The notes below the pieces were generated by a model. That model was not told the DNA's origin. It did not search any database and worked only from the letters and a program-made list of their open reading frames with translations. 64,000 nucleotides of DNA. Origin: Candidatus Parcubacteria bacterium. Lineage in GTDB: Bacteria > Patescibacteriota > Patescibacteriia > UBA1558 > GWA2-36-10. Shown piece by piece: positions 1 to 64,000 of this stretch (positions within the stretch are counted from its first letter, which is position 1; each line of letters opens with the position of its first letter). Where the stretch lies: positions 24,394 to 88,393 of the forward strand of contig JABHSK010000001.1 of NCBI GenBank assembly GCA_018669975.1, written 5' to 3'. A program made the translations under genes and the position numbers.

Positions 1-1292
1 GGTGCTTCAGATTTCTTTGATTCTGTACGCTGCAACATTGGTGTTTTAATGTATTTACTAGGGAAGTGCCAAAGACTAGCTAATTCTTCAATGTTTAAAA
101 CAAACCAATTGTGTCCAGCAATACCACTGCGATTTTTATAACCCCTCATCAAACGCTCGCGTCTTAATCTTTCACGATATTTGATAAACAGGTAATTAAT
201 TTTAGTCTTAGTACCTGGATCCGGCTTAAGAGCATTAAGATCTAGAGTATTAAACTGTTTAATAGAGCCAAATACAGAAGAAACAACTCTTGCTGCATTA
301 TATTGTTCTATTGGGGATATATAAATTAAACGAATTTTGACATCAAAACCAATTTTACCAGCTTTTTCTTCAATGGCTTCAATCATAGATTTTTCACCTG
401 GAGTTAGATGTAACATCATGCTAGGCATGTCATCTTTTTTATTACTAGAAGCTGACCCAGTGGCGTCTGAAAAATAAAACATGCTTTCACCTGAAGATAA
501 GAAAAGTAAATCAGTAACCGGTTTAGTAATTTTAGAAAAAAAACTTGATTTAGTAGCTACTTTTTTACCAGCAATCTTATAGGCTTCTGCCATAGATTTT
601 TTAACCCACTCAAAACCAGTTGGTTTTACCAAGAATTGTAGCCAAACTTGCTCACCTTGCTGTACTTTACTCATAGTTTCAAGCAATGATGCTAGAGGGT
701 CTTTGAACTTCTCCTCAGCAGACATATCTTCAAAGTGTCTATAAGTCTTAATTGGTAGCGCTTCCTTCATCACAGGGATGATCTCACTACCCCAAATTTT
801 ATGTGTTTCGTTTGGATATTTATCAGGAGCTGTGTGTACATAATCTTCCACCTCAGTAATCTCAGCATCAGGATATTGAGAATAAATAGAACTTTCTACC
901 AGGTCTCTATAATGACTAGGTGTGCGTATTAAAAATTGCACATACCCATCCATGCTGACAATTTCAAAGGAAAACGACAATTGAAACATACCTTGTAGAT
1001 ATATCTCTTTGTTATTTAACATGGCATGAGCGCCGGATATGGTAGCAAATAATTGCTCGACTGCCTTTGGAGTCTGTTCGGTGTCTTTAGGAACATCAAT
1101 GGCCAACATAACGAATTTATTGGTCATAAACCATTTACCCTGTTGTCTCATTAACCAAACATCATAAATACCTCTAAGTATAATCCAAGCAAAAACAAGC
1201 CAACCGCCCTTGGAAAACAAATACCAAGCTAGGACAGGAGCTCCTTGTGAAGCAGCGATAGTTAATGGTGAAAAATCAAATATAATTTCCAT
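1..1292 (-). CDS. Membrane-anchored hypothetical protein, paralog of the N-terminal domain of the VirB4/VirD4-like ATPase (runs off window start)
   Basis: Not in ORF track; hand translation from ATG 1292: MEIIFDFSPL...LAIDVPKDTEQTPKAVEQLFATISG...FSFEIVSMDGYVQFLIRTP...QYPDAEITEVEDY, matching motifs in 17765..20224. Confidence 0.75.
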   Translation of the reverse strand, partial: MEIIFDFSPLTIAASQGAPVLAWYLFSKGGWLVFAWIILRGIYDVWLMRQQGKWFMTNKFVMLAIDVPKDTEQTPKAVEQLFATISGAHAMLNNKEIYLQGMFQLSFSFEIVSMDGYVQFLIRTPSHYRDLVESSIYSQYPDAEITEVEDYVHTAPDKYPNETHKIWGSEIIPVMKEALPIKTYRHFEDMSAEEKFKDPLASLLETMSKVQQGEQVWLQFLVKPTGFEWVKKSMAEAYKIAGKKVATKSSFFSKITKPVTDLLFLSSGESMFYFSDATGSASSNKKDDMPSMMLHLTPGEKSMIEAIEEKAGKIGFDVKIRLIYISPIEQYNAARVVSSVFGSIKQFNTLDLNALKPDPGTKTKINYLFIKYRERLRRERLMRGYKNRSGIAGHNWFVLNIEELASLWHFPSKYIKTPMLQRTESKKSEA

Positions 1293-1371
1293 TACTTTTT
1301 GTAAACAGTAATTGAATATATTATACCTTTTTTTAGCATTTTTTTAAAGTCATGCATATTTATAAACTTAA

Positions 1372-1410
1372 ACAAAAACAACTCACGTATATTAGTGGGT
1401 TGTTTTTGCT
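1372..1410. terminator. Intrinsic terminator hairpin
   Basis: aaaaacaactcac...gtgggttgttttt inverted repeat just after the stop of 1430..2530. Confidence 0.6.
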
Positions 1411-1429
1411 TTGTATATTTTATATTTTA

Positions 1430-2530
1430 TTACCCTACTAAGGAATATCTTCCTTTAGGGTCTTTTTGAAAACGGTCTTTGTTCATTAGGGCTAGACCAA
1501 TAGTAGTTTCTTTGATCATGCGCTTTTTTAGAACTTCCTCAATAATTTCTTTTTTAGATAATGCTCTGTCTCCAGCGTTCAGGATTTCTACAATAACATC
1601 ACTGACTACGCCTGGTTTATAACCCCATTCTTTTAGGGCATAAATGCCGCGACCGACTAAGACATATTTTTTATCTAGAATTAATTCATTGTGTATTGTA
1701 GCCGGGAAAGCTTTACGATGATCGAATTCCATCTTATTGATAGTATCAGCGATCTCAGTAAAATGCATTGGCTTATTTTCTTTCCTTAAGACCAAATAGA
1801 TTTTATCATTCATACGCTTTGGCGTAATATCTGACCATCCGACTAAGCCCCATTCATCATATGGGTTAGCTTCTAGCTTTTTGGTGATATAGATAAAGTT
1901 TACAATTACCTTATCAGTTAAATCTTCATTGCTAGTATAAAACTCAGCAGATTCGATTTTATCTAAAAGAGTATCTAAACCTAAGGGTTCACCATGATTA
2001 TCAATCAAGCTATGTAATTGTTCAATGACATCTTCAAAAGTATTTGTAGAAGCTTCTGGTGTTTTCCAAAAACCATAAGTATGTTTTGATTCCTTAACAA
2101 AATGAAAGCGCTCTTTCAATAGTTGATTTAAGATGAACTTAATAGCTGCACGATTATGTATACTGTCTCCAGGAATGATCAAGAGTTCCTTGGTCATATT
2201 TTCCTCAGACATCATACCACCGTGCTCTGAAAGCACACCATTAGAAATATCTTCTAATTGCTTCAAATATGTTTGATCAAAATTCTTAGTGATCTTCTTC
2301 AGAGAGCTATTTTCAATCTGTCTGACTCTTTCTCTAGTGACACTGTACTTTTTACCTATATCTTCAAGCGTACGTCTTTCATTGTCACCAAGACCGTGGC
2401 GCATACGAATAATTTCCTGCTCACGTTCTGATAGAGCCTCCAAAATACTTTCCAGTATCTGATGTGGATTGAAACTCTCCAAATTTGATTGGTGTTTGGA
2501 TGTGATTACTTGGTCTAAGATTGACTCCAT
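1430..2530 (-). CDS. Sigma-70 region 4 domain fused to C-terminal HARE-HTH/RNAP-delta-like winged helices
   Basis: [36 protein letters not shown] (region 4.2); C-terminal [31 protein letters not shown]. Confidence 0.75.
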
Positions 2531-2714
2531 ATGTTTATCTTATTATATTAAACACCAATAGAATAACATATTTCTTAAAAATAGTCAAGTGCTTAGGGGT
2601 CTTTCTCGAAAAATAATACCCAAAATTACTTATTTTTAGGCTAATATTAGTTAAAACAGCAGGGTTTAGAGAACCCCGCTGCTTGACAATTTATAGTGTT
2701 TTCTAGTCTGATAT

Positions 2715-3617
2715 TTACTTTTTCCTATTCCAGATAACAAGTAGTGGTGAGGCCACAAATATTGAAGAATAAGTACCAATTATAACACCCAAAATGAGGG
2801 CTAAGACAAAATTCTTGATACTCTCCCCCCCAAATATGTATATAGCTAGTAAAACAAACAAGGTAGTAATAGAGGTGTTCAATGATCTAACTATTGTTTG
2901 ATTTACACTGATATTTACTATTTCTTTAAAAGGTTTGTCTTGGTTTTTAAACAAGTTTTCACGTGTTCTGTCAAAGGTAACAATAGTATCATGAATAGAA
3001 AAACCTAAGATAGTCAACAAAGCGGTTACAAATAGACTGTCTACCTCCATTTTCATAAAGTATCCCAAAGCAGCAAAAATACCTGTAATAATTAAAATAT
3101 CATGCGTTAAGGCTATAATTGCTGAAATACCATACTTCCAAGAAGCAACTGGCTTAGATATTTTTCTAAAAGCATAGGCAATGTAGAAAACAATGAATAG
3201 GAGTACTATAATAATAGACTTAATAGCTTTAGATTTTAATTCACTACCAATAACTGGCCCAACAGATTCAAAGCGATTTTCAACTACCGTATTTTCTTCT
3301 AGACCCTCAATCTGTATTTCGCCTAATTTACTAACCACAGTCTGGTGAGTTGCTTCATCTATTTCTTCAAAACGAATGATATATTCTCTATCACCACTAG
3401 GTTGAACCTTTACAGTCTGTAAATCTACATCCGCCAAAGACTCCTCTATTTGTTGAATGCTTGGTCGTTGATTCTGGTATGAAACCTCCAATAAGCTACC
3501 ACCTGTAAAGTCTATACCTAGGCGTAAACCCCAGGTTAGTAAAGAAACGATAGCTGCTAGAACTAAAATGCCTGAAAAGGTAAACCAAACTTTTCTTTTT
3601 TCAATAATGTTATACAT
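2715..3617 (-). CDS. secF: Protein translocase subunit SecF
   Basis: LGIDFTGG, VGPVIGSEL, GFSIHDTIVTFDRTRE, RSLNTS; directly after secD. Confidence 0.97.
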   Translation of the reverse strand: MYNIIEKRKVWFTFSGILVLAAIVSLLTWGLRLGIDFTGGSLLEVSYQNQRPSIQQIEESLADVDLQTVKVQPSGDREYIIRFEEIDEATHQTVVSKLGEIQIEGLEENTVVENRFESVGPVIGSELKSKAIKSIIIVLLFIVFYIAYAFRKISKPVASWKYGISAIIALTHDILIITGIFAALGYFMKMEVDSLFVTALLTILGFSIHDTIVTFDRTRENLFKNQDKPFKEIVNISVNQTIVRSLNTSITTLFVLLAIYIFGGESIKNFVLALILGVIIGTYSSIFVASPLLVIWNRKK

Positions 3618-3621
3618 ATAT

Positions 3622-5310
3622 TTATTCTTTGTGTGTTTTATTTACTCCAAATAAGGCTAATTTGCCTTCTAATTTTTTACTAACGATCATTCTTAAGAAA
3701 GTTCTAGTAACAGTAATGGCTGAAAACATAGACATTAGAATACCGATAGCTAAGGTAATAGCAAAACCTTTAATGATGGATGTGCCAAACCAAGCCAATA
3801 TTATACAAGTAATAATAGAGGATATATTTGAGTCACGGATAGAAGGCCAAGCTCTAGTAAAACCATTTTCTATAGATGTATGTAAGCTCTTACCATTATA
3901 AAGTTCTTCTTTAGTCCTTTCAAATATCAATATATTAGCATCTACAGCCATACCAATGGATAATATGAATCCGGCTACACCGGCTAAAGTCATGGTTACA
4001 GGAATTAATTCAAAGATTGCTAAAGTTAAAATAGTGTAAATTGCTAAAGAAATCACTGATAGCAAGCCAGGTAAACGATAGAAAGCTAACATAAATAGAG
4101 CTGCTGCAATCAGTCCAATAATACCTGCTAATAAGCTTTTTTCAACAGAAGTCTCGCCTAAAGTAGCACCAACAGTCTGTTGACTGATCAATTCAATAGG
4201 CACTGGTAAAGCACCTAGATTAAGATCTTTCACTAATTGCTTAGCTTCAGTAATATTGAAGTTGCCAGAAATTTGAGCACTACCATCTTTGATTGGCTCC
4301 TGAACTACAGGACTAGACCTAAGTAGGCCATCTAAAAATATACCAATCGGCTCACCGACATGGTCAGCAGTTAATTGAGCAAATAGTTCTTTACCGTCAT
4401 CATTAAAACGCAGTAACACCAATGGTTCTTGAGTAGTATTATCAAAACTTAATTGGGCTTTTTTAATATCTTTACCACTTAAACCAGTATCATCCCAGGT
4501 TATATTCAATAAGTCAGCGTCTGGTCTTCTGAACAAGATATGAGCTGATCGTACCTCTATGACACCTGCTTCATTTATTCTTTCGTCTACTTTTTTAATA
4601 ACATGATAACCAAATTGTGACTCAATTAATTCGGATGATATTTCACCTTTAGTTAGGTTATCAAAAATAGCTTGATCAAATTCTGGTACAAATTTACCTC
4701 TTTCAGTCCAGTCTAAATCACCCCCATTAATAGCTGAAGTAGGATCCTCACTGTATTCTTGTGCTAAAGTAGTGAAATCTTCACCAGCTAAGGCTCTCTT
4801 TAGAATTTCTTGAGCAGCCTGCTCGATTTCATCTATTACTCCGAGTTCTTCAATTTCCTCAGTAATAGGCTCACCCTGCGTCCTAAAATCTAGCATTGGA
4901 GTACGATCTATCATTGCGATAGCCTCATTGGTATCTTGAACACCTGCTAACTCAACGATAATTCGGTAATTTTCACCACTATAGTTAGTCTGAATTACTG
5001 GTTCAGACACACCGTAGGCATTAACCCTTCTTTCAATAACATCTCTAAGAGCTTCAACACCATCTTTCTTTTCCTCTCCCTCTAGGGCAGACACATCAGC
5101 TTGGTAGACCAAATGGGTGCCACCTTGTAAATCCAAACCTAAATGAATGTAAAATTTACCAAACCAATCATTGGCTGCACCTAAAAAGTTTACCCTAGGT
5201 GAAACAATTAAGATGGCAAAGATGGTCAACAAAAAAATAGTGGCAAAACTGGTTCTAATTTTCCCAGCTGTGACACGTTCTTTGTTGCTTAATTTACTGT
5301 ATTTGTTCAT
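3622..5310 (-). CDS. secD: Protein translocase subunit SecD with inserted parvulin PPIase domain
   Basis: LGLDLQGG, RRVNAYGVSEP, GALPVP, GMAVDANILIFER; insert GEDFTTLAQEYSED..GGDLDW..FVPEFDQA..SQFGYHVIK. Confidence 0.95.
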   Translation of the reverse strand: MNKYSKLSNKERVTAGKIRTSFATIFLLTIFAILIVSPRVNFLGAANDWFGKFYIHLGLDLQGGTHLVYQADVSALEGEEKKDGVEALRDVIERRVNAYGVSEPVIQTNYSGENYRIIVELAGVQDTNEAIAMIDRTPMLDFRTQGEPITEEIEELGVIDEIEQAAQEILKRALAGEDFTTLAQEYSEDPTSAINGGDLDWTERGKFVPEFDQAIFDNLTKGEISSELIESQFGYHVIKKVDERINEAGVIEVRSAHILFRRPDADLLNITWDDTGLSGKDIKKAQLSFDNTTQEPLVLLRFNDDGKELFAQLTADHVGEPIGIFLDGLLRSSPVVQEPIKDGSAQISGNFNITEAKQLVKDLNLGALPVPIELISQQTVGATLGETSVEKSLLAGIIGLIAAALFMLAFYRLPGLLSVISLAIYTILTLAIFELIPVTMTLAGVAGFILSIGMAVDANILIFERTKEELYNGKSLHTSIENGFTRAWPSIRDSNISSIITCIILAWFGTSIIKGFAITLAIGILMSMFSAITVTRTFLRMIVSKKLEGKLALFGVNKTHKE

Positions 5311-5390
5311 AAGTTTTTATATATTAGGCAATGCCAGTATTTTAGCACATTAATGATATTTGGCAAGTGCTAACTGATAATAAAAACCCC

Positions 5391-6317
5391 TTATTTCAGG
5401 GGCTTTATAGATGATTTTATCCACTGATCCAAGATATCCGTAAAATCTAGTCCAGCTGCTCTAATAGCTTTGGGTAATAACGATTCCTTGGTCATGCCTG
5501 GTATAGTGTTTATTTCTAAAAAATACACCTTATTTTTAATCACGATAAAATCTGAACGACTCAAATGACGTACACCAAGTAATCTGTGCACCTGCAAAGC
5601 AAAACTTTGCAATTCTTTAGCTAAAGCTGACTTTATAGGTGCTGGACATATCTCTTCTACAAATTTAGGGTCATATTTACTCTTGTAGTCAAAAAACTTG
5701 CGCTTTGTCTTGATTTGAATCACCGGTAAGCTAGTAACTTGCTTATCGTGCTCTATAATAGGCACTGTATATTCTTCTCCTGACAAATAATCCTCTACTA
5801 AAACTTGTTTTGAGTATTTTAGTGCTTGTTTGATAAATTTATTGGCTTCTAGCTGACTCTTGGCAATATTTATACCAATGGAACTACCGCCGGCCACCGG
5901 TTTTATAACCACGGGTCTTTGGTAGTTAAATTTTTGGTCAATAGATAAAACTTTATCCTTTGCTGTCAGCAAGCCGGCGGCTTCTACTATTCGTTTAGTA
6001 AACTGTTTATTCATACCCAGGGCGTGTGCTTCTACATCTGAAAAAATAAACGGCACACCCAAAGTATTAAGAAGTCCCTGAACCTGTCCATCTTCTCCAC
6101 CAGCACCATGTAATATAGGAATAGCCAAGTGATATTCTTTATATTCTTTAAGGAAAGTATCTGTCCCCTTGGGAAAATCAAACACCTTGACGTTGTACCG
6201 CCTTCTTAGGGGGCCAATTATACCCTTGGTGGACTGAAGAGCAACAGATCTCTCGGAACTATCACCACCAGTCAATACGGCTATTTTAATATTTTTGTCA
6301 GAGCTTATTTTAGACAT
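5391..6317 (-). CDS. ddl: D-alanine--D-alanine ligase
   Basis: GGDSSER, LHGAGGEDG, GGSSIG, FDYKSKY, LEINTIPGMT. Confidence 0.93.
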   Translation of the reverse strand: MSKISSDKNIKIAVLTGGDSSERSVALQSTKGIIGPLRRRYNVKVFDFPKGTDTFLKEYKEYHLAIPILHGAGGEDGQVQGLLNTLGVPFIFSDVEAHALGMNKQFTKRIVEAAGLLTAKDKVLSIDQKFNYQRPVVIKPVAGGSSIGINIAKSQLEANKFIKQALKYSKQVLVEDYLSGEEYTVPIIEHDKQVTSLPVIQIKTKRKFFDYKSKYDPKFVEEICPAPIKSALAKELQSFALQVHRLLGVRHLSRSDFIVIKNKVYFLEINTIPGMTKESLLPKAIRAAGLDFTDILDQWIKSSIKPLK

Positions 6318-6377
6318 AGTTAAATTTAGCTAGCTTGGAGTGTCAGCCTGATTTATTTTTAGTTGTTCGAGTATATT

Positions 6378-8447
6378 TTAATTCTCTAGTTCAAAATCAT
6401 TGACTTCTTCCCAGTCATTTTCGTTTAAGACTACAATACCCTCATAAGAAATTACGTATAAGTAATCATTAAGGTAAAGGGCTCTTTCTACATTATATTT
6501 ATCTATAGCCTTAACCATTTTAATCTTGTCATCTTCATATGAGAAGACATAACCACCTTTACCGCCAGGCATAAAGAAAATTTCATGCTTAGTGTCTAAT
6601 AAAAATGCATGATGATCATATAAAACGTCTGAACTATAGTCACTGAGTGTATATTTATCTATTTCTTTGGGGTCACTTGGGTCAGATACATCAAAATAGG
6701 AAATTTTTACATTGCCACCCTCTTTGCCGATACCCAAAATTTTATCTTTAGTTATTGGATGTAAATATGAAGAATATCCAGGGATTTTAAGTTCGCCTGT
6801 TTTCTTTGGATTTTTTGGATCGGACAAATCTAAAACATAAAAAGGATCTGTACGCCTGAAAGTAACTAAATACCCTTTATCTTGAACAAAGCGGGCAGAA
6901 TAGATTTTTTCAGTTAATCCCATATCAATCACTTCACCAGTAATTTTCATATCTTTATTGAGAACATAGACATCGTTAGCGTTTTCCTGACTAGAAAATC
7001 CCCCAGTATCTCCGACGGTAGTGGCAATTCTTAAATGCCCCTCATACTCATCTAGAGAAAACTGATTAAGTGGGTGTCCTGGAACAAGCCCATTGGCTTT
7101 TATATCTAAATCATCTATGTCGATACGGACAATTTCAGTAGCAAAGAAATCTCTTTTGTGGTTATCAAAATAATCTGTCATACGATTTTCCATTTCATTT
7201 TCTATGCGTAGAGCTTCATCGTTATCAAGAGAACCCAACCACTCTTCTACCAAGATTCCCATTTCCATCATCTTACTTTCATTACTTATGTCATAAGAAG
7301 ATATTTTTTCTAGACGTTGATAAATACTAACGGGCATCAAATCTTTAGATCCCTCTCTGAAAAAACCCATTGCAATATCAAAATAGCTAGCGTCGTTTTG
7401 GTAGGTTATATATAAAGAGTCAGCTGACATGTATACAACTGATGCGTATGAAGAACCAATAAATGATATTGTGTCTTTAACTTCCCCAGAATCAACCTCT
7501 AGACTCATGCTAACAAAAGTAGAATCTACTGGTAATGGCTTGTGTGGATGATAAATATCTACACAACCTATATTGACGTCTGTTAATGGAGAAATTGGAC
7601 ATGGTGAGTATCTGTTTATTCTATTTCGTGTAACTAAATAGATTTTATCGTCATAAAGACGTGCTGTTACCAAATAAGTATCGTCCTCTAGTTTAGTGGA
7701 CCATTTTTTGTCTGGTGCACTTGGATCAGATACGTCATAGGCTACTATATTTTTCCCAGAAAAAATAACTAGAGTATCTTCATGCAAAAGCATGTTCCCA
7801 GTCTCATCTATAGTTGCTTCTAACTCTAAATCAGCTGGTGGCCAAGCGTTGATAATATTTGTTTTAGGCGCCATATAATTTGGACTTGGATCACCTGGCA
7901 TACCTCTAACCATTCCATCCACCTCAATAAATATTGGCGTATCCATTGGATAATAACCTCCTTGTCTAGAAAAATATATTTCTTCACCATCAGTCTTAAC
8001 TATATCTGGTTCATCTATACCTACTACCTGAACATTGGTCTCAGAATATCGATCAACTCCTCCTCCAAAACTAGTACTTTTTGCACCTAGATTCACGGCT
8101 TGCATGTCACTCACACCCCAGTCGTCAACTGATGGTGCAGCTTCCATCACTGCTCGGCTATTCATCATACCACTACCTAGCATCAAATCATCTGTTAAGG
8201 CTAAATAATTTTTAAACTCTTCCTCCGATTCAAAAGCTTTAATATCACTTGAATTTTGTTGGAAAACATTTTTGACAGGATTGAATATTTCTTTAATTGT
8301 GTTATTTCCACCTGGTTGATAACTATTTCTAATAATTAAAGACAGACTTACCGCAAAAACTATTATCAACAGGATAATTGATAGTGATGCGCTGCCGAAA
8401 TTACCAAAAAAATTTTTGTTTTTTTTCTTAGTAGTTTTCTTCTTCAT
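6378..8447 (-). CDS. Membrane-anchored secreted beta-propeller domain protein (COG4880-like)
   Basis: N-terminal TM; YSETNVQVVGIDEPDIVKTDG, NQFSLDEY, TFRRTDPFYVLDL, ELKIPGYSSYLHP. Confidence 0.85.
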   Translation of the reverse strand: MKKKTTKKKNKNFFGNFGSASLSIILLIIVFAVSLSLIIRNSYQPGGNNTIKEIFNPVKNVFQQNSSDIKAFESEEEFKNYLALTDDLMLGSGMMNSRAVMEAAPSVDDWGVSDMQAVNLGAKSTSFGGGVDRYSETNVQVVGIDEPDIVKTDGEEIYFSRQGGYYPMDTPIFIEVDGMVRGMPGDPSPNYMAPKTNIINAWPPADLELEATIDETGNMLLHEDTLVIFSGKNIVAYDVSDPSAPDKKWSTKLEDDTYLVTARLYDDKIYLVTRNRINRYSPCPISPLTDVNIGCVDIYHPHKPLPVDSTFVSMSLEVDSGEVKDTISFIGSSYASVVYMSADSLYITYQNDASYFDIAMGFFREGSKDLMPVSIYQRLEKISSYDISNESKMMEMGILVEEWLGSLDNDEALRIENEMENRMTDYFDNHKRDFFATEIVRIDIDDLDIKANGLVPGHPLNQFSLDEYEGHLRIATTVGDTGGFSSQENANDVYVLNKDMKITGEVIDMGLTEKIYSARFVQDKGYLVTFRRTDPFYVLDLSDPKNPKKTGELKIPGYSSYLHPITKDKILGIGKEGGNVKISYFDVSDPSDPKEIDKYTLSDYSSDVLYDHHAFLLDTKHEIFFMPGGKGGYVFSYEDDKIKMVKAIDKYNVERALYLNDYLYVISYEGIVVLNENDWEEVNDFELEN

Positions 8448-8513
8448 ATTTTTATTTTAGTTAAATTAACCTAATAATTATACCATAAAATAAAAAATAA
8501 CCCTATGGGTTAT

Positions 8514-9206
8514 TTAATTACCTCCGAAACGACGACTTCTATCATTAAACTCGTCTATGGCCTTGTCTAAGTCTTTCGTTCCAAATGATGGCCAGGTTGT
8601 TTTTGGAAAATACAGTTCACTATAAACAGATTGCCAAGTTAAAAACCCAGAAAGCCTCTGTTCACCAGAGGTACGTATAATTAATTCTGGATCTGGTAAA
8701 CCAGTTGTGTATAAATATCTTGAAAATAACTTTTCGTCCACCTTTTCTGCTTTTATATCATCCTTAATTATTTTTTTTACAGCAGTTAAAATTTCATCAC
8801 GACCACCATAACTAAGGCAAACATTTAACACACCCTTTTTCCCGTCTTTGGTTTTGTCTATAGCCCGTTGAATACCCGCTTGTAAATCTTTATCAAAATC
8901 CTCTATTCTACCTAAAATATTCAAACGGACACCTCGTTTAACTAAATCCTTAGCCTCTCTATCTACTAGCAATCTAAATAAATCCATCAAATAGGCCACT
9001 TCTTTTTTATCACGCTTCCAATTTTCTGTTGAAAAAGCATAGACTGTTAAAATCTTTATACCCCTATCAAAAGCATGCCCAGCTACTTTTTTAAGATTAT
9101 CAAAGCCCTTTTTATGTCCCTGGAAAGCAGGTAGGCCTCTTTTTTTAGCCCAACGACGATTACCATCTAATATAATACCAATATGTTGTAGTGTCTTTTC
9201 GGTCAT
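8514..9206 (-). CDS. uppS: Undecaprenyl diphosphate synthase
   Basis: HIGIILDGNRRWA, YAFSTENWKR, IRTSGEQRLSGFL, RRFGG. Confidence 0.97.
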   Translation of the reverse strand: MTEKTLQHIGIILDGNRRWAKKRGLPAFQGHKKGFDNLKKVAGHAFDRGIKILTVYAFSTENWKRDKKEVAYLMDLFRLLVDREAKDLVKRGVRLNILGRIEDFDKDLQAGIQRAIDKTKDGKKGVLNVCLSYGGRDEILTAVKKIIKDDIKAEKVDEKLFSRYLYTTGLPDPELIIRTSGEQRLSGFLTWQSVYSELYFPKTTWPSFGTKDLDKAIDEFNDRSRRFGGN

Positions 9207-9208
9207 CT

Positions 9209-9742
9209 TTATCTAAAGTCAGCTCTTAATTTAATATCACTTGGCTTGGCAGGAACTTCACCCTTGTCTTCCAAGCTAATTAAAACAATATGATATGCTA
9301 AAAATTGTTCATAAATCTCAGATTTTTCATAGATAAGTCCATAACCCAAATAACTCTGCTTTTTTAGCTTACCTAAATAGATATGGTTATCTGGATCAAT
9401 GCCGCCAGTTAACCAGGCCACATACACCTGATCTTCTGGTTGTGGTAAATCAGCAGCGATATTTAATTCATACATATCAATACCGTTGTGTTTAAGTCTC
9501 GCAGACCCAATAGTATTACTATTAATTCTACTATCTTCTACGTTAAATAGTGCTTCTTCAATAAATAATAAGTTATCAGGCACTTTTATTTTTTGATCCT
9601 CTAGTTTTGGTTGGCTATCTTCCTGATTTTTCACTATCTGGTTAGTATTATCAGTTTCTTCTGGAATATAGGTTTTCTGAAAAATAAAAAATACCCCAGC
9701 AATGGCCAAAACTATTAAAATAAGAGATAAAACATTACGCAT
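9209..9742 (-). CDS. Single-pass membrane hypothetical protein (possibly RskA-C-like extracellular domain)
   Basis: N-terminal TM; LPQPEDQVYVAWL...YLGKL...VLISLE pattern. Confidence 0.55.
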   Translation of the reverse strand: MRNVLSLILIVLAIAGVFFIFQKTYIPEETDNTNQIVKNQEDSQPKLEDQKIKVPDNLLFIEEALFNVEDSRINSNTIGSARLKHNGIDMYELNIAADLPQPEDQVYVAWLTGGIDPDNHIYLGKLKKQSYLGYGLIYEKSEIYEQFLAYHIVLISLEDKGEVPAKPSDIKLRADFR

Positions 9743-9831
9743 AATTTTGTATAAATTTTAATGTTGTTAGTATAGCAAGTTATGTATTGCTTGCCAATAA
9801 AAAAGCCCTAGTTGTGTACTAGGGCGTATAA

Positions 9832-10119
9832 TCAATCTGCAAGCCTCTCTATGCTAGCTACTCTACCAAATAATTCTCTGGTGAATAAGGCAACGGTGTT
9901 TGTTTGGAAAAAGTTTACACTCAAAGTGACGATAAACTCTTTATCTGTTAGTTTTTGCCAGTCAAGACAATCGAATATAGGTAAGAATAATAGTTTTTTT
10001 CCGTAGTAAGGTTTGTGTAAAGTCAATTTTAAGCGCGTACCAGCTTGAGTCCCAAAAAGAGTCGTAGAAATGTCATCTTCACTTTCTACCCATGTGGGTA
10101 TCAAAGTATCTCCAAACAT
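9832..10119 (-). CDS. Hypothetical protein
   Basis: AAGGAGG SD 6 nt before ATG 10119; terminator hairpin gccctagt..actagggc just downstream. Confidence 0.6.
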   Translation of the reverse strand: MFGDTLIPTWVESEDDISTTLFGTQAGTRLKLTLHKPYYGKKLLFLPIFDCLDWQKLTDKEFIVTLSVNFFQTNTVALFTRELFGRVASIERLAD

Positions 10120-10157
10120 CACTCACCTCCTTGTTGGATGTGTCTATATGCAGAATA

Positions 10158-10673
10158 TTATTTTGATTTTTTAAGAAATTTTAAAAATCCGTAAGCTATC
10201 ACACCACCCATTAAAGCAGTAGCTAATTGCGGCCAACTCATCATATTTACCACATTGGTGGCTAATTCTTTTTTGAGTAGTAAATTCACAACAACAGAGC
10301 TAGTAGCCCATAAAAATGCGAATTTTAGAACACTACCAACGCCAATTCCTAACCAATAGTTCTTTTCCCTAAGCTTATCAAAGCCTAGAACTAGAATAAC
10401 ATTACTGATAATAATAAAAGGAATTACTGGAGCTAGTATTGCTGGTAATAACCCAACTGATAAAGCAATGGTACTTGGTAATAAACAAAGTAAAATAGCA
10501 TTTTGTACTCCTAATAATGCTACCGCCATTATAAACATCGCATTGACTATTGGTCCCGTGACCCATTGCTGATGAAATAAGGGTGCTATTGTAGCTACTC
10601 CAACTAAGGCTATAAATTGTATGGAGGCAATAGTGTTAGCCTTGGTCCAAGTTAAAGTTCTTGTTAAAGCCAT
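10158..10673 (-). CDS. ECF S-component-like integral membrane protein in hydrogenase operon
   Basis: About 5-6 hydrophobic segments, QWVTGPIVNA and SWPQLATALMGG motifs; 15 nt after hydA stop. Confidence 0.65.
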   Translation of the reverse strand: MALTRTLTWTKANTIASIQFIALVGVATIAPLFHQQWVTGPIVNAMFIMAVALLGVQNAILLCLLPSTIALSVGLLPAILAPVIPFIIISNVILVLGFDKLREKNYWLGIGVGSVLKFAFLWATSSVVVNLLLKKELATNVVNMMSWPQLATALMGGVIAYGFLKFLKKSK

Positions 10674-10688
10674 ATTTATAGTAATTAA

Positions 10689-12425
10689 TTATTTATTTTT
10701 AGGATAAACCTCTTTATCTTTTTTACTAAAACTAGTATGACAGGTTAAGTGAACATTATCATGATCTTTTAGAAAATCCTTGTAAAGCGCTTTTACAAAA
10801 GCACTCTCTTCGGCCATACGAATTTTATTCCTACTATCCACATTATAAAGTCCCTCAGCTCGTTTTTTACGTATCTCATCATTAACTGGCATTGGTTGTC
10901 CACCACCACCAATACAACCACCAAAACAAGCCATCATTTCTACATAATCATAAGCCTTGGGGTCTTTTTTTAATTCCTCTAGTATTTTTTTAGCATTTGC
11001 AGCACCATTAACTACGCCGACTTTAAGTGGCTTACCGTCTATATCTATGGTAGCTTTTTTACAACCCTCGAGTCCCCTGACTTCTTCTAAATCTAAACGA
11101 GGTAATTTTTTGCCAGTAATCTTATTGTAGGCGGTTCTTAAAGCAGATTCCATTACCCCACCAGAGGCTCCGTAGATAACTCCAGCGCCGGTTGGTGCTC
11201 CTAAAAATGGATCTGGAGTAACTGCTTTAACATTTTTAAGATCGATTTTATGTTTTTTTAGTAACTGAGCAAATTCTCTAGTAGTTAATACATGATCCAC
11301 GGGTTTAATATCACCCATGAGCACTTCTGGACGCTCTATTTCATATTTTTTGGCGACACAAGGCATTATAGAGACTACTACTATGTCCTTGGGGTCGATT
11401 TTGTTCTCCTGTGCCCAGTAAGTCTTAATTAGACCACCCATTATAACTTGTGGTGATCTAACACTGGTTAAATGCGGTATAAATTCTGGATAATAAAATT
11501 CTAAATATTTAACCCAACCAGGACAACAAGAGGTAAACATTGGCATAGTTCCACCCTTCTCAATTCTTTCTATAAGTTCTTTAGCTTCCTCAACAGTTGT
11601 CACATCGGCTCCAACTGATACGTCAAAGACGTGTTTAATACCTAATTGCTTAATAGCTGCTGTTAGTCTACCGGTAACAATAGAGCCGTACGGCATATCA
11701 AATTCTTCCCCGATAGTACTTCTAATAGACGGTGCAAATTGAAAGACTACTGTTTTACCCTCTTCTTTTAGCTTGAGTGGATTGTCTATATCTTCAAACT
11801 CACCCACACCCTCAAAAGCACCCACTGGACAATGTGTGATACATTGTCCGCAATAAATACAATCCTTATATTTATCTTTGGAAGGCATAACTTCATGAAA
11901 TTTACCAACCTTTTCATACTCAAGGAAACAAGCGCCAACCTTTTCACAAATATCTACACAAATACCGCAATCAATGCATTTACTACTGTCAAAAATTAAT
12001 GCTGGACCAAATTCATGAACTGGCTTTCCTTTTTTACGATCCGGAAATTTAGTAATCTTAACATCGTATTTTTTAGCTAGGTCTTTGATATGACAACCAT
12101 AACGATAGACACAATCGCTGCACTCCTCACAGTGCTCAGTAAAAATAAGTTCCAGGTTAATTTTTTTAGCCCTGGAGATTGATTCTGAATGAGTAGTAAC
12201 CTCCATACCGTCAGATGCTTGTGTGCTACAGGACGTGAATAAACCCTTTTTATCTTTTATTTCCACCAAACATAAACGACAACTAGCCTGCACTTTGACA
12301 TCTGGATGATGACATAGGGTGGTAATACGAATTTTATTTTTTCGAGCCACATCTAAAATACTTTGCCCTTCTTTGGCTTTGTATAGTTTTCCGTCTATTT
12401 TAATGGATATATTTTTTTGTTTCAT
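10689..12425 (-). CDS. hydA: [FeFe]-hydrogenase catalytic subunit, group A (2Fe-2S, His-ligated 4Fe-4S, 2x4Fe-4S, H-cluster)
   Basis: P1 FTSCCPGW, P2 MPCVAKKYE, P3 EMMACFGGCIGGGGQP; CIDCGICVDIC and CIYCGQCITHCP. Confidence 0.95.
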   Translation of the reverse strand: MKQKNISIKIDGKLYKAKEGQSILDVARKNKIRITTLCHHPDVKVQASCRLCLVEIKDKKGLFTSCSTQASDGMEVTTHSESISRAKKINLELIFTEHCEECSDCVYRYGCHIKDLAKKYDVKITKFPDRKKGKPVHEFGPALIFDSSKCIDCGICVDICEKVGACFLEYEKVGKFHEVMPSKDKYKDCIYCGQCITHCPVGAFEGVGEFEDIDNPLKLKEEGKTVVFQFAPSIRSTIGEEFDMPYGSIVTGRLTAAIKQLGIKHVFDVSVGADVTTVEEAKELIERIEKGGTMPMFTSCCPGWVKYLEFYYPEFIPHLTSVRSPQVIMGGLIKTYWAQENKIDPKDIVVVSIMPCVAKKYEIERPEVLMGDIKPVDHVLTTREFAQLLKKHKIDLKNVKAVTPDPFLGAPTGAGVIYGASGGVMESALRTAYNKITGKKLPRLDLEEVRGLEGCKKATIDIDGKPLKVGVVNGAANAKKILEELKKDPKAYDYVEMMACFGGCIGGGGQPMPVNDEIRKKRAEGLYNVDSRNKIRMAEESAFVKALYKDFLKDHDNVHLTCHTSFSKKDKEVYPKNK

Positions 12426-13405
12426 TTTAGTTTTAATATTTTTTCACTTAATCCCTTAAAAGGTGGAACTACCATCTTACCTAGCGCACAAAAAGATGTG
12501 TTTTCCAAAACAAAAAGTAAATCATCCAAAACAACTTTATCAATTTGCTTATTTTTTATCATTTCATTAAGTCTATAGGTGCCCTCACGACATGGTGTAC
12601 ACTTGTCGCAATTTTCTTCCATAAAAAAATCAATCCATCGCTTCATCAAAACATAGGGATCTGTTTTTTTTAAATCATAAACAATAATAGCTCCTGAACC
12701 ACCTGCTGGTTGATCTAATTCGCTAGATAAAAAAATATCCCCGCTAGCACCCCCACCTACCTGCACAAAAAAGTCATCGGTTGGCATATTTTTACTCTTT
12801 TTGAGTACATCTTTGATGGTTAATACCAGTGGCAATTCGTAAACACCGGGATTCTTAACGTCTCCACTAACAGTAAACAAACGAGTATTCTTGTACTCAC
12901 CCTGGGCTATCTTAGCTGCATAATAAAAAGTTTCGATATTATTTATCAAAGTAGGGTAACCACAAATACCAGCTTGTCCTGGAAAAGGTGGTTTAAGGCG
13001 TGGCCTGTGCATCTTATTTTCTATTTCCTGACAGACAACTGTTTCTTCTCCAGATAAATAACCGCCTTTTTCTTTAAAAACTTTAATAGGTAGTTTACCA
13101 ATCATCTTTTCTAGAGTGGCCTTATATTTTTTATAATAATCTTTCCGCAAATAAATATAGGCTTCGCTATGGTCAATATAATCCAAAGCAAGTTTAATGC
13201 CATCAATTAAATCCTGAGGATAATTAGCAACAATATAGCCATCCTTATCTGTGGCTGGCTCACCTTCTGAACCATTGGCAACAATATACTTGGTATCTGC
13301 TTTGGCTTTTTTTACCATTTCCCACTTGAGATAAGCTGGAAAAGCTGCGCCACCTCTACCAAGTAAGTTAGCATCTTTTAATTTTGTGATAATATCTTTA
13401 ATCAT
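12422..13405 (-). CDS. NuoF/HydB-like FMN/NADH-binding diaphorase subunit (short form)
   Basis: LLGRGGAAFP, ANGSEGEP, YLSGEET, PRLKPPFP, ENCDKCTPCREG...SFCALG; start placed at ATG 13405 (MIKDII); overlaps hydA start. Confidence 0.88.
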   Translation of the reverse strand: MIKDIITKLKDANLLGRGGAAFPAYLKWEMVKKAKADTKYIVANGSEGEPATDKDGYIVANYPQDLIDGIKLALDYIDHSEAYIYLRKDYYKKYKATLEKMIGKLPIKVFKEKGGYLSGEETVVCQEIENKMHRPRLKPPFPGQAGICGYPTLINNIETFYYAAKIAQGEYKNTRLFTVSGDVKNPGVYELPLVLTIKDVLKKSKNMPTDDFFVQVGGGASGDIFLSSELDQPAGGSGAIIVYDLKKTDPYVLMKRWIDFFMEENCDKCTPCREGTYRLNEMIKNKQIDKVVLDDLLFVLENTSFCALGKMVVPPFKGLSEKILKLK

Positions 13406-13503
13406 ATACTTTAATGCAGTATATATTTTAGCATATTTTACGTTTTTTTGGAAAATAAAAAAGGGACCATGATTGGTCCCCAAGATCTGTATTTGATTAG
13501 ATT

Positions 13504-13902
13504 TCAAATAATCCGTTTTTGACCGGTGGTGTGATGCCCGAATTGGATAGCTAGAAGCATTTCAGCTTCAGCCAAAGGAATGTTAGGATCTTCAGCAACA
13601 TAGGTTGCAAAAATTTGTCGTAAGCCAATCATTCGCCTATCACACACTAAACAATTGATAAAAATAGAGCAAATACTGCCCCGAGAAAACATAAATTGTT
13701 CAGCTATTTCTTGTAGTTTCTGATGCTCATACTGAGAAAAAACCAGCCAGTGAACTTGCTGAAAATCAAGTCCCAGGCTAGCATGGAAATTAAGCACAAC
13801 CTCTAATAACGATTGGTCTTTTCTTAGATCATCTAAGCGAAGATGTTCTTTTTTAACCCACCTTACTTTTTCTCCATCTTGAGCTAATGTACAAATATCC
13901 AT
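13504..13902 (-). CDS. Hypothetical protein
   Basis: AAGGAGGT SD and own TTGACA-17-TAATTT promoter. Confidence 0.7.
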   Translation of the reverse strand: MDICTLAQDGEKVRWVKKEHLRLDDLRKDQSLLEVVLNFHASLGLDFQQVHWLVFSQYEHQKLQEIAEQFMFSRGSICSIFINCLVCDRRMIGLRQIFATYVAEDPNIPLAEAEMLLAIQFGHHTTGQKRII

Positions 13903-13944
13903 TATCTACCTCCTTTTGTGGAATGATCATTAAAACGACAAAAT

Positions 13945-13973
13945 AAATTAACACGCGTAGGCCTTTCTGTCAA
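13945..13973 (-). promoter_or_regulatory. Sigma-70-type promoter with extended -10
   Basis: TTGACA-17 nt-(TGn)TAATTT on minus strand. Confidence 0.6.
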
Positions 13974-13977
13974 TATT

Positions 13978-14003
13978 AAAAAGTAGCTCATTTCTGAGCT
14001 ACC
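13978..14003 (-). terminator. Intrinsic terminator
   Basis: gtagctca-gaaa-tgagctac followed by T-run on minus strand after 14010 stop. Confidence 0.7.
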
Positions 14004-14009
14004 GAATTT

Positions 14010-14774
14010 TCATTTGAGGAGATTGATAAAATCACTAGTAAATGCCAGAACTAAAATTGATAGTATAGTAACAATACTAATTCGCCTGAAAATATCACGA
14101 GCTTTTCTTTGTTTAAATAAAAGCTCAATAATTTTACCACCATCTAATGGATAGATAGGGATCATATTAAACAACCCAATCATTAAAGATATGTAACCAC
14201 CAAACAGAGCAGTGCTGGAAAGACTAACTGATTCCTTTTTGGCAATAGTAACAATGCCTATAGGTCCAGAAACGCTATCTAAAGGGTTTTGAGCAACCAA
14301 ATAGACAAGCACGCCAAACCATACTAGTCCTGCGAAGGGTAAAATATAACGCCAAAGAAAATGACGAAATAGTACCAGGGCAACACAAAGGCCAGCAATA
14401 CGAGCATAAGCCGGATAGTTTGCTCCGTTTCCTATGAAACAAGTGGCTACTATCAACCAAATTATACAAGCAAAAACGATATTGGCCCAAGGACCAGCCC
14501 CGTAAATGTCCGCCTTATTTTTATAAGGCAAGTTTTCCATAAATATCACACCCTCTGGGGTGGGCTCCACAAAGGCTCCTAGGGGTATTGGATAAATTAC
14601 AAAGGTGACATCAGGGAATTTTTGCCAGTGAAATTTAAAAATAGGCTTGCCAATAGGGAAACCTAAACCCATGCGTTTGATTTTGACACCATTTTGAGTC
14701 ATTACCCAAGCATGACCAAGCTCGTGTACAGTCAAAACTAGCGTGATAATTAGTAAGAAAAATAAGAGTCCCAT
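14010..14774 (-). CDS. Site-2 (M50) metalloprotease without PDZ domain
   Basis: HELGH, AGPWAN, SGPIGI, NMIPIYPLDGG; GAGGAGG SD before ATG 14774. Confidence 0.88.
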   Translation of the reverse strand: MGLLFFLLIITLVLTVHELGHAWVMTQNGVKIKRMGLGFPIGKPIFKFHWQKFPDVTFVIYPIPLGAFVEPTPEGVIFMENLPYKNKADIYGAGPWANIVFACIIWLIVATCFIGNGANYPAYARIAGLCVALVLFRHFLWRYILPFAGLVWFGVLVYLVAQNPLDSVSGPIGIVTIAKKESVSLSSTALFGGYISLMIGLFNMIPIYPLDGGKIIELLFKQRKARDIFRRISIVTILSILVLAFTSDFINLLK

Positions 14775-14915
14775 CAATTCCTCCTCGGTTGATTTTTAAA
14801 GGTTCAAAACGAATATTTATCGATAAACTAATTTAACAAAAAAGAATCTTTATGTCAATTAATACAAATAAAAAAACAGAGTTAAAATATCCCTGTTTTT
14901 TTGTACTATATAGAT

Positions 14916-15251
14916 TTAATATGTTGTCTCGTTCTGCAATGATGTCAGTACAAATCTAGATATTGCATAGGCAGCCAAAACAATTACCAAGCCAATGACA
15001 CCGGCAATCATACCATTTTGACCCTGACCCTTTTTGTCAGCATTACCTCCAGAAGTCATGTAAACAAACCCACCAGCAAGAATACCTAGTGTTGCTAATA
15101 TTCCTAGAAAACCAAGTACTATATTAACAATAGAAGATGCTGTATCACCTATTTCCCTAGTACCCAGGTTAGTCTCAGTCATTCTATTTACACCGTAAAG
15201 ATCAGCTTGCGCAGAAGCTAATGACGGCATAAGGAGTGCTGTTACTAACAT
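14916..15251 (-). CDS. TrbC/VirB2-like pilin (N-terminus possibly frameshifted)
   Basis: Signal-like ...ASAQ, two hydrophobic helices flanking GGFVYMTSGGNADK, then GVIGLVIVLAAYAI. Confidence 0.75.
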   Translation of the reverse strand: MLVTALLMPSLASAQADLYGVNRMTETNLGTREIGDTASSIVNIVLGFLGILATLGILAGGFVYMTSGGNADKKGQGQNGMIAGVIGLVIVLAAYAISRFVLTSLQNETTY

Positions 15252-15362
15252 TATTTTTTTTGAATTTTTTTTATCATAAGCATAAATTAATGTTTTTATA
15301 ATAGCATAAAAATATAGAATTGGGCAACAAAAAATAAAGTATTTTTACTTTATCTTTTATTT

Positions 15363-15436
15363 TGGCTCGGGGACAGGGGCTCGAACCCCGATTGCCTGGA
15401 CCAGAACCAGGTGTCCTACCATTAGACGATCCCCGA
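15363..15436 (-). tRNA. tRNA-Gln(CTG)
   Basis: TCGGGGA/TCCCCGA acceptor stem, anticodon arm CCTGG-TT CTG GT-CCAGG, GGTTCGAG T-loop, encoded CCA. Confidence 0.95.
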
Positions 15437-15457
15437 ATAAATATTAATCTTAATACT

Positions 15458-16981
15458 TTATACTACTTCTCCACCAAAAATGTCAATAGCCTCCCCTACA
15501 TCCTTTTCCTGAATACCTTTAAAATTGTTATGGTTTTCTTTATGTTTATCGTCTAATTGAAAATTTATATCTAATTTACAACCTAAAACTTTATTAAAAA
15601 CTTCTACTAAGTGGCTTTTTATTTGTGGTTTATTCAATTGCTCCATGTGAAAACTATACTCCAGGCCAATGGTAATAGACTTGTCGTCTATATTAATTGG
15701 ATGGCTAGTTTGCAAAATAGCTGACAAAGAATGATTAAATGGCTTGGTTTCTTGAACAATTTTTGGCCATTCAGCCTGAAATTTAGAAAAATTAGCCTTA
15801 TTATTGCTCGTCAAGGGTTTTTTTTTAGGCTCTACAGTGTCGACTGTAGGAGCATTTACCTGGATCGTTGGTTTATTCTGCAAAATCTCATTTTCATCTA
15901 ACAAGAATTCAACACAGGCTAACTCTAAAGGTAATTGATCTATCATAGAGTCCTTGACGGATAATTTGCTTAAAAGAATATTTAAAAGTCTTGATAAATC
16001 TTTAAGCGGAAATTCTCTAGCATGTTGCTTGATAGCTTCTGTTAAATCTTCGGAAAAATCTAGAGAAAATTCAGGTCCGATGATTTGATACAACATTATC
16101 TGACGTAAAAAATCAATCAAATTACTAATAAAATCTTCTAAATCTATACCCTCGCTAACAAGCTTGTTGATTTGATTAAGAGCGGTAGACATATTTTTCA
16201 TACGTAAGGCCTCAACCAACGTGTCTACCTCATGCCAATTGCTACGTGGTAAAACCAAGGAGGCTAACTCATCCGTAACATTACCTTGACTGAGTGAAAT
16301 TATCTGCCCTAACAGTGACTCTGCGTCACGCAAACAACCCTCTGAACGACGAGCTATTTCAGCCAAAATATTTTCTGGAACAGTCACCTTTTCTTGGGTT
16401 ATTATCCAGGCCATTCTTTTTATAATATCTACCTGTGGTATTTTTTTGAAGTCAAATCTCTGACATCTAGAAATAATAGTTTCTGGAACTTTATGTATTT
16501 CTGTAGTAGCTAATATAAATATAACTTTCTTAGGCGGCTCTTCTAAGGTTTTAAGCAAGGCATTGAAAGCAGACTTGGATAACATGTGCACCTCGTCTAT
16601 CACAAAAACTTTAAAACCCTTGTTATTAAATGGAGGCACCTGAGCATTAGCAATAATGTTTTCACGCACATTATCTACGCCAGTATGAGAGGCAGCATCT
16701 ATCTCTATCACATCCATAGAGCGTCCATTGATGATCAAATTACAAATCTCACATTCATTACACGGTTCAGAAGAATCATCTTTACGATTAATGCAATTTA
16801 AAGACCTGGCAAATAATCTTGCCAGGGTAGTTTTGCCAGTACCGCGCGGTCCGACAAATAAATAAGCATGCGCTACATTACCAGAAACAGTCTCGTTTTG
16901 TAGAGTTATCTTGATAGGTTTTTGACCAACGACTTCCTGAAAAGTCATTGGCCTATATTTACGGTAAATTACTTCTGACAT
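15458..16981 (-). CDS. dnaX: DNA polymerase III subunit gamma/tau
   Basis: YRKYRP, GPRGTGKTT, EIDAASH, IDEVHML, NALLKTLEEPP, SRCQ. Confidence 0.97.
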   Translation of the reverse strand: MSEVIYRKYRPMTFQEVVGQKPIKITLQNETVSGNVAHAYLFVGPRGTGKTTLARLFARSLNCINRKDDSSEPCNECEICNLIINGRSMDVIEIDAASHTGVDNVRENIIANAQVPPFNNKGFKVFVIDEVHMLSKSAFNALLKTLEEPPKKVIFILATTEIHKVPETIISRCQRFDFKKIPQVDIIKRMAWIITQEKVTVPENILAEIARRSEGCLRDAESLLGQIISLSQGNVTDELASLVLPRSNWHEVDTLVEALRMKNMSTALNQINKLVSEGIDLEDFISNLIDFLRQIMLYQIIGPEFSLDFSEDLTEAIKQHAREFPLKDLSRLLNILLSKLSVKDSMIDQLPLELACVEFLLDENEILQNKPTIQVNAPTVDTVEPKKKPLTSNNKANFSKFQAEWPKIVQETKPFNHSLSAILQTSHPINIDDKSITIGLEYSFHMEQLNKPQIKSHLVEVFNKVLGCKLDINFQLDDKHKENHNNFKGIQEKDVGEAIDIFGGEVV

Positions 16982-16989
16982 GTCAAAAT

Positions 16990-17601
16990 TTATAAAGTGA
17001 TCTCAAAATCCTCAGAACTTTTTTGAGTAGAGTAGGTGTTTTTAATAACATTTTCTACTGCTGCCCAAACACCATCGGCATCTTTTGGAACTAAGATAAC
17101 CACCTCATCCCCTTCAGAGCCTTTAAAATATGTGACGCTAGCCATCAAGACTTTATAAATTTTATCTCCAGCTAATACTACAAATTCGTCAGTATCCTTG
17201 TCCTTAACTAAGTGTCCAACTAAACGATTACGTTCTACTGGCGATATTTGTTTGAAAATAAATGATCCGTCTTTATCGATGGTCAACTTTAATATGTCAC
17301 CCTCTACCAATTTTGATTTAGAAGCATAGTTAGCAGGCACTGAATATTGCTTTCCGTCAGGTCCGATCATAATCTGACCATTAAAGACTCCTTCAACTAT
17401 TATGCCATCTTCACTAGCATCCTCTTTGCCTACTTCAGATGCTTTAAGTCCATGATCAGTAAGACGAGAATTTTTCTTGCCAGACAACTCGCCAAGTATA
17501 GACTTGGTTTTTTTAAGCTCTACTTCTAAATTGGATATTAAAGATTCTAATTGTTCTATTTTTTTGTTTTTTGACATTTTTGTTTTTTGTTCTGTAGACA
17601 C
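16990..17601 (-). CDS. Conserved hypothetical protein (coiled coil + beta domain)
   Basis: VEGVFNGQIMIGPDGKQYSVPANYASKSKLVEGD motif; 8 nt before dnaX start; start could be ATG 17577. Confidence 0.7.
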   Translation of the reverse strand: MSTEQKTKMSKNKKIEQLESLISNLEVELKKTKSILGELSGKKNSRLTDHGLKASEVGKEDASEDGIIVEGVFNGQIMIGPDGKQYSVPANYASKSKLVEGDILKLTIDKDGSFIFKQISPVERNRLVGHLVKDKDTDEFVVLAGDKIYKVLMASVTYFKGSEGDEVVILVPKDADGVWAAVENVIKNTYSTQKSSEDFEITL

Positions 17602-17764
17602 CCATAATCAAAGTGTCTTATTTTATTTTTAGGTCTTTGCACCTACTAATTTATCATAAAAAATGAGCTTTGTCGAGTTCAGTATTTCTATTAAAAATAC
17701 CGTAATTTAGCCTTTTAAAAAACCCTTGTTTTTAAGGGTTTTTTGGTATAACAATTAATTGATT

Positions 17765-20224
17765 TTAAACTATAACTCGTTGGCTAATTTCATTCTCCAC
17801 AATGGATCGTTCACGACCATATTTTAACCTGGAAAGATCCTTAATAGCCTTGGCTAATTCAAAGTTACCTTTTTCTGGATAAATAGGTTGAAAGTTAAAT
17901 GCTGGCGGATTTTGATTATCGATCAAGAGCTTGATATAACAAGTATACTTTGGCATATTAACTAAATCATACTGAGAAACCACAGGTGCCATCTGCTTAG
18001 ATATCAACTCTGCGTCTTCTACGCCAATACGATAAGAAATTATTGTACCAACATTACCAAAAATAGCATCTTTAACGCTGGTGTCGCCACCCTTGGTTAA
18101 TTGAGCTATAAACTGATGTGCTAAAATAAGACTCAATTTATATTTTCTAGCTTCTGATAAAATAATAGAAATACTATCGGTAATAACATTTTGAAATTCA
18201 TCAATGTATAGATAAAAATCATTTCTTTCTTCCTCTGGAATATCGACTCTACTCATAGCAGCAAACAAAAGTTTACCTATTACTATCATACCTATTAGAT
18301 TGCTGTTCATCTCACCAATTTTACCTTTGGACAAGTTGACTAGAATAATCTTGTTGCTATCCATGGCCTCCCGAAAATTAAAAGCACTTTTCTGCTGAGC
18401 AATAATTGGTCTAATAGTATCATTTGATATAAAGGGTGTCAGTTTACTAGTAATGTAAGGGACCATGTTAGCTAGAGATGCTTCGCCGCCAGCCTTCTGT
18501 GCCTCTTTTTCCCAAAAATCTTTAGCGAACTTATTTTTAATTTTTGATAATTTATGTTTACGATACTCCTCATCAGCTAGTACTCTCGGAATTTCTAAAA
18601 GAGTAGCACCAGACTCTCTGTCATCCAATATCAACAACATGGCATTTCTCATGTACTGCTCAAACATAGGTCCACCAGTAGCCTTAAGATCATACAATTT
18701 ATCAAAAATAGCAATCATTTCATTAATAACAAAACCTTTCTCCTCATCGTTATTATACTCGAGCATATTCATGCCCATAGGTCGCTCTACGTCTGACGGA
18801 TCAAAAACTATAACGTCCTCTGCCCTTTCCTTTGGTACATGACTAAGGACTTTCTCTACCAAATCACCATGTGGATCAATTAAACAGACTCCTCTACCAG
18901 CTTCAATATCTTGAATTAGCAGACTTTCCAAGAAAACGGATTTACCAGTACCGGTCTGGCCAATTTCATATATATGACGACGTCTATCAGCTTGTGTAAT
19001 GCGTACCTTGGTGTCTTTGCCACGATAATTATTAATACCCAAAACAATACCTTCTGTAGGCATGTTAGCTGGCACTGGAGCCTTAACAGCCTCTAACCAG
19101 TCTATATTTGGTGTTTCAGTGGTTGCTAGCGGTAAATGGACTACACTAGTCATTTCTTCAGAGTTTAAAACAAGACGATTCTTTGGCAGATAATGTCTGT
19201 ATATAAAATGCCTAATAATCTCATCTGGCTTTTTGGGAATCAGGGCTCGAAAACTATTACCAAATTCATAAATATTATACTGACTATAACTATTCATGAT
19301 ATCAGATAAAATCAAATTGGATCGTTGAGCATCTTTAGTAGAGACTATTATTCTAATATTAACATCTAAGCCTGACTTGGAAGTCTTTTCTTCCATAACT
19401 TTGGCTTTTTCTTGTTCCATTGATGATAATTGATATTTCTCTGGTACCTGTGTTGCTGGGTCCTTTTCCTTGGCTCCTTGAGTATTAAAAAAACTAAACA
19501 CAAACCCAAAACCTTTGGCAGCCTTGGCGAAACCACCGACTCCACCCTCTTTATTTAGAGCGTCACCATAACTCATACCCTGGTGCATATTTCTAGCTAT
19601 CTTACGTCCCCTGTCGTGCCATTTCTTTGGTGCAGATCTAAATACGTATTGCACCACAGCCGATTCATCCTCTGTTAATTTACTCAGACTATTAGTAATA
19701 CTCTCCAGTGGATCTATTTCAAAATTACGATATGTCTTGATAGGTAAACTAAAATCATTAGCAAAGCGCAAAGCACCAGCAGCTACTTGACTATTAATAT
19801 TGAAAGGATTGTAATCATTAACCTCTTCAAAATACACCTTAGGATAAACAGCTTGAATCTGCTGAACAAAAAAATCTTTATATCGCCCTGGCAAAGCAAT
19901 ATAAAAACTTATCAAGCCATTGAGAGAAACTATCTCCATAGAAAATAAATCTGCCCGACCGCTGAAACCACCTTTTTCTGCCTTTAATCCAGATAGAGAA
20001 GCAAATAGGGTTTCTATTTTCCCTAAAGCATTTTGAATGTATTCTTTGGTTAGCTCCTCTTTTTCTTGTTTAGTATATTTAGGAATTTTAACTACTAGAA
20101 TAGTTAAATCTAACTCTTTGTTAACTCCGCCTTGTTTTTTAGATAACAAAAACCATACAGCTAATATAACAGCAATAATAATTAAAACTATTATCATAAT
20201 TATAACAAGGGCTGCTGGATCCAT
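17765..20224 (-). CDS. VirB4/VirD4(TraG/TraD)-like DNA-transfer ATPase with N-terminal membrane anchor
   Basis: DRRRHIYEIGQTGTGKS (Walker A), IDPHGD, YLYIDEFQN (Walker B), SEARKYKL, AHQ, GNVGT. Confidence 0.88.
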   Translation of the reverse strand: MDPAALVIIMIIVLIIIAVILAVWFLLSKKQGGVNKELDLTILVVKIPKYTKQEKEELTKEYIQNALGKIETLFASLSGLKAEKGGFSGRADLFSMEIVSLNGLISFYIALPGRYKDFFVQQIQAVYPKVYFEEVNDYNPFNINSQVAAGALRFANDFSLPIKTYRNFEIDPLESITNSLSKLTEDESAVVQYVFRSAPKKWHDRGRKIARNMHQGMSYGDALNKEGGVGGFAKAAKGFGFVFSFFNTQGAKEKDPATQVPEKYQLSSMEQEKAKVMEEKTSKSGLDVNIRIIVSTKDAQRSNLILSDIMNSYSQYNIYEFGNSFRALIPKKPDEIIRHFIYRHYLPKNRLVLNSEEMTSVVHLPLATTETPNIDWLEAVKAPVPANMPTEGIVLGINNYRGKDTKVRITQADRRRHIYEIGQTGTGKSVFLESLLIQDIEAGRGVCLIDPHGDLVEKVLSHVPKERAEDVIVFDPSDVERPMGMNMLEYNNDEEKGFVINEMIAIFDKLYDLKATGGPMFEQYMRNAMLLILDDRESGATLLEIPRVLADEEYRKHKLSKIKNKFAKDFWEKEAQKAGGEASLANMVPYITSKLTPFISNDTIRPIIAQQKSAFNFREAMDSNKIILVNLSKGKIGEMNSNLIGMIVIGKLLFAAMSRVDIPEEERNDFYLYIDEFQNVITDSISIILSEARKYKLSLILAHQFIAQLTKGGDTSVKDAIFGNVGTIISYRIGVEDAELISKQMAPVVSQYDLVNMPKYTCYIKLLIDNQNPPAFNFQPIYPEKGNFELAKAIKDLSRLKYGRERSIVENEISQRVIV

Positions 20225-20232
20225 AATTTTTA

Positions 20233-20718
20233 TTATTTGTTTTTATATAAGTTTACTATCTTTTCAGCTTTAATCTTAGCCTCCCTTTCTAGATAGTGTG
20301 CATTTACTTGAGGAATAATTCGTAACCAATTTAATATCAAATCAAGCACCTGCCTTGTCTTTACTTTAGTCTGTTGCATTAAAGTAGAGATATTCATTAC
20401 AGTTTGCTCACCTTCTGCTTTAAATCTTGCCTGTGTAGCTACATCCATAGATAAAAAAGCCTTATCCATGTCCTCTGACAAAACTGCTTCTATTTTTTCA
20501 GGTGGCACCACACCCTGAACAATTGGCGCGGGAGCCTGAGTGGTACTTTCTGGCAAAACTACACTTGGTTGAGCAACCTCGGTTACCTGTTCAGTTATCT
20601 GCTCTGGGGCTTTTTCTGGCTTCTGCTCTTGAGCACCCTCTTGCTTAGGAGTTACTGGAGCTTGCTCGGGACTTGCCTGAGGAACTTCTATATTTGGTTG
20701 TGGGTTTATACCTTGCAT
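20233..20718 (-). CDS. Hypothetical protein with P/Q/E-rich N-terminus
   Basis: Intact ORF, leaderless-type promoter, abuts ATPase gene. Confidence 0.75.
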   Translation of the reverse strand: MQGINPQPNIEVPQASPEQAPVTPKQEGAQEQKPEKAPEQITEQVTEVAQPSVVLPESTTQAPAPIVQGVVPPEKIEAVLSEDMDKAFLSMDVATQARFKAEGEQTVMNISTLMQQTKVKTRQVLDLILNWLRIIPQVNAHYLEREAKIKAEKIVNLYKNK

Positions 20719-20755
20719 GGACTTATTATAACAGCTTTTAGTATTTTAGGTAAGT

Positions 20756-21199
20756 TTAAATATCACTAACAGCCTTTATTTTGTCAATTACTTGATCTCT
20801 ATTTTTAGTACCAGTTATATAAAATTTACGCTCGTTTACTAATAAACAAATATTATTAAGTCCGTGAGTAGAAATTTCTCTAATATTTTTTACTGAAACC
20901 GACCCTTCAGGTTTCCAATTTTGTTTATTTATAGCTTTTAAAAATAAAATTCGCCTATTGGTCAGTAAATAAACATTATTTTTTGATATTAGTTGTCTGG
21001 CTAATACAAAAATCAAAACTATTACCAAAGTCAGCCATAACCAAATGCCCTGCCGCCCAGCGTGCCACATAGGAAAAAGCATAAAAAAAGCCAGGATCAA
21101 GAGAATAAAAATAAAATAAACCTTGTATGCCTGGTTATTTATCCGAATGACATATTTTAGCTCTTCCTTATTATTCAAAAATTTGCTAAAATTATTCAT
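20756..21199 (-). CDS. Two-TM protein with bacterial PH-like domain
   Basis: Two TMs then YLLTNRRIL motif; start uncertain. Confidence 0.55.
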   Translation of the reverse strand: MNNFSKFLNNKEELKYVIRINNQAYKVYFIFILLILAFFMLFPMWHAGRQGIWLWLTLVIVLIFVLARQLISKNNVYLLTNRRILFLKAINKQNWKPEGSVSVKNIREISTHGLNNICLLVNERKFYITGTKNRDQVIDKIKAVSDI

Positions 21200-21202
21200 G
21201 TT

Positions 21203-21298
21203 ATGAAAAGAAAAACTCAAAAAATACTTTGGACCATAGTGTCCATATTCATCATACTGTCTATGATACTTTGGACAGTAGGTATTGCTTATAGTTAA
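21203..21298 (+). CDS. Small single-TM protein (31 aa), not in ORF track
   Basis: MKRKTQKILWTIVSIFIILSMILWTVGIAYS*; fills the gap up to the lepA stop. Confidence 0.6.
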   Translation: MKRKTQKILWTIVSIFIILSMILWTVGIAYS

Positions 21299-21299
21299 T

Positions 21300-23066
21300 T
21301 TAACGTTTAAGAACTGCTAAATAAGCTTCCTGGGGAATTTCAACTTTTCCAGCTTTACCCATTCTTTTTTTACCTTTTTTCTGCTTTTCTAAAAGCTTTC
21401 TTTTTCTGGTTACGTCACCACCATATAACTTGGCAGTTACATCTTTACGTAAAGCAGGAATTCTTTCAGAGGCTACAATTTTTCCACCTATAGCTGCTTG
21501 TAATTTTATTACAAATTGACTTCGAGGTAGCACCTCTTTTAATTTTTTAACAATAGCCTTACCAACTCTATGTGCTTGATCTCTATAGACTAAACTAGTC
21601 AGAGCTTCTGTGGGGTGTTCAGCTACCAAAATATCCATTTTAACTAAGTCACACTTTCGATAATCAGCAAAATCATAATTAAGAGATGCGTATCCTGATG
21701 ATACGCTTTTTATTTTATCGTAAAAGTCTACTAAAATGCTAGCTAGGGGTATGCTATAGCGTAAAATAAGTCGGTTCTCGTCTATATATTCAGTGTCTTT
21801 GGAAATACCATTCTTCTCAACAATATAAGACATCAAACCGCCAACATATTCTTTTGGAGTAACTACTTCGATATCCATAAACGGCTCTTCAATGTAGTCA
21901 ATATGACTTTGATCTGGCATGTCTGCTGGTGAAGTTAATGCTTTTTGTTCTCCATTTTGTAAATACAATTTATAGGCAACCGTTGGTGTGGTTACTATTA
22001 ATTCTAAATTAAACTCGCGACTTAATCTTTCCTGAAAAATTTCTAAGTGTAATAAACCTAGAAAACCACAACGGTAACCAAAGCCTAGGGCCTGAGAGCT
22101 AGCTGGCTCAAAGACTAAACTAGAATCACTGAGCTTTAATTTTAAAATAGCTTCACGTAGTCTTTGGTAATCGTTACCTTCTTGAGGAAAAATACCAGCA
22201 TAGACCATGGGCTTAATAGCCTTGTAACCAGGCAAGGATGCTGTATCACTTCCTTTTTGCACAATAGTATCTCCGACTTGGGCTTTTTCTAAATTTTTAA
22301 TACCTGTCACTAAATAACCCGTTTCACCATTTTCTAATTTACCTGAACTAACCCAATGTGGTTTAAAAAAACCAACATCTAAAACTTCACTCTCTTCGCC
22401 TGTAGCTATAAACTTAATTTTATCTCCCTTGATAATAGAACCACCAAAAACACGAACATAAATTACTACACCTCGATACTCATCATAGGTAGAGTCAAAA
22501 ATCAAAGCTTGTAACTTTTCATTTTTACTCTTGGGTGCTGGCACTTTATCAATTATGGCTTGTAGAATATCTTCTACTCCCTGTCCAGTCTTGGCAGAGG
22601 TCATTAGTATGTCTTCTTTTTTACAACCTAGTAAATTTACTATTTCCTTACTGACTTTTCCTACATCAGCAGCTGGCAAATCTATTTTATTTATAACTGG
22701 AATAATTTCTAAATTTTGCTCCATAGCTAAATATAAATTAGCCAAAGTCTGCGCCTCTATGCCTTGCGTGGCGTCTATCAACAAAATAGCTCCTTCAACG
22801 GCAGCTAGAGATCTTGATACCTCGTAGGTAAAATCTACATGACCAGGAGTGTCAATTAAATTTAAAATAAAGCCATGCCATTCCATTCTGGCTGGCTGTA
22901 GTTTGATAGTTATACCACGCTCTCTCTCTAGTTCCATTTGATCTAACAACTGTTCTTTCATCTTGCGTTTCTCCACTGTTTTAGTCACCTCTAACATTCT
23001 ATCTGCTAGGGTAGACTTGCCGTGATCAATATGAGCAATGATACAGAAATTTCTTAGTTTATTCAT
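21300..23066 (-). CDS. lepA: Elongation factor 4
   Basis: RNFCIIAHIDHGKSTLADR, DTPGHVDF, RKDVTAKLYGGDVTRKRKLLEKQK. Confidence 0.98.
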   Translation of the reverse strand: MNKLRNFCIIAHIDHGKSTLADRMLEVTKTVEKRKMKEQLLDQMELERERGITIKLQPARMEWHGFILNLIDTPGHVDFTYEVSRSLAAVEGAILLIDATQGIEAQTLANLYLAMEQNLEIIPVINKIDLPAADVGKVSKEIVNLLGCKKEDILMTSAKTGQGVEDILQAIIDKVPAPKSKNEKLQALIFDSTYDEYRGVVIYVRVFGGSIIKGDKIKFIATGEESEVLDVGFFKPHWVSSGKLENGETGYLVTGIKNLEKAQVGDTIVQKGSDTASLPGYKAIKPMVYAGIFPQEGNDYQRLREAILKLKLSDSSLVFEPASSQALGFGYRCGFLGLLHLEIFQERLSREFNLELIVTTPTVAYKLYLQNGEQKALTSPADMPDQSHIDYIEEPFMDIEVVTPKEYVGGLMSYIVEKNGISKDTEYIDENRLILRYSIPLASILVDFYDKIKSVSSGYASLNYDFADYRKCDLVKMDILVAEHPTEALTSLVYRDQAHRVGKAIVKKLKEVLPRSQFVIKLQAAIGGKIVASERIPALRKDVTAKLYGGDVTRKRKLLEKQKKGKKRMGKAGKVEIPQEAYLAVLKR

Positions 23067-23070
23067 AACC

Positions 23071-24657
23071 TTAACTTTTGCCGTTCTTAAACAGCAATAA
23101 TGACTTTTTTAACATTCTTTTTACTATATCTATTTCTTCAAGTTTAAATACTATACCTAAAATAAGATAAGCTAGCAAGCCCGCTAGGCCTGCCCCAAAT
23201 CCCTGAATAAAAATACCCCAGCCAGTATACATATCAACAAATTTAGATAAGATATGTAGCACAGCATAGGCCACGTAGCCAGCTAATAAAGCATTAACTG
23301 CTATCTTGTTCAAGGAATTGAGTATCTTAGCATGATCGATGTTTTGAACACGAAAATGTAACACAATATATAACAAAAACATATTAATGATACTGGATAT
23401 TGAAAAAGCTAAACCTAGGCCGACAACACCCATGTTTTTAGATAATAACCAAGATAATATAATATTAATTAATATACTAAAAATACTAATGCTCATCGGT
23501 GTCTTAGTGTCTTCATGGGCATAAAAAGATCTAGCCAATAGTGGGATTAATCCTTGAGCAAATATAGACAGTGCAAAAAATCCCAAAGTTTGAGCCGTAT
23601 AATAGGTGTTGTTCCAATCAAATGCACCTGTGCCCAGAATAACCCTGACAATTTGTGCCCTTAATACAACGGTTAATATAGAAATTGGCACCAACAAAAA
23701 TAAAATTCTACGTAAACTAATAGAAAAATTTACTGCAAAAAGCTGTTCATTTTTTTCACTAACAGCTTGAGTGAAGGTTGGAAAAACAGCCACTGCCAAA
23801 GATACTGCAAATAAACTAATCGGTAGACTCTGAAGATTGTTAGCTAAATTAAACACGGCAATACTACCAACTGACAAAGTAGATGCAATCATAGTAATGG
23901 CTACTAAATTTATTTGCCCAGCAGCTAAACCAATGGTTCGGGGCAGCATTAATTTAAGTACTCGCCGAAGCTTTTTATCAAAACGTAAATTAAAATTATA
24001 ACGCCAACCATTTTTCATTACTTCCGGTAATTGTACCAACAAATGCATGACTGCTCCTATAAACACACCCCAGGCTAAACCAACTAGTCCAAATATAGGA
24101 TAGAAAAGTACAATACCAATGATAATACCAATATTATAAAAACTGGCGGCCATAGAAAAACTAAAAAACTTTTTCCAAGAATTAAGAATGCCACCAATAA
24201 GGTTTGAGGCAACGAAGAATATAATAGCCAACAACATAACCCTAGTTAGCGAGCCAGTTTGTTCTAATTGCCACTGACTAAAACCTGGGGTCAGATAAGG
24301 CATTATCTGTGGCGTAAAAATAAAAGCTACAACAACTAGAGCTCCAATAAATATTAAAAGGAAGTTTAAAACTGAGTTGGCTAATATTAAACCATCTTTT
24401 TTATCTTTCAGCCAGGCTTTTTGAAACACAGGAATAAAAGCTGAAGTTAAAGCGCCTAACACCAAAGTATTAAAAATTAAATCTGGCAAACGAAAAGAAG
24501 CATAATAAATATCTGATAATTCACTGGCACCAAAATTATGGGCAATCATCCTCTCTCTTAGCAAACCAAATAATTTGGACAAAAATGAAAAGAAGGCGAT
24601 TAAAAAAGCACCTCCTGTGACTGAATTATTTATTTTGAACCACAATTTATGCCACAT
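23071..24657 (-). CDS. murJ: Lipid II flippase
   Basis: SKLFGLLRE, FRLPDL, AFIPVF, RSFYAHEDTKTP; multi-TM. Confidence 0.93.
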   Translation of the reverse strand: MWHKLWFKINNSVTGGAFLIAFFSFLSKLFGLLRERMIAHNFGASELSDIYYASFRLPDLIFNTLVLGALTSAFIPVFQKAWLKDKKDGLILANSVLNFLLIFIGALVVVAFIFTPQIMPYLTPGFSQWQLEQTGSLTRVMLLAIIFFVASNLIGGILNSWKKFFSFSMAASFYNIGIIIGIVLFYPIFGLVGLAWGVFIGAVMHLLVQLPEVMKNGWRYNFNLRFDKKLRRVLKLMLPRTIGLAAGQINLVAITMIASTLSVGSIAVFNLANNLQSLPISLFAVSLAVAVFPTFTQAVSEKNEQLFAVNFSISLRRILFLLVPISILTVVLRAQIVRVILGTGAFDWNNTYYTAQTLGFFALSIFAQGLIPLLARSFYAHEDTKTPMSISIFSILINIILSWLLSKNMGVVGLGLAFSISSIINMFLLYIVLHFRVQNIDHAKILNSLNKIAVNALLAGYVAYAVLHILSKFVDMYTGWGIFIQGFGAGLAGLLAYLILGIVFKLEEIDIVKRMLKKSLLLFKNGKS

Positions 24658-24663
24658 GGTATT

Positions 24664-27288
24664 TTATTTTGTTGCTACAATAAATCCAAAGTACTGATCA
24701 CGATTTAACTGTTCACTATAGGTAACTAAGTTTTCAGTGATGCCTACATTATCTTCATTGTAAGCGTTCTTCCAAACAACTTTTAAATTATCTGGCACTA
24801 GAATTGAAGAGTTAAAGACAGTATTTTTACTTCCAGATTGAGACTGCACCAATAAACTATAATTATCTAGCTGTAAGTCATACTGAAAAATATTTTGTAC
24901 CCAGTTGTTAACTAAAGGATCACTTAAATCTAACCTAAAAGGTAGTTTATACTTAACTAGAGCTGTCTGACTCTCACCTGGTTTGAGAGCTATCCAATTG
25001 GCAAAAACAGTTTTATCTAAACTTTGGTAAATTTCAGTGTTTGAATTCATATCCACCATCTTTTCTTCCTCTTTAGCAACATCAACATCCAATTGAGCAC
25101 CAGGCGCAGCAGTATTGAAATATGAATCTGGCAAACGATCAAAACCAATTGCTTCTATAAATTCGCTACCCAGAGGCACGTGTACACGAACATAGCTTAC
25201 GTTGCCGCCCTCTATGCCGGCAAAAGGATTTTCTAGTGGTCCCCTGTTGATTCTAGTGATCTTTACTGTATTAATGATTTCACCATTAACGTTTATTTCT
25301 GCTTGATGATCTATGGTTTGATAAATGTCATTGTCTGTCTTGCCGCCAGCAATATTGGTATTAATAACACTTAGGTAGTCCTTATCGCTAGTCATGATTT
25401 TTCCTGACCAACCAAAGTCATTAATCCTACTTTGAATTTCTTGATTAGTAGAATACAACTGAATATCTTTACTGGCTAACATGCCAGCAAATACAGCAAT
25501 GATATCTTTTTGTTTTTCTTGATTAGTCAACAATTTTTCTAAAACCTTAGGAACTAAATCAGAAATAATTGCCTTGGGTTTATTTTCTTCTTGATCATAA
25601 TTAAGCTCAACTTCATCCTGCAAAACAGCGTACAAATTATCAGCGCTGATAGTAACACCATACTCTTCCATGGTGATTGGTCCTATCACTAACAATAATT
25701 CTCTTAACACCTCGGCATTAATAGCAATTACACCATTGATGGAAGTGCCACTGGCATTTTCATACATGTTACCAATTTTCTCAGCAGAACTAGGAAAATC
25801 TGCCCACCAATTTGCATCCCAAATATTAAAATATGGATTAATTAAAGATAAAGCCTGCGGTGCTTTGTATTTTATAACTTGACCAGCGTCAAGATCATAG
25901 GAGCCTCCTTTGGGTGTTTCTATATTATTTATATTACCCTGATAAACATCAAACATTGAAATGCTACCAATAAACCCCCCGGTAGCTCTTAATTCGTTAT
26001 TGTTTTGGAAAAGTACTAGATATCTTTTTTCGGTATCATGCCCTAGCATATCTAATAGCAAAGTAAAAATATTATTTAAACTATGTAGATTTTCAACTGT
26101 GGCTGGCAAATAAGTTTTTAGATCTTCAAACTGTGGCCTTAAATTACTAGGTAAAGAATTAGTAGAAATACTAAATAAATCTTCTTCAGCTTTTTCTAAA
26201 TAAGGCAGCACATCCTCTATCTGCTGATTTATAAAAACAATATACTCTGTTAAGTTTTCTTCTGATTGTATCTTTTGGTTCAAAATAGTAGCCGCCTGTG
26301 AAATATTAGTTGCTACTGTCAACATATTTCTGCTCAATGACAATGGTTTACCAACTACTGGTAATATAGATGCCACATTCAAAGACCACTCTTGATGCTG
26401 ATTAAGCACGGCCTGAGCCTGGCTAAAATCATCCAAAGCTTTTGTAAAGTCTTCTTGTGCTACTTGGTATGAATTTTCTGAAGCTGAAATAACACCAGCT
26501 TGTAAGTTGATTAAACCACTTTGGCCAAAATTCCACACCTTGTCTTTGTCATCTTGAATTTTACCAAATAATACTAGGCCCCTAATAGGTAATAATATTA
26601 CTGCTAAAATTAAACCAAACACCAGAGCCTTGTTAGCAGCTGGAACCAAGCCTAAAGGTTGCCATTTAAACCCTTTGGGTAAACTTATATTTAAACGCGG
26701 TGTATGTTTAGGAAAATATAATTTTTCTTCACTATCGATCACCTCTTCATGCTTTATAACTGCTGGCACTATTGGCTGATTGGCTGGCTGGCTGATTTTG
26801 GTTGGTTGTTTTTTTACTTGAACTTGAGATAGTCTATTTTTCAAACCCAACTTAAACCGTGATGTCTTACTTGGTTGCTGAGCATAAGTCCTTTTGACCT
26901 TACTAAGATCTAAAACATGACTTGATTTAAAAATTTCTTTATCTGATATTTCCTTAGCAAGAGCTTTCTTAACGACATGTTTTTTCTTGAGCTTAACTGT
27001 TTTCTTAATAACAGTTTTTGATTTAAGTGTAGGTTTGGTTTTAGCAACCAATTTGGCTGGTGTAGCTACTTTTTCTTTTACAACCTCTTTTTTTATACTG
27101 GTTAATATTTTATTGTATGACAAATCCTGCCTTATCAATTTATCTAGTTCGCCCAGAGCCTTAACTTTTTCTTTTTGCCTCTCTACAGGAGACTCTTCAC
27201 TATCCAAAAGAAATTGATCAAGGTCATCAATCAAATCTTTTTTGAGCTCCTTTAGGTTGGATTTTTTTATTTTTCGAGTCTTTGACAT
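24664..27288 (-). CDS. DUF4012-type membrane protein
   Basis: YLVLFQNNNELRATGGFIGS, DANWWADFPSSA, NIAGGKTD. Confidence 0.8.
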   Translation of the reverse strand: MSKTRKIKKSNLKELKKDLIDDLDQFLLDSEESPVERQKEKVKALGELDKLIRQDLSYNKILTSIKKEVVKEKVATPAKLVAKTKPTLKSKTVIKKTVKLKKKHVVKKALAKEISDKEIFKSSHVLDLSKVKRTYAQQPSKTSRFKLGLKNRLSQVQVKKQPTKISQPANQPIVPAVIKHEEVIDSEEKLYFPKHTPRLNISLPKGFKWQPLGLVPAANKALVFGLILAVILLPIRGLVLFGKIQDDKDKVWNFGQSGLINLQAGVISASENSYQVAQEDFTKALDDFSQAQAVLNQHQEWSLNVASILPVVGKPLSLSRNMLTVATNISQAATILNQKIQSEENLTEYIVFINQQIEDVLPYLEKAEEDLFSISTNSLPSNLRPQFEDLKTYLPATVENLHSLNNIFTLLLDMLGHDTEKRYLVLFQNNNELRATGGFIGSISMFDVYQGNINNIETPKGGSYDLDAGQVIKYKAPQALSLINPYFNIWDANWWADFPSSAEKIGNMYENASGTSINGVIAINAEVLRELLLVIGPITMEEYGVTISADNLYAVLQDEVELNYDQEENKPKAIISDLVPKVLEKLLTNQEKQKDIIAVFAGMLASKDIQLYSTNQEIQSRINDFGWSGKIMTSDKDYLSVINTNIAGGKTDNDIYQTIDHQAEINVNGEIINTVKITRINRGPLENPFAGIEGGNVSYVRVHVPLGSEFIEAIGFDRLPDSYFNTAAPGAQLDVDVAKEEEKMVDMNSNTEIYQSLDKTVFANWIALKPGESQTALVKYKLPFRLDLSDPLVNNWVQNIFQYDLQLDNYSLLVQSQSGSKNTVFNSSILVPDNLKVVWKNAYNEDNVGITENLVTYSEQLNRDQYFGFIVATK

Positions 27289-27362
27289 TGACTATATTAT
27301 AACAGGTTTTGTTTTAAAAACAAAATAAAAACCACTGTTAAACTTGCACTCATAACAATGGC

Positions 27363-28454
27363 TTATTGTTTATTATAAATTTCTAATATTTCTCGTGCCA
27401 TCTTGCTCCAAGAATACTTTTTTATCTGCTCTTGTCCAGCCTGGATTAAACTATCTCTTAATTTTTCATCCTCTATAATTTCTGACATTAGACACAACAA
27501 CTTCTCTCTATCGTCTGGATTAAAATATTTAGCAGCTTTTCCCAATACTTCTGGCATAGGACCAGAGTTACTAGATAAAACTGGTAGTTTGTGTACCATA
27601 GCCTCTAGTGGTGGTAAACCAAAGCCTTCATATTTTGAAGGAAATATATATGCCTTGGCAGATTTATAATAGCTGGCTAAATCTTTATCTGATACAAAGC
27701 CAGGAAAAATTAAATTTGGGATGCTGGCAAATTTTTTAACTAGACGATTATAAAAATAATCCTTTTTGCCAACCAATATCAAATGATAACTGGGATGTTT
27801 TTCAAGAAACAATTTAAAAACTTCTATCAACCACTCTAAGTTCTTATGCGGATAAGCATTGCCCACATAAATAAAAAACTTGTTAGGAAGTTTAATGTCG
27901 GGGTTAGCTTGACCATTACTAACAGTCACCCCTTCATAGACTACCTTTATTTTGTTGGCCTGGGTTTCGTTTAGCTTAAAGTATTTTTTAATATCCTGAG
28001 CTGTAAAATCAGATACCGCAATTACACGCTGAGCTCTTTTGATAGCATGCTTAATGACTTTTTCATACATTCCATATTTAAACTTGAAACCAAATTTACT
28101 CAAAGTACTAGCTCGACGACTAGGAAATTTAGTCATAATCAAATCATGGATAGTAACAACAAATTTGCCTCTATATAAAATTGGCACATTAAAATGTGGG
28201 AAGTGCACTAAGTCTGGATTAATCTCACGTAGAATCGCTGGTAAAACTATTTGTTCTTTGAGGCCATACCAATGACAGTCAACGATTTGTATTTTAAAAT
28301 TATTAGGTAAATTTAGATTCTCAGGTGCTTCCTTAAATAACAAAACGTATTGATTGTCTTGATCAATCTTAACTAGCTCCTCTAACAATTTTTGATTGTA
28401 GCGACCTATACCAAAACTTGGGCCGTACATTCTTAAATCAATAACTATTTTCAT
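27363..28454 (-). CDS. Glycosyltransferase family 4
   Basis: GIGRY, TIHDL, YPHKN, EGFGLPPLEAM. Confidence 0.92.
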   Translation of the reverse strand: MKIVIDLRMYGPSFGIGRYNQKLLEELVKIDQDNQYVLLFKEAPENLNLPNNFKIQIVDCHWYGLKEQIVLPAILREINPDLVHFPHFNVPILYRGKFVVTIHDLIMTKFPSRRASTLSKFGFKFKYGMYEKVIKHAIKRAQRVIAVSDFTAQDIKKYFKLNETQANKIKVVYEGVTVSNGQANPDIKLPNKFFIYVGNAYPHKNLEWLIEVFKLFLEKHPSYHLILVGKKDYFYNRLVKKFASIPNLIFPGFVSDKDLASYYKSAKAYIFPSKYEGFGLPPLEAMVHKLPVLSSNSGPMPEVLGKAAKYFNPDDREKLLCLMSEIIEDEKLRDSLIQAGQEQIKKYSWSKMAREILEIYNKQ

Positions 28455-28456
28455 GA

Positions 28457-29578
28457 CTATTGTTTAAAACTACTGAATAATTTTATCATCTTAGCGGCTT
28501 GTTTGTCCCACTTAGGTACTTTAAATTTTTTAGCAGAATTTTGCAAATCCTTAACTAGCTGCTCATCCTTAGTTAAAGCCTTTAAAGTTTGATAAATGTC
28601 CGAAATGTTATATGGATCCACATACAAAGCCTGCTGTTGCATAATCTCCGGTAATGACGTCTTGTAACTCACTATCACTGGTTTTTTATGCCAAGTAGCT
28701 TCCATGGGTGGAAAACCAAAACCTTCATAAAATGAAGGCCAAATTAAGCCTTGACTAAGATGATAAAGAGCGTCTTTAGTCGGACTTAGCACATAACCTA
28801 AATAACGCACATATTTACGACGACCAATATCACGTAAAATATTTCTATAAACCCAGCCCTTGCTACCAACTATTACTAATTCTGTTTCTGGATAATCATG
28901 ATGATATCTATCAAAAGCCTTAATAACGCTGCTAATGTTTTTACGTGGTTCTAAAGTACCTACATAAATAAAATATTTTTTGTTTAGTTTAAATTTAGCA
29001 GTCAACAATTTAGCATGATCATCATCCATGGCCACAGTAGTAACTCCTGGATTGATCACTTCTATTTTTTCCTCTGGTACTGTAAAAAATCTAACAATAT
29101 CGCGCTTAGTATTACCGGAAACTGCAATTATTTTAGAAGATTGATTGATTAATTTACCGACATTTACTAACTTGTGCCAATATCTTCTTTTAAGAGAATA
29201 AAATTCACGGCTATGCAAAAAAGATAAATCATGCACCGTCAAAATAGTAGGTGTGTTTTTATTAAAACGAAAAAAATTAATATTTGGCAACCAAAATAAA
29301 TCTAGTTTAACTGGAATCTTTTTTATTAAATCAGGACCAAAGCCAGAAGCCAAACTACTATTTAATAGTTTATTTGAAAAACGCCAATGAACATGTTTAA
29401 CATTAGGAGCGTTTAAACTGTCTAAAACATCTATACCACTCTTTAAGCCTGAGCTAAGAAGATAGTAAGTGTTTTCTTTATCTTGTTTAATTATATTATC
29501 AACAGCATTAACAATGTAATTGCCAATTCCAGTCAGGCTTTTAGCTGATAATGCTCGAATGTCAATTCCTATGTTCAT
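28457..29578 (-). CDS. Glycosyltransferase family 4
   Basis: TVHDL, GTLEPRKN, EGFGFPPMEA. Confidence 0.92.
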   Translation of the reverse strand: MNIGIDIRALSAKSLTGIGNYIVNAVDNIIKQDKENTYYLLSSGLKSGIDVLDSLNAPNVKHVHWRFSNKLLNSSLASGFGPDLIKKIPVKLDLFWLPNINFFRFNKNTPTILTVHDLSFLHSREFYSLKRRYWHKLVNVGKLINQSSKIIAVSGNTKRDIVRFFTVPEEKIEVINPGVTTVAMDDDHAKLLTAKFKLNKKYFIYVGTLEPRKNISSVIKAFDRYHHDYPETELVIVGSKGWVYRNILRDIGRRKYVRYLGYVLSPTKDALYHLSQGLIWPSFYEGFGFPPMEATWHKKPVIVSYKTSLPEIMQQQALYVDPYNISDIYQTLKALTKDEQLVKDLQNSAKKFKVPKWDKQAAKMIKLFSSFKQ

Positions 29579-30657
29579 ATTGTATTAATAAAATCTAGTA
29601 ATTTTTGCTTAAAAATACTTTCATCAAATTTTTTAGCATGCTGACGTATAACACCTGAATCAAAATTTTGTTCTTCAAAACGTAAAACTTTATGTGCCAA
29701 TGACTCCCAGGTCTGCTCATCAAAAAATACACCTGTAACACCATCAACTACAGTCTCTAGGGCACCACCCTGGGCAAAAGCAATCACTGGCCTACCTGAT
29801 GACATGGCTTCCAAAGCAGTAATACCAAAATCTTCTATCTGCGGATAAATGAAAGCTTTGCAACGAGATAAATATTTATTCCTGGCTTCGTCTGGTAATT
29901 CACCTAAAAACTCTATATTGGAATGTGCCATTCTTTTTAAGCGTCGTAATTCTGAGCCACCGCCAATAATTTTAAGTGGTAATTTAAGGTTATTAAACGC
30001 CTTAACAGCCAAGTCTACCTTTTTATATGGCCTCAGACGACTAACAATTAAATAATAATCCTCTATCTCTTCGCTAACCTGAAAATTATTTACTTTTACT
30101 GGTGGGTGTATAACAGTGGATGCACGCCGGTAATGCTTACTAATTTTATCAGCGATGAACTTAGAGTTAGCTATAAAATGATCTACTTGCTGAGATTTGT
30201 CATAATCCCAAACCTGTAAACGATCTAATAATCTAGGTAAAAATAATTTTAAAAATCGACCCTCTGGTAGATTACCGATGTATTCCTCCTTATCATCCCA
30301 TAAATATCTAGTTGGCGCATGACAATAGCATACATGAACAGTATCTTTGCTAATGTTAACACCTTTAACAAAAGCAGATGATGAGCTAAGCACCAAATCA
30401 TAATCACTCAGGTCTGTTTTTTCCCACAACTTGGGCATCACTGCCAAAAAATATTTAAATAATTGTGAAATAGCAGGAAATTTTTGTAGTGGTGAAGTAA
30501 CTATTCTACTTTGATCTAAAATATCTTTACTAATTTTAGAATCATTTATCAAAGTAAAAATCGGCGCCTCTTTATTAAGATCTGATAATATTACCAAAAC
30601 TCTTTCCGCGCCGCCTATCTGGAATAAATGATCATGTGCCAAAGCAACTTTTTTCAT
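29575..30657 (-). CDS. Glycosyltransferase family 4
   Basis: GGAERV, CYCHAPTRYLW, SRLRPYKK, EDFGITALEAM. Confidence 0.92.
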   Translation of the reverse strand: MKKVALAHDHLFQIGGAERVLVILSDLNKEAPIFTLINDSKISKDILDQSRIVTSPLQKFPAISQLFKYFLAVMPKLWEKTDLSDYDLVLSSSSAFVKGVNISKDTVHVCYCHAPTRYLWDDKEEYIGNLPEGRFLKLFLPRLLDRLQVWDYDKSQQVDHFIANSKFIADKISKHYRRASTVIHPPVKVNNFQVSEEIEDYYLIVSRLRPYKKVDLAVKAFNNLKLPLKIIGGGSELRRLKRMAHSNIEFLGELPDEARNKYLSRCKAFIYPQIEDFGITALEAMSSGRPVIAFAQGGALETVVDGVTGVFFDEQTWESLAHKVLRFEEQNFDSGVIRQHAKKFDESIFKQKLLDFINTI

Positions 30658-30660
30658 AAA

Positions 30661-32052
30661 TTAGCAAGCCTCGTCATTTCTAAATAAAGCTCTAGGTGTT
30701 TTTAAAAGAATAATTAGATCCAAGAGCATTGACCAATTTTCTATATAAAAAATATCAAGTTTAGCTTCTTCTGCAAAAGCTAAATTTGACCGTCCTGATA
30801 CTTGAGCCATACCTGTTATGCCTGGCTTTATAGTTAGTAGTTTTTTATAACCACGCTGATACTTAGATACCTCTTCTGGTTCATGAGGCCTAGGTCCAAC
30901 TAAACTCATCTGTCCTCGCAAAACATTAAATAATTGTGGCAGTTCATCAAGGCTAGTGCGTCGTAACCAGCGACCAAATTTTGTTACCCGTGGGTCATTC
31001 TTCATTTTAAATAATGGACCATCATGCCTCTCATTATTCTCCATTATTTCTTGTTTCATTTTATGAGCGTCTTTAACCATGGAACGGAATTTGTACATTT
31101 TAAAAACCTTTCCCTTTATACCGACACGTGACAGGCTGACAAAAATTTGTCCCTTAGAAGTACTTTTAACCAAAATACCTAGCACTAAAAATAAAGGTGA
31201 TAAAATAATTACCAATAATACTGATCCGACAATATCAAAAAAACCTTTGGCTACCCGTCTCCAACCATCTAAAGGCGTACCCTGTATCTCAATAATTGGT
31301 AAGCCAGCTACACTACTAAAATTTAAATTTAAACTATGTGCTTGAAAAAGACTAGCTGCGTACTGAAGTGACAATTGATTTTCTTGACAAAAAGTGAGTA
31401 GGTTTAAAGCATTCTCTTTAGAGATTGAGGAATCAGTTTGAATAATGTTATCAATTTTCCGTTTGTTTATTTTTTCTAAAATATCTCCATTATTTTTTAG
31501 CTCTTCAAGGTCGTCGAATTGAGCAAATACTTTAAATCCAAATTGTGGATTATTTTTATATTCGTCAATAACTAGTTGTCGGTTGCTATCCCTACCCAAA
31601 ACTACAATATTAGCTAAACCGTGCCCACTTTTAAAAAAATAATTTCTAATTATTACAATAATAATTCGACTGATAAATAAATATGCAATTGCTAAAACCC
31701 ACGCCAAGATAATAACAAAACGTGAAGAAAACAATTCTCTTTGCATGAAAATAGCCAGAATTAAAATAACAAAAACTGTAGAAACTCCACTGATTATTCT
31801 TGGTAATTCTCTGGCCAATTTTTTGTTGTCCATTCTATAAAAACCGCTCACAGCAAATACCAAAATAGCAAAAACAGCCACTCTAACAACTAGCGTTAAA
31901 TAATCGCTAAAAAGCATCTCATAAAAAACAGGCCTGATCTCAACTATACTGCTAGAAAACCTTAAATAATAAGCAGAAATTCCTGCTAATGTTAGCAGAA
32001 CAAAATCTATAGGAACCAAAACGATATTTGTAATAAAATCGGCTTTTTTCAT
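30661..32052 (-). CDS. Polyprenyl-phosphate glycosylphosphotransferase (WcaJ/WbaP family)
   Basis: [49 protein letters not shown]. Confidence 0.93.
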
Positions 32053-32100
32053 AGTACCATTATCATATCACTTCGTATTTATTTAGTAAATATCACATTC

Positions 32101-32129
32101 TTGACAAAAACACCAAAATATTGTATATT
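32101..32129 (+). promoter_or_regulatory. rnpB promoter
   Basis: TTGACA-17 nt-TATATT just upstream of the RNA 5' end. Confidence 0.7.
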
Positions 32130-32135
32130 CATGCT

Positions 32136-32486
32136 GAAAGGTCTAAATTGACTAAGATGATCGCCTCACCTTTGGTGAGGAGGAAAGTCCGAACACCATA
32201 AAAAGGGTAGTTGGTAACGCCAACCGTCCTGAGAGAAATCGAAGGATAGGACAAGTGCAACAGAAAGTATACCGCCTGCAAAGGTAAGGGTGAAAATGTG
32301 GGGTAAGAGCCCACACGTTTATGTGGTGACACATAGAATGAGGTAAACTTCTACCTGGTGAAAGACTAAGTAGGTTTCGTAATGCTACGAAACGGGTAAG
32401 TCGCTTGAGCTTATAAGCAATTGTAAGCCTAGATAGATGATCATCCTTAGACAGAATTCGGCTTATGAGGTCAATTTAGACCTTTT
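32136..32486 (+). ncRNA. rnpB: RNase P RNA
   Basis: GAGGAAAGTCC, AGTGCAACAGAAA, GGTAAGAGC, ACAGAATTCGGCTTA conserved regions; 17-bp terminal helix aaaggtctaaattgact/ggtcaatttagaccttt. Confidence 0.97.
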
Positions 32487-32571
32487 TAGATACCCAAAAA
32501 TCTGTTTGACATCAATAAATATCTATGACAATATATTTAAAAGTTATTGTACACTAAAAAAGGAGAAATAA

Positions 32572-32895
32572 ATGAAGCCAAGTTTCCCTGCTCCCTGTAG
32601 CATAATCACAATCGAGAATAACAAAGTTATTCAGATCGAAAGATGGTGCAAAATAGGAGAAGAGTCTGTTCGTTTTTTAATCCTCTATCAGGACAAACAA
32701 GGCTATGTCTGTTCTAGTGGTAGAGATAAACATCAAATCACTCGAATGAGTAAAGAATTAAAAACAGCCGTATCTGCTTTGGCTGAATTCTTACAAAATT
32801 GCTTTATTGAAGCTTTCAAACTTGATGATCCTGATCAGGAAAAAATAGACGAAATCTTCACCTTTCCTAAATATCAAATAATTTACAAAGAGTAA
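32572..32895 (+). CDS. Hypothetical protein
   Basis: AAGGAG SD, TTGACA promoter, downstream hairpin and T-run. Confidence 0.7.
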   Translation: MKPSFPAPCSIITIENNKVIQIERWCKIGEESVRFLILYQDKQGYVCSSGRDKHQITRMSKELKTAVSALAEFLQNCFIEAFKLDDPDQEKIDEIFTFPKYQIIYKE

Positions 32896-32925
32896 CCCCA
32901 CTTGAGCACACTCAATTCGGGGTTT

Positions 32926-34023
32926 TTATTTTATGATAAAATCAAGGGTTTCTCTTGCTGTTTTTTCCCAAGAAAATTTTTGACACTGCTGGTGTCCCTT
33001 ATTTATCAAATCTTTTCTAAGATCACTACTCTTGATTATTTTCTCTATTTTATTTTTGATATCATCTACATTATCAGGATTAAAATATACAGCCGCATCC
33101 CCTGCCACTTCCCGCAAAACCGATAAATCTGAGCAAGCTACTGGTATACCCACACCCATAGCCTCTAAAACAGGGATGCCAAAGCCCTCAAACTTTGATG
33201 GAAAAGCAAATAAACTAGCCGCTCCTAAAAGTTTGGTATAATTCTGCTGACTAATATAACCCAAAATAATAACATCGTTTTTCAAATCATCTGTACCAGC
33301 TAATTCTTCTATTTGTTTATATCCAAAATTACCAGCTCTACCTGCTAACACCAATGGCCAGCTACGATCAGTTTTTTGGTAGGCACGAATTAAATTAACA
33401 ATATTTTTTTTAGCCTCCAGACGACCAATATATAAAATAAACTTATCTGGCAAATTATAATGATCCCTTATCTTTTCTTGATCACTTAATTCTACTGGCT
33501 TAAAATCTTTTTTATCCCAACCATGATAAATAACTTTTATTTTTGATTCGGCATCAGGATAAAACTTAATTATATCTTTTTTAGTAGCTTCTGAAGGAGC
33601 AATAATCTTATCTGCTTTTTTAATAGTTAATCGATGAGAAACTTTTTGATAAACCCTTTCAATTGGATGATACAATTCTGGATTATTTAAAAATCCTAAG
33701 TCATGGATAGTGGCTGTTACTTCACCACTAGTAAATAATGGTGCTGCATTGCTAGCAAAAAATTTATCTACTGGATATTTTGACAATTCAAAACCAAGGC
33801 GAATATGTGTCCAAAACTTACCAAAAGGCCACTTTAATCTTTTTAATAAAAAATTAGCCGGAACCTCTTGTAGGTCATCGGCTAAAAAATCATTATAATA
33901 AACAACAAACTTGTTGTTGGGATCTATCTTTTTAAATTGTTGAAGCATATGCCACGCATACCATTCAGTGCCTGTTTTTTTAACCTTATTAGCACGACTT
34001 GCTTCTAAGCCTATAGTAAACAT
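32926..34023 (-). CDS. Glycosyltransferase family 4
   Basis: TGTEWY, TIHDL, GRLEAKKN, EGFGIPVLEAM. Confidence 0.92.
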   Translation of the reverse strand: MFTIGLEASRANKVKKTGTEWYAWHMLQQFKKIDPNNKFVVYYNDFLADDLQEVPANFLLKRLKWPFGKFWTHIRLGFELSKYPVDKFFASNAAPLFTSGEVTATIHDLGFLNNPELYHPIERVYQKVSHRLTIKKADKIIAPSEATKKDIIKFYPDAESKIKVIYHGWDKKDFKPVELSDQEKIRDHYNLPDKFILYIGRLEAKKNIVNLIRAYQKTDRSWPLVLAGRAGNFGYKQIEELAGTDDLKNDVIILGYISQQNYTKLLGAASLFAFPSKFEGFGIPVLEAMGVGIPVACSDLSVLREVAGDAAVYFNPDNVDDIKNKIEKIIKSSDLRKDLINKGHQQCQKFSWEKTARETLDFIIK

Positions 34024-35036
34024 TATTTTGCAGATAAAATACTTCTTTTGTACGACTCCAGATTTTCCAAAGCAATACCAGTACCTCTAGCCACACATAA
34101 AAGTGAATCATCTGCAACGTAAGCAGGAACTCCAGTTGCCTGTGATAAAAGCTTATCCATATTACGAAGCAAAGATGTGCCACCTGACAATACCATACCC
34201 TTATCCATAATATCAGCGGATAATTCAGGCGGTGTTTGATACAAGACAGACTTTACTGCTGAAATCAAACCCTGCAATTCATTTTGCAAAGCTTCGGTGA
34301 CATCATCAGAGTTTACTTTGACAGTACGTGGTAAACCAGTAATCATGTCACGTCCTTTAATATCCATTTCAAGCTTTTCTCCTTTTGGTAAATACTGAGC
34401 AGAGCCAATTTTTATCTTTACTTCCTCAGCAGTTCTCTCTCCAATAGCCAAATTATATTTCTTTTTAATAAACTCTCCAATAGCAACATCATATTTATTA
34501 CCACCGATTCTAACTGAAGTGTTAGCTACTACTCCACCTAAGGATATAACCGCTATCTCACTAGTACCACCACCCATATCTACTATCATATGTCCTGAAG
34601 CACTACCAATGGGTATATCTGCACCAATCGCGGCTGCGATGGGCTCTTTAATAATATAGGCAGCTTTAGCACCAGCATTCAGAGTAGCATCGATAACAGC
34701 TCTTCTTTCCGTAGAGGTAATACCTGCTGGTACAGCAATCATAACTTCTGGACGAAATATTTTCATACCACCAACAGCCTTGTTAATAAAATATTTCAAC
34801 ATGCTTTCAGTTGTTTTATAATCTGCAATTACACCATTTTTTAATGGACGAGATGCAACAATAGAGTCTGGAGTGCGCCCAATCATTTCTTTGGCTTCAT
34901 CACCGACGGATAAAACTTTTTTATCAAATACAGAAATAGCCACTACAGATGGCTCATTAATTACTATACCGCGCTTGGGAATATACACTAATGTATAGGT
35001 GGTGCCCAAATCAATTCCTATTTTTTTGATAAACAT
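34023..35036 (-). CDS. mreB: Rod shape-determining protein MreB/Mbl paralog
   Basis: IGIDLGT, NEPSVVA, DMGGGTSE, TPPEL. Confidence 0.93.
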   Translation of the reverse strand: MFIKKIGIDLGTTYTLVYIPKRGIVINEPSVVAISVFDKKVLSVGDEAKEMIGRTPDSIVASRPLKNGVIADYKTTESMLKYFINKAVGGMKIFRPEVMIAVPAGITSTERRAVIDATLNAGAKAAYIIKEPIAAAIGADIPIGSASGHMIVDMGGGTSEIAVISLGGVVANTSVRIGGNKYDVAIGEFIKKKYNLAIGERTAEEVKIKIGSAQYLPKGEKLEMDIKGRDMITGLPRTVKVNSDDVTEALQNELQGLISAVKSVLYQTPPELSADIMDKGMVLSGGTSLLRNMDKLLSQATGVPAYVADDSLLCVARGTGIALENLESYKRSILSAK

Positions 35037-35495
35037 TTATTTTATATCCAATATTTTATAAGTTACTTCGCCGGCTGGTAATTTAATTTCTACTGCATCA
35101 CCAACTGCTTTACCCAGCAGGGCATCTCCTATTGGTGACTCCAACGAAATCTTACTGTTAACTGGATCAGCTTCTGTGCTGCCCACAATAAAAAAACGTT
35201 GCTCCTGTCCATTTTTATCAACGGTCACCTCACAACCAACAGAAACTATGCCTGCTTGGGGATTTTTTTCAGCAAGTACGCAAGTTTTAATTAAGTATTC
35301 CAATTCTAAAATCCTACCTTCTACAAAAGCTTGTTCTTCTTTTGCGTCTTGGTATTCAGCATTCTCTGACAAGTCACCAAACTCTTTGGCTAACTTGATA
35401 CGATCAGCTACCTCGTGTTTCTTTGTGTTTTTTAAGTAGTCCAGTTCTTCCTGGGCTTTACTTAGACCTTCTTTGGTCAATACTTTACTTTCCAT
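35037..35495 (-). CDS. greA: Transcription elongation factor GreA
   Basis: GDLSENAEYQDAKEEQ, ISLESPIG. Confidence 0.96.
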   Translation of the reverse strand: MESKVLTKEGLSKAQEELDYLKNTKKHEVADRIKLAKEFGDLSENAEYQDAKEEQAFVEGRILELEYLIKTCVLAEKNPQAGIVSVGCEVTVDKNGQEQRFFIVGSTEADPVNSKISLESPIGDALLGKAVGDAVEIKLPAGEVTYKILDIK

Positions 35496-35542
35496 AGTTT
35501 ATTTATTTTTTGTTTTATAAATACAAATTATATCATAACAAA

Positions 35543-37447
35543 TTATTTAGAAAAATACCACTCCATAAACTCCCTAACAATAGTGACTGCCAAGCCTCTG
35601 TCTCCACCTTCTTCAACTAAGGCTACTACCACAATTTTGGCATCGTCATAGGGAGCAAATGCGGCAAACCAAGAATGAGGTGTTTTGTTGCGGTTAAACT
35701 GGGCCGTACCTGTTTTTCCAGCAACTTTTACCGGTACAGACTGTAAACTTTGAGCAGTACCATCGGTAACAGCCATCCTCAAACCCCTTCTTATAGTATT
35801 TAAGTTATCAGATGAAATAATATTCGTCAAAGCTATCTGAGGCTCAATAACGGTAATATTCTGATTTTCTGTAGTTTCCTTAACAAAATGGGGCTGATAG
35901 GCTGTGCCATCATTGGCAAAATAGGACATTAACACTCCTGCTTGTAGTGGTGTAGATAGCATGTAACCCTGACCAATAGACAGATTATAGGTATCACCTA
36001 AATACCATCTTTCTCCAAAGGTTTCTTGTTTCCAGTCTTTACTCGGTAAAAAACCATCCACCTCACCAGTCAAATCAATGTTTGTCACCGTGCCTAATCC
36101 AAATTTTTGAGCATAGGCAACTATTTTGTCAGCTCCCAAACCTAAACTGAGCCATTGATTATTACCACCGCCAATTGAGTAAAAGAAAGTGTTAACTGAA
36201 TCTGCTAAGGCCCAATAAATATCAGTTAGCCCATGACCACTTAATCGCCAGTCTGGAAAAAAACTATTACCAACCTCTATACCCCCTGTACTACGCACTG
36301 TAAAATTTCTATCAATTACTCCCTCTTCTAGAGCAGCGGAAGCAACGATGGTTTTAAAAATCGAGCCCATGGGATAAGCACCGCCTATAACTCTATTTAA
36401 TAAGGGTTTATTTTCATCATTAATAATTTTGTTATAATCTTCCTTATTTAAAATAGTTGTAAAAATATTACTATCAAAAGTCGGCAAACTACCCATGGCT
36501 AACACTCCTCCATCCTCTACATCAAGAACCACTGCTGCCATCTTGGGTAAATCATAACGAGCAGCATTATCAAGCATAATCTGATGCAATTTTTCTTGAG
36601 CTTTAGAATCTATTGTTAAAACTAGTTCTCCGCCATCCTCTGGATCACTCATAGACAAAATACTCTTTTCTCTAAATAAAGCGTCTACTTCTATTTCTCT
36701 GATCCCATCCCTTCCTTTGAGAGTAGTCTCATACATGTACTCTAGACCAGTTTTACCAATACGATCGTTAAAACCATAGCGACGGTCTTTAATATCCTCA
36801 TCGGTAACAGCGCCTAAGAAACCAATCATGTGTGACATGCCCAAATTTTCTAAATATTGACGCCTCGGCTCATGTCGAACATTAAGACTAGGTTGCTCTT
36901 CTGATAAAATCATCAATCTAATGGCCGCCTCATATGAAACATTTTCATAAACCAAAACTTTGTCTGCCTCAACGTTGCCCTCCTCTATTCTAATCTCTAT
37001 TTCACCTTCCTCTAACTCTAAAATTTTACTAACCTCATTAAACATCTTTTGTTTAGCTAGTTCATCCTCTGGTATGGCAGCTGGTACTATATATAAGAAA
37101 AAATAAGATATATTTTTTACCATTAAATTACCAAAACGATCATAAATAAGCCCTCGATTGGCCTTAATAACATCTGAACGAATACGATTGCCTTCTGCTA
37201 CATCACGATAATAGGACCCCCTAATCATTTGCAAATATACTGCCCTAGTAAATAAAACAAATAACAACACACTAAAAAGTAAGAATAAAATTCTAATTCT
37301 TTCATTAGAAAAAAATCTTCCCAGTTGTTGAGATTTTCCTACATCATCAACATTTAGATAGTCACCACTATTCCTATCATTAAGAAAATTATTTATACTA
37401 GAGTCGCGTACAGAACCCTCTTGAATTTTAAAAGGATTGTCTTTCAT
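35543..37447 (-). CDS. mrdA: Penicillin-binding protein 2
   Basis: RGLIYDR, GKTGLE, SIFK (SxxK), SVN, KTGTAQ; follows mreCD. Confidence 0.93.
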   Translation of the reverse strand: MKDNPFKIQEGSVRDSSINNFLNDRNSGDYLNVDDVGKSQQLGRFFSNERIRILFLLFSVLLFVLFTRAVYLQMIRGSYYRDVAEGNRIRSDVIKANRGLIYDRFGNLMVKNISYFFLYIVPAAIPEDELAKQKMFNEVSKILELEEGEIEIRIEEGNVEADKVLVYENVSYEAAIRLMILSEEQPSLNVRHEPRRQYLENLGMSHMIGFLGAVTDEDIKDRRYGFNDRIGKTGLEYMYETTLKGRDGIREIEVDALFREKSILSMSDPEDGGELVLTIDSKAQEKLHQIMLDNAARYDLPKMAAVVLDVEDGGVLAMGSLPTFDSNIFTTILNKEDYNKIINDENKPLLNRVIGGAYPMGSIFKTIVASAALEEGVIDRNFTVRSTGGIEVGNSFFPDWRLSGHGLTDIYWALADSVNTFFYSIGGGNNQWLSLGLGADKIVAYAQKFGLGTVTNIDLTGEVDGFLPSKDWKQETFGERWYLGDTYNLSIGQGYMLSTPLQAGVLMSYFANDGTAYQPHFVKETTENQNITVIEPQIALTNIISSDNLNTIRRGLRMAVTDGTAQSLQSVPVKVAGKTGTAQFNRNKTPHSWFAAFAPYDDAKIVVVALVEEGGDRGLAVTIVREFMEWYFSK

Positions 37448-37928
37448 GTTTCTTTGTGTGTAAATTGAAATACAATAAATGCAAAAAAATAACCACCCCT
37501 ATGTTTACTAGAAACATCTTCAACATAGGCATAAACATTTGTTTTTGAAATGTATACAGTTCCCAGCTAAACATAAAATTGGCTAAATAAAATAATAACC
37601 AAAAAATAACAAAAGCTAGAATAGTCAACAAAATAATTGTTAAAATATTTTTTGAGGTTAGAATGGTTAATTGTAAACTACGCAATATAAAAATTATGAT
37701 TAAAAAAATAATAGTATGTAAACCAAATACTCCTGTAAATGAGTCGACAAATAAACCAGCTAGAAAAGCAAAACCATAATAAACCCAGCGTTCTTCCGTA
37801 TTATAATAAGCCAACAAGGTGACTATCAAAAATGGCTGCACGTATTGCCAACCATTATCATAAAAATTTAGTACGGTAAAAAAATAAACCGCCACCAAAA
37901 ATATTAACATTAAAAGTAAATACCTCAT
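37428..37928 (-). CDS. mreD: Rod shape-determining protein MreD
   Basis: Hydrophobic, AGLFVDSF..FG motif, between mreC and mrdA. Confidence 0.8.
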   Translation of the reverse strand: MRYLLLMLIFLVAVYFFTVLNFYDNGWQYVQPFLIVTLLAYYNTEERWVYYGFAFLAGLFVDSFTGVFGLHTIIFLIIIFILRSLQLTILTSKNILTIILLTILAFVIFWLLFYLANFMFSWELYTFQKQMFMPMLKMFLVNIGVVIFLHLLYFNLHTKKHERQSF

Positions 37929-38665
37929 AATGAGTCTATCACTGCTACTATAGATAAAGTATTATAATCAACTATTGGTGATATAGACGCCTCCTTAAAT
38001 AATTCTTCCTGTGAAAAGTTAACCTCCTCAACCACACCAACAACCAATCCTGGCGGAATATTAACATCTAAATCGGCTGTAACTACTAAATCGTTCTTTT
38101 TAATTTCGTGATCCTGGGGAACATAATTCAGGTTCATAGTTAAACCCAAAGAACCAGTCAACAAACCAGAGACTTTTAAACCCTTACCTGTTTTGATTGC
38201 TAATTTACTAAAATTATCAGCTAACAACCTAACCTTGGAAGAATCTATACCAACATCAATAACTTTACCAACGATTATACCATTGTTGATTACTACGGCC
38301 TGGCCAAGCTCTATATTTTGTCCTCTGCCAGCATCTATAATCAAAATATTACGATTAGCTGGATCACGACTCAATATATTAGCTACCACCAAGCTGTATT
38401 CTTTTTCTTTTTTAAAAGATAATAATTCTTTAAGTTGTTGATTCTCCTCAGCTAGTGTTTTTAATCGGTTGTTCTCTGCTAAAAGGTTTTTATATTCTTC
38501 TTCTAAATTGTCTGGTTTAGTCAACAAACTATTGATAGCGCTCTGCGGAGCCAACCAAGATCTAAAAACTACCCCTAAATCAAAAATTTGCCCATTTTTA
38601 AATAAAATAAGTAGGGCAATTATTACCAAAAACAGTAAAAAAATTTTTAGGTTTTGTCTAAGCAT
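37925..38665 (-). CDS. mreC: Rod shape-determining protein MreC
   Basis: TM, coiled coil ENQQLKELL, IDAG, GIIVGKV, PPGLVVG. Confidence 0.9.
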   Translation of the reverse strand: MLRQNLKIFLLFLVIIALLILFKNGQIFDLGVVFRSWLAPQSAINSLLTKPDNLEEEYKNLLAENNRLKTLAEENQQLKELLSFKKEKEYSLVVANILSRDPANRNILIIDAGRGQNIELGQAVVINNGIIVGKVIDVGIDSSKVRLLADNFSKLAIKTGKGLKVSGLLTGSLGLTMNLNYVPQDHEIKKNDLVVTADLDVNIPPGLVVGVVEEVNFSQEELFKEASISPIVDYNTLSIVAVIDSL

Positions 38666-38674
38666 AGTCTAAGT

Positions 38675-39727
38675 TTAGCTTAAACCTGAATCTTTTGTTG
38701 AAGGCAAAATGATATCTTTCAAATTATTAAGATCATCCAGTACTTTACCAGTACCACGTACTACTGCTGTCAACGGCTCATCAGTAATATGTACTGGCAT
38801 TTTTGTCTCTTGAGATATCAAAGTATCCAAACCTCTAAGTAAGGCTCCACCACCGGTAAGAACCATGCCTTTTTCATATAAATCCGCTACTAATTCTGGA
38901 GGTGTGTTCTCAATAGTAGCTTTGATGTTATCCACTATTAATTTAATTGGTTTAGTAATTGCCTCCCGTATATTAGAATCTGTTATTTTTATTTCTTTTG
39001 GTAAACCAGTAAGTAAATCACGACCTCTCATAATAGTCTCTATGGGTTCATTTAAAGGCAAGACAGATGCGGTTTGAATCTTTATTTTTTCTGCGGTACG
39101 TTCTCCTAATAAAATATTAAATTTATCACGAGCATATTGAATAATTGCTTCATTAAGTTTATCGCCAGCCAGCTTAAGTGCTTTCCAGGAAACAACCCCA
39201 CCTAAAGAAATAACAGCTATTTCAGTAGTACCACCACCAATATCTACTATCATACTACCAGTGGCCTCCTGAATCGGTAAGCCAGCCCCAATAGCAGAAG
39301 CCATTGGCTCCTCAATCAACAGAACTTGAGAGGCACCAGCACCCATGACAGCGTCTTCAACAGCCTTTCTCTCTACTTCTGTCACATCCAATGGAATAGC
39401 AATTACCACCCTTGGTCGAGGCATAAGAGTAAAAGACTCACGATGTACTTTTTCAATAAAGTGCTTAATCATTTTTTCTGAAACTTCAAAATCAGAAATA
39501 ACACCATCAATCAAAGGACGAGTAACCGAAATATGCGTTGGTGTTTTTCCAAGCATAATTTTGGCATCTTCACCAACAGCCAAAATCTTTTCGTTCCTAT
39601 TATTAATAGCAACCACTGAAGGCTCATTGATCACAATGCCCTGCTCTCGGACATAAACCAAAGTATTGGCCGTTCCTAGGTCAATACCCATATCTTTAGA
39701 AAAGTTTTTAAAAAATTTCTTTATCAT
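38675..39727 (-). CDS. mreB: Rod shape-determining protein MreB
   Basis: GIDLGTANT, DIGGGTTE, TPPEL, LTGGGALL. Confidence 0.96.
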   Translation of the reverse strand: MIKKFFKNFSKDMGIDLGTANTLVYVREQGIVINEPSVVAINNRNEKILAVGEDAKIMLGKTPTHISVTRPLIDGVISDFEVSEKMIKHFIEKVHRESFTLMPRPRVVIAIPLDVTEVERKAVEDAVMGAGASQVLLIEEPMASAIGAGLPIQEATGSMIVDIGGGTTEIAVISLGGVVSWKALKLAGDKLNEAIIQYARDKFNILLGERTAEKIKIQTASVLPLNEPIETIMRGRDLLTGLPKEIKITDSNIREAITKPIKLIVDNIKATIENTPPELVADLYEKGMVLTGGGALLRGLDTLISQETKMPVHITDEPLTAVVRGTGKVLDDLNNLKDIILPSTKDSGLS

Positions 39728-40965
39728 TATTTATAAAACTCATTTAACTTCTTAACTGCTACTGTAAGAGACATTAGTTCTGTTTTATGATCAGCTCGAT
39801 AAATCAACTCTAAATCATCCTGTTTATCACTAACTATCAACTGCCAACATACTCCTATCAAATCTGCGTCTTTTAGCTTCTTGCCAAAGGAGGTGTCCCT
39901 GTCATCATATAATACCTCAAATCCCTTTTTCTGCAAATCTTGATAGACCTTATCTGCCTTTTTACTGTCTTTTTTGGCTAAGTTTAGCAAATGTACATCA
40001 AAAGGAGTTGTGTTCTTAGTCCAAATAATTCCATCCTTGTCATGATTGGCTTCAACTATCGTTCCCATAGCCCTACCTAAACCAATACCATAACAACCCA
40101 TCACAACATCTTTTTGCTGCCCATCTTTATCAGTAAACTTCAAGGACATTTTATTGGAATATTCATTGCCTAAATTAAATATATTACCAGCTTCAACTGT
40201 TTTTTCTTCACTTAACTTTGCACCACATTTAGGACATTTATCACCAGCCTTTTGTTTGGCTATTTCTTTATTCTGAGCCCAAGCACATTTTTCACACAAA
40301 ATTGTTAAATCTTCACCAGCTTCATTTTTTACCATGAACTCATGAGAGAATTTTTTACTGATAGCACCGCCTGATGCCTCAACTGAAAAAGATTCCAAAC
40401 CCATCCGTTGAAAAATTTTTAAATACGCATCATGAGCTCTTTGATAATACTCATCTAGATCTGATTCATCTGTATGAAAACTATATAAATCTTTCATGCC
40501 AAATTCTCTACCACGAAGCAAGCCGGACTTAGCTCTTTTTTCATCCCTAAATTTAGTTTGCATTTGATACAAATAAATTGGCAGGTCTTTATAAGATGTT
40601 AGGTGTTTTTTAACAATATCAACCACCACCTCTTCGTGAGTGGTTCCTAAACCGACAGCTGAACCATGATGATCTTTGAATTGATACATAATTGGCTCCA
40701 TTTCTTCCCAACGCCCTGTTTGTTGCCATAATTCCTTGGCTTGTAAAACAGGCATCAGTATTTCTTGGCCATCAATTGCATTTATTTCTTCACGAATAAT
40801 ATTTTCAATTTTTCTATAAGTCCTAAGACCTAAAGGTAAATAATTATAGACTCCAGCCATCTGTTTTTCTATAAAACCAGCCTTGGTTAATAATTCGGCG
40901 TTAATACTTTTTTCATCCTGACTAATATCACGCCTAGTTTTACCAAATAATTTTGATTGTTTCAT
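39727..40965 (-). CDS. proS: Proline--tRNA ligase (short, no full editing domain)
   Basis: THEE, KFRDEKRAKSGLLRGREF.MKDLYSF, MGCYGIG. Confidence 0.95.
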   Translation of the reverse strand: MKQSKLFGKTRRDISQDEKSINAELLTKAGFIEKQMAGVYNYLPLGLRTYRKIENIIREEINAIDGQEILMPVLQAKELWQQTGRWEEMEPIMYQFKDHHGSAVGLGTTHEEVVVDIVKKHLTSYKDLPIYLYQMQTKFRDEKRAKSGLLRGREFGMKDLYSFHTDESDLDEYYQRAHDAYLKIFQRMGLESFSVEASGGAISKKFSHEFMVKNEAGEDLTILCEKCAWAQNKEIAKQKAGDKCPKCGAKLSEEKTVEAGNIFNLGNEYSNKMSLKFTDKDGQQKDVVMGCYGIGLGRAMGTIVEANHDKDGIIWTKNTTPFDVHLLNLAKKDSKKADKVYQDLQKKGFEVLYDDRDTSFGKKLKDADLIGVCWQLIVSDKQDDLELIYRADHKTELMSLTVAVKKLNEFYK

Positions 40966-40968
40966 ATA

Positions 40969-41253
40969 TTATGTATTTATTAAACTAATAATCCGCTGCT
41001 TTTCTTGATCCAACACTTCGGTATCATAATCACCACTGTGTGCTGTATGACCTTCATAGCAGGCACCTTTTTGATCCAGGTGCAGTGAAAACTCCAAGCC
41101 ACTCGGCTTTTCTTTAAGGTAAACATGGAAACGCGGAAATTCATTACTGGACAAACGACGAGCAAAACTCTGATTGCGTTTATGTGGGTGATAACCCAGT
41201 CTACGCATCAGATTGAGATGATTTACCTTTATGTTTTCTAATACAAATTTCAT
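40969..41253 (-). CDS. Conserved hypothetical protein
   Basis: FPRFHVY...LHLDQK...HSGDYD; tightly packed in operon. Confidence 0.75.
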   Translation of the reverse strand: MKFVLENIKVNHLNLMRRLGYHPHKRNQSFARRLSSNEFPRFHVYLKEKPSGLEFSLHLDQKGACYEGHTAHSGDYDTEVLDQEKQRIISLINT

Positions 41254-41259
41254 TAGTTT

Positions 41260-42363
41260 TTAGAATAAATTTTTGATAGCAGTCCAAATACCACCACCAT
41301 AACGCATAAAGTCTCTGAAAGTTATAAAGATTATCAAGCCCATCAATAAAATAAAACCTGAATTATGCATCCAACCTTCTACTTTTTCATTTAGTTTGTG
41401 GCCACGAATTTTTTCTATACCCACAAATAACAGTCTACCACCATCTAAAGCTGGAAATGGTAAAATATTAATAACAGCTAAATTAATAGACAAAATAGCC
41501 ATAAATTGCAAGATATAGATCCAGCCCATTTTAACAAATTTACCAGTTAAAACAGCTACACCAACGGGTCCTGAAACTTCAGCTGATAAACGACCCTCGC
41601 TAAATAATGTGCCAATTAAATTGCCAAAAGCTTGAACAATTCTAACTGCCATGATTCCTGTGGCTTTAAGTCCTTGTCCGATGCTCTCAAAAAAACCATA
41701 ACTAACAACTCCTGTATCCAACATGCCAATTCCTACAACTGGCTTTTCATAACCCTCTAAATTGCCTGGTGTTAAATTAATAGTCTTTTCTTCACCAGCT
41801 CTAGCTATCAAAAACTCCATTTCATCATAACGATGCTCATCAATGGCTTCATAAACCATATCTGAGTTTTCCATACTCACGCCATTGACTGTTAAAATCT
41901 CGTCAGTAACCTGTAAATCATTCTCTGCGGCTACACTATTAGAGCTAACCTCAACAATCATAATACTTCTCTGACTGATTTGAACATCCCCCATGTTATC
42001 ACTAAGTGCTTGTGGTAATCCAAAATAAAAACCAACTGACAAAGCAATTATGGCCAACACAAAATTCATACCTACACCAGCTGACAAAATAGCTGCACGT
42101 TTCCAAGCTGCCTGGTTAGCAAAACTGTGTGGATCATCAGCATGATCACCCGATTCACCTTTTATTTTTACAAAACCACCCACCGGAATCAAATTGATAG
42201 AATAAACAATGCCTTTTCTTTTTATAGAAAATAACTTAGGTGGAAAACCAATCGCAAATTCTTCTACGTCTACACCCAATTTTCTAGCAGTAAGAAAATG
42301 ACCTAGTTCATGAACCAGTACTAAAACTCCTAATATTAATACAAACGAAATAAGTGTTATCAT
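41260..42363 (-). CDS. rseP: RIP metalloprotease RseP
   Basis: HELGH, PVGGFV, PDZ-like segment, SGPVG, NILPFPALDGG. Confidence 0.93.
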   Translation of the reverse strand: MITLISFVLILGVLVLVHELGHFLTARKLGVDVEEFAIGFPPKLFSIKRKGIVYSINLIPVGGFVKIKGESGDHADDPHSFANQAAWKRAAILSAGVGMNFVLAIIALSVGFYFGLPQALSDNMGDVQISQRSIMIVEVSSNSVAAENDLQVTDEILTVNGVSMENSDMVYEAIDEHRYDEMEFLIARAGEEKTINLTPGNLEGYEKPVVGIGMLDTGVVSYGFFESIGQGLKATGIMAVRIVQAFGNLIGTLFSEGRLSAEVSGPVGVAVLTGKFVKMGWIYILQFMAILSINLAVINILPFPALDGGRLLFVGIEKIRGHKLNEKVEGWMHNSGFILLMGLIIFITFRDFMRYGGGIWTAIKNLF

Positions 42364-42366
42364 AAT

Positions 42367-42921
42367 TTAAATAGTCATTATCTCCTTTTCTTTAGAGTCA
42401 CCAAGTTCTTTGATTTTTTCATTATATTCCTTGGTCATATCATCTAGTTCCTTAAGTGCCTGAAACTTTTCATCCTCTGATATCTCTTTTGATTTTTCTA
42501 ATGAAATAACATCTTCTTTTATCTTCTCACGTTGAGAACGTAAAGCAATTCTAGCTTCTTCTAATTTTTTAGATAAAATTTTCACCAACTCTTTACGGCT
42601 CTCCTCTGTTAGGGATGGAAAATTCAAACGAACAATATCTCCATCAACAATTGGATTAACGTTTAAATCAGACTTTGCTAGAGCCCTTTCTATGTCTTTA
42701 AGTATATTCTTGTCCCAAGGTTTAATACTAATAGTTCGTGGCTCGGGTGTACTGATTGCTGCCAATTGCATCAAATCTGAAGTAGTACCATAGGACTCCA
42801 CTTGTATGGCTTCAACCAAGTTTGGTGCCACCCTACCTGTCCGTAAAGATGAAATATCACCTTGCAAGAATTCCAAAGTCTTTTCGTATTGATCTTTGTT
42901 ATTCTGAACTATGCTATTCAT
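42367..42921 (-). CDS. frr: Ribosome recycling factor
   Basis: LRTGRV, IKPWDK, LTEESRKELVK, KEKEIM. Confidence 0.96.
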   Translation of the reverse strand: MNSIVQNNKDQYEKTLEFLQGDISSLRTGRVAPNLVEAIQVESYGTTSDLMQLAAISTPEPRTISIKPWDKNILKDIERALAKSDLNVNPIVDGDIVRLNFPSLTEESRKELVKILSKKLEEARIALRSQREKIKEDVISLEKSKEISEDEKFQALKELDDMTKEYNEKIKELGDSKEKEIMTI

Positions 42922-42940
42922 AAAATTTGTTTAATAATTA

Positions 42941-44065
42941 TTATTGTCTAATAAAAAATGTTCCTAGATACATAAATTTATTATCTTGAGAAAATTTGAA
43001 AAACCTAGCTGAATTTGGTGTTGGCAATGGATTGACATCCCAATTCTTACCACCATCTATAGAATGATAAATAGCTACCGTAGTACCATAAAATATTTCA
43101 TTGGTATTTTGCGGATTAACCTCAAAGGCATATATAACATCACCTCTGTTTGGTGATAATAGCTCTACTTGTTGCCAAGTTTGACTATCCTTTAACCTAA
43201 ATAAACCAGTATTATTCACAAAAAGAATACCATCTGGAACACTTTTGTCTATGCCAATATATAAAGCATTAATATATCCTGTACTTTTTAAACTAGCAGC
43301 GTCTTCGATACCCGGATCATCTGGCTCAATAATCGGCAATTCCATTAAGTCTTGAAAATTAGCAGCTCCATCGACACTCTTAAATAAACCTTTATTGGCT
43401 ACATTCACATACACAATATTTCCATCAATGTGATTTTGAGCAACTAGGAAAGTTATTTTCTGATCAAATCTATGAATAGTATCCCAAGAACGACCGTAGT
43501 CATGACTCTTTAAAAACTTACCGTCAGAAGTTCCTGCATAAATCACACGATTATCACTACCATTAACTGCTACTGTAGTCATAAATTGACCAGGCTTAGT
43601 TTCAAAGTAAACCCTATCCCAACTTCGTGAACAATCTGTTGATTTGTACAAACTATTATGAACAGCTACATAAACGGTACATTTATTTCTAGGATCTACA
43701 GCTATAGAATTGACAGTCCCCAAATCTCTTAAAGTGTTAAACCAGCCATTGCCATAATTATATGAATAATACACACCATTAACTTGAGTACCTAAATAAA
43801 TAGTTGCTGGATCAGACGGATCTTCAGCATAAACAGTCAAGTTGGTTGCATTGAAATTAACTTGTTGACCACCAATAGTATATAGATTGGTAACGTGGTC
43901 CCAGGTTTTTCCTAAATTGGCGGTTCTAAATAAACCACCGTAAGCTAAATTACCTGCCGCGCTATCTTTCTTTTTGATATTAATACCTAAACATCCAGAA
44001 AGTACTAACGGCAAGATTAAAACTAGCAGCCAAAATTTATTAAATGATAATTTTTGTTTTTTCAT
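42941..44065 (-). CDS. Lipoprotein with Asp-box/BNR beta-propeller repeats
   Basis: Lipobox LSGC; repeated S-x-D-x-G-x-x-W motifs; start at ATG 44065. Confidence 0.8.
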   Translation of the reverse strand: MKKQKLSFNKFWLLVLILPLVLSGCLGINIKKKDSAAGNLAYGGLFRTANLGKTWDHVTNLYTIGGQQVNFNATNLTVYAEDPSDPATIYLGTQVNGVYYSYNYGNGWFNTLRDLGTVNSIAVDPRNKCTVYVAVHNSLYKSTDCSRSWDRVYFETKPGQFMTTVAVNGSDNRVIYAGTSDGKFLKSHDYGRSWDTIHRFDQKITFLVAQNHIDGNIVYVNVANKGLFKSVDGAANFQDLMELPIIEPDDPGIEDAASLKSTGYINALYIGIDKSVPDGILFVNNTGLFRLKDSQTWQQVELLSPNRGDVIYAFEVNPQNTNEIFYGTTVAIYHSIDGGKNWDVNPLPTPNSARFFKFSQDNKFMYLGTFFIRQ

Positions 44066-44069
44066 GTAT

Positions 44070-45071
44070 TTATTTAACACTTAAAAGTAAGTTTTCCCAC
44101 AGCAACTGTGGTGAAACATTATATTTTAATTTAGTTTTTATTTTGCTTAAAGATATTAAATTCTGAAAAAGTTTTTTGGCTGTAAACTGATTAGCCAAAT
44201 CCTGTAATTCTTTATGGTACACTTCGTTAACTACTGGACGATCTAGTTTTATCCATAACAGATCTCGTAAAAATACTTCAAATAAATTCAAATATTGCTC
44301 TGTTAAATTCCCTAACTCATACATTTTGAATCCTGGGTGTTCCTTTTTTAAAATTTCAAACCATTTATCAATAGTGTTCATGTATACGAAAGTATTACTG
44401 GATAACAATTTAATAACAAAATTACAGCTTTTCTTGAAGCTCTCGAGATTATCATTCATTAAATCTAAAGCAATACCGGGCTTACCAAAAGATAAGTTCA
44501 TAATGGTCTTTTTTTCATCTTGACCAAAATCATAATTATCTAACCATTTTTCCATATCATCACGAGATAAAGATTGAAATTTTATCAATTGACATCGTGA
44601 AATAACAGTAGCTGGAAGATTGCTAATAGAATCAGCTATCAAAATAATAGTAGTATTGCGCGGTGGTTCTTCAAGTGTTTTTAATAAGGCATTGGCACCA
44701 AATAAATTTACGTTTTCTGCTCCATAAATTATAGCTAACTTTTTATCAGCACTAACATTAGATAAAGATAATTTGTGCAAGAACTCCCTAATATTTTCTA
44801 CTGACAAGTCTTCGTTGCGGCCAAGTTTGTGTAAATCTAAAAAAGTATTCTTCTTAATTAAACGACAATGATAACATTTCTGACATGGTCTAGTCTCCTG
44901 ATCCTGACACAATAATGATTGCACGAAGTAGTCTACTACCATTTTTTTACCTAATCCCCTAGGCCCATAAAACAAATACGTATTAGCCAGCTTGTTTTGA
45001 CTAACCGTTTCCTGCAAATACTTTAACTGATTTTGGTGACCATAAATCGGCCATGTAAACTTATATGACAT
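44070..45071 (-). CDS. holB: DNA polymerase III delta-prime subunit
   Basis: YLFYGPRGLGK, PCQKCYHC, ANALLKTLEEPP, TVISRCQ; start at ATG 45071. Confidence 0.88.
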   Translation of the reverse strand: MSYKFTWPIYGHQNQLKYLQETVSQNKLANTYLFYGPRGLGKKMVVDYFVQSLLCQDQETRPCQKCYHCRLIKKNTFLDLHKLGRNEDLSVENIREFLHKLSLSNVSADKKLAIIYGAENVNLFGANALLKTLEEPPRNTTIILIADSISNLPATVISRCQLIKFQSLSRDDMEKWLDNYDFGQDEKKTIMNLSFGKPGIALDLMNDNLESFKKSCNFVIKLLSSNTFVYMNTIDKWFEILKKEHPGFKMYELGNLTEQYLNLFEVFLRDLLWIKLDRPVVNEVYHKELQDLANQFTAKKLFQNLISLSKIKTKLKYNVSPQLLWENLLLSVK

Positions 45072-45195
45072 TGACTTTAAAATACCATTTTTGGCAGGAA
45101 AAATCAATGTTTATAACCTTGACAATAAATAGCCTCTATGGTTTTATAATGACAATCTTCCTAGAACATTTCAAACACTCTCAAAAGGAGAAAAA

Positions 45196-45576
45196 ATGGA
45201 ACGCTTAAAGTCAATCTTTAGTAGAATTTCCTTTATCTTTTGGATTCTCGTCTACGCCATAGTCTTCAATGGCCTCTATGACATCGGGTTGGATATCGCA
45301 CCTGGTGCCAAGTCTGCCATCATCTGCGGCCTCTTGGCTGGCACTTTCCTGGTCTATACAGTCCATAGATACAAAAATCATATTTGCACCACCCTCCGCT
45401 GCCGCATGTACAACGGCGCTGCTGTCTTCATTTTTATCTCTCTCTTGGATATCAAAAAGTACGCCACCAACGATCTGGCGATTCGCACTGTCTCTGCTAT
45501 GATGGTATATACCATCATCACACTGTTCGCTCTCTGGTTGGCTCGCCGCAGAAATGCCACCACGGCTACTCCTTGA
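45196..45576 (+). CDS. Four-TM hypothetical membrane protein
   Basis: AAGGAG SD, promoter, terminator; C-rich codon usage unlike flanks. Confidence 0.7.
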   Translation: MERLKSIFSRISFIFWILVYAIVFNGLYDIGLDIAPGAKSAIICGLLAGTFLVYTVHRYKNHICTTLRCRMYNGAAVFIFISLLDIKKYATNDLAIRTVSAMMVYTIITLFALWLARRRNATTATP

Positions 45577-45581
45577 TTATC

Positions 45582-45610
45582 TCGTCCTACTTCGGTAGGA
45601 CTTTTTTATT
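45582..45610 (+). terminator. Intrinsic terminator
   Basis: gtcctac-ttcg-gtaggac + tttttt. Confidence 0.8.
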
Positions 45611-45647
45611 TAAAAATAAAAAACCCTGCCCTAGGCAGGATTTAATT

Positions 45648-46046
45648 TTATGATAATTCTTCGTCTAGCGCTTTATTGACTAAAGCATCTGCTGCTTTAT
45701 TCTGCTCACGCCGAACGTGTGTAAAAGTTATATTTTTAAATTTCATTGTCATATTCCAAACTTTTACAAAAAGCTTGGCCAATTCCTTATCTTTTACTTT
45801 GTATCTTTTATTTAGTTGTTCAACAATCAATTCACTATCCAAAAAACAATCAACTTCCGAAATATTTTTTTCCAGGGCTAACTCTACGCCACGGATAATT
45901 GCCTTATACTCAGCTTGATTATTGGTACCTTCGCCTATATATTCTGAAAAATTACCTACTTCTTTATCCTCTTCATAAAGAACACCACCAATAGCTGATG
46001 GTCCAGGATTACCTCTAGCTCCTCCGTCAGTAAAAAGCTTATGCAT
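45648..46046 (-). CDS. rnhA: Ribonuclease HI
   Basis: FTDGGARGNPG, TNNQAEY, LDSELIVEQ, HVRREQNKAADALVN. Confidence 0.92.
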   Translation of the reverse strand: MHKLFTDGGARGNPGPSAIGGVLYEEDKEVGNFSEYIGEGTNNQAEYKAIIRGVELALEKNISEVDCFLDSELIVEQLNKRYKVKDKELAKLFVKVWNMTMKFKNITFTHVRREQNKAADALVNKALDEELS

Positions 46047-47739
46047 CTTTCTTGATATCTTTAATTATTAATTGTATCTCTCTATTACCATTCCACTGGT
46101 TGATACTTAAATTATATACCACATCAATCTTGTCTCCAATCTCTAAATCTACATTTCCTAAACCAAAAGCAATGGCATCGCGCTTTTTATTGTCTTTTAC
46201 TAGTTCTAATTTCCAATGCTTGGCATCATTACCTACTTTTCTAGCAGCTGTTACCAATAAATCTGTAGACATAAATAGAGGTTCTGCATTACCTTGTCCA
46301 AAAGGTTTAAATTTATCCAACAAATCAACTATCTCCCAAGATATATCTTTAAAATTAATAACTATCTCTATTTCTAATTTAGTTAAAAATTCAACACCGT
46401 GCAACTGCTCGTTTGCTCGCTTCTGCATGTTGCTAATAAATTTGTCCTTATTATCTTTACTTATAGAAAAACCACAGGCCTGGGGATGACCACCAAAACG
46501 AAGTAATAGGTCAGCATTGGCTTGTAAAGATTCTACAATATTAAATGCGGGAATACTTCGACCAGAACCAACAACATCACCACTTTCACTATCAGTCATA
46601 ACTATACAAGGTCTAGCGTGTTTACGAACTAGCCTAGAGGCTACCAAGCCAGTTAAACCAGCCGCCCAATCTGATTGATAAAAAAATAATAGACTTTCCT
46701 TATCACTAACCTCTTGAGCATCTGCCTGACGCACAATTTTCTCAGTCACTTTCTGACGATCTATATTTGATTGATTGAGCTCAACAGCTAATTCTTGTGC
46801 CTTATCAGCATCTGGCTCAGTTAATAAATAAAAGGCTAAATTGGCATGATCCATACGACCAGCGGCATTAATCCTTGGCGCTATAGAAAAACCTATACTG
46901 CGAGTATCTACTTTGTCTGCGCTCAAATTAGCTACTTCCATTAATTTCTGCAAACCAATACGTTGGGTTTTTTTAAGTACTATCAAACCATATTTAAGTA
47001 AAGTACGATTTTCTCCTATTAGGGGCACCATATCAGCTACTAAGGAAATAGCCACTAAATCCAATAACCATTTCTCATGACTTTCTTTATCCTTATCTGA
47101 CAAAGCGCTACTTTTGTGTTTAATCAAACCTTGCACCAATTTGAAAGCCACTGCTCCCCCAGCTAAAAACTTAAAAGGATAACTATCATAAACTTGCGGA
47201 TGAATAATAGCCATAGCTTTTGGTAGATTGTCTGGCACAGTATGATGATCTGTAATAATTACATCTAAGCCTTTTTCATTGGCTAAATCAACCTCTTCTG
47301 TGTTACTAATTCCGCAATCACAGGTAATAATTAATTTAGTTTTGTTGCTAGCTAGTTTTTCAACTGCTTTTTTGTTGAGTCCATAACCCTCTTTTTCTCT
47401 GTGTGGTAAATAGGCTTCTACTTTAGCTCCTAGATTCTCCAAGCCAGTTTTAAGAATAACTGCCGCGCTAACACCATCAGCGTCATAGTCTCCATAAACC
47501 GTAATCAACTCTTTTTTATCAATAGCTTGATAAATACGTTCACAAGCCTTGGTCATGTCCTTAAATAAAAAAGGATCATGGATATCCTGACTATAATCGG
47601 GCATCAAAAACTCATCTATCTTTTCTTGTGTATCAATACCACGATTATAAAGCAACTGAGCTACAGTTGGGTGTAATTCAGGATACTTTTCTATTATTTT
47701 ATTGTCTACAGGTTTTGGCTGTTGCCAAATATGTGACAT
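46039..47739 (-). CDS. recJ: Single-stranded DNA exonuclease RecJ
   Basis: YGDYDADG, ITCDCG, ITDHH, PRINAAGR, GSGRS, FGGH. Confidence 0.96.
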   Translation of the reverse strand: MSHIWQQPKPVDNKIIEKYPELHPTVAQLLYNRGIDTQEKIDEFLMPDYSQDIHDPFLFKDMTKACERIYQAIDKKELITVYGDYDADGVSAAVILKTGLENLGAKVEAYLPHREKEGYGLNKKAVEKLASNKTKLIITCDCGISNTEEVDLANEKGLDVIITDHHTVPDNLPKAMAIIHPQVYDSYPFKFLAGGAVAFKLVQGLIKHKSSALSDKDKESHEKWLLDLVAISLVADMVPLIGENRTLLKYGLIVLKKTQRIGLQKLMEVANLSADKVDTRSIGFSIAPRINAAGRMDHANLAFYLLTEPDADKAQELAVELNQSNIDRQKVTEKIVRQADAQEVSDKESLLFFYQSDWAAGLTGLVASRLVRKHARPCIVMTDSESGDVVGSGRSIPAFNIVESLQANADLLLRFGGHPQACGFSISKDNKDKFISNMQKRANEQLHGVEFLTKLEIEIVINFKDISWEIVDLLDKFKPFGQGNAEPLFMSTDLLVTAARKVGNDAKHWKLELVKDNKKRDAIAFGLGNVDLEIGDKIDVVYNLSINQWNGNREIQLIIKDIKKDA

Positions 47740-47841
47740 ATGTTGATAATTAATGACTTGCTACATTGTAGCAATAATTTTATCTTTTTACCAATAAATA
47801 AACCCCTGACTATATTAAGGGGCTTATTTAGATATAATACA

Positions 47842-48291
47842 CTATTTTACTTTAATAACTTTAACTTTAATTGGTTTCTTTTTGACTGGTTTTGGTTCTT
47901 CTTTCTTTTTTTCAACCCTATCTTCTTTGACTGCTATTACTGGTTTTGGTTCTTCTTTCTTTTTTTCAATCTTCTTCTCTTTTACTTGTTTGACTGGTTT
48001 TGGTTCTTTTATTCTAATTTTCTTTGGTTGATTTTTTTTAAGCTCCATTAATAAAAATAATAGGCCAACCGCTAACAGCAGTAATCCTCCTAAAATAAAC
48101 CAAAAATAAACATTATCCATATTAAAAAATGAATAATAAACAGGTTCAACATTACCTTGAGTGTATTCTGTGGTTAGTTGTTGTAATTCCTGATTTAGTT
48201 CATTTAGTTTAGCATCTGACTCGGCTAAGTTCTCCAAGACCTGACTTGTTTCTTGAGCTAAAGCTTTAGGAATTATTTTTTCAATAAACAT
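47842..48291 (-). CDS. Single-TM hypothetical protein with K/E/P-rich repeat tail
   Basis: TM WFILGGLLLLAVGLLFLL; repeated EKKKEEPKPV. Confidence 0.7.
   Translation of the reverse strand: MFIEKIIPKALAQETSQVLENLAESDAKLNELNQELQQLTTEYTQGNVEPVYYSFFNMDNVYFWFILGGLLLLAVGLLFLLMELKKNQPKKIRIKEPKPVKQVKEKKIEKKKEEPKPVIAVKEDRVEKKKEEPKPVKKKPIKVKVIKVK
47883..48010. repeat. Coding direct repeats (EPKPV units)
   Basis: actggttttggttctt occurs three times; two copies extend to about 30 nt. Confidence 0.75.
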
Positions 48292-49418
48292 TTGTATGTT
48301 TTTTCTGCTAAATTATTTATTTCACCTTCGGGTGCTATTAATATTCGGCAACCTTTAGGCTTTACTATATTACGCATTACCATGCGCCTAATGATGGGAC
48401 TATTGATGCCTACTGCCCCAGTAAATACTATGGCATCTAATTTCTTACTCATGCCTACATATGAAGCTAAATAACGACGAATATCATAGACATAAACTCC
48501 CAGTGCCAATTTTGCCTGCTGTCTATCTATTTTGCTAAATTTACGCTTATTCTTATACCCAGGTACTCGATATCCAGCTGCTAACAATATATCCCTAAGG
48601 TCTGCCATATTGGCTAAGCCAAGTAATCCAGATTTATTATTTAATAGCTGCTTAATTTTTATCAGCGGCATCTTGAGCTCATCGGCTAAGAAAAATACTA
48701 TACTAGCTGGAATATCACCGCTACGGGTAGACATAGTCAGACCTTCGTTTGGTGAAAAGCCCATAGTAGTGTCTTTAACCTTGCCGTCTATATACCAAGT
48801 CAAACTAGAACCAGAACCTAAATGACAAGTAACCGCCTTAAACTTATTTATTTTTTTATGTAAAGATTTAGCAGCGTACTTAGTAGCCATTTCATGGCTC
48901 AAACCATGAAAACCATACTTTCTGATTTTATCTTGTTTATAAAATTTACTAGGCAATGAATATAGATATACCTCTGGTTTGAGATCTTGGTACCAAGCAG
49001 TATCAAAGCTAGCTGACATTTTTATTCTTGGCCAAGTATCTTTAACTAAGCTCATTAATTCCAGACTAACTGGATTGTGCAAAGGAGCTAATTTATTATA
49101 CTTTTTTATCTTATTAAAAAATTGTTTATTGATCTTGACTGTATTTGTAAATTCTTCGCCGCCATGCACCATCCGGAAGCCTACATAACGAATATCATAG
49201 TTTGCTAAAATTTCCTCTAAATAATTCCACCAAGTTTTAAGATTGTAGGCAGTGGCAATATTTATCTTGGTTTTTTTGTAAGTCAAAACACTCTTTCCAG
49301 CCAATAAAGAAATTCCACCCGATAAAATTTCCTTGCCCAGACTCTTATCAACTTCGAAAATAGCAAATTTTAAACTACTACTTCCAGTATTTAAAACTAA
49401 TAGGTGTTTTTTTATCAT
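48273..49418 (-). CDS. ackA: Acetate/propionate kinase
   Basis: LNTGSSSLKF, RMVHGG, LAPLHNP, RKYGFHGLSH, HLGSGSS, TRSGD. Confidence 0.9.
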   Translation of the reverse strand: MIKKHLLVLNTGSSSLKFAIFEVDKSLGKEILSGGISLLAGKSVLTYKKTKINIATAYNLKTWWNYLEEILANYDIRYVGFRMVHGGEEFTNTVKINKQFFNKIKKYNKLAPLHNPVSLELMSLVKDTWPRIKMSASFDTAWYQDLKPEVYLYSLPSKFYKQDKIRKYGFHGLSHEMATKYAAKSLHKKINKFKAVTCHLGSGSSLTWYIDGKVKDTTMGFSPNEGLTMSTRSGDIPASIVFFLADELKMPLIKIKQLLNNKSGLLGLANMADLRDILLAAGYRVPGYKNKRKFSKIDRQQAKLALGVYVYDIRRYLASYVGMSKKLDAIVFTGAVGINSPIIRRMVMRNIVKPKGCRILIAPEGEINNLAEKTYKCLLKK

Positions 49419-49981
49419 ATATCTAAATCTATCACAGTACAGGTGAGTAAACCTGCTGCATTAGCCTCATCGGTATCTAAATGAATCCTGGTAGCAAAAT
49501 TACCGACTCTGGCTACAATTTCTCCAATCTCCATAGCTCTTGAGCCTTTAATCACTGCCTTTACTTTTTGACCATTTTTAATCTTCCATTTTTTAGCATC
49601 TTCCTTAGATATGTGCAGATGTCGCTTAGCTATTATAAGACCCGCGGTTAATTTTAAACTACCTTTCGGCCCTTTTAACGTTACTCCTCCAGGTGTACCT
49701 TTAAGGTCTCCAGAAACACGAAACTCTGGCCTAACCCCTAAAAGCCTACCATCACTGTAAGCTAATTCTATCTGCGTTTTAGGTCTGATAGGACCTACTA
49801 TACGCATCATAAATTTTCCTTTGGGTCCCTTAACTTCTACTTTTTCTTTAGCTGCAAATTCACCAGGTTGAGACAATTCTTCAGCTACATGCAATTCATA
49901 ATCCTTACCAAAAAGTTTGTTCAAATGGGCTCTGGAAATATGTAAGTGTCTAGCTGAAATTTCTGCTTTGACTTTTTTCAT
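49415..49981 (-). CDS. pduL: PduL-type phosphate acyltransferase
   Basis: SARHLH, LSQPGEFA, RVSGDLKGTPG, AKRHLH, HLDTDEANA. Confidence 0.92.
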   Translation of the reverse strand: MKKVKAEISARHLHISRAHLNKLFGKDYELHVAEELSQPGEFAAKEKVEVKGPKGKFMMRIVGPIRPKTQIELAYSDGRLLGVRPEFRVSGDLKGTPGGVTLKGPKGSLKLTAGLIIAKRHLHISKEDAKKWKIKNGQKVKAVIKGSRAMEIGEIVARVGNFATRIHLDTDEANAAGLLTCTVIDLDI

Positions 49982-49983
49982 AA

Positions 49984-50973
49984 TTATAACTTGTACTTTT
50001 TTAAATCTTTAGCTGTTAACAGACCTTCTTGAGCACCAATCTTCATGATTACAGAATTGCTATTTAATATAGCTAACTTTAAGGACTTATCTAAGTTCCA
50101 CTTATATTTGATCAAACCAGCCACTAAGCTAGAACCAAAGGAGTCCCCGGCTCCAGTAGTGTTAATACCGGCTCGTTTTTTTGCTGCCTTAAAATAAACC
50201 TTCTCACCGTCATAAAGATAAGCACCTCGATGTCCATCTGTAACCACGGTTAATTTTTGACCATATTTATGTAAACTCTTTAAAATATAGTTAATATTGT
50301 TGGTTACTTTCCCATCTTCGAGACTAACCAACAATTCTAAGGCCTCATCCCGATTAACATCAAAAACTGCGGTTTGTTTCATATACTTGGCTAATTTTTT
50401 CAAACCAAGTTTGAGTTGATTACTACCTGGATTCCAGGCAATCTGAATTTTCTTATTTGCACAATGACTAAAAAGATTGTTTAATTTGCCAGTAAAATTT
50501 CCAGATAAAGAGGTCAAATAGACCCAAGATGTATTTATTCTTTTAACCCTCTCTGGGCTGAGGTTAATCTTATTATTAGCACCACGATAAGCAAAAATAA
50601 CATGCTCATTATACTTACCAACATTAACTATAGCTGAGGTGCCTGTGCGAATTTTTTTATGCTCCTGAACAAACTTGGTATTAACCTTTTTGCTTTTTAG
50701 ATAACGAAAAATTTCTGTACCGACTAAATCGTCACCAACAGATAAAACAGTTTGGGTTTTTATGCCTAAACCAGCAAAATTGACTGCCGTATTCATACCA
50801 CCGCCACCATAGGTAAAATATACATCTTTACTGTAAATTTTAGCTCCATATTCAAAGGCAATTAGTTTTTGACGCAACAAATCCTGCTTATTATCGAGCA
50901 GTAACATATCATCAGTATAAAACATGATGTCGCGAGTAGCGCCGCCGATAGTTGTAACTGTATTTTTAATCAT
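49984..50973 (-). CDS. PfkB-family carbohydrate kinase
   Basis: GGGGMNTA, WNPG, NRDEA, TTGAGDSFGS. Confidence 0.9.
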   Translation of the reverse strand: MIKNTVTTIGGATRDIMFYTDDMLLLDNKQDLLRQKLIAFEYGAKIYSKDVYFTYGGGGMNTAVNFAGLGIKTQTVLSVGDDLVGTEIFRYLKSKKVNTKFVQEHKKIRTGTSAIVNVGKYNEHVIFAYRGANNKINLSPERVKRINTSWVYLTSLSGNFTGKLNNLFSHCANKKIQIAWNPGSNQLKLGLKKLAKYMKQTAVFDVNRDEALELLVSLEDGKVTNNINYILKSLHKYGQKLTVVTDGHRGAYLYDGEKVYFKAAKKRAGINTTGAGDSFGSSLVAGLIKYKWNLDKSLKLAILNSNSVIMKIGAQEGLLTAKDLKKYKL

Positions 50974-50994
50974 GACTTATTTTTTAAAAAAATA

Positions 50995-51222
50995 CTAAAC
51001 GTAACGATGGTAATCTTTAATTTTATCAACAATCATCTTCATGATGTACAAAAAGATGGCAAACATGCCGCCAACAAAGAAAACCTGACCTCTCATGCCG
51101 ACTTCAAAGAATGACATTTGTTGTACCAAAGTGATGCCAACTAAAATTCCTAAAACTAAAGTGGACAAGAACAGTAACATTACTAAAGTAAAAATTAACT
51201 CTACAATTTTATGCAAAGACAT
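50995..51222 (-). CDS. Small two-TM hypothetical protein
   Basis: Two hydrophobic segments; co-oriented with pfkB. Confidence 0.6.
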   Translation of the reverse strand: MSLHKIVELIFTLVMLLFLSTLVLGILVGITLVQQMSFFEVGMRGQVFFVGGMFAIFLYIMKMIVDKIKDYHRYV

Positions 51223-51296
51223 ACTTTTATATATTTATGAATTATTAATATCAACTTTATATATTATACCACAAAAACAAAAAAGCAGAAAAATAT

Positions 51297-51770
51297 TTAC
51301 TGCTTTCGAAATTTTATAATATTATAGCCAGCTACAGCCATGGCCACTCCGACATTAAGCGATTCTTTAATACCGTTCATGGGTAATGATATAGTAGTGT
51401 CAACTTTTTTCATCAAGGCTGATGATAAGCCACTGACTTCATTACCAACAATCAAGGCTAAGGGAAACTGAGGTTTAAATTCCAGATAATCAATTGACTC
51501 ACTACCAGTTTCTAAAGCCACTGTCTTAACACCCTCTCTGCGTAATTTATCTATCAAATAAGAAATATTTTTATAGTGTTGCCATGGAACTGAATCCTCT
51601 GCTCCCAGCGCTACTTTTGAGATTTCCTTACGCGGTGGTTGCCCAGAATAACCAGTTAAAAACAGCTGGTCTACTCCCATAGCATCAGCTGTACGAAACA
51701 TTGTTCCAATATTATAAAGACTGCGAATATTGTGAACAATTATATAAAAATCATTTTTATTTGTTGTCAT
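51297..51770 (-). CDS. SpoU/TrmH-family RNA methyltransferase
   Basis: HNIRSLYNIGTMFRTAD, VGNEVSG, LPMNGIKESLNVGVA. Confidence 0.9.
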   Translation of the reverse strand: MTTNKNDFYIIVHNIRSLYNIGTMFRTADAMGVDQLFLTGYSGQPPRKEISKVALGAEDSVPWQHYKNISYLIDKLRREGVKTVALETGSESIDYLEFKPQFPLALIVGNEVSGLSSALMKKVDTTISLPMNGIKESLNVGVAMAVAGYNIIKFRKQ

Positions 51771-53361
51771 GATAGACCTCTTCTTTCTTTTCTTTCATAA
51801 AACCAAGCCAATCTTCAAAAGCAGACACAAATAACTTAAACGGTGCTTCAATAATAAAATCCATCACAAAAGCAAAGACGTTTATCTTCTTAAACTTAGT
51901 AGACATCCAACGACCAGAAGCAACTATAGGTAGGGAAAAGAAATTTATTAAAAATGATACTACTCCTTCACGCTTTTGTAGAACCAAAAATTCTTTGGCA
52001 GTAGCACGAATTTTGATAGCAAAAAAGCTAACCGCTGTTAAGAAGAATAGAAATATAGCACCACTAAATAGATTGAACTCTAGGCGGCGTAATAAATAAA
52101 TAAAAGCTCCAAATACTACTACATAAAGTATTGTATACATAAAATAGTAAAAGATTTGAAAACCAGTATTTTTTCGATATTTAGTTTTAAGTTTACAGAG
52201 AATAGATTTTTCTGGACGATTATAAATCAAGTTGCTAAGATTTTGTAAAATTTTCTCTGTATTTTTCTTGCTAGGTGGTCTAACTGTCATAGTCACCAAG
52301 AACATCAATAATGGTGGGAAAACAACATTAATACCTAAGTTAATATAATTCACCTCTTTAATAATATATAACTCATATGGAAGCTCGAGGGCAACAGCCA
52401 TTAAAGCTTTGGTGATAAATATATATATAATAGCTCTAACCGATGCCTTTCTAATACGCCTACGAATAATCTTATATTTTTGATTAATTAAAATCTTAGC
52501 TTCCGATTCCAATTCAGCTGGCTCAATCAATAAATCCTTAACATCTCTTCCTTTATCTAGAATCAAACCATACAAAATTTGAAAAGTAACCACTGGCTCC
52601 TTAATTGCCTGCAATATCTTTCTTTGATAGGGATGATGCAAGTTATTCTGAATAGTATTGTAGATAGCTGGCAACTTAGTAGCAAAAAGTTTAATTAATT
52701 TATCATCTGCCTGTATCCACTGATCAAAATATAAATTCAATAAATGAAAAGAGATTATAGTGTCATCAGACTTAACTAATGACTTATGAATTGATATATA
52801 TAGTTGAATATTTTTTTCCTGAATACTAACATTTTCACCTTTAAGCTTAACACGTGATTTAGTCACTTGATACATGGCTTCAATCAATGCATCCTCCACA
52901 TCCTCTGGAGTTAATAGCATATCTATCTCACAAGCCTCTACACCAATCAACCAATTAAAATAATCATTAATTTCATCGCCGTGGTACAAATCATTCATCA
53001 ATAAATAAAGCTTGTTATATTTTTCTATAACTTTCTCTACTTCTTTAACTTTAGTTTCTGGAATACTATTGTTGGGTAGATAACGAGCTCTGATCATCTC
53101 CTCTACTAGACTCTGTGCAATGTTGGGCTTCAACATCTCCATAATAAAACGCCGTTTCAGATTTCTTTCAATCGAAAAACGACGTAATAGATGCACTTCT
53201 TTAAAATCAATACTATTTCTCAACTTTTCATACAAAGAAGCAAAATGACTAGCAATCTCCTCGACTTCTATTTTATCCTCTTCTTTACTAACCTTTTCTC
53301 GACCCTTATAAATGGCCTCTAACTTTTTGTATAAAAATATTATTTCTTGCGAAATTTTCAT
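51757..53361 (-). CDS. Conserved hypothetical protein with C-terminal TM segments
   Basis: 534-aa intact ORF; YEKLRNSIDFKEVHLLRR..IER and DFIIEAPFK motifs. Confidence 0.8.
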   Translation of the reverse strand: MKISQEIIFLYKKLEAIYKGREKVSKEEDKIEVEEIASHFASLYEKLRNSIDFKEVHLLRRFSIERNLKRRFIMEMLKPNIAQSLVEEMIRARYLPNNSIPETKVKEVEKVIEKYNKLYLLMNDLYHGDEINDYFNWLIGVEACEIDMLLTPEDVEDALIEAMYQVTKSRVKLKGENVSIQEKNIQLYISIHKSLVKSDDTIISFHLLNLYFDQWIQADDKLIKLFATKLPAIYNTIQNNLHHPYQRKILQAIKEPVVTFQILYGLILDKGRDVKDLLIEPAELESEAKILINQKYKIIRRRIRKASVRAIIYIFITKALMAVALELPYELYIIKEVNYINLGINVVFPPLLMFLVTMTVRPPSKKNTEKILQNLSNLIYNRPEKSILCKLKTKYRKNTGFQIFYYFMYTILYVVVFGAFIYLLRRLEFNLFSGAIFLFFLTAVSFFAIKIRATAKEFLVLQKREGVVSFLINFFSLPIVASGRWMSTKFKKINVFAFVMDFIIEAPFKLFVSAFEDWLGFMKEKKEEVYHDNK

Positions 53362-53501
53362 AGCTTTAAAATACCATAAATCAGCTTTTTTTTCAATCTA
53401 TGCCTAGTATTTTAAACAAATAAAAAAAGGGGCGAGATTTCTCTCGTCCCCCTGTTGATTTGAGCTTGTTTCACCTAATGGTGATTCAAACTACTGGGCA
53501 G

Positions 53502-54497
53502 CTACTTGCCACCCTTGCCGTTGAGGTTCATGAGCCAACCGGACCCGTCGGGCATGATATTGGCCGGCAAGGAGCCGTTCCACTTCTCAGCCGCGATCTT
53601 CTGGGCCTCGGCCTGGATCTTCTGGATATCCAGCTCACGGACCATGATGGCCGCGTCCTGTGCCCGAGCAAACTCCTCGGCCGCTTTACGTGAAGCAGTA
53701 GCCGTGGCTACGGTCTGCTTGTTGAGCTCATCCTGTGCCAGCTTATTCTGAGCTGCAGTCTGGACGCTGAGTTCAGCCAGGAACCGGTTGTTGATACCGG
53801 TCTGGATCTCCTCGTCCTCGTAGATCAGCCCCTCGGCGTAACCAAGGTTGTCGATAGTAATACCGGTCTCCTTGAAATGCTCACGAGTAGCGGCGTAGAC
53901 GCGATCAAAGATCTCGGCTTTGGCACCGCGACCGTCAACCAACTCCAGGGAGCCGAACTCCCGAGAGAGAATCGAGGTGACGTAACCACGCACGTTCTCA
54001 TCGACCACAGCCGACAAAGGCTTACCGGCGTACCAGTACAAGAAAGTCGCCGCGTCGTCCTCACGAACGAAGGAGGTGATATTGACGCCGATGGCGAAAC
54101 CGATGGACTCCTTGGACTCGACATGGATGGCTTCGTTGGCATTCGAGGTGCCGCTGGCGCTATCCTGCGTCCATTCACGAGTAACGGGTTTGCGATCAAC
54201 CTTGATCACGCGCACCGTCGGAATCCATTCAAAATTCCAACTGCGACGACCATTCTTCCTCTTACGCAGAGGAATAGTGACTCGCTTGGCCGCGACCTTG
54301 GCGTCCTCCAGGAAATCCACGGACATGAACTTGCCCTGGGTATCCATGTTGGCGCCTTCCATCGGCACCACGAAAGCAGTTTCGTTGGTGTCGATCTCTT
54401 CGACCACTTCGACTTCGGCCGGACCCCTGCAGCCAGTAAAGGCAAACATGGCGATCAGGCCAACGACGATCAGAGACAGGTACTTGAAATTCTTCAT
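53502..54497 (-). CDS. SPFH/band-7-like lipoprotein (high GC)
   Basis: Lipobox FTGC, band-7-like core (ESKESIGF..GITIDNLG), coiled coil, KWNGSLP end; GAGGAGG SD. Confidence 0.75.
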   Translation of the reverse strand: MKNFKYLSLIVVGLIAMFAFTGCRGPAEVEVVEEIDTNETAFVVPMEGANMDTQGKFMSVDFLEDAKVAAKRVTIPLRKRKNGRRSWNFEWIPTVRVIKVDRKPVTREWTQDSASGTSNANEAIHVESKESIGFAIGVNITSFVREDDAATFLYWYAGKPLSAVVDENVRGYVTSILSREFGSLELVDGRGAKAEIFDRVYAATREHFKETGITIDNLGYAEGLIYEDEEIQTGINNRFLAELSVQTAAQNKLAQDELNKQTVATATASRKAAEEFARAQDAAIMVRELDIQKIQAEAQKIAAEKWNGSLPANIMPDGSGWLMNLNGKGGK

Positions 54498-54587
54498 TCT
54501 GTTTCCTCCTCAAGAGGTTCTGAAAGGTTTGAAACGGTTTTGAAACACGATATTCGTGAACAAATATACTAGCAGAGAAAAATAGAA

Positions 54588-54887
54588 CTACTCGTTACTA
54601 TCCGGGGCACTGTTGTACCTACCCAACTTGACCACATACGGAATCCAGGTCAAACCCAGCAGAATAAATCCTGCCCAGTTGATCATGCGTGGGATGGCAT
54701 GCAGTGCGACAGCGCGGCCGGCGACATAGTCGACATCACTGTTGTTGAGCTGCTTGACCGCAACTCCGGCCTCGATGGGACCCTGCGAAGCATTGTAGAC
54801 CTGAATGGTCACAATCCACAGAATCACAAAGATAATTGTGAAAATCATCCTGGCCTTGAAATTGGGCCTACCGATCATCTTACTCAT
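54588..54887 (-). CDS. Two-TM partner protein upstream of SPFH gene
   Basis: AAGGAGG SD before ATG 54887; elevated GC like neighbour. Confidence 0.75.
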   Translation of the reverse strand: MSKMIGRPNFKARMIFTIIFVILWIVTIQVYNASQGPIEAGVAVKQLNNSDVDYVAGRAVALHAIPRMINWAGFILLGLTWIPYVVKLGRYNSAPDSNE

Positions 54888-55102
54888 GTTTTGCCTCCTT
54901 AATGGCAAATGGTGATTGATTGGGAAACAACGATTTTACCGAATCTATTTTAAATCCTTGCGTTCAAGGCAGTAAAAAAATATACACGATAATAACAGAC
55001 TACATTAGCATAATACCTTGATTTTGTCAAGTATTAAGCTAAAAACCTTAAAAAAATAGGTAAATAAAAAGGACTCCAATTTGGAGCCCCTAATCTGATA
55101 GT

Positions 55103-55741
55103 TTAGCTATCAAGACTAAAGCTTTTCTCTGGCATACCAGGACAAGTGCCTCGCGGACCGAGAGTAGCCATAAAAACAAGGTTGCTCTGCCAGCTAATAT
55201 CACCCAATTCGGAAGCTATTTCCATAGCCATGGGAAGCAAATCAGCCTCTGGCAACACTGACAAAGTGATATGTGGTACAAACGTATCCATGGTCAATGG
55301 ATTACCCCATTTGGCCAAGTTTTTACGCCGAGCAGCACCTATATCAACTTCGCCTGTTAGACAGCCGGAATGTAAGCCAGTGATAAAATCCTGACGAAGT
55401 TCATTGATATCTTTGACCAGTTGGCGATGAATTCCCAACAACGCATCAGTCATATTTACATTCCAAAAAATAGCATTACCAGGATACTCACTGACACCAC
55501 TAAGGGTTAATTCGAGAGGCTTTTTACCCCAAAATGTTCTTTCCATGACAGAATCAACCGCAACTATATTTTCTACTGGAAAAGCAAATTGATGAATAGT
55601 AATGTGCGGAATAGCACTTTCCTCACTGAGGACTAAATCACTACCATGGGCAGCAATTTTTCTACTAACATCAATGGCTATTTGCCTGATTTCTTCAGGC
55701 GGAATAATCACTATGTTGCAGCTTAAAACTCTGGGAAACAT
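55103..55741 (-). CDS. 2H phosphoesterase (LigT/2'-5' RNA ligase superfamily)
   Basis: Two HxT motifs PHITI and PHITL; own promoter and SD. Confidence 0.8.
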   Translation of the reverse strand: MFPRVLSCNIVIIPPEEIRQIAIDVSRKIAAHGSDLVLSEESAIPHITIHQFAFPVENIVAVDSVMERTFWGKKPLELTLSGVSEYPGNAIFWNVNMTDALLGIHRQLVKDINELRQDFITGLHSGCLTGEVDIGAARRKNLAKWGNPLTMDTFVPHITLSVLPEADLLPMAMEIASELGDISWQSNLVFMATLGPRGTCPGMPEKSFSLDS

Positions 55742-55826
55742 GAGCCACCTCTTTCTTGTAGGGTTTAAGGTTCAGAAAAAATACATATTAAATTAACATA
55801 AAATACTTATTTATGTCAATGAGCAT

Positions 55827-55855
55827 TGACAAATCATGAAACATGTGTTAGTTTC
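55827..55855 (+). promoter_or_regulatory. Promoter for riboswitch leader
   Basis: TTGACA-17 nt-(TGn)TAGTTT; back-to-back with the minus-strand TTGACA promoter of the 2H gene. Confidence 0.6.
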
Positions 55856-55880
55856 AAAATGTTTACAATTGAATATCTAA

Positions 55881-55952
55881 CAATGAAGCAATGAACGACT
55901 GTCTATATTTGGACGCTTGGATAGTCGGGAGCTAGTAGCGTAACCGGCATTG
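55881..55952 (+). promoter_or_regulatory. c-di-GMP-II-like riboswitch aptamer 1
   Basis: P1 caatg/cattg; kink-turn TGAA..GGAG; stem cgactgtct/ggatagtcg; pseudoknot ACGC/GCGT; GAGCTAGTAGCGTAACCGG core. Confidence 0.85.
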
Positions 55953-55981
55953 GCAATAAATTTAATTTGCTTATTTTGTCG

Positions 55982-56007
55982 GAGACGCCTACCTTAGGTG
56001 TTTTTTT
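55982..56007 (+). terminator. Expression-platform terminator 1
   Basis: gagacgccta-cct-taggtgtttt + T-run. Confidence 0.75.
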
Positions 56008-56036
56008 AGTATAAGTACCTTATAAAATAAGTAAAA

Positions 56037-56108
56037 TGATGAGGTGTTGAACCATAGTCTATATTTGGACGCTTGGATTATGGGGAGCTAGTAGCGTAAC
56101 CGGCATTA
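56037..56108 (+). promoter_or_regulatory. c-di-GMP-II-like riboswitch aptamer 2
   Basis: Same core with compensatory stem ccatagtct/ggattatgg; P1 tgatg/catta. Confidence 0.85.
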
Positions 56109-56128
56109 AGCTGGTTTTAGGTACAAAC

Positions 56129-56158
56129 AAAACACCTCATTTTTCGAAGGTGTTTTTT
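56129..56158 (+). terminator. Expression-platform terminator 2
   Basis: aaaacacct...aggtgtttt + TT; 5' arm complementary to aptamer-2 5' strand. Confidence 0.7.
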
Positions 56159-56184
56159 GATAGTCACATCATGGAGGTGCAACA

Positions 56185-56625
56185 TTGGCTAGAATCGCTG
56201 TTTTTGATACGACCTATACTTCTATACGAACCATCTATTATGCCCTAGAGGGTGAAGGACATCAAGTAGTAACTAATGTTTTCCCAGAAAAAGTTTATGG
56301 GAAATTAGTTATGAAAATGGTAACTGACCCCCTTAGTTTGGTGACTAAAATTTTGACCCCCAGACTGGTTGATGGACAAGTCGTAAGACCTATCCCTGAT
56401 GTTTTCATCATAGATTTTCTTAATCTAGATGGTGAAAAAATAGCCAGCATACTCAAGCAAATACATAGTACTAGATCTGTACCAGTAATTGCCTTGAGTC
56501 ATAAAGGGAAAAATATAGATCGTCAAAAGTTACTTCAACTCTACGGCACTCACTATATTCCTAAACCATTTAATGTGTGGAATGTGGTTGATCACGTGGA
56601 AACTTTCCTAGGTGTCACTTGCTAG
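56185..56625 (+). CDS. Stand-alone atypical receiver (REC) domain protein
   Basis: RIAVFD, PDVFIID, LDG, VPVIALS, YIPKPF; GGAGGT SD before TTG. Confidence 0.8.
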   Translation: MARIAVFDTTYTSIRTIYYALEGEGHQVVTNVFPEKVYGKLVMKMVTDPLSLVTKILTPRLVDGQVVRPIPDVFIIDFLNLDGEKIASILKQIHSTRSVPVIALSHKGKNIDRQKLLQLYGTHYIPKPFNVWNVVDHVETFLGVTC

Positions 56626-56667
56626 TGGCTGGGGGGGGGAACTAAAACCTAGGAAAGGAGGCACATA

Positions 56668-56733
56668 ATGGAAATTATGACGATCGTCATGGGTCTGTCC
56701 CTGATCGATCTCTTTTGGTGGCTGAGGAAATAA
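56668..56733 (+). CDS. 21-aa hydrophobic peptide 1 (MEIMTIVMGLSLIDLFWWLRK)
   Basis: AAGGAGG SD 6 nt before ATG; paralog at 56934 with synonymous codon differences. Confidence 0.75.
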   Translation: MEIMTIVMGLSLIDLFWWLRK

Positions 56734-56834
56734 TCTCAGCAAATCGTTAATGATGTCTAGAATAGAAGTTGAAACTATCAATATCTGAGTAGCATCATTC
56801 GGATGCTACCAATCGCCTGTCTATCGACAGGCCG

Positions 56835-56879
56835 AGGGACTCGTCACTGCATAATTCCCCCCAGTGCATACGAGTCCCT
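56835..56879 (+). repeat. Conserved terminal hairpin, unit 1
   Basis: agggactcgt-cactg-(C-rich loop)-cagtg-cat-acgagtccct. Confidence 0.8.
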
Positions 56880-56933
56880 TTCGATATTTACTGGAGGATG
56901 CTAATCGCTTATATTGAAAGTGAGGTGAAAACT

Positions 56934-56999
56934 ATGGCTTTCGAGGTTATTCTCATCGCTATTGGCGTTGCGGATATCTTCTGGTGGCTGCGTAAGTAG
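56934..56999 (+). CDS. 21-aa hydrophobic peptide 2 (MAFEVILIAIGVADIFWWLRK)
   Basis: GAGGTG SD; same length and C-terminus as peptide 1. Confidence 0.75.
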   Translation: MAFEVILIAIGVADIFWWLRK

Positions 57000-57067
57000 C
57001 TACCAAGATAGCAACTAGTATCTTCAATTAATATTTATACAGATAGTGCCGCCCGGGTACTATTGTC

Positions 57068-57117
57068 AGAGACTCGTCACTGCCCATTTCCTCCAGTGCA
57101 TACGGGTCTCTTTTTTT
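57068..57117 (+). terminator. Conserved terminal hairpin/terminator, unit 2
   Basis: agagactcgt-cactg-(loop)-cagtg-cat-acgggtctct + T-run. Confidence 0.8.
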
Positions 57118-57156
57118 AAAACAAAAAATCGGATATTACTACCCGATTTTTATAAA

Positions 57157-57921
57157 TTATTTTTCAATCACTGAACCCGAACCAGATATCTTTTGAATAA
57201 CTGTGGCCTTACCACTGTATTCCACATCACCACTACCTTCTATATTTACATCCAAATCCATTTCTGCGACTACCTTAACACTTCCTGAGCCTTCGATATT
57301 TACAGACGTACTATCTGTAGCTAGAGCAGCAGCCTTGATATCACCTGAACCTTCGATATTAGTAGAATGCCTAATAGTTGAACCCTTGAGATTCATCTCT
57401 CCAGAACCAGCGATTGTTGAATCCAATTCTTTTACATCTAGATCTAGCTCAACATAACCTGAACCGTTAATACGTAAATCTAAATTCTCGGTAGTCAGTG
57501 GAGTTTCACCAATTATACTACCAGAACCATTGATAGTTAAATTATCTATATCTGGAATCGTTACATAAACATTAACTGACACAAAACTAATTGTTAGAGG
57601 TTTAAGAGAAACTCTCAGGGTACCATCCCTGACCTCAACTATTAATTTCTCCATAATCTTTTCGTCAGCATCCACCTTTACTAACTGCTCTTCTCCTTGA
57701 GATATGTATAGATTACCAGCTACATCAAAATCAACTCTAGAAAATTCTTCTAATTCAAATTCTTCTGATATTATCTTACCGGTGCCAAAGAAATTCTCCT
57801 TAGAAAATATATCCTTAACTTCATCTTCTAGGCCATTTCTACCAATATACAAACCAACAAAAAATACAGCCACTACCACTATCAACCATAGTAAACCGCT
57901 TCCTTTTTGATTTTTTAGCAT
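57157..57921 (-). CDS. DUF2807/GIN beta-helix adhesin-head-like membrane-anchored protein
   Basis: N-terminal KG-TM; repeated I-x-G-S-G motifs. Confidence 0.85.
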   Translation of the reverse strand: MLKNQKGSGLLWLIVVVAVFFVGLYIGRNGLEDEVKDIFSKENFFGTGKIISEEFELEEFSRVDFDVAGNLYISQGEEQLVKVDADEKIMEKLIVEVRDGTLRVSLKPLTISFVSVNVYVTIPDIDNLTINGSGSIIGETPLTTENLDLRINGSGYVELDLDVKELDSTIAGSGEMNLKGSTIRHSTNIEGSGDIKAAALATDSTSVNIEGSGSVKVVAEMDLDVNIEGSGDVEYSGKATVIQKISGSGSVIEK

Positions 57922-58065
57922 AGTTTAAAACATTAATTTATTAATACATGTATTTTAACATTTTTTTGACATAAATTAAAATACTTAGATAATATTGACT
58001 AAATTAATAAATCATACTAATATGCATGGTCGTATTTGGAACCTTAAAACTCAAGGAGGAAAAAG

Positions 58066-58704
58066 ATGAGTCCTGAGAGGATATCAGTAATAATTCAACA
58101 AAAGATTGAAGCCTATGATCCCAGTGGAAATCTTGACCACACTGCTCGCTTGATTCTTGCCCTAATGTCTCTTAGACACTCCCGAACTAAATTACATGTC
58201 GAACGTGTAGCCCTGATGGCTGAAGAAGTGGCCTCTGATATGGGTAAAGATGCTCGGCAAGCTTTTTTTAGCGGACTACTGCATGACATCGGCAAGCTAG
58301 TCTTGCCCTACCACCTATTTGCTGATCAATCAATCACTGATGATGAATTTTCTGAAATTACCAGCCACGCTGCAGCCGGACACAAAGTCCTAGAACCATT
58401 CCATCTCTATACCGCGCTAGTAGCTGGCATTCATCATCGTGCTCAAGACCGTGGCTACGGTCTAACACTAACAGACTTCCCAGAAGACATGCCTTTGTCG
58501 CAGGTCAAGAAAGTTCTCAATATTGCCGTCATAGTCGGCGTCTGTGATTTTATTGATGCCTGGCAAAACCGTGGTGACACCCTCCGTGATGGACGTAAAA
58601 AAACAGACCTTGATTTACGCAGTCTGCTTCTGGAAAAATATCCCGATGATAGCCAAGTTGTTGACTTGGCCCTAGTAGCTGCGGACAAAGTCCGTACCAT
58701 CTGA
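58066..58704 (+). CDS. HD-domain phosphohydrolase, HD-GYP-like with degenerate GYP motif
   Basis: HVERVA, LLHDIGK, HAAAG, HHRAQDRGYG, VCDFIDAW; AAGGAGG SD. Confidence 0.8.
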   Translation: MSPERISVIIQQKIEAYDPSGNLDHTARLILALMSLRHSRTKLHVERVALMAEEVASDMGKDARQAFFSGLLHDIGKLVLPYHLFADQSITDDEFSEITSHAAAGHKVLEPFHLYTALVAGIHHRAQDRGYGLTLTDFPEDMPLSQVKKVLNIAVIVGVCDFIDAWQNRGDTLRDGRKKTDLDLRSLLLEKYPDDSQVVDLALVAADKVRTI

Positions 58705-58975
58705 TATATGGACCTACTCTCTGAGTGGGTCTTTTTTTATAAAATAAAAAGGACTGACAAGGTCAGTCCCGTATAATCGCTAATCACCAAAAATTTTCAC
58801 ATAAGGTCTTATTGTCAATTAAATAAAAAATAAAAAACTGAGCTTTAGGCTCAGATTTTTTGATGGCTCGGGGCGCTGGACTATTGTCCAGCATCTTAGG
58901 TCGCTCCTATCGGATCATTGTTTGTGGTTTTGAACCAAAAATAAAAACCCGAACAAAAGTTCAGATTCTTATTTT

Positions 58976-59049
58976 TGGCTCGGGGACAGGGGCTCGAACC
59001 CCGATTGCCTGGACCAAAACCAGGTGTCCTACCATTAGACGATCCCCGA
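58976..59049 (-). tRNA. tRNA-Gln(TTG)
   Basis: Same body as 15363..15436 with anticodon TTG; encoded CCA; TTGACA-17-TATTAT promoter upstream. Confidence 0.95.
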
Positions 59050-59158
59050 ACAAGGAAAATACGCAACAATAATACTATATTTTACTACTTATGTCAACTA
59101 TATAAAATTAAATTTCCCCCGCTGGATTAGAACCACACGAGGGAAATATTTACGGAGC

Positions 59159-59434
59159 CTAGCCCCGAAGTTGGCGCCTTGCCCTCTCCAGATCAGCTGC
59201 CCGCTGCGCCCTTAATTCGTCCCTTCTAAGGTCGAATTGCTCCCTCGAAGGAAGGAGGTGCGTAGTGGGTAGCTCTGGAAGAGAACGACACGCTTCCGGA
59301 AGAATAGGCCTTGACCCTCTTGGGTCAGGAAGCACTCTACGCACTTCCGGGAGCCTAGGAGACTTTTCTGACAAGCCTCTAAGCTGCTGCCTAGCTTCCG
59401 AAAAACTAGCAATGAACCTTGACCACCAAGCCAT
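59159..59434 (-). CDS. Hypothetical protein
   Basis: AAGGAGG SD, TTGACA promoter, downstream hairpin; elevated GC. Confidence 0.6.
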   Translation of the reverse strand: MAWWSRFIASFSEARQQLRGLSEKSPRLPEVRRVLPDPRGSRPILPEACRSLPELPTTHLLPSREQFDLRRDELRAQRAADLERARRQLRG

Positions 59435-59600
59435 GTTGCCTCCTTTAAATATTTATCAACTACTTGGGAATTTGATCAGCATCATATATAAACATATTGC
59501 CTAATCTTTGTCAATGGTTATTGCCTTTTAAAATTACTGTGTTAAGCTGTAAAATGTTAGTCCCCAACCGACAATGTACTTTAAAAGAAAGGATTAAGTT

Positions 59601-60947
59601 ATGTGGAAAAAAGGCGATGTATTAGTGGAGGGTAAAACCAAAAGAATCTTCGATGCAGAAGCTACTCACACCGATACCAAGCACTCGGGTCATCCTGTAA
59701 TAGTAGAAAGTAAGCCGGATATCACGGCTTTCGATGATCCCACAAAAACCAAACAAATTGAGGCCAAGGCAGCCTTTGCCACCTCTACAACCTGCCGAGT
59801 GTTTGAACTATTAAAAGCTGCTGGTATTCCAGTAGCTTACTATCAGCAAGTCTCCCCTACTGAATTTCTAGCTGAACAATGTACTATGATTCCGCTAGAA
59901 ATGGTGGCTAGGCGATATGCAGTAGGTAGTTATCTCAAACGTCATCCAGAACTAGTTTGTAAAGAAGACGAGCAACCGCATCGTTTTCACAAATTAGTTT
60001 GTGAATTTTTCCTGAAAACTACCCGCGGTGAATTGATTCTGCCAGATGGAACTCGCCTAGTCGAAGGTCTAAAACCAGAGGCTGGTGAAGAAGATCCTTT
60101 TATCGCCAATCCAATGGCTATGAACTGGAAACTTTCTCATCCTAAGTTACCCGCCTGGGTAGCAGAAGCCGATCTAAATATGAGCGTCAATCCCAATGCC
60201 ATTCTTCCTGGAACTCTAGGTAGCTCCAAAGAGCGCACCCACCAGATAGTAGATTACCTACAGCGTGTCTTCTTAGTTCTAGAAGGTGCCTGGACTACTC
60301 TGGGTCTACGATTGATCGATATGAAGATCGAATTCGGCATAGACTCTGCTGGTCAACTACGTGTAGCTGATGTCATTGACAATGACAGTTGGCGTCTACG
60401 CACCCATGACTGGGAAGAACTCAGTAAGCAGGCTTTCCGCGATGGCGAAAGCTTGGATGAGGTCGAGCTCAAATACGGAACAGTGGCTGGACTAGTTGAA
60501 AGATTCCGGATTCCTAACCAGGCACTTATCTGCTGGCGTGGATCACTCAGTGATGATATCAAGGGTCCATCAACATCTACCATTCCTGGTATCACTATCG
60601 ATTATGTAACCATGTCTGGACACAAGTCCACTCAAGCATGCCTAATCGAACTGGAAAGAATCATGGGTAAATACCCTGACGGTGGCGTCATAGTGGTCAA
60701 GGTCGGTCGAAGTAATGGTCTAGGACCAATCCTAGCCGCTCACACCACCTGGCCTGTCATCGCCGTCCCCGCTACTATGGATTCTTTTCCTGCTGACGCT
60801 TGGAGTAGCATCCGCATGCCCTCTCATGTTCCTTTAGCAACAGTTTGGCCAGAAAAAAATGCCATCGAATTGGCTCTCAATATTCTGGCACGAACAAACC
60901 CATTGGTATATGCATTGCGCCAACGGGAAATTGAAGATCTAGATTAA
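59601..60947 (+). CDS. purC: Bifunctional SAICAR synthetase / class II AIR carboxylase (PAICS-type PurC-PurE fusion)
   Basis: EGKTK, DITA, DMKIEFG, ADVIDNDSWRL; C-terminal SGHKS, VGRSNGLGP, WPVI, WSSIRMPS. Confidence 0.88.
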   Translation: MWKKGDVLVEGKTKRIFDAEATHTDTKHSGHPVIVESKPDITAFDDPTKTKQIEAKAAFATSTTCRVFELLKAAGIPVAYYQQVSPTEFLAEQCTMIPLEMVARRYAVGSYLKRHPELVCKEDEQPHRFHKLVCEFFLKTTRGELILPDGTRLVEGLKPEAGEEDPFIANPMAMNWKLSHPKLPAWVAEADLNMSVNPNAILPGTLGSSKERTHQIVDYLQRVFLVLEGAWTTLGLRLIDMKIEFGIDSAGQLRVADVIDNDSWRLRTHDWEELSKQAFRDGESLDEVELKYGTVAGLVERFRIPNQALICWRGSLSDDIKGPSTSTIPGITIDYVTMSGHKSTQACLIELERIMGKYPDGGVIVVKVGRSNGLGPILAAHTTWPVIAVPATMDSFPADAWSSIRMPSHVPLATVWPEKNAIELALNILARTNPLVYALRQREIEDLD

Positions 60948-60960
60948 ATAGGTCATCAAG

Positions 60961-60985
60961 ACCATCCCCTCGGGGATGGGTTTTT
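60961..60985 (+). terminator. Intrinsic terminator
   Basis: ccatcccc..ggggatgg + T-run after purC-purE stop. Confidence 0.75.
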
Positions 60986-60991
60986 ATTAAT

Positions 60992-61089
60992 AAAAAACCC
61001 GCCAAGGAAAGGACCTGCTTTGAAAAGAGCCGAGTATCCGAACTAGTGTCCGGCGGTCTTTCATTAGCAATGATCACAGTCTCAGCGGG
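60992..61089 (-). ncRNA. Unassigned long irregular hairpin RNA downstream of pyrG
   Basis: Nested stems with G-U pairs only on minus strand; ends in U6. Confidence 0.35.
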
Positions 61090-61106
61090 CAATCCCTATA
61101 AAGGAG

Positions 61107-62717
61107 CTAATTTTTTATACTAGCCTTAATAAAGCTTTTAAATAATGGATGTGGTCTCAGTGGCCTAGATTTGAATTCTGGATGGAATTGAGAAGCTACA
61201 AAATATGGATGATCTTTTAACTCAATAACCTCTACCAAACGTTTGTCTGGTGATAAACCAGCAAATCTCATACCACCTGCTTCCAGTTGCTCACGATATT
61301 CATTATTAAACTCATACCTGTGTCTATGACGCTCTGAAATCTTTGGAGTACCATACGCTTTATAACTTAGCGAATCCTTGGATAAAACGCAAGGATAGGC
61401 TCCCAACCTCAAAGTACCACCTTTATCTTCATCGGCAGTATGACCAGGTAATATATGAATGACTGGATTGGTAGTTTTACTATCAAATTCTGTAGAATTG
61501 GCGTCTTCGGTGCCTAAAATGTGTCGGGCAAACTCTATGGTCGCAACTTGCATACCCAAACAAAGACCTAGGTAAGGCAATTTGTGTTCTCGGCAGTATT
61601 TAGCAGCCATAATTTTACCCTCTACTCCTCGATAACCAAAACCACCGGGCACTACTATACCAGAAACTTTTTTGAATTTGTTTATTTCTTTACGATCTTT
61701 CTTTTCCAATTTACTAGCATGGATCCAAGTTAAGTCTAATTTAACTCCATTATGATAGCAGGCGGACTTGAGTGCCTCCACTACACTAATATAGGCATCA
61801 ATATTCTCATTGTATTTACCAACCAAGCCGATGGATAATTTCTTTTTGGTAGTTTTAATTCTTTTGACGTAGGCCTCCCACTTATCGAGCTTTGGCTTTC
61901 TCTTGGGTAACTTCATTTTGTCAAAAAGAATGTCAGAAATCTTGTACTTTTTTTCAAAATATAACGGCACCTCATAAATACTTTTAACAGTCAACGCTGG
62001 AATAACTGATCGTTCATCAAGATCGGCAAACATAGCGATCTTATGAAGATCCTCTTTTTTAACCGCCTTATCACTTCTTGCTAAAATTATATCTGGCTGA
62101 ATACCACGTCGATGCAATTCTCTAACTGACATCTGAGTTGGTTTAGTCTTTAGCTCCTGTGATGCTTTAAGAAATGGTAATAAAGTTAAATGAATAAATA
62201 ATACATTCTCATGTCCCATCTCATTGTGAAACTGACGTAAAGCTTCTAAAAATGGCTCACCTTCAATATCACCGACTGTACCCCCTATCTCTGCTAACAA
62301 AAAATCAGCCTTTGATTCATCAGCTGCTTTCCTAATATAATCTTTTATTTCGTTAGTAATATGAGGGACAATTTGAATAGTTTTCCCTAAATAAACTCCA
62401 CTTCTTTCACCTTGCAATACTTTTTCATAGACACGTCCAGTGGTCAGATTAGATAGTTTGGATAGGTTACTGTCAATAAATCTTTCGTAGTGACCTAAAT
62501 CTAGATCTGTTTCTGTACCATCATCGGTTACAAATACTTCACCATGTTGAAATGGGCTCATAGTACCAGGATCGATATTTAAATACGGATCTAGCTTTGC
62601 ACTAAAAACTGAGTATCCTGCTGAACGCAAAATAGCTCCGATCGATGCGGATGCTATACCCTTTCCCAAACCGGAGCAAACACCGCCGGTAATAAAAATG
62701 TATTTCGTTTTGGACAT
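61107..62717 (-). CDS. pyrG: CTP synthase
   Basis: KYIFITGGV.SGLGKG, DPGTMSPFQHGEVFV, GLCLGMQ, ERHRHRYE, QFHPE. Confidence 0.98.
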   Translation of the reverse strand: MSKTKYIFITGGVCSGLGKGIASASIGAILRSAGYSVFSAKLDPYLNIDPGTMSPFQHGEVFVTDDGTETDLDLGHYERFIDSNLSKLSNLTTGRVYEKVLQGERSGVYLGKTIQIVPHITNEIKDYIRKAADESKADFLLAEIGGTVGDIEGEPFLEALRQFHNEMGHENVLFIHLTLLPFLKASQELKTKPTQMSVRELHRRGIQPDIILARSDKAVKKEDLHKIAMFADLDERSVIPALTVKSIYEVPLYFEKKYKISDILFDKMKLPKRKPKLDKWEAYVKRIKTTKKKLSIGLVGKYNENIDAYISVVEALKSACYHNGVKLDLTWIHASKLEKKDRKEINKFKKVSGIVVPGGFGYRGVEGKIMAAKYCREHKLPYLGLCLGMQVATIEFARHILGTEDANSTEFDSKTTNPVIHILPGHTADEDKGGTLRLGAYPCVLSKDSLSYKAYGTPKISERHRHRYEFNNEYREQLEAGGMRFAGLSPDKRLVEVIELKDHPYFVASQFHPEFKSRPLRPHPLFKSFIKASIKN

Positions 62718-62725
62718 ACTACTTT

Positions 62726-63172
62726 TTATTCTGCTTTAATGTTTATATAAAATGAAATTGTTTTACTATTAGGTAAGTTTAAAAATACCTCATGACGCCC
62801 CAGTGTTTTAATAACCGAAGAATTTTTAAACCACTTTGTATTAATATCTAAACTAAAATTATTTTTAATCTCTACAACAATATCTTTAATACTTACTCCT
62901 TTGAACAATGTTTCTTTATCTGAAACTTTACGGCTAAAGCCAATGGTCTGCTTACTTAAAGTCTTAACTACCTTTTGATATTCATCTGACTGCTCTTGAA
63001 CTTGTTGTTGAGCCTTGGCTTCTTTGGCTTGTATAGCGCCAACATTAACTGAAGTAGCCAAAGCAACTTTTTTCTGAGGAATTAAATAGTTAATAGCATA
63101 GCCATCAGACACCTCTTTAATATCCCCTTTTACTCCCAATGATTTAATTGTTTCTAATAAAACTACCTTCAT
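62726..63172 (-). CDS. rplI: 50S ribosomal protein L9
   Basis: MKVVLLETIKSLGVKGDIKEVSDGYAINYLIP, IKTLG. Confidence 0.93.
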   Translation of the reverse strand: MKVVLLETIKSLGVKGDIKEVSDGYAINYLIPQKKVALATSVNVGAIQAKEAKAQQQVQEQSDEYQKVVKTLSKQTIGFSRKVSDKETLFKGVSIKDIVVEIKNNFSLDINTKWFKNSSVIKTLGRHEVFLNLPNSKTISFYINIKAE

Positions 63173-64000
63173 AATCCTAAAAATAATTCTTTAGCCTTAT
63201 CTAATTGTGGATCTAAATCGTTGTTATAATCATCAAAGGTCAAATCAACCTCTGTATCTGGCTCAATTCCTTCCATGTCGATAGTCCTACCATTTGGTGT
63301 TAACCATCTAGCCACAGTCAATTTAATTGAGGAATCATCCTTGAGTGAAATCAACTGCTGCACGGAACCCTTACCAAAAGTCTTCTTACCTACTAAAAAT
63401 GCCTTACCGTAATCCTGCAAAGCGCCAGCTACAATCTCTGCGGCTGAAGCTGAGCCCTCATTAACTAAAATTATAGTATCAAAATCTGCCAAACTTATCT
63501 TTTTTGATGCTTTATAATCTTTATCACTACGTTTATCACTAAAGGTCTCTCTAACAACTACTTGTTTTGGATCTAACCAATAACTAGTGATTTCTACAGC
63601 AATATGTAGTAAACCACCTGGATTATTTCTTAAATCTAAAATAATACCCTTAGGATTATCGTTAAGTACTTTTTGAGCTACTTTAGCAAAACGATCTTCT
63701 GTGTCATTGTTAAAATGAGTCAAATCAATAATAGCAATATCATCTTCTAGTCTATAAACTACGCTGGGTATATCGATTTTATCTCGGATAATTGATATTT
63801 CTTTAGTGTCGCCCTCATCTTTAGAATAAATAGTTAATACCACCTTGGTATCCTTTTCACCTCGAATCAAATTAACTGCTTCGGTAACTGAAATATTACC
63901 CGTATCAACACCGTCAACAGCTAAAATTTGATCTCCTGATTTAAGACCCGCTCTAGCTGCTGGCGTACCATCTAGGGGTGCAATAATTACCAGGGTACCG
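63169..64000 (-). CDS. ctpA: S41 C-terminal processing protease (5' part outside window)
   Basis: PDZ IIAPLDGTPAARAGLKSGD read to window edge; DLRNNPGG, SASAAEI, TFGKGSVQ. Confidence 0.93.
   Translation of the reverse strand, partial: GTLVIIAPLDGTPAARAGLKSGDQILAVDGVDTGNISVTEAVNLIRGEKDTKVVLTIYSKDEGDTKEISIIRDKIDIPSVVYRLEDDIAIIDLTHFNNDTEDRFAKVAQKVLNDNPKGIILDLRNNPGGLLHIAVEITSYWLDPKQVVVRETFSDKRSDKDYKASKKISLADFDTIILVNEGSASAAEIVAGALQDYGKAFLVGKKTFGKGSVQQLISLKDDSSIKLTVARWLTPNGRTIDMEGIEPDTEVDLTFDDYNNDLDPQLDKAKELFLGL

Follow-up and report, generated by a model that had tools for sequence, protein, structure and literature searches.

At the end of a riboswitch-led module in a 64,000-nucleotide stretch of Candidatus Parcubacteria DNA (the window), two tandem structured units each carry a 21-codon ORF, and it is of interest what peptides so small do and in which cell they act. 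The first-pass annotation of this DNA described both units as carrying a strong Shine-Dalgarno sequence (SD), a hairpin over the stop codon and a shared terminal hairpin, and this description held: both ORFs and their SDs were confirmed (Table 1), and the two kinds of hairpin, the terminal ones being 42-43 nt long, are present in both units. The units fold far below the energy of dinucleotide-shuffled sequences (z = -4.2 for unit 1 and -5.4 for unit 2). No contig joint fell inside either unit in four DNA runs, and one of these (X3) recovered both units on a single contig with no differences. The genome to which the window belongs (G000, 96% complete) has no further ORFs of such kind. No sense or antisense sigma-70 site scoring at least 10/12 lies within the two units, so that the riboswitch-receiver transcript probably has them as its tail. 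The terminal hairpin of unit 2 is likely the terminator for the whole module, and for that of unit 1, which has no U-tract, stabilising the RNA or blocking its processing is a more probable role than termination.

Table 1. Features of the riboswitch-receiver-peptide module in the window.
Feature	Position	Strand	Basis
c-di-GMP-II riboswitch aptamer 1	55875..55958	+	Rfam RF01786, 67.3 bits
Terminator-like hairpin after aptamer 1	55984..56007	+	sequence and fold
c-di-GMP-II riboswitch aptamer 2	56031..56114	+	Rfam RF01786, 62.4 bits
Terminator-like hairpin after aptamer 2	56130..56158	+	sequence and fold
Single-domain receiver (REC-like) gene	56185..56625	+	PF00072, E 2.3e-5, below cut-off
Unit 1 5' element, partner 56855-56865	56628..56638	+	own-vs-crossed pairing
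Unit 1 Shine-Dalgarno	56654..56661	+	sequence, SD duplex -11.9 kcal/mol
Peptide gene 1, 21 aa, MEIMTIVMGLSLIDLFWWLRK, C-terminus DLFWWLRK	56668..56733	+	ORF, pattern
Hairpin over stop codon 1	56721..56740	+	fold
Unit 1 terminal hairpin, C-rich loop, without U-tract	56836..56878	+	
Unit 2 5' element, partner 57089-57097	56890..56898	+	own-vs-crossed pairing
Unit 2 Shine-Dalgarno	56922..56928	+	sequence, SD duplex -14.0 kcal/mol
Peptide gene 2, 21 aa, MAFEVILIAIGVADIFWWLRK, C-terminus DIFWWLRK	56934..56999	+	ORF, pattern
Hairpin over stop codon 2	56982..57005	+	fold
Unit 2 terminal hairpin with U-tract	57068..57117	+	sequence, fold
Terminator of convergent DUF2807 gene	57124..57151	-	fold, domain match

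The upstream c-di-GMP riboswitch elements originally proposed for these units were confirmed by Rfam, in which both c-di-GMP-II aptamers clear the RF01786 gathering score of 53.5. The genome harbours four such riboswitches, the second tandem pair being on contig C7, and c-di-GMP-II aptamers precede the receiver gene in 14 of the 15 module loci scanned. In ligand-free folds of the window, the 5' strands of the aptamers disrupt the terminators behind them (for instance, the left arm of terminator 2 pairs with the 5' strand of aptamer 2), from which both riboswitches are predicted to be OFF switches. A search of the 39 genomes of the window's family, 29 of which are at least 90% complete, turned up no GGDEF cyclase.

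Within this family, the receiver is the first gene of the module, and its orthologues were detected at E < 1e-14 in 13 of the 39 genomes. A strict peptide pattern matched seven of the 86 genomes of the order, every one in the window's family, and reading behind receiver genes added G420, G430 and G401 as well as a D-to-Y variant in G426, so that the two approaches place the peptide in 11 of the 39 family genomes. A peptide-profile search of Patescibacteria, which the first-pass annotation had suggested, recovered family members only, with no match in 300 other genomes of the phylum Patescibacteriota. Among the 13 genomes with a close receiver orthologue, nine have the peptide behind the receiver and four have lost it. 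Homologues that keep the terminal hairpin and have lost the ORF, which that annotation had named as speaking against its own interpretation, do occur, namely in these four genomes (G406, G404, G434 and G469). In the G426 variant (L403), where Tyr replaces the otherwise invariant Asp, both the SD and the helix between 5' element and loop are weaker, and this copy is possibly decaying. Database records of the window's type are labelled Komeilibacteria, Parcubacteria or Patescibacteria group; a 3.8-kb contig labelled Roizmanbacteria (L132), which carries a peptide unit, a lipoprotein and a receiver gene of the window's family, is either a misbin or a transfer.

In the window's genome, about 108 of the 898 ORFs have a GC3 of at least 0.4, and a strong SD accompanies about 70% of these genes as against 7% of the low-GC3 genes. 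The idea, taken from this two-class SD pattern, that the peptide mRNA is meant for host ribosomes was unsupported: the anti-SD is kept in all four 16S ends available for the window's family (4/4), and the cells' own ribosomes can therefore read the peptide mRNAs.

The co-varying 5'-3' pairing claimed for the two units was borne out over 13 Patescibacteria units. A G-rich 5' element about 34-49 nt upstream of the start codon forms a helix of 8-12 bp, the partner of which comprises the loop and the initial 3'-arm bases of the terminal hairpin; the helix and the terminal stem are thus in competition, or else joined in a pseudoknot. Paired with their own loops, the 5' elements of units 1 and 2 reach -21.5 and -17.3 kcal/mol, respectively, against -15.7 and -11.3 kcal/mol for the crossed combinations. 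Over the 13 units the own and crossed means are -19.7 and -15.8 kcal/mol, none of 20,000 permutations was as good, and the test with three near-redundant units dropped (n = 10) gave p = 0.0003. Changes on both sides were counted in 4/10 helix pairs and 7/9 stem pairs of the 13-unit alignment, in which some rows are misplaced and kin units are not independent; two units outside that alignment, L406 and the second unit of L405, both pair poorly. The helix is dominant in 12 of the 13 units if the RNA stops just past the loop; nested folds of the full-length RNA lack it, again in 12 of the 13, and it would therefore belong to a co-transcriptional or 3'-trimmed state, or be a pseudoknot. In the nested folds the SD is predicted to be partly to mostly paired (0-0.5 unpaired) in both states, and its accessibility is much alike with and without the helix. 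Several terminal hairpins lack a U-tract, with further genes beyond them. We take the element to be a putative end-closing stabiliser of processed units, the alternative being that it controls read-through.

Comparison of the RNA element with Rfam, another check suggested at the outset, returned no described family at any E-value of note, and the exact terminal-hairpin pattern was found in none of 400 other genomes of the phylum and in no viral contig. The pseudoknot was also considered as an HDV-like ribozyme, a reading given up since relatives do not keep the would-be catalytic strand. Nor does 5'-3' closure appear to be a general trait of the GC-rich SD-bearing genes of the window's genome (5% own versus 2% crossed), none of which closes as strongly as the peptide units.

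The peptides belong to a family of 199 distinct SD-led members, collected before the group centred on genome G637 (see below) joined. Its core, D-[LIF]-[FWL]-W-W-[LIM]-[RK], lies 0-4 codons from the stop, the N-terminus being free, and lengths range from 13 to 43 aa, with the shortest members at 13-15 aa. A hydrophobic stretch followed by Asp, two Trp and a basic end was recovered in 77-100% of the members per group; the C-terminal residue may be R, K, D or H, most often a basic one. Codon use covers all six Arg codons and many of those for Leu, which counts in favour of selection at the protein level. The invariance of Trp is partly a matter of how members were selected, as both Trp are fixed by the search patterns, and one W-to-F substitution was seen among ORFs recovered by position in genomes that the profile had missed. 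Signal-peptide-like N-regions were recognised by eye in L234, L248, P0032, P0049 and P0050; most members are without a cleavable leader, and a few N-regions are hydrophilic. Searches of Pfam, NCBIfam, PHROGs, Rfam and PDB gave no significant match to the peptides, and the Atlas comparison gave none above 0.80. The strings FWWLRK, DLFWWL, DIFWWL, DLLWWLR and FWWLR are absent from the main texts of the literature searched, and smORF catalogues may list members without comment. We found no literature linking Patescibacteria, c-di-GMP and riboswitch. The peptide family is real and undescribed, and the RNA closure is specific to the Patescibacteria copies. Thus, with no match to a library family and the riboswitch upstream in nearly every locus scanned, the initial suggestion stands that a riboswitch unit ends here in an undescribed micropeptide system of membrane type.

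The genomic context of the peptide outside Patescibacteria points to a putative partner. The pattern D-[LI]-[FW]-W-W-L-R-K-stop gave 83 matches in GTDB genomes, and in 65 of them a gene for a phosphatase of PDZ-multiTM-GAF-SpoIIE architecture ends at most 700 nt upstream. The other 18 comprise eight Patescibacteria-type units, six probable chance matches, two loci too short upstream, one with the phosphatase 1.7 kb away and one with a frame-broken phosphatase. Many of the matching records are labelled Krumholzibacteriia or Krumholzibacteriota, and those labelled Fibrobacteraceae probably belong with the same group, as they have this synteny too. In 151 Krumholzibacteriota genomes, the peptide profile matches 80, once each except in one genome, and the sensor half of the phosphatase matches 139. 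When 20 of the weaker profile matches were fetched, all were true motif ORFs (20/20): 14 lie directly behind the phosphatase, one is in a prophage, and for five no phosphatase was located upstream, although in two of these five (G496 and G635) the peptide gene does adjoin the phosphatase, in convergent orientation. Among 20 genomes missed by the profile, 18 have an SD-led core ORF of 15-22 aa located 65-176 nt behind the phosphatase; the two exceptions are a contig end and a genome in which no phosphatase end and no peptide could be located (G612).

The same arrangement recurs in the G637-centred group, where the motif plus stop was found in 44 of 61 genomes (43 in frame; 4 control matches) and 20 of 25 loci have the phosphatase upstream. 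Since the named homologues of the group's phosphatase come from Ca. Eisenbacteria (40-45% identity), this group is probably Eisenbacteria. Across Krumholzibacteriota and the G637 group, the sensor half of the phosphatase shares 24-76% identity. The TM part of two phosphatase paralogues matches HisKA_7TM, and fusions of the PDZ-multiTM sensor module with kinases and cyclases occur in Acidobacteriota and others. Many Krumholzibacteriota genomes possess a second (PDZ)-TM-GAF-SpoIIE paralogue, which is followed by a TPR gene and not by a peptide gene (L430-L432).

Most Krumholzibacteriota peptide loci end in a terminator opposite a convergent gene. Upstream, promoter-like motifs of a sigma54-like type were counted in 49/105 and of a sigma28-like type in 56/105, versus 6 and 0.4 in shuffles, with patterns drawn by eye from the same sequences and then counted. 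Genome-wide, four of five genomes show no enrichment of the sigma28-like pattern, and the sigma54-like form occurs in three genomes without flagellin. Both motifs are absent upstream of the Patescibacteria copies. No dedicated exporter or protease was found near the peptide gene.

Phages carry the peptide as well. IMG/VR yielded 18 matches to the strict pattern and 61 to the pattern without the stop; with this latter pattern, which imposed no stop codon, a stop falls within 0-1 codons of the motif in 39 of 55 unique viral matches, as against about 9% by chance. The operons around the phage copies are unrelated; terminase genes are often close by, and a GC hairpin often follows 12-20 nt past the stop. 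A lambda-like prophage in a Krumholzibacteriota bin contributes a second peptide copy to that bin. Metagenomes gave at least 121 motif matches, and no match was found in cultured phages and plasmids. Tandem arrays of diverged peptide-gene copies were observed in a phage (four copies, L240) and on a metagenome contig (three copies, L270). The 5'-loop pairing is not above background in the Krumholzibacteriota or phage copies and, judged from these sequences, is confined to Patescibacteria.

We put at roughly an even chance the reading that the peptide is a ligand or regulator of the PDZ-multiTM-GAF-SpoIIE phosphatase, borrowed by Patescibacteria to act on a host. A role in trans is suggested by its fixed position behind one sensor, its apparent own promoter and terminator, the free N-terminus and the invariant C-terminal core. 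The window's genome, the only one searched for a SpoIIE domain, contains none, and phages infect owners of the sensor; carriers of these two kinds are best read as mimics. The likely role of the peptides in a tiny cell without the sensor is that of a signal borrowed for use on a host, and not that of a self-poisoning toxin. Control by the c-di-GMP of a host is suggested because the riboswitches sense a signal that the family apparently cannot make. The mechanism would comprise four steps, in falling order of confidence: (i) the peptide acts in trans on the adjoining phosphatase, either binding within the membrane or, after export, at the PDZ/TM sensor by way of a C-terminal fragment, and tunes the partner switch, probably in feedback with the peptide's own sigma54- or sigma28-type promoter; (ii) phages and these Patescibacteria carry the peptide as a mimic of the host signal; (iii) the riboswitches read host-derived c-di-GMP, the peptide being produced while c-di-GMP is low, as would follow from their predicted OFF function; and (iv) the 5'-loop helix closes the processed unit into a protected mRNA or, alternatively, permits co-transcriptional read-through of unit 1, either of which would raise the dose.

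Several observations weigh on this borrowed-ligand reading. No independent link of the window's family to Krumholzibacteriota was found in four shared-gene tests: the REC protein has generic matches only in Krumholzibacteriota (best E 7e-10), the neighbouring SPFH protein occurs in none of the 151 Krumholzibacteriota genomes, the downstream lipoprotein in none of five Krumholzibacteriota genomes, and FlgD_ig proteins are absent from the window's genome. A species-specific pheromone would not usually have a core so nearly invariant in two groups, and the forms of 13-15 aa have no obvious export route; both were counted against it. The variable and usually basic C-terminal residue is unlike that of typical PDZ ligands. 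The lack of a cleavable leader in most members, the D-to-Y variant of G426 and the convergent orientation in G496 and G635 also count against this reading.

It is attractive to speculate further that the peptide is a phylum-wide signal with a PDZ-7TM-GAF-PP2C receptor in Krumholzibacteriota and Eisenbacteria, hijacked by phages and by epibionts that sense the c-di-GMP of their host through OFF riboswitches. We hold this fuller version tentatively and regard it as rather doubtful. The epibiont would be unable to make c-di-GMP, its OFF riboswitches would sense that of the host, and until the host settles the epibiont would release the mimic peptide, made from mRNA units stabilised by end closure. 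If true, this would identify the hosts of the Komeilibacteria-type cells and provide the first peptide-ligand PP2C receptor. In any case, the peptide gene is near-universal in two uncultured groups, where gene callers usually miss or mis-start it, and since kinases and cyclases carry the orphan sensor module too, the peptide is a ligand candidate of wide use. Its presence in phages and in a Patescibacteria family with no GGDEF cyclase found, and with no sensor in the window's genome, makes host identity and host manipulation testable with a short synthetic peptide.

Among systems already described, streptococcal SHP/Rgg, ComS-XIP/ComR, AgrD/AgrC and ComC/ComD are short peptide pheromone pairs. 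SHP/ComS-type precursors resemble the present family in their size (~15-25 aa), in their variable hydrophobic N-terminal part and in a conserved C-terminal segment starting from Asp, which in ComS also contains a Trp pair; as in such pairs, the gene stands beside a putative receptor and appears to have its own promoter. The peptide gene is fixed beside the putative receptor gene, as in a pheromone pair, in the donor groups and not in Patescibacteria. The putative receptor here, however, is a membrane PP2C (SpoIIE) phosphatase with PDZ in uncultured phyla, the core is near-invariant over two groups, and the neighbourhood offers neither exporter nor protease. MgrB and SafA are small-protein regulators of PhoQ, and share with our family a tiny hydrophobic protein, an apparent alternative-sigma promoter and a predicted feedback on a membrane signalling enzyme. 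Unlike in those systems, an RsbU-type phosphatase would be the target, some members have only 13-15 aa, and copies reside in phages and Patescibacteria. By analogy, the peptide may work most like SHP/ComS precursors or MgrB-type regulators, with membership in neither established.

As for the putative target, SiaA of Pseudomonas and chlamydial RsbU, both membrane PP2C partner-switch sensors, likewise have a membrane SpoIIE-domain phosphatase; a SiaA match was weak (E 2.5e-9, far below the cut-off). The present enzyme stands apart in combining PDZ with a multi-TM sensor and in having its own peptide gene, and SiaA/RsbU-type enzymes are not known to have a peptide ligand. The SiaA-type system of Pseudomonas controls c-di-GMP, the signal sensed by the riboswitches in the window. 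Orphan quorum-sensing synthases of CPR/DPANN have been proposed to serve host manipulation, in a survey covering known signal families only (PMC7567580). The likeness to our case is a signal without a receptor and a proposed manipulation of the host; the window's putative signal, by contrast, is a ribosomal peptide of no described family.

Three alternatives have to be weighed against the borrowed-ligand reading. It is unlikely, in our judgement, that the peptide instead regulates some other conserved membrane protein of the producing cell (a protease, the translocon or a c-di-GMP enzyme), its link to the phosphatase being mere shared regulation. The hydrophobic stretch, Asp, Trp pair and basic end do resemble small membrane regulators, the searches for a host link with REC, SPFH, FlgD_ig and the lipoprotein were negative, and the family's own ribosomes are able to read the mRNAs. 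Nevertheless, the same phosphatase adjoins the peptide across two groups in which its sensor half has diverged to as little as 24% identity, and the peptide is patchy in Patescibacteria, being absent from most family genomes and from the other genomes of the phylum.

The motif might alternatively act in cis, by stalling the ribosome at or near the stop and thereby controlling the next hairpin; this seems to us quite improbable. The position of the motif, always 0-4 codons before the stop and behind a free N-terminus, would suit an arrest peptide, as would its tandem Trp codons, which trp leader peptides also contain. The phage copies lie inside operons, often with the GC hairpin past the stop mentioned above, and the stop-spanning hairpin of the Patescibacteria copies is more stable than expected (-12.0 versus -8.2 kcal/mol in shuffled sequences). 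In Krumholzibacteriota, on the other hand, that hairpin is barely above shuffle (-6.65 versus -6.26 kcal/mol), and most loci have nothing on the same strand downstream. A same-strand downstream gene was seen just in the phage copies and a few others, and no same-strand target gene for an attenuator follows in the window, where the module ends at 57117. The varying distance to the stop and the signal-peptide-like and arrayed forms also argue against action in cis.

Least probable of all is a type I toxin-antitoxin-like system, in which a membrane-damaging peptide is silenced by 5'-3' folding and an antisense RNA: the 21-mers are hydrophobic, aromatic and basic, the units are tandem-duplicated, the 5'-3' helix shows covariation, the SD is predicted to be mostly paired, the folds of 3'-shortened and full-length RNA differ as in hok and aapA, the mRNAs of which change fold on 3' processing, and phages carry copies, but a sequence scan found an antisense sigma-70 site of at least 10/12 in none of 17 units, Rfam gave no antitoxin match, the helix neither covers nor switches the SD in predicted nested folds, two other groups lacking the RNA element have the gene fixed as a single copy, members of 13-15 aa are too short for a membrane span, and the ORF is freely lost while the hairpin persists. 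The type-I-toxin-like interpretation of the first-pass annotation is thus poorly supported, and its remark that no convincing antisense promoter was visible is upheld; at 9/12, three antisense sites occur on the minus strand within unit 1 and none in unit 2. 5'-3' pairing is described for the type I toxin mRNAs of hok/Sok, aapA/IsoA, Ldr/Rdl and Fst/RNAII, and the likeness extends to a short hydrophobic ORF, a strong SD, a terminal stem-loop and tandem repeats (T1TAdb, PMC8594479). The peptide units differ from these mRNAs in having no antisense signal, no sequence match in Pfam, NCBIfam, PHROGs or PDB and a pairing that, in nested folds, does not appear to sequester the SD, and the family mostly exists as a fixed single-copy gene without the RNA element.

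Three neighbours of the module in the window may be mentioned. A GC-rich SPFH/band-7-like protein and a small membrane protein are encoded at 53502-54908 on the minus strand, the former having homologues in other Patescibacteria and Sumerlaeota. A gene for a 2H phosphoesterase (2'-5' RNA ligase superfamily) at 55103-55741, also on the minus strand, points away from the riboswitch module. At 58066-58704, some 1 kb from that module, lies a gene for an HD-domain protein that is weakly c-di-GMP phosphodiesterase-like (HD_5; NosR-type E 4e-9).
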